NCBI RefSeq assembly: GCF_013122565.1
Contig: NZ_CP053258.1
Strand: one strand, 5' to 3'
Length of the DNA: 64,000 nt
Origin: Escherichia coli
GTDB taxonomy: Bacteria > Pseudomonadota > Gammaproteobacteria > Enterobacterales > Enterobacteriaceae
Numbering within the stretch: position 1 is the first letter of the stretch; each line of letters opens with the position of its first letter. A program made the position numbers and the translations under genes. Positions 1 through 64,000 of the stretch are shown here, piece after piece. Below the pieces are notes generated by a model. That model saw nothing but the letters and a program-made list of their open reading frames with translations, was not told the origin of the DNA and made no database searches.

Positions 1-22017: not shown

Positions 22018-24060
22018 ATGGATGATAAACAAATTACGGTCTGGCTTAAACACAATTGCTGTTCAACGGACATTCCTGCCATTGCCGAGGCACTAACGAA
22101 CCATGCAGAATGGCTTTTAGAGCTAGCGCCAGATCCTATTGAACAAGGTAGTTCATGTTTACCGCCGACAGCTGCAGCCGGTATTTTTCTTGGCGCAGCG
22201 GCGATGGTTCACTGCGGCGAGGCTAGTGGTGCAGAAACCTGGCTCGAAGCAGCCATTACTGATTACCATTTCTTTAATCCAAATGGATATAGTTCATGGA
22301 GAGGCAGTACGCCTGTTTTTACAGCATTATCGCGTTACCCGGCATTAAGAATGGTGTTATTTAACGCCGCTTGCGCAATGGAAGACTGGAATAAAGCATC
22401 CGCTGTTCTTGAATCGCTTTTCCATGCCAGCGATGTCCCGGAAGATAACCCTGTCGCCCCAAATTTTACCCCTTATGCGCTGAAAGCGTTTATCGCGGAT
22501 TACCACCCGTTAGGACCAGCTCATTATGATGAAACCTGGTTGCTGGCAAAACAAGCGTGGTTAATTAATGCGAGCGTTCTGGATGAGCGAACCTGCAATA
22601 CCTGGAAGCAATATACCCGCCACTTGCGCCATTTGATCCACAATGCACAGTTTGCCGATGCGCTCTCTTTTGTACGCAGTAAAAAAGAACCGTTAAATCA
22701 TATCCATACCTACTCAGACTTTTATCTGTATGCGATTGGTTTATTTTCTTATACTGGTCAGCTAAATGAAGCGCTGACCTGGATAAAACAGTTAATCCAC
22801 AACAATGATGGTCATTTCTGTGATCTTTTCGTTTCAACTGGCAAAGAGCGCCGAATAAAGCCTGAACTTAGTACCTTGCTGAATAATCTCTTGCACAGCG
22901 CAGAGTTTCAGGCGTTGCAGGATAAATATCTCACCGTCGGACATGATGTTGTGCATTCTGGTCCCTTCATGTCAGTTTATGAAAAGGTTCTTGGCGGAAA
23001 GTCCCGAAAGCGCTGCGCGATTAGTCGAAAATTAATCTCGCCCGGCGAAGCGGTTTATGAATATCGTCAGCTGGATAGTGTGGCATATATTGCAGCGAAA
23101 GCGGCCTTTCAGGCATCTGCGCTAAATAATATCGCCCTCCGGCATACAAATGATAGTTATCAGTGGCAGGATTTTGCCGCCCAATGGCCTCGTCGGGGTG
23201 CGCTTTCTCACCCGGATATTGCCCGTTATATGTTTGAGCGCCAGAAAGGGAAATGTTTTGATGCCGCAGAGTTTATTCAACTGATTGCCGAACCGTTTGT
23301 CTTTCCGATGCGTTTCAGATGGGTTGCCGGGTTGTCCTTTGAATTACATCAGTACCCGGATGCCTATTTCGTAAATGACAATATGGCGGGTGAATTTGTT
23401 AATCTCTGCTGGATGGCTATAAAATGCGGACATGCTGGCGACATTTTTAAACAACTGGCGAAGGAGTCGCATGACGTTGCCGACCCTATTTACGCTATGC
23501 TCGCCACGTTTGACCGCGCTGATTGCCGCAGCGCTGCCGCCGCGCACTTTGGACGACCGGAGCTTGCGGAAATAATGGCGCTGGCTTTCAGTTCGAGGTT
23601 ATCGCTCGACAGCGTCCTTACCATCGCTGAGTTTGGTAAAAATCAGCCGCGCTTTTCACATGCGTTGGCAACGGCCCTCCTGCGTTACAACCTGCACATC
23701 TACTCAAACTATATGCCGCAGGTTAACTGGTTCCTTCAGGGGCTGGAACACTATGCTTTGGCAAAAGGCGGTCAACTTTTAAATTTCTTTGTGCATATTC
23801 CAGAACAAATTCCCGTTCTGGCGACCATGCTGGAACATGGCGTATTAGTGCGTGGGATCGGTGAAGGTGCCTATGATGGTTATGATAATTCAGCAAATTC
23901 ATTTCATCATGCCGCCGTGATGCACTGCCTCACGCACGCGCCGGAAAAAGTTCGCTACTGGATGGAAACACCCTGGATTCAGAACTATTTAGTGAATGCG
24001 CCGCTGCGTCAAACGGCGCGCCATGTGGAAGCCTGGCATAAAAAGTTTGGCATCAAATGA
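22018..24060 (+). CDS. Uncharacterised protein of about 680 aa (698 aa from the TTG at 21964); strain-variable insertion between tpx and tyrR
   Basis: Single uninterrupted 2.1 kb ORF; likely start ATG 22018 (GGAG at 22002-22005) or ATG 22009; no recognisable Walker A, TM segment or signal peptide by eye; His/Ala/Leu-rich, presumably alpha-helical; not matched to any family I recognise. Confidence 0.7.
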   Translation: MDDKQITVWLKHNCCSTDIPAIAEALTNHAEWLLELAPDPIEQGSSCLPPTAAAGIFLGAAAMVHCGEASGAETWLEAAITDYHFFNPNGYSSWRGSTPVFTALSRYPALRMVLFNAACAMEDWNKASAVLESLFHASDVPEDNPVAPNFTPYALKAFIADYHPLGPAHYDETWLLAKQAWLINASVLDERTCNTWKQYTRHLRHLIHNAQFADALSFVRSKKEPLNHIHTYSDFYLYAIGLFSYTGQLNEALTWIKQLIHNNDGHFCDLFVSTGKERRIKPELSTLLNNLLHSAEFQALQDKYLTVGHDVVHSGPFMSVYEKVLGGKSRKRCAISRKLISPGEAVYEYRQLDSVAYIAAKAAFQASALNNIALRHTNDSYQWQDFAAQWPRRGALSHPDIARYMFERQKGKCFDAAEFIQLIAEPFVFPMRFRWVAGLSFELHQYPDAYFVNDNMAGEFVNLCWMAIKCGHAGDIFKQLAKESHDVADPIYAMLATFDRADCRSAAAAHFGRPELAEIMALAFSSRLSLDSVLTIAEFGKNQPRFSHALATALLRYNLHIYSNYMPQVNWFLQGLEHYALAKGGQLLNFFVHIPEQIPVLATMLEHGVLVRGIGEGAYDGYDNSANSFHHAAVMHCLTHAPEKVRYWMETPWIQNYLVNAPLRQTARHVEAWHKKFGIK

Positions 24061-24097
24061 ACGTTGCCGCTGCGCCTGAACGGCGCAGCCAGCACAA

Positions 24098-25639
24098 TCA
24101 CTCTTCGCTTTTCTTCTGGTTTAAGCCATATTCCCGCAACTTATTGGCAATCGCGGTATGTGAAACACCGAGACGTTTTGCCAGTTTGCGCGTGCTGGGA
24201 TAATTGCGATAAAGCTGAGTTAATACCGAGCGTTCAAAACGGCTGGTAATTTCGTCCAGCGAACCTTCCATCGCATCTTCGCCCACGGCTACCGTTGCGG
24301 CGTCATAATCAGGCAACAAAATATCCTGAGGACGCAGCTCATAACCGTCCAGTTGTGTCAGTGCGCGATAGATAGCGTTCTTTAACTGCCGCACATTTCC
24401 CGGCCACGCATAACGCGTAAGTACAGTATTCAGGTCAGCGGCCAGTTTCGGACGCGGCACGCCCTGCTCGTCGGCAAAGCGGGCGACGAACAGCTCAGTT
24501 AACGGCATGATGTCCTGCGGACAGTCACGTAGCGGTGGCAGATTGAGCGTCAACACGTTCAGACGATAATAGAGATCTTCACGGAACATGCCTTTTTGCA
24601 CCAGTTCGACCAGATTTTTCTGCGTAGCGCAAATCACCCGCACATCGACATGCACCTCATGGTCTTCGCCAACCCGACGGAAAGTGCCATCATTAAGGAA
24701 ACGCAGTAATTTCGCCTGCATCCGTGGTGACATTTCCCCTATTTCATCCAACAGCACCGAACCACCGTTCGCCTGCTCAAAGAATCCTTTCTTCCCTTCC
24801 GGAGCATGACCAAACAGTTCACTCTCGACCGCATCTTCCGGTATAGACGCACAGTTCAGCGCCAGGTAAGGTTTGCCCGCTCTGGGGCTTGCCTGATGGC
24901 AGGCGTAGGCAAAGAGATCTTTACCTGTACCTGTGTCACCCGTAATCAGCAGCGGCGCGCTTAGCATCGCCAGTTTCTGCGCCTGTTCGACAACGTGCTT
25001 CATTTTCGGGCTGACGGCGACAATTTGACTGAAGGCGCTGACGTCCTGGGCGGCGACATTTTGCAACTGGCGGCCCATACGAATCGTTGATCGCAACATC
25101 ACCACCGCACCGGTCAGGACGTGTTGAGCATTTTCATCCTGAAGATAAACAGGCGTAATCTCCATCAGGAAATTCTGCCCATTAATAACGACATGCTCGT
25201 TATGCGAATCTTGCGGTTCGCTTTCCAGCCAACGTAAAAAATTAAAGCCGTTAATCAATTGTGCGGCGGTATGGTTGCGCAGGCGATCCAATTTTTGCCC
25301 AAAAAGCTGACAGCTCGCCGGGTTCGCCATATCCACTTTGCTTTTCATATCGACAGAGAGCACAGGTTCGGGCAACGCCTCCAGTAACGCGCTCAACGCC
25401 AGATGCTCACGTTCGGAAGGCATCCACGGGACAGTACGCACATCGGTAACACCTGCAATACGGCGTATTTCGGCCATCAGACTGCTGAAACTCTCAAACT
25501 CCAGTTCAGCAAAATTGAGGTAGATTCGCCCAATGGGATCAATCTCAATACCGCGTAAATCAATGCCTCTTAGCACGAGTAGATCGAGTAATTCGCGGGT
25601 CAGACCGAGTCGGTCTTCACAAAAGACTTCCAGACGCAT
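24098..25639 (-). CDS. tyrR: Transcriptional regulator TyrR (513 aa)
   Basis: ACT/PAS N-terminus, sigma54-interaction-type AAA+ domain with GDTGTGKD, C-terminal HTH; start at MRLEVFCEDRLG. Confidence 0.93.
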   Translation of the reverse strand: MRLEVFCEDRLGLTRELLDLLVLRGIDLRGIEIDPIGRIYLNFAELEFESFSSLMAEIRRIAGVTDVRTVPWMPSEREHLALSALLEALPEPVLSVDMKSKVDMANPASCQLFGQKLDRLRNHTAAQLINGFNFLRWLESEPQDSHNEHVVINGQNFLMEITPVYLQDENAQHVLTGAVVMLRSTIRMGRQLQNVAAQDVSAFSQIVAVSPKMKHVVEQAQKLAMLSAPLLITGDTGTGKDLFAYACHQASPRAGKPYLALNCASIPEDAVESELFGHAPEGKKGFFEQANGGSVLLDEIGEMSPRMQAKLLRFLNDGTFRRVGEDHEVHVDVRVICATQKNLVELVQKGMFREDLYYRLNVLTLNLPPLRDCPQDIMPLTELFVARFADEQGVPRPKLAADLNTVLTRYAWPGNVRQLKNAIYRALTQLDGYELRPQDILLPDYDAATVAVGEDAMEGSLDEITSRFERSVLTQLYRNYPSTRKLAKRLGVSHTAIANKLREYGLNQKKSEE

Positions 25640-25709
25640 GGGAACCTTCACCTGAAAAAAGAACAATTAATATGATGATATGACACTATTTGAATAGCAG
25701 GAAGGTTTC

Positions 25710-25727
25710 TGTCAACAATCATTGACA
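25710..25727. promoter_or_regulatory. Candidate TyrR box in tyrR promoter region
   Basis: Palindrome tgtcaacaatcattgaca fits TGTAAA-N6-TTTACA class with conserved G-N14-C spacing, about 70 nt upstream of tyrR start. Confidence 0.4.
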
Positions 25728-25786
25728 CAAAGACGGAAAAACGGGCACTTCGGCGTAAAGATATCCGGTCAGCACCCGATATTGCA

Positions 25787-26848
25787 TTATTTTTCGCTGG
25801 GCGTTTTGCCTTTTTGCAGCGTTTCTTTCACCTGACCGATAAGCTGACGACGGAAATCCCCAAGGCGAGGTTTGTCATCGTCAATCCACGGCAGCGGGCG
25901 GCAAAGCTCCATAGCTTTAATCCCGAGTCGTGCCGTCAGAAGTCCAGCACCAATTCCCTGAGCTGCGCGGGTAGACAAACGAGCAGCGAGATCTTGCGAC
26001 ATCCAGTCCATCCCCACTTCGCGCACCAGTTCGCTGGCTCCGGCGAAAGCGATATTCAGCAATACCAGCTTGAACAGGCGCAAACGGCTGTAATACCCCA
26101 GTTCAATGCCATACAGCGTGGCGATGCGATTAATCAAACGCAGATTGCGCCAGGCGATAAATGCCATATCCACTAGCGCCAGCGGGCTGACCGCAATCAT
26201 CAACGTTGATTCCGCTGCCGAACGGCTGATTTCGCGCCGCGCCTGGGCATCTAAAACTGGCTGGACCAAATGCGCATACAAACTGACCACTTCACGGTCG
26301 TTTTGCGTTTCATGGATTGAGGCATACCAGCGTTGCAGCGCCGGATGTGACTGATCGATGCCCGCCTTCTGCGCCAGTTTTTCGCAAAATGCGCGGCCTT
26401 TGCCGGTTCCGTGGCTATGCAATAAATCACGCGCTTCGTCGCGTTCATGGGCGCGCTGTCGCAAGCGCCATAAGCGCCGCCACTCTGTTACCACGGAACC
26501 TACGCCAGCGCCGATAATCAATGCCCCAGCGGCACATCCACCCAGCGCTACCCAGTCCTGGGTTTGCCAGGCATTCATTGTCCACTGTATACCCTGCCCG
26601 ACAACGCTTGCGCCAAACAGAGCCAGCCCGCCCATCACCATTTTGCGCCACAGGCTGCGTTTCGGACGTAACGCTGCGTCCATTACCGCTTCGACTTGCC
26701 CCTCTTCTTCCTGCGCTTCATCGAGCGTGGCCGGGGCAAAATTTTGCGCCTGATTTTCGTCAAAGGTCTGCTGCGCCCTGAATTTTGGATTCTGATCGAC
26801 CTCCAGCGGACCGTCGAAATCAATACGTGGTTTTAACGGTTCGGTCAT
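25787..26848 (-). CDS. ycjF: Inner-membrane protein YcjF (UPF0283/DUF697, 353 aa)
   Basis: Internal hydrophobic segments; start overlaps ycjX stop by 4 nt (ATGA). Confidence 0.85.
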
Positions 26849-28242
26849 CGCAATTTATCTCCTATTAAAAATTCCAGCGCAGCATCAAGACGAATATGCG
26901 GTAGTGGTTTGTCGACATCCATCACCTGCGGACGAAATGCCTCAAACTGGAAGCCTTGCTTATCCCAGAACGCCTGACCAGGCAAACGTGCGGGAACTTC
27001 GCCAGGATAAACAGTGAGCGGTGCGCCATCGCTGAGTCGATTACCGCGCAGCGCCGGGATTTTCTCACCGTTAACATCAATAATGCCGCTGGTGGTCGCC
27101 TGAACTGACGCCAGCCCCAGGCAGTCCATGCTGATCCCTTCGAACGCCGCATTTTGCCAGGCATCCTGAATCAGTTGTTGCAGTAATGAAACCATATTAG
27201 CGTGCTGATCGATGGTCACATGGTCCGCTTTAGTAGCAGCAAACAATAGCTTATCGATAACCGGCGAAAACAAACGCCGGAACAGGGTACGCTGCCCGTA
27301 GTGAAAACTTTGCATCAGCTGCGTCAGCGCCAGACGCATATCATTAAATGCCTGTGGCCCACTGTTGAGAGGTTGCAGGCAGTCCACCAGCACAATCTGG
27401 CGGTCAAAGCGCAGAAAATGATTCTTATAGAACCCCTTCACCACCTTCTCGCAATAATAATTAAAGCGCTCGCGCAGCATTCCGGCATTGGTATGCTTGT
27501 CGGCCTGCGCCAGTTTGGACTCACCCCAGACATCGACATCCGGCCACGGGAAGAATTGCAGCGCGGGCGCACCTGCCATATCTCCCGGCAAGACAAAGCG
27601 CCCAGGCTGAATAAAGTGCAGCCCCTGCTGTTTACAGTGGTGGAGATAATCAGTCCAGGCGGTGGCAATGTCTGCCAGCCGGTTTTCGTCGGCAGGCGCT
27701 AGCGGGTCCAGCCCTTCGCACATCATTCGCCATTTCGCCGACCACACGCCGCGCTGACCATTGAGTAAGCCCGTCATCTGGCGCGACCAGCTTAAATAGT
27801 CCTGCGCCAGCATCGGCAGGTCGAGCAACCATTCGCCGGGATAATCCACAATCTCCAGATACAGCGTGGAGGTGTCCTTAAAGTGGCGTAGCAGCGAATC
27901 GTTCGATTTAAAACGTAACGCCAGGCGAATTTCGCTGACGCCGCGCGTTGGCGTTGGCCAGGCGGGTGGATTGCCGTACAGCTGCGCCAGCCCTTCATCA
28001 TAGGTGAAGCGCGGAATGCCAAAGTCACGCTGGGGAATGCGTTTTACGCCCAGCAGGCGCTCTTCACGCACCGCGCTTAACAGCGGCAAACGTGCTCCGG
28101 CGTGAATATTGAGCAACTGATTGACCATCGCAGTGATAAACGCCGTTTTGCCGCTGCGGCTAAGTCCGGTTACGGCGAGGCGCAGATGTCTGTCGACACC
28201 CCGATTCACCAGCGCATTAAGTTCATTTTTAAGTCGCTTCAT
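26845..28242 (-). CDS. ycjX: P-loop NTPase YcjX (DUF463, 465 aa)
   Basis: Walker A GLSRSGKT near N-terminus; start at [12 protein letters not shown] (ORF track extension to 28368 rejected). Confidence 0.85.
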
Positions 28243-28394
28243 TGCTGTCCTGTGCTGCTCTGAAGACCAGAAAAACATGTGTAAGGATACAAATGTGGGG
28301 GCCATGCCATTGATTATCAACTGGCCCGTGTTGTCATCCACGGACGAACTCCATAAGATGTGCACCATTCACGTTCGGACGGAGTTCCTTATCT

Positions 28395-29393
28395 ATGTCC
28401 CCTACTATTTATGATATCGCCAGGGTTGCGGGCGTATCAAAATCTACCGTATCACGCGTGCTGAATAAGCAAACTAATATCTCCCCGGAAGCGCGCGAAA
28501 AAGTGTTACGGGCCATTGAAGAATTAGAGTATCAACCAAACAAGCTGGCCCGTGCGCTCACCTCTTCCGGTTTTGATGCGATTATGGTTATTTCTACCCG
28601 TTCCACGAAAACCACGGCGGGTAATCCTTTTTTCTCTGAAGTTCTACATGCCATCACCGCCAAAGCTGAAGAAGAAGGTTTCGACGTGATATTGCAAACG
28701 TCGCACAATCCTGCGGAAGACTTACAAAAATGTGAAAGCAAAATTAAGCAGAAAATGATTAAAGGCATTATTATGCTAAGTTCGCCAGCGGATGAGTCAT
28801 TTTTTGCCCAACTCGATAAATACGATATTCCGGTGGTGGTAATTGGCAAAGTTGAAGGTCAATATGCCCATGTTTATTCTGTCGATACCGATAATTTTGG
28901 CGACAGCATTGCGCTAACCGATGCGTTAATTGAAAGTGGGCATCAAAATATTGCCTGCCTTCATGCACCGCTTGATGTCCATGTTTCGGTTGATCGGGTT
29001 AATGGTTATAAGCAGAGTCTGGAAGATCATAATATTGCAGTGCGTGATGAATGGATCGTTGATGGCGGTTATACCCATGAAACAGCACTGCAAGCAGCAC
29101 GGCAATTATTAAGTCAGTCACCGTTGCCAGAAGCCGTATTTGCCACTGACAGTCTGAAATTAATGAGTATTTATCGTGCGGCGGCAGAGAAAAATATTGC
29201 TATTCCGCAGCAGTTAGCGGTGGTGGGTTATAGTAATGAAACGCTGTCGTTTATTTTAACGCCTGCACCAGGCGGCATCGATGTCCCGACGCAGGAGTTA
29301 GGGCAACAAAGCTGTGAGTTATTATTCCGCTTAATTGCCGGAAAACCGTCACCACAAAATATTACCGTTGCCACGCATATGACGCTGAAATAA
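28395..29393 (+). CDS. ycjW: LacI-family transcriptional regulator YcjW (332 aa)
   Basis: N-terminal Lac[25 protein letters not shown] and periplasmic-binding-protein-like sugar-binding domain. Confidence 0.9.
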
Positions 29394-29415
29394 ATACCAG
29401 CTACCTTGCCTGAAT

Positions 29416-29489
29416 GCCGGATGCGATGCTGGCGCATCTTATCCGGCCTACATTTATAGACCGGATAAAGTACTCGCGCCGCATCCGGC
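29416..29489. repeat. Pair of REP palindromes (BIME-like) between ycjW and ompG
   Basis: gccggatgcgatgctggcgcatcttatccggc and gaccggataaagtactcgcgccgcatccggc in inverted orientation. Confidence 0.65.
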
Positions 29490-29503
29490 AATTTAACCCA
29501 TTA

Positions 29504-30409
29504 TCAGAACGAGTAATTTACGCCGACACCTGCATAATGGAATTTATCGCTGTCGCCTTCGTCGTGATTCTGCCACTCAAACGCGTATTCCAGCGAAACG
29601 GAAAGTCCGTTCTGGAAATCATAACCGTAAAATAAACCCACACGGTTAAAATCATGGCCTTCACGTTCAATATCATCCTGCCAGTCCCAGTTACTCCAGC
29701 GATCCAGCCCAATGCGTGTATACGGCGTCACCGAGTGGTTGCCGAGCGTCAGCGGCAAATAGGCGCGAATTTCTTGCGTGGAAAACTCACCGTTATTGCG
29801 GCTGTCGTCCATATTGAAGCCGCGCTCGAGATAATAGTTCACTCGCAAAGCAACCGTTTCGTTGAAGGTATATTGCAGACCTGTTTCCGTTTCTACACGG
29901 GTATCAGCGTAACCGGTCGTGTCCAGATCGTTGGCAAATTTATACATCGACAACCAACCGTTGAAACGTAAATCGTCAGTCAGTTTCACATCCCAGTCTG
30001 GCGCGATTTTCCAGCGCTGCATATTCGCCGTGTCTTTACCCGGTTCATCAACGTAGTGATAACCATAATTACGGAAACCGCCGGTCAGGCCGAAACTGAA
30101 ATCATCGCTTTCGAGGAACTGATAATGCACCTCCAGCTCCGGGCGATCAAACCACGTTCCACGTTTACCCGCGCTATAATCTACCGGCCCTTCCTGATAA
30201 TAGGCCAAAGAAATTCTCCACGGCCCGTTGGCAGCATTAAAATAGACAGAAGGCTCCGCCAGCCCATCCATATCTTCGCCATAACCCTCGACGTTTTCTA
30301 TTTCGTACATCGCGCCGATATTAAAGTGCCAGTCATTCTTTTCCTCTGCCTGTGCGCAGGCCATTCCCGCACACATCACCAGTGCGGTACAGGGTAATAA
30401 CTTTTTCAT
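29504..30409 (-). CDS. ompG: Outer membrane porin OmpG (301 aa)
   Basis: Signal peptide MKKLLPCTALVMCAGMACAQA, beta-barrel with C-terminal ...NYSF. Confidence 0.9.
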   Translation of the reverse strand: MKKLLPCTALVMCAGMACAQAEEKNDWHFNIGAMYEIENVEGYGEDMDGLAEPSVYFNAANGPWRISLAYYQEGPVDYSAGKRGTWFDRPELEVHYQFLESDDFSFGLTGGFRNYGYHYVDEPGKDTANMQRWKIAPDWDVKLTDDLRFNGWLSMYKFANDLDTTGYADTRVETETGLQYTFNETVALRVNYYLERGFNMDDSRNNGEFSTQEIRAYLPLTLGNHSVTPYTRIGLDRWSNWDWQDDIEREGHDFNRVGLFYGYDFQNGLSVSLEYAFEWQNHDEGDSDKFHYAGVGVNYSF

Positions 30410-30453
30410 TATTGTTCCTTGTATTATCCTGGGGGAATGCCTTCCCCCTGTAT

Positions 30454-31536
30454 TTAGCGAATTGCTATTTCCGTTTCTGCATCAAAGAAATGACATTTAG
30501 TCATATCAAAATGAATAGTGATATTTTCTCCTGCATGATAATCATTCAACGCACCAGCACGGACCACTAACTCGTGCCCCCCAACCGTGGTGTAGAGCAT
30601 AAATTCCGCACCGGTTAATTCTGCCACGCTAATTTTGGCGGAAATCTTATTTTCCTCTTGCGCGTCCGGATGAATATCTTCCGGGCGTATTCCCATCACG
30701 ATGGGCTTATGCAAACTTTCCTGTGTTTTCAGAACCGCTAATTTCTCTTCGGGAATGGTTAATTTAAGCGTTTCCGTAACGAATTTATCGCCATCGATCG
30801 TGCCACGAATAAAATTCATCGCCGGTGATCCAATAAATCCGGCAACAAACATATTCGCTGGTTGGTTATAAACCGTTTTCGGCGCACCAACTTGCTGAAC
30901 AATCCCATCCTTCATAATCACAATCCGCGTCGCCATGGTCATCGCTTCGGTCTGATCGTGGGTCACGTAGATCATGGTGGTATTCAGCTTCTGGTGCAGC
31001 TTGCTGATCTCTGCGCGCATTTGCACGCGCAGCTTGGCATCAAGGTTAGAGAGCGGTTCATCCATTAAAAACACGCCCGCTTCGCGCACAATCGCCCGCC
31101 CGAGCGCCACACGCTGGCGTTGCCCGCCGGAAAGCGCGCCCGGCTTGCGTTTCAGGTACTCTCGCAGGCCGAGAATTTGCGCCGCCCAGTTCACCCGCTC
31201 ATCAATCACCTCTTTGGCGATTTTTTGCATCTTCAGGCCAAACGCCATGTTGTCGTAGACCGTCATATGCGGATACAGCGCATAGTTCTGGAACACCATC
31301 GCGATATTGCGCTCTTTAGCCGGAACGTCATTCATTCGTTTGCCGTCGATCAACAGATCGCCGCCGCTGATCTCCTCAAGCCCGGCAATCATGCGAAGGG
31401 TGGTCGACTTACCGCAGCCTGACGGGCCGACAAACACGATGAACTCTTTATCGGCAATTTCCAGGTTGAAGTCCTTCACCACATGCACCTGGTTATCGTA
31501 GATTTTTTGAATATGTTGTAACGAAAGCTGTGCCAT
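30454..31536 (-). CDS. ycjV: ABC transporter ATP-binding protein, MalK-like, apparently intact (360 aa)
   Basis: Walker A GPSGCGKST, signature LSGGQRQR, Walker B FLMDEPLSNLD, C-terminal regulatory domain. Confidence 0.88.
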   Translation of the reverse strand: MAQLSLQHIQKIYDNQVHVVKDFNLEIADKEFIVFVGPSGCGKSTTLRMIAGLEEISGGDLLIDGKRMNDVPAKERNIAMVFQNYALYPHMTVYDNMAFGLKMQKIAKEVIDERVNWAAQILGLREYLKRKPGALSGGQRQRVALGRAIVREAGVFLMDEPLSNLDAKLRVQMRAEISKLHQKLNTTMIYVTHDQTEAMTMATRIVIMKDGIVQQVGAPKTVYNQPANMFVAGFIGSPAMNFIRGTIDGDKFVTETLKLTIPEEKLAVLKTQESLHKPIVMGIRPEDIHPDAQEENKISAKISVAELTGAEFMLYTTVGGHELVVRAGALNDYHAGENITIHFDMTKCHFFDAETEIAIR

Positions 31537-31549
31537 GTTGATTCCTTTG

Positions 31550-32209
31550 CTATACGTTTTGCCAGAAGGCCGATAACCGCGGCCAGGTCAGGGAGTCCGT
31601 TGAGGGCAACAGTAATTGCGCCCCGGTTAAGCCCGCGCCGATCCCCACCGAGCGCATACCGCTGGCGTTAATGGCGTCAATGCCCGCCTGCGCATCTTCA
31701 ATGCCGATACATGCCTGCGGCGGCACGCCCAGCCCGGCACAGGCAGCGAGAAAGATTTCCGGATCCGGTTTCGAGTTTTTAAGTTGGGAAGCATCCGCGC
31801 AGAAGGTGAAAAACTCGCGCAGCTCCAGCGCCGCTAAAATCGTCGGCGCATTCAGGGAGACGGAAGCCAGCCCTACCGGAATCTGCTGTGCACGGAGCTC
31901 TGCCAGCAAATTGCGAATACCGGGCAGCACAGCATTAACCGTCAGCTCGCGCAGTGAGTGGACGTAAAGCAGATTTTTGCGATACGCCAGTTGCGCCCGC
32001 TCCTGCGGGTTAAAGTCGCCCTCTTTGCCCCCGTGTTGCAGAATGCGCCGCAGAGACTCATCGCGGCTGATCCCTTTTAGGGATTCGTTAAACTGCGCAT
32101 CAATGCTGATGCCAATTTCAGCGGCAATCTGCTGCCACGCCTGGAAATGCAGATGCGCGGTATCGGTGATTACACCATCCAGATCGAAAATTACCCCTTG
32201 CAGTTTCAT
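31550..32209 (-). CDS. ycjU: Beta-phosphoglucomutase, HAD superfamily (219 aa)
   Basis: HAD motif [11 protein letters not shown] at N-terminus. Confidence 0.9.
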
Positions 32210-55128: not shown

Positions 55129-56772
55129 ATGCGCCAGGTATTATCGTCTCTTTTGGTGATTGCTGGACTTGTGAGTGGTCAGGCAATCGCCGCGCCTGAA
55201 TCCCCCCCGCATGCTGATATCCGCGACAGCGGTTTTGTCTATTGCGTCAGCGGGCAAGTCAACACCTTTAACCCATCCAAAGCGAGCAGTGGGTTAATTG
55301 TCGATACCCTTGCCGCCCAGTTTTATGATCGACTGCTGGATGTCGATCCCTATACCTATCGCCTGATGCCGGAACTTGCCGAAAGCTGGGAAGTACTCGA
55401 CAACGGCGCGACCTATCGCTTCCACCTGCGTCGCGATGTTCCGTTTCAAAAAACCGACTGGTTTACTCCCACTCGTAAAATGAATGCCGACGATGTGGTG
55501 TTTTCCTTCCAGCGAATTTTTGACCGCAACAACCCGTGGCATAACGTCAACGGCAGCAACTTCCCCTACTTCGACAGCCTGCAATTTGCCGATAACGTGA
55601 AAAGCGTCCGTAAACTGGATAATCATACCGTTGAGTTCCGTCTGGCTCAGCCGGATGCTTCTTTTTTGTGGCACCTCGCAACCCATTATGCTTCGGTCAT
55701 GTCGGCAGAATATGCCCGGAAGTTAGAGAAAGAAGATCGCCAGGAGCAACTCGACCGTCAACCGGTCGGCACTGGACCGTATCAGTTGTCGGAATACCGC
55801 GCCGGGCAATTTATTCGCCTACAACGTCATGATGACTTCTGGCGCGGTAAACCGTTAATGCCGCAGGTGGTGGTGGATTTAGGCTCCGGCGGCACCGGAC
55901 GTCTGTCGAAACTCCTGACCGGGGAATGCGACGTTCTGGCCTGGCCTGCTGCCAGCCAGCTATCCATTTTGCGTGACGACCCGCGCTTGCGTTTAACGCT
56001 GCGTCCTGGGATGAACGTCGCCTATCTGGCATTTAACACCGCCAAACCGCCGCTAAATAATCCCGCTGTCCGCCATGCGCTGGCACTGGCGATTAATAAC
56101 CAGCGCCTGATGCAATCCATCTATTATGGTACGGCTGAAACGGCGGCCTCTATTTTACCGCGCGCCTCGTGGGCCTATGACAACGAGGCTAAAATTACTG
56201 AATACAATCCGGCGAAATCGCGCGAACAGTTGAAGGCGTTGGGGCTGGAAAACTTAACGCTGAAACTGTGGGTGCCAACACGTTCGCAGGCGTGGAACCC
56301 CAGTCCACTGAAAACCGCCGAACTGATTCAGGCGGATATGGCGCAGGTTGGCGTAAAAGTGGTGATTGTGCCGGTAGAAGGTCGCTTTCAGGAGGCGCGG
56401 TTGATGGATATGAGCCATGATCTGACGTTATCCGGTTGGGCGACGGACAGTAACGACCCGGACAGTTTCTTCCGTCCGTTACTGAGCTGCGCAGCAATTC
56501 ATTCACAGACCAACCTCGCCCACTGGTGCGATCCGAAATTCGACAGCGTATTGCGTAAGGCGCTCTCCTCGCAGCAACTGGCGGCGCGCATTGAAGCCTA
56601 TGACGAAGCGCAGAGTATTCTGGCGCAGGAATTGCCCATTTTGCCGCTGGCGTCGTCATTGCGTTTGCAGGCCTATCGGTACGATATCAAAGGTCTGGTA
56701 CTTAGCCCGTTTGGTAACGCCTCCTTTGCTGGGGTGTATCGCGAGAAACAGGATGAGGTGAAAAAACCATGA
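55129..56772 (+). CDS. sapA: Peptide ABC transporter periplasmic binding protein SapA (547 aa)
   Basis: Signal peptide [24 protein letters not shown] family 5. Confidence 0.92.
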
Positions 56773-57734
56773 TTATCTTCACCTTACGCCGCATTTTGTT
56801 ATTGATTGTCACCTTGTTCCTGCTGACCTTCGTTGGCTTCAGCTTGAGCTATTTCACTCCACACGCGCCGTTACAAGGCGCGTCACTGTGGAATGCCTGG
56901 GTGTTCTGGTTTAACGGTCTGATCCACTGGGATTTTGGTGTTTCCAGTATTAACGGTCAACCGATTGCCGAACAGTTAAAAGAGGTCTTCCCGGCGACGA
57001 TGGAACTGTGCATACTCGCCTTCGGTTTTGCGCTGATTGTTGGCATCCCCGTAGGGATGATTGCCGGGATTACGCGCCATAAGTGGCAGGATAACTTGAT
57101 CAACGCCATCGCCTTACTGGGTTTTTCCATCCCGGTGTTCTGGCTGGCGCTTCTGTTGACGCTGTTTTGTTCACTCACGCTAGGTTGGTTGCCCGTTTCA
57201 GGGCGTTTCGATCTGCTCTACGAAGTGAAACCGATTACCGGTTTTGCGTTGATTGATGCCTGGCTTTCGGACTCACCATGGCGGGATGAAATGGTCATGA
57301 GCGCAATCCGCCATATGATATTGCCCGTGATCACCCTGTCGGTTGCGCCAACAACTGAAGTGATCCGCCTGATGCGTATCAGCACTATCGAAGTGTATGA
57401 CCAGAACTATGTTAAAGCGGCGGCGACCCGCGGTTTGTCACGCTTTACTATTTTGCGTCGCCATGTTCTGCATAACGCGTTACCTCCGGTTATTCCTCGC
57501 CTGGGCTTACAGTTTTCTACCATGCTGACGCTGGCGATGATCACCGAAATGGTTTTTAGCTGGCCGGGTTTAGGGCGCTGGTTAATTAACGCCATCCGCC
57601 AGCAGGATTACGCAGCCATTTCCGCCGGAGTGATGGTGTGTGGCTCACTGGTTATTATTGTTAACGTGATTTCTGATATTTTGGGTGCCATGGCTAACCC
57701 TCTGAAACATAAGGAATGGTATGCCTTACGATAG
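56769..57734 (+). CDS. sapB: Peptide ABC transporter permease SapB (321 aa)
   Basis: DppB-like permease; 4-nt overlap with sapA. Confidence 0.92.
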
Positions 57735-58611
57735 CGTATACAGCGAAAAGCGCCCGCCGGGCACGCTGCGTACCGCCTGGCGCAAATTTTATAGTGACGC
57801 CTCTGCGATGGTCGGTCTGTACGGCTGCGCGGGGCTGGCTGTACTGTGTATTTTTGGCGGCTGGTTTGCGCCTTACGGCATCGACCAGCAATTTCTCGGT
57901 TACCAATTATTGCCGCCGTCATGGTCGCGCTATGGCGAAGTTTCTTTCTTTCTGGGGACTGACGACCTCGGACGCGATGTTTTAAGCCGTTTACTGAGCG
58001 GAGCTGCGCCAACCGTGGGTGGCGCATTTGTGGTGACGCTTGCCGCGACGATCTGTGGCCTGGTACTGGGCACCTTCGCCGGGGCAACGCACGGCCTACG
58101 ATCAGCAGTGCTTAACCATATTCTGGATACCTTACTGGCGCTCCCTTCCCTGCTGTTGGCAATTATCGTTGTAGCGTTTGCCGGACCGAGTTTGTCCCAC
58201 GCCATGTTTGCTGTCTGGCTGGCATTGCTGCCGCGTATGGTACGTTCGATTTACAGCATGGTGCATGACGAACTGGAAAAAGAGTACGTTATCGCCGCCC
58301 GTCTGGATGGCGCATCAACGCTGAATATTCTCTGGTTTGCTGTGATGCCAAACATCACCGCCGGGCTGGTCACCGAGATCACCCGCGCACTGTCGATGGC
58401 AATTCTCGATATCGCCGCGCTGGGCTTTCTCGATCTCGGCGCACAACTCCCCTCGCCTGAATGGGGAGCGATGCTCGGTGATGCGCTGGAACTGATTTAT
58501 GTCGCCCCGTGGACTGTCATGCTGCCAGGTGCGGCAATTATGATTAGCGTGCTGTTGGTTAACCTCCTTGGCGACGGTGTCCGTCGTGCAATTATTGCGG
58601 GGGTGGAATAA
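57721..58611 (+). CDS. sapC: Peptide ABC transporter permease SapC (296 aa)
   Basis: DppC-like permease. Confidence 0.92.
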
Positions 58612-59603
58612 TGCCATTACTCGATATTCGTAACCTGACCATTGAATTTAAAACCGGGGATGAGTGGGTTAAGGCAGTTGACCGCGTAAGCATGACCTTA
58701 ACCGAAGGTGAAATCCGCGGTCTTGTTGGCGAATCCGGCTCCGGCAAAAGTTTGATTGCGAAAGCGATTTGTGGGGTGAATAAAGATAACTGGCGTGTTA
58801 CTGCTGACCGTATGCGTTTTGATGATATCGATTTGCTGCGTCTCTCCGCACGCGAACGACGCAAGCTGGTTGGTCACAACGTGTCGATGATTTTCCAGGA
58901 ACCGCAGTCGTGTCTTGATCCTTCAGAACGAGTGGGTCGCCAGTTGATGCAAAACATCCCAGCCTGGACCTATAAAGGCCGTTGGTGGCAGCGTTTTGGC
59001 TGGCGCAAACGCCGTGCCATTGAACTGCTGCACCGCGTGGGGATTAAAGATCACAAAGATGCGATGCGCAGTTTTCCCTATGAGTTGACCGAAGGTGAAT
59101 GTCAGAAAGTGATGATAGCCATTGCACTGGCGAATCAACCGCGTCTGCTGATTGCTGACGAACCGACCAACTCAATGGAGCCAACAACCCAGGCGCAAAT
59201 CTTTCGCCTGCTGACGCGTCTCAACCAAAACAGCAATACCACTATTTTGCTTATCAGCCATGACTTACAAATGCTTAGCCAATGGGCGGATAAAATTAAC
59301 GTGCTTTACTGCGGTCAAACGGTGGAAACCGCGCCGAGTAAGGAGTTGGTGACGATGCCACATCATCCTTATACCCAGGCGCTGATCCGCGCGATACCAG
59401 ACTTCGGCAGCGCGATGCCGCATAAAAGTCGCCTCAATACGTTGCCCGGCGCTATCCCACTGCTGGAACAGTTACCGATTGGTTGTCGTCTGGGGCCACG
59501 TTGCCCGTATGCACAACGAGAATGCATTGTGACGCCACGTTTGACGGGGGCGAAAAATCATCTCTATGCCTGTCATTTCCCGCTGAACATGGAGAAAGAG
59601 TGA
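58611..59603 (+). CDS. sapD: Peptide ABC transporter ATP-binding protein SapD (330 aa)
   Basis: Walker A GESGSGKS. Confidence 0.92.
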
Positions 59604-59604
59604 G

Positions 59605-60411
59605 ATGATCGAAACGTTGCTTGAAGTGCGTAATTTAAGTAAAACGTTCCGCTACCGGACCGGCTGGTTTCGTCGTCAAACCGTAGAAGCGGTAAAACCC
59701 TTGAGCTTTACGCTACGTGAAGGCCAGACACTGGCGATTATCGGCGAGAATGGTTCGGGTAAATCGACGCTGGCAAAAATGCTGGCGGGAATGATAGAAC
59801 CTACCAGCGGCGAGTTATTGATTGACGATCATCCGCTGCATTTTGGCGATTATTCCTTCCGTAGTCAGCGTATTCGCATGATTTTTCAGGATCCTTCGAC
59901 CTCGTTGAATCCCCGTCAACGTATCTCGCAAATCCTGGATTTTCCACTGCGTCTGAACACCGACCTGGAACCGGAACAGCGTCGTAAACAGATTATTGAA
60001 ACGATGCGTATGGTTGGGCTGCTACCGGATCACGTCAGTTACTATCCGCATATGTTGGCCCCCGGGCAAAAACAGCGTCTGGGTCTGGCGCGCGCGCTGA
60101 TATTGCGCCCAAAAGTCATTATTGCCGATGAAGCCCTCGCCTCACTGGATATGTCGATGCGTTCGCAGTTGATTAATCTGATGCTGGAGTTACAGGAAAA
60201 ACAGGGCATTTCGTATATTTATGTTACCCAGCATATCGGAATGATGAAGCACATTAGCGACCAGGTGCTGGTGATGCATCAGGGCGAGGTTGTCGAGCGA
60301 GGCAGCACCGCGGATGTGCTGGCATCACCGCTGCATGAACTCACCAAACGGCTGATTGCCGGGCATTTTGGCGAAGCATTAACAGCGGATGCGTGGCGTA
60401 AAGATCGCTAA
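59605..60411 (+). CDS. sapF: Peptide ABC transporter ATP-binding protein SapF (268 aa)
   Basis: Walker A GENGSGKST. Confidence 0.92.
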   Translation: MIETLLEVRNLSKTFRYRTGWFRRQTVEAVKPLSFTLREGQTLAIIGENGSGKSTLAKMLAGMIEPTSGELLIDDHPLHFGDYSFRSQRIRMIFQDPSTSLNPRQRISQILDFPLRLNTDLEPEQRRKQIIETMRMVGLLPDHVSYYPHMLAPGQKQRLGLARALILRPKVIIADEALASLDMSMRSQLINLMLELQEKQGISYIYVTQHIGMMKHISDQVLVMHQGEVVERGSTADVLASPLHELTKRLIAGHFGEALTADAWRKDR

Positions 60412-60438
60412 TTTTCTGAATCCTCCTTCCAGATTATC

Positions 60439-60481
60439 CACCTCATTCTGACAAGAGATTAAATCTTGTCAGAATGAGGTG
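60439..60481. other. Perfect 18-bp-stem hairpin overlapping the ycjD start codon
   Basis: cacctcattctgacaaga / gattaaa loop / tcttgtcagaatgaggtg; right arm contains the SD-like aggtg and the GTG start at 60479. Confidence 0.6.
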
Positions 60482-60832
60482 ATGGATAAAATAAAATCAA
60501 ATGCGCGTGATTTAAGACGCAATCTCACTTTACAGGAACGAAAGCTCTGGCGATATCTTCGCAGCCGACGTTTTGGTGATTTCAAATTTCGCCGTCAACA
60601 TCCGGTGGGGAGCTACATTCTCGATTTTGCTTGCTGCTCGGCGCGTGTAGTCGTTGAGCTGGATGGTGGGCAGCATGATTTGGCAGTTGCCTATGATTCC
60701 AGGCGCACTAGCTGGCTTGAGTCGCAGGGCTGGACCGTGCTGCGTTTCTGGAATAACGAGATTGATTGTAATGAGGAGACGGTGCTGGAGATTATTCTGC
60801 AGGAACTGAACCGCCGGTCACCCTCACCCTGA
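60479..60832 (+). CDS. ycjD: DUF559 protein (Vsr-like endonuclease fold), YcjD (117 aa)
   Basis: ORF MMDKIKSNARDLRRNLTLQERKLW...; start GTG 60479 or ATG 60482; last four codons (SPSP) lie inside the downstream repeat. Confidence 0.8.
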   Translation: MMDKIKSNARDLRRNLTLQERKLWRYLRSRRFGDFKFRRQHPVGSYILDFACCSARVVVELDGGQHDLAVAYDSRRTSWLESQGWTVLRFWNNEIDCNEETVLEIILQELNRRSPSP

Positions 60833-61040
60833 AAGGGCGAGGGGGCCGACCGAGCCGAATAGCTGTTGTGGTGAAAACATGGAGACAGTGCTGGAGAATA
60901 TTCGGCAAGGTCTGAACCATCCCAGCCATCGCCATAAAAGGGTTAGGGGCTGTATGAGCCTGTTTGTTGCTGGGGTAACAATATTTGCACAATACGGTCC
61001 CCTCGCCCCTCTGGGGAGAGGGTTAGGGTGAGGGGAAAAG
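60817..61040. repeat. Composite intergenic repeat: imperfect inverted repeats rich in GAGGG/CCCTC flanking a degenerate copy of the ycjD 3-prime end
   Basis: Left arm tcaccctcaccctgaaagggcgaggggg (60817-60845); right arm cccctcgcccctctggggagagggttagggtgagggg (60999-61035); between them ggagacagtgctggagaatattcggcaaggtctgaacc resembles ycjD 60775-60812 (about 31 of 38 nt). Confidence 0.55.
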
Positions 61041-61199
61041 CGCCCACCCTGCCGCAGCCTGCTCCGGTCGGACCTGGCAACTATAGCTACTCACAGCCAG
61101 GTTGATTATAATAACCGTTTATCTGTTCGTACTGTTTACTAAAACGACGAATCGCCTGATTTTCAGGCACAACAAGCATCAACAATAAGGATTAAAGCT

Positions 61200-61988
61200 A
61201 TGGGTTTTCTTTCCGGTAAGCGCATTCTGGTAACCGGTGTTGCCAGCAAACTGTCCATCGCCTACGGTATCGCTCAGGCGATGCACCGCGAAGGAGCTGA
61301 ACTGGCATTCACCTACCAGAACGACAAACTGAAAGGCCGCGTAGAAGAATTTGCCGCTCAATTGGGTTCTGACATCGTTCTGCAGTGCGATGTTGCCGAA
61401 GATGCCAGCATCGACACCATGTTCGCTGAACTGGGGAAAGTTTGGCCGAAGTTTGACGGTTTCGTACACTCTATTGGTTTTGCACCTGGCGATCAGCTGG
61501 ATGGTGACTATGTTAACGCCGTTACTCGTGAAGGCTTCAAAATTGCCCACGACATCAGCTCCTACAGCTTCGTTGCAATGGCAAAAGCTTGCCGCTCCAT
61601 GCTGAATCCGGGTTCTGCCCTGCTGACCCTTTCCTACCTTGGCGCTGAGCGCGCTATCCCGAACTACAACGTTATGGGTCTGGCAAAAGCGTCTCTGGAA
61701 GCGAACGTGCGCTATATGGCGAACGCGATGGGTCCGGAAGGTGTGCGTGTTAACGCCATCTCTGCTGGTCCGATCCGTACTCTGGCGGCCTCCGGTATCA
61801 AAGACTTCCGCAAAATGCTGGCTCATTGCGAAGCCGTTACCCCGATTCGCCGTACCGTTACTATTGAAGATGTGGGTAACTCTGCGGCATTCCTGTGCTC
61901 CGATCTATCTGCCGGTATCTCCGGTGAAGTGGTCCACGTGGACGGCGGTTTCAGCATTGCTGCAATGAACGAACTCGAGCTGAAATAA
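61200..61988 (+). CDS. fabI: Enoyl-[acyl-carrier-protein] reductase (NADH) FabI (262 aa)
   Basis: SDR-like fold; N-terminal [20 protein letters not shown]; full-length. Confidence 0.95.
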
Positions 61989-62007
61989 TCGTTCTGTTGG
62001 TAAAGAT

Positions 62008-62040
62008 GGGCGGCGTTCTGCCGCCCGTTATCTCTGTTAT
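62008..62040 (+). terminator. Probable terminator after fabI
   Basis: hairpin gggcggcgttctgccgccc followed by T-rich tract. Confidence 0.5.
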
Positions 62041-62131
62041 ACCTTTCTGATATTTGTTATCGCCGATCCGTCTTTCTCCCCTTCCCGCCTTGCGTCAGGA
62101 TAACGATTTCCTTTACGACCAAGGAGCGCCC

Positions 62132-63259
62132 ATGGAACAACGCCACATCACCGGCAAAAGCCACTGGTATCATGAAACGCAATCCAGTACTACGGAGTAT
62201 GACGTTCTGCCTCTGGTCCCGGAAGCCGCAAAGGTCAGCGATCCCTTTCTACTCGACGTGATCCTTGAAAAAGAAACGCTGGCCCCCTTCCTTTCATGGC
62301 TGGACCCTGCGCGTGTTCTTGCAGTGGATTTGTTCCCTGACCAGCTTACCGTGACCCGTTCACAGACCTTCACCGCTTATGAACGCTTGTCGACGGCCCT
62401 GACGGTTGCTCAGGTTTGCGGCGTCCAGCGGTTATGTAACTACTATTCGGCGCGACTTACGCCGCTCCCCGGGCCTGATTCCACCAGGGAAAGTAATCAT
62501 CGGTTGGCACAAATCACGCAATATGCCCGCCAACTGGCTAGCTCGCCTTCTATTATCGACAACCGATCGCGCCAGCATCTGAATGACGTCGGTCTTACTG
62601 CCTGGGACTGTGTGATCATTAACCAAATCATTGGTTTTATTGGCTTTCAGGCGCGGACAATTGCGACATTTCAGGCTTATCTCGGGCATCCGGTACGCTG
62701 GTTACCCGGGCTGGAGATACAAAACTACGCCGACGCGTCACTGTTTGCTGATGAATCATTACGCTGGCGAAGCAGCTATGAGGTGGAAAAACTACCTGAA
62801 GAGCACACAAAAAGTTCAACTGCAGAACTTTGCCAACTGGCCGAAATACTCTCTCTCCACCCTATTTCACTTTCCCTTCTCGAAAAGTTATTAAACAGCA
62901 CACGGGTCAATACACAGCCGGATAATCAGCTTGCGGCGTTGTTATGCGCGCGTATAAATGGCAGTCCTGCTTGTTTTGCCGCCTGTATGGATTCATCAAA
63001 TGAATATAAAAAAATCAGCCCCCTTCTGCGCAAGGGCGAAAATGAAATTAACCGATGGGCTGACCGTCATTCTGTTGAGCGCGCTACCGTTCAGGCGATA
63101 CAATGGCTGACCCGAGCACCCGATCGCTTTAGCGCCGCCCAGTTCAGCCCTTTACTCGAACACGAAAAATCATCAACGCAGATTATTAATCTGCTGGTAT
63201 GGAGCGGGCTGTGTGGCTGGATAAATCGCTTAAAAATCGCGTTGGGTGAGACATATTAA
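62132..63259 (+). CDS. yciW: YciW, carboxymuconolactone-decarboxylase-like putative oxidoreductase (375 aa)
   Basis: Start at [12 protein letters not shown] with SD aaggag 6 nt upstream; track extension from 62054 rejected. Confidence 0.85.
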
Positions 63260-63326
63260 CCTTGCCGCGTCAGACAGATTCGCGTAAAACTGTCAGCCGC
63301 TCTAATGGCCACCAAAATAGACAATT

Positions 63327-64000
63327 ATGTTTCAGGACAACCCGCTGCTAGCGCAGCTTAAACAGCAACTGCATTCCCAGACGCCACGCGCTGAAGGGGT
63401 GGTAAAAGCCACAGAAAAAGGCTTTGGCTTCCTGGAAGTCGACGCGCAAAAAAGTTATTTCATTCCGCCGCCGCAGATGAAAAAAGTCATGCATGGCGAC
63501 CGAATTATCGCGGTGATCCACAGTGAAAAAGAACGTGAATCCGCAGAGCCAGAAGAACTGGTTGAACCGTTCCTGACTCGTTTCGTGGGTAAAGTTCAGG
63601 GCAAAAATGACCGTCTGGCCATCGTTCCTGATCATCCACTCTTAAAAGACGCCATTCCTTGCCGCGCAGCCCGTGGCCTGAACCACGAGTTTAAAGAAGG
63701 GGACTGGGCGGTTGCCGAAATGCGCCGTCATCCGCTGAAAGGCGATCGTTCTTTCTATGCTGAACTGACACAATACATCACTTTTGGTGACGACCACTTT
63801 GTACCGTGGTGGGTTACACTTGCGCGCCATAATCTGGAAAAAGAAGCACCAGACGGTGTCGCTACCGAAATGCTCGATGAAGGTCTGGTTCGTGAAGATC
63901 TGACCGCGCTGGATTTTGTCACCATCGACAGTGCCAGCACGGAAGATATGGATGACGCCCTTTTCGCTAAGGCGTTGCCGGATGACAAACTTCAGCTGAT
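63327..64000 (+). CDS. rnb: Exoribonuclease II, 3-prime partial (runs off window end)
   Basis: ATG at 63327 opens [39 protein letters not shown]... (cold-shock/S1-like N-terminal domain), no stop before window end. Confidence 0.88.

Follow-up and report, generated by a model that had tools for sequence, protein, structure and literature searches.

The closest described counterpart of the gene considered here is full-length E. coli YcjV (WP_000057985.1), a protein that accumulates, has been purified and hydrolyses ATP (Leisico et al, 2020; PMC7658222). It is 64% identical to B. subtilis MsmX, and the same study reported that YcjV was unable to replace MsmX in B. subtilis for AraNPQ or GanSPQ and that multitask ATPases of this kind carry a signature composed of D77, R104, E110 and K154. 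In E. coli, ycjV belongs to the ycjMNOPQRSTUV-ompG operon, which is repressed by YcjW, and chromatin immunoprecipitation sequencing (ChIP-seq) placed YcjW peaks before the ycjM translation start and between ycjT and ycjU (Luhachack et al; PMC6599011).

The laboratory strain carries a damaged copy of the gene. On the MG1655 chromosome (NC_000913), ycjV (b1318) and ymjB (b4524) are adjacent annotated pseudogenes, and the RefSeq K-12 record holds a single ycjV CDS labelled 'frameshifted'. The gene serves as a routine chromosomal integration site in K-12 engineering, as do ygaY, ilvG, yghX and ylbE. These last four are themselves K-12 pseudogenes. We found nothing relevant to ymjB in the literature.

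We analysed a stretch of E. coli DNA of 64 kb (the window), for which the first-pass annotation had described a full-length ycjV of 360 aa with all of the nucleotide-binding-domain motifs and a MalK-like C-terminal domain. Reading frame, motif and Pfam evidence agree with that description. The gene and the two segments within it that bear on the comparison with K-12 are located as follows.

30454..31536, minus strand: ycjV, intact 360-aa ATPase (nucleotide-binding) subunit of the MalK/UgpC/MsmX type
30577..30582, minus strand: G6 homopolymer, codons G319-G320; a 1-bp contraction here makes K-12 ycjV a pseudogene
30457..30576, minus strand: ycjV codons 321-360, counterpart of K-12 ymjB; 40 residues missing from the K-12 product

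The list of open reading frames contains a single frame at 30454..31536 on the minus strand, with an ATG start, a TAA end and 360 codons (1083 nt). Translation of this interval is open on the minus strand, while the plus strand is riddled with stops; no frameshift had been overlooked, since the minus-strand frame stays open from ATG to TAA. A ribosome-binding site (AAGGAA) lies 7-8 nt 5′ of the ATG, and 13 nt separate the ycjU stop from ycjV. All six ABC-ATPase motifs expected of a nucleotide-binding domain (PF00005) were found in the protein: Walker A (GPSGCGKS, residues 37-44), the Q-loop (Q83), the signature LSGGQ (residues 135-139), Walker B with its catalytic glutamate (VFLMDE, 155-160), the D-loop (SNLD, 163-166) and the H-loop (H193). 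Pfam assigned ABC_tran to residues 21-162 (E 7.8e-32; 111 bits against a cut-off of 25), followed by OB_MalK at 236-288 (54.7 bits) and TOBE_2 at 282-351 (39.6 bits), each of the latter two above its curated cut-off. An OB/TOBE regulatory domain thus follows the ATPase core, as in CUT1 ATPases of the MalK/UgpC/MsmX type, and two membrane subunits and a substrate-binding protein (ycjO, ycjP and ycjN, all intact and in the same strand block) are co-encoded with it, again as in CUT1 systems.

The best NCBIfam model for YcjV was the UgpC subfamily model NF008653, passed with 486.9 bits against a cut-off of 432; this is a subfamily model, not an equivalog, and it is silent on substrate. An assignment as MalK was rejected, the equivalog NF008233 giving 433.1 bits against a cut-off of 568. 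The nearest solved structure was B. subtilis MsmX (6yir; full length, E 5e-149), and the next PDB matches, also with full-length alignments, were AlgS, archaeal MalK, SugC and E. coli MalK, the last (1q12) aligned over YcjV residues 1-353 with E 9e-101. YcjV and MsmX have the ATPase core and the C-terminal OB/TOBE architecture in common. They differ in that YcjV is operon-encoded whereas MsmX is an orphan, in that none of the four charged signature residues is present in YcjV, which has N77, Q104, V110 and G154 at these positions of the 6yir alignment, and in that YcjV failed to rescue an msmX null mutant (PMC7658222). With E. coli MalK, the ATPase of the maltose importer, YcjV shares fold class, domain order and a match to the OB_MalK domain, but we saw no sign of control by MalT or EIIA-Glc. 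Its context is the ycj sugar operon and not ugpBAEC, which sets it apart from UgpC, the ATPase of the sn-glycerol-3-phosphate importer. Located between ycjU and ompG and near-identical to E. coli YcjV, the reading frame is very probably the wild-type E. coli ycjV orthologue, encoding the ATPase subunit of a carbohydrate ABC importer, YcjN-YcjOP-YcjV, that belongs to the MalK/UgpC/MsmX type.

The remainder of the locus is equally well preserved. YcjM to OmpG, together with YcjW, YcjX and YcjF, gave end-to-end gap-free tblastn matches to K-12 (96.8-99.7% aa identity), and an 18-kb K-12 segment is colinear with the window at 97.0% nt identity. Both results agree with the earlier claim of a complete 11-gene ycjMNOPQRSTUV-ompG locus, and the functions assigned to the genes there match the K-12 annotation. 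The other genes of the operon and its regulator are listed below, with aligned residues and aa identity to K-12 in brackets.

40461..42140, minus strand: ycjM, glucosylglycerate phosphorylase (559/559 aa, 96.8%; start from the K-12 alignment)
39155..40447, minus strand: ycjN, lipoprotein substrate-binding protein (430/430 aa, 99.5%; PMC11543891)
38253..39134, minus strand: ycjO, ABC transporter membrane subunit (293/293 aa, 99.7%)
37424..38266, minus strand: ycjP, ABC transporter membrane subunit (280/280 aa, 98.9%)
36341..37393, minus strand: ycjQ, D-guloside 3-dehydrogenase (350/350 aa, 99.4%)
35535..36323, minus strand: ycjR, 3-dehydro-D-guloside 4-epimerase (262/262 aa, 99.2%; start set by the K-12 alignment, the mechanical ORF reaching 36452)
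34470..35525, minus strand: ycjS, D-glucoside 3-dehydrogenase (351/351 aa, 99.1%)
32206..34473, minus strand: ycjT, kojibiose phosphorylase of family GH65 (755/755 aa, 97.9%)
31550..32209, minus strand: ycjU (pgmB), beta-phosphoglucomutase (219/219 aa, 97.7%)
29504..30409, minus strand: ompG, monomeric outer-membrane porin, at the end of the operon (301/301 aa, 98.3%)
28395..29393, plus strand: ycjW, LacI-family operon repressor (332/332 aa, 98.5%)

One element of the earlier description needs correction. It had called ycjW divergent from the operon, but the coordinates put ycjW (plus strand) tail-to-tail with ompG (minus strand), so that the two are convergent; in K-12, ycjW is divergent from ycjX only. 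Palindromes between ycjW and ompG are presumably of the REP type. The 44-nt spacer between ycjV and ompG contains a 7-bp GC-rich hairpin, GGGGGAAGGCATTCCCCC, at 30431..30448, with no T-run on the coding strand. The hairpin was flagged on the opposite strand by a terminator scan that performed no better than on shuffled sequence, and it may have a part in mRNA stability or processing.

Two putative YcjW operators were recognized in the window.

42153..42166, minus strand: YcjW operator copy 1, TGGGACCGCTACCA, 13 nt 5′ of the ycjM ATG
32226..32239, minus strand: YcjW operator copy 2, TGGGACCGCTACCA, 17 nt 5′ of the ycjU ATG and still within ycjT, at its 3′ end

The motif was spotted by eye as a CG-centred 14-mer and was deduced from its two-copy exact match: the imperfect palindrome, with CG at its centre, occurs exactly only these two times in the 64-kb window. 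A palindrome scan upstream of ycjM and ycjU (up to 2 mismatches) returned nothing, and consensus scans for promoters and terminators were no more productive than on shuffled sequence. Both positions match the published ChIP peaks (PMC6599011), as expected of the YcjW regulon, and both operators are conserved. The position of the second operator before ycjU suggests that ycjU-ycjV-ompG is under separate control.

Aligning the window gene with K-12 ycjV revealed 34 substitutions and only one indel. At gene nt 955-960 (window 30582-30577) the window reads GGTT-GGGGGG-CAC and K-12 reads GGTT-GGGGG-CAC; thus, the window has G6 instead of G5 and keeps the frame. Translation of K-12 ycjV ends ...TVGGTS-stop after 322 aa, such that the G6→G5 contraction yields a 322-aa product and the remnant ymjB. 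This pairwise alignment, which the first-pass annotation had proposed as a check, located the K-12 lesion and established that the K-12 copy is frameshifted and not equally intact; together with the K-12 annotation, the single indel supports the claim that K-12 ycjV is a pseudogene split from ymjB. Approximately the C-terminal half of TOBE_2 is dropped by the truncation. The extent of this domain loss was judged from Pfam limits and PDB sequence alignments; an AlphaFold2 model of YcjV made without an alignment had a mean pLDDT of 34 and was unusable for mapping the strands that K-12 loses.

The intact gene is widespread. Of 5426 complete E. coli genomes, 5006 matched a 1.4-kb query around ycjV; in 4978 the match extended over 80% or more of the query, and the 20-kb block from tyrR to ycjM was at least 80% covered in 4955. 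A 43-mer containing the G6 tract was found exactly in 4453 of the 5426 genomes, whereas the corresponding K-12 42-mer with G5 was found exactly in 370, and those G5 genomes that we sampled from different parts of the ranking derived from K-12 or laboratory strains (ER1709, a K-12 BZKR strain and records described as 'laboratory experiment' or 'lab stock'). At the protein level, the window and K-12 products fall into 90%-identity clusters of 3686 and 1750 member sequences, respectively, and 28 of the 30 members listed for both clusters are 360 aa long. All 15 listed members of the cluster containing the window YcjV are from E. coli; the 322-aa K-12 product, in the second cluster, is on record on at least 1000 contigs. 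The window protein itself already has a record, QJU24361.1 / WP_171459441.1, under the title 'ABC transporter ATP-binding protein [Escherichia coli]'. Any suggestion that an intact ycjV is special to this strain is therefore not supported, given these counts and the existing deposit. Intact ycjV is the ancestral and prevalent state in E. coli, with no special retention here, and its finding is correct but ordinary: the gene, the operon and the K-12 pseudogene were already known.

Around 420 of the 5426 complete genomes gave no match to the 1.4-kb query, indicating that the locus is absent or deleted in about 8%. In strain PI24, only the ompG edge of the ycjV region is left. Six matches to the region lie on records labelled as plasmids.

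The shortened tract also occurs outside K-12. Strain 08-00022, a non-K-12 isolate with a 5.2-Mb genome, has G5 in ycjV, with an annotated frameshift, and its gene differs from K-12 ycjV at five positions. A 261-nt query taken from this strain was 100% identical and of equal length in 16 genomes of human, cattle and wild-bird origin, and the next-ranked genomes listed for the same query carry the same haplotype one base longer, i.e. with G6. The non-K-12 gene with G5 corresponds to 561-1642 of the locus taken from NZ_CP013662. With K-12 on one side and at least 16 non-K-12 isolates with a distinct haplotype on the other, the G5 contraction is present on at least two haplotype backgrounds. This pattern suggests either that slippage recurs at the G tract or that the lesion is older than the domestication of K-12.

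Comparison of the window gene with a frameshift-repaired K-12 sequence gave 31 synonymous and 3 non-synonymous differences (pN/pS 0.028), and ycjV is under strong purifying selection. The three residue changes from the window to the repaired K-12 protein are E75A, A232S and K297N, leaving 357 of 360 aa identical. Relative to other sampled E. coli sequences the window YcjV shows 4-8 differences; it is the same gene as full-length E. coli YcjV, with the same length of 360 aa and in the same slot between ycjU and ompG, and differs from it by A75E and N297K, which are private to the window protein and absent from 27 other sampled full-length sequences. Position 75 is an aspartate in the MsmX alignment, so that E75 is compatible with the family. 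An exact-pattern scan of species-representative genomes found the gene solely in Escherichia sp. E1V33 and in a metagenome-assembled genome labelled Citrobacter sp., with matches at 92-96% nt identity; in these two, YcjV is intact at 360 aa and 99.2-99.4% identical, against DNA that is only about 95-96% identical.

The source of the window is an unusual E. coli lineage. The exact window YcjV protein is on record on two contigs only. Among the 5426 complete genomes, the best match to the 20 kb at 24000-44000 was the baboon strain PapRG-04-4 at 98.0%, with O55:H7/O157:H7 next. Away from the ycj operon, the window has, between tpx and tyrR, an orphan gene of 680 aa that is rare. Relative to K-12, about 2.4 kb with ymjC, ymjD, ycjY and the regulator gene pgrR is missing between mpaA and mppA (junction at 19448-19477), and there is no IS5F between ynaI and ynaJ (site at ~16574-16577). 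An origin in Shigella or in a species other than E. coli was rejected, as the DNA is deposited under E. coli and we noticed no insertion-sequence genes among the window ORFs examined. Rfam detected the small RNAs FnrS (4570-4687, minus strand, 134.8 bits) and McaS (8065-8160, plus strand, 118.4 bits) as its sole matches over the window, and there are no tRNA genes in the 64 kb.

By analogy with the family, a dimer of YcjV would sit under the YcjO/YcjP membrane pair and would be kept together by its C-terminal OB/TOBE domains. A glucoside would enter through OmpG in the outer membrane and be handed over by the lipoprotein YcjN, and the Walker A/B, signature, Q-loop and H-loop sites would bind and hydrolyse ATP to drive alternating access and import. 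Inside the cell, the phosphorylases YcjM and YcjT, the beta-phosphoglucomutase YcjU and the 3-keto-glycoside redox/epimerase enzymes YcjQRS would lead the sugar to glycolysis. YcjW, bound at two identical 14-bp operators before ycjM and before ycjU, would keep expression off. A single G6→G5 contraction at codons 319-320 strips the K-12 protein of its final 40 residues, about half of TOBE_2.

It is plausible that K-12 has lost an uptake function that this strain keeps and, because the intact state is prevalent, the same hypothesis would apply equally to about nine in ten of the E. coli genomes with this site. Kojibiose frees YcjW from DNA in vitro, yet minimal medium with kojibiose does not support growth of MG1655 (PMC6599011). 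The absence of growth fits a transport defect, and in the literature we found no link between it and ycjV. YcjN bound no sugar in a screen that included kojibiose, maltose and glucose but not glucosylglycerate, gulosides or 3-keto-glucosides (PMC11543891). Work from 2025 with K-12 and BL21 described YcjN-dependent, vanadate-sensitive uptake of maltose/glucoside (PMC13053599); if this uptake holds for K-12, then truncated YcjV or another ATPase suffices. Our literature search found no direct evidence of transport of a defined sugar by YcjNOP-V in a strain with intact ycjV. In addition, signature-tagged mutagenesis has been cited as tying the gene to cattle colonisation by EHEC (PMC8009128).

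Against a loss of function in K-12 stands the reading that the difference has no phenotype, either because the 322-aa product still works or because a paralogue (MalK, UgpC) energises YcjOP, in which case this strain would retain nothing that K-12 has lost. We consider this unlikely, although it has a real chance of being right. Residues 1-320 are spared by the frameshift, and with them all of the catalytic motifs and most of the regulatory domain; the uptake reported in PMC13053599 from work with K-12 and BL21 points the same way, and MalK-type ATPases are documented to cross-substitute in Firmicutes (PMC7658222). However, about half of TOBE_2 is lost, the 360-aa length is kept across thousands of sequences under strong purifying selection, NCBI and the MG1655 record both class the K-12 gene as a pseudogene, kojibiose as the sugar of a minimal medium does not let MG1655 grow (PMC6599011), and PMC13053599 does not clearly tie each assay to one strain. 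On C-terminal truncation of MalK, no direct evidence was found in the literature. A stronger form of the loss, in which the G6 tract is a recurrent natural off-switch, E. coli is polymorphic for the importer and the frameshift alone lies behind the failure of K-12 to grow on kojibiose, appears to us distinctly doubtful. If it were true, the frameshift would explain why the substrate of the operon eluded K-12-based work, and an MG1655 derivative without ycjW would, once its G6 was restored, grow on or take up kojibiose, glucosylglycerate or a guloside.

Were YcjV instead a shared multitask ATPase that energises several sugar importers like B. subtilis MsmX, the K-12 loss would reach beyond the ycj system. 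The full-length structural match to MsmX and the 64% identity speak for such a role, but YcjV is encoded within its own transporter operon, departs from the multitask signature at all four positions (N77, Q104, V110 and G154) and failed to stand in for MsmX with AraNPQ or GanSPQ (PMC7658222), which makes a shared function very improbable. Finally, the intact frame might be an assembly artefact in which an extra G arose from a homopolymer miscall. Long reads suffer indel errors most often at homopolymer runs. An independent SRA assembly nevertheless holds an identical 1083-nt ycjV, which excludes such a miscall, G6 is present in 4453 other complete genomes, and the frame 3′ of the G tract encodes the end of a conserved TOBE domain; we thus attach practically no weight to an artefact. 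The preferred reading remains a wild-type ycjV, whose loss from K-12 may have cost that strain an uptake function.

These observations bear on how the operon has been studied. Work on the 'YcjNOPV' transporter and on growth with kojibiose used K-12-derived material, in which the ATPase gene is frameshifted, and the parts of PMC13053599, PMC11543891 and PMC6599011 that were available to us make no mention of the K-12 ycjV frameshift. A strain like the one described here, or a repaired K-12, would be a better host for finding the true substrate of the operon.
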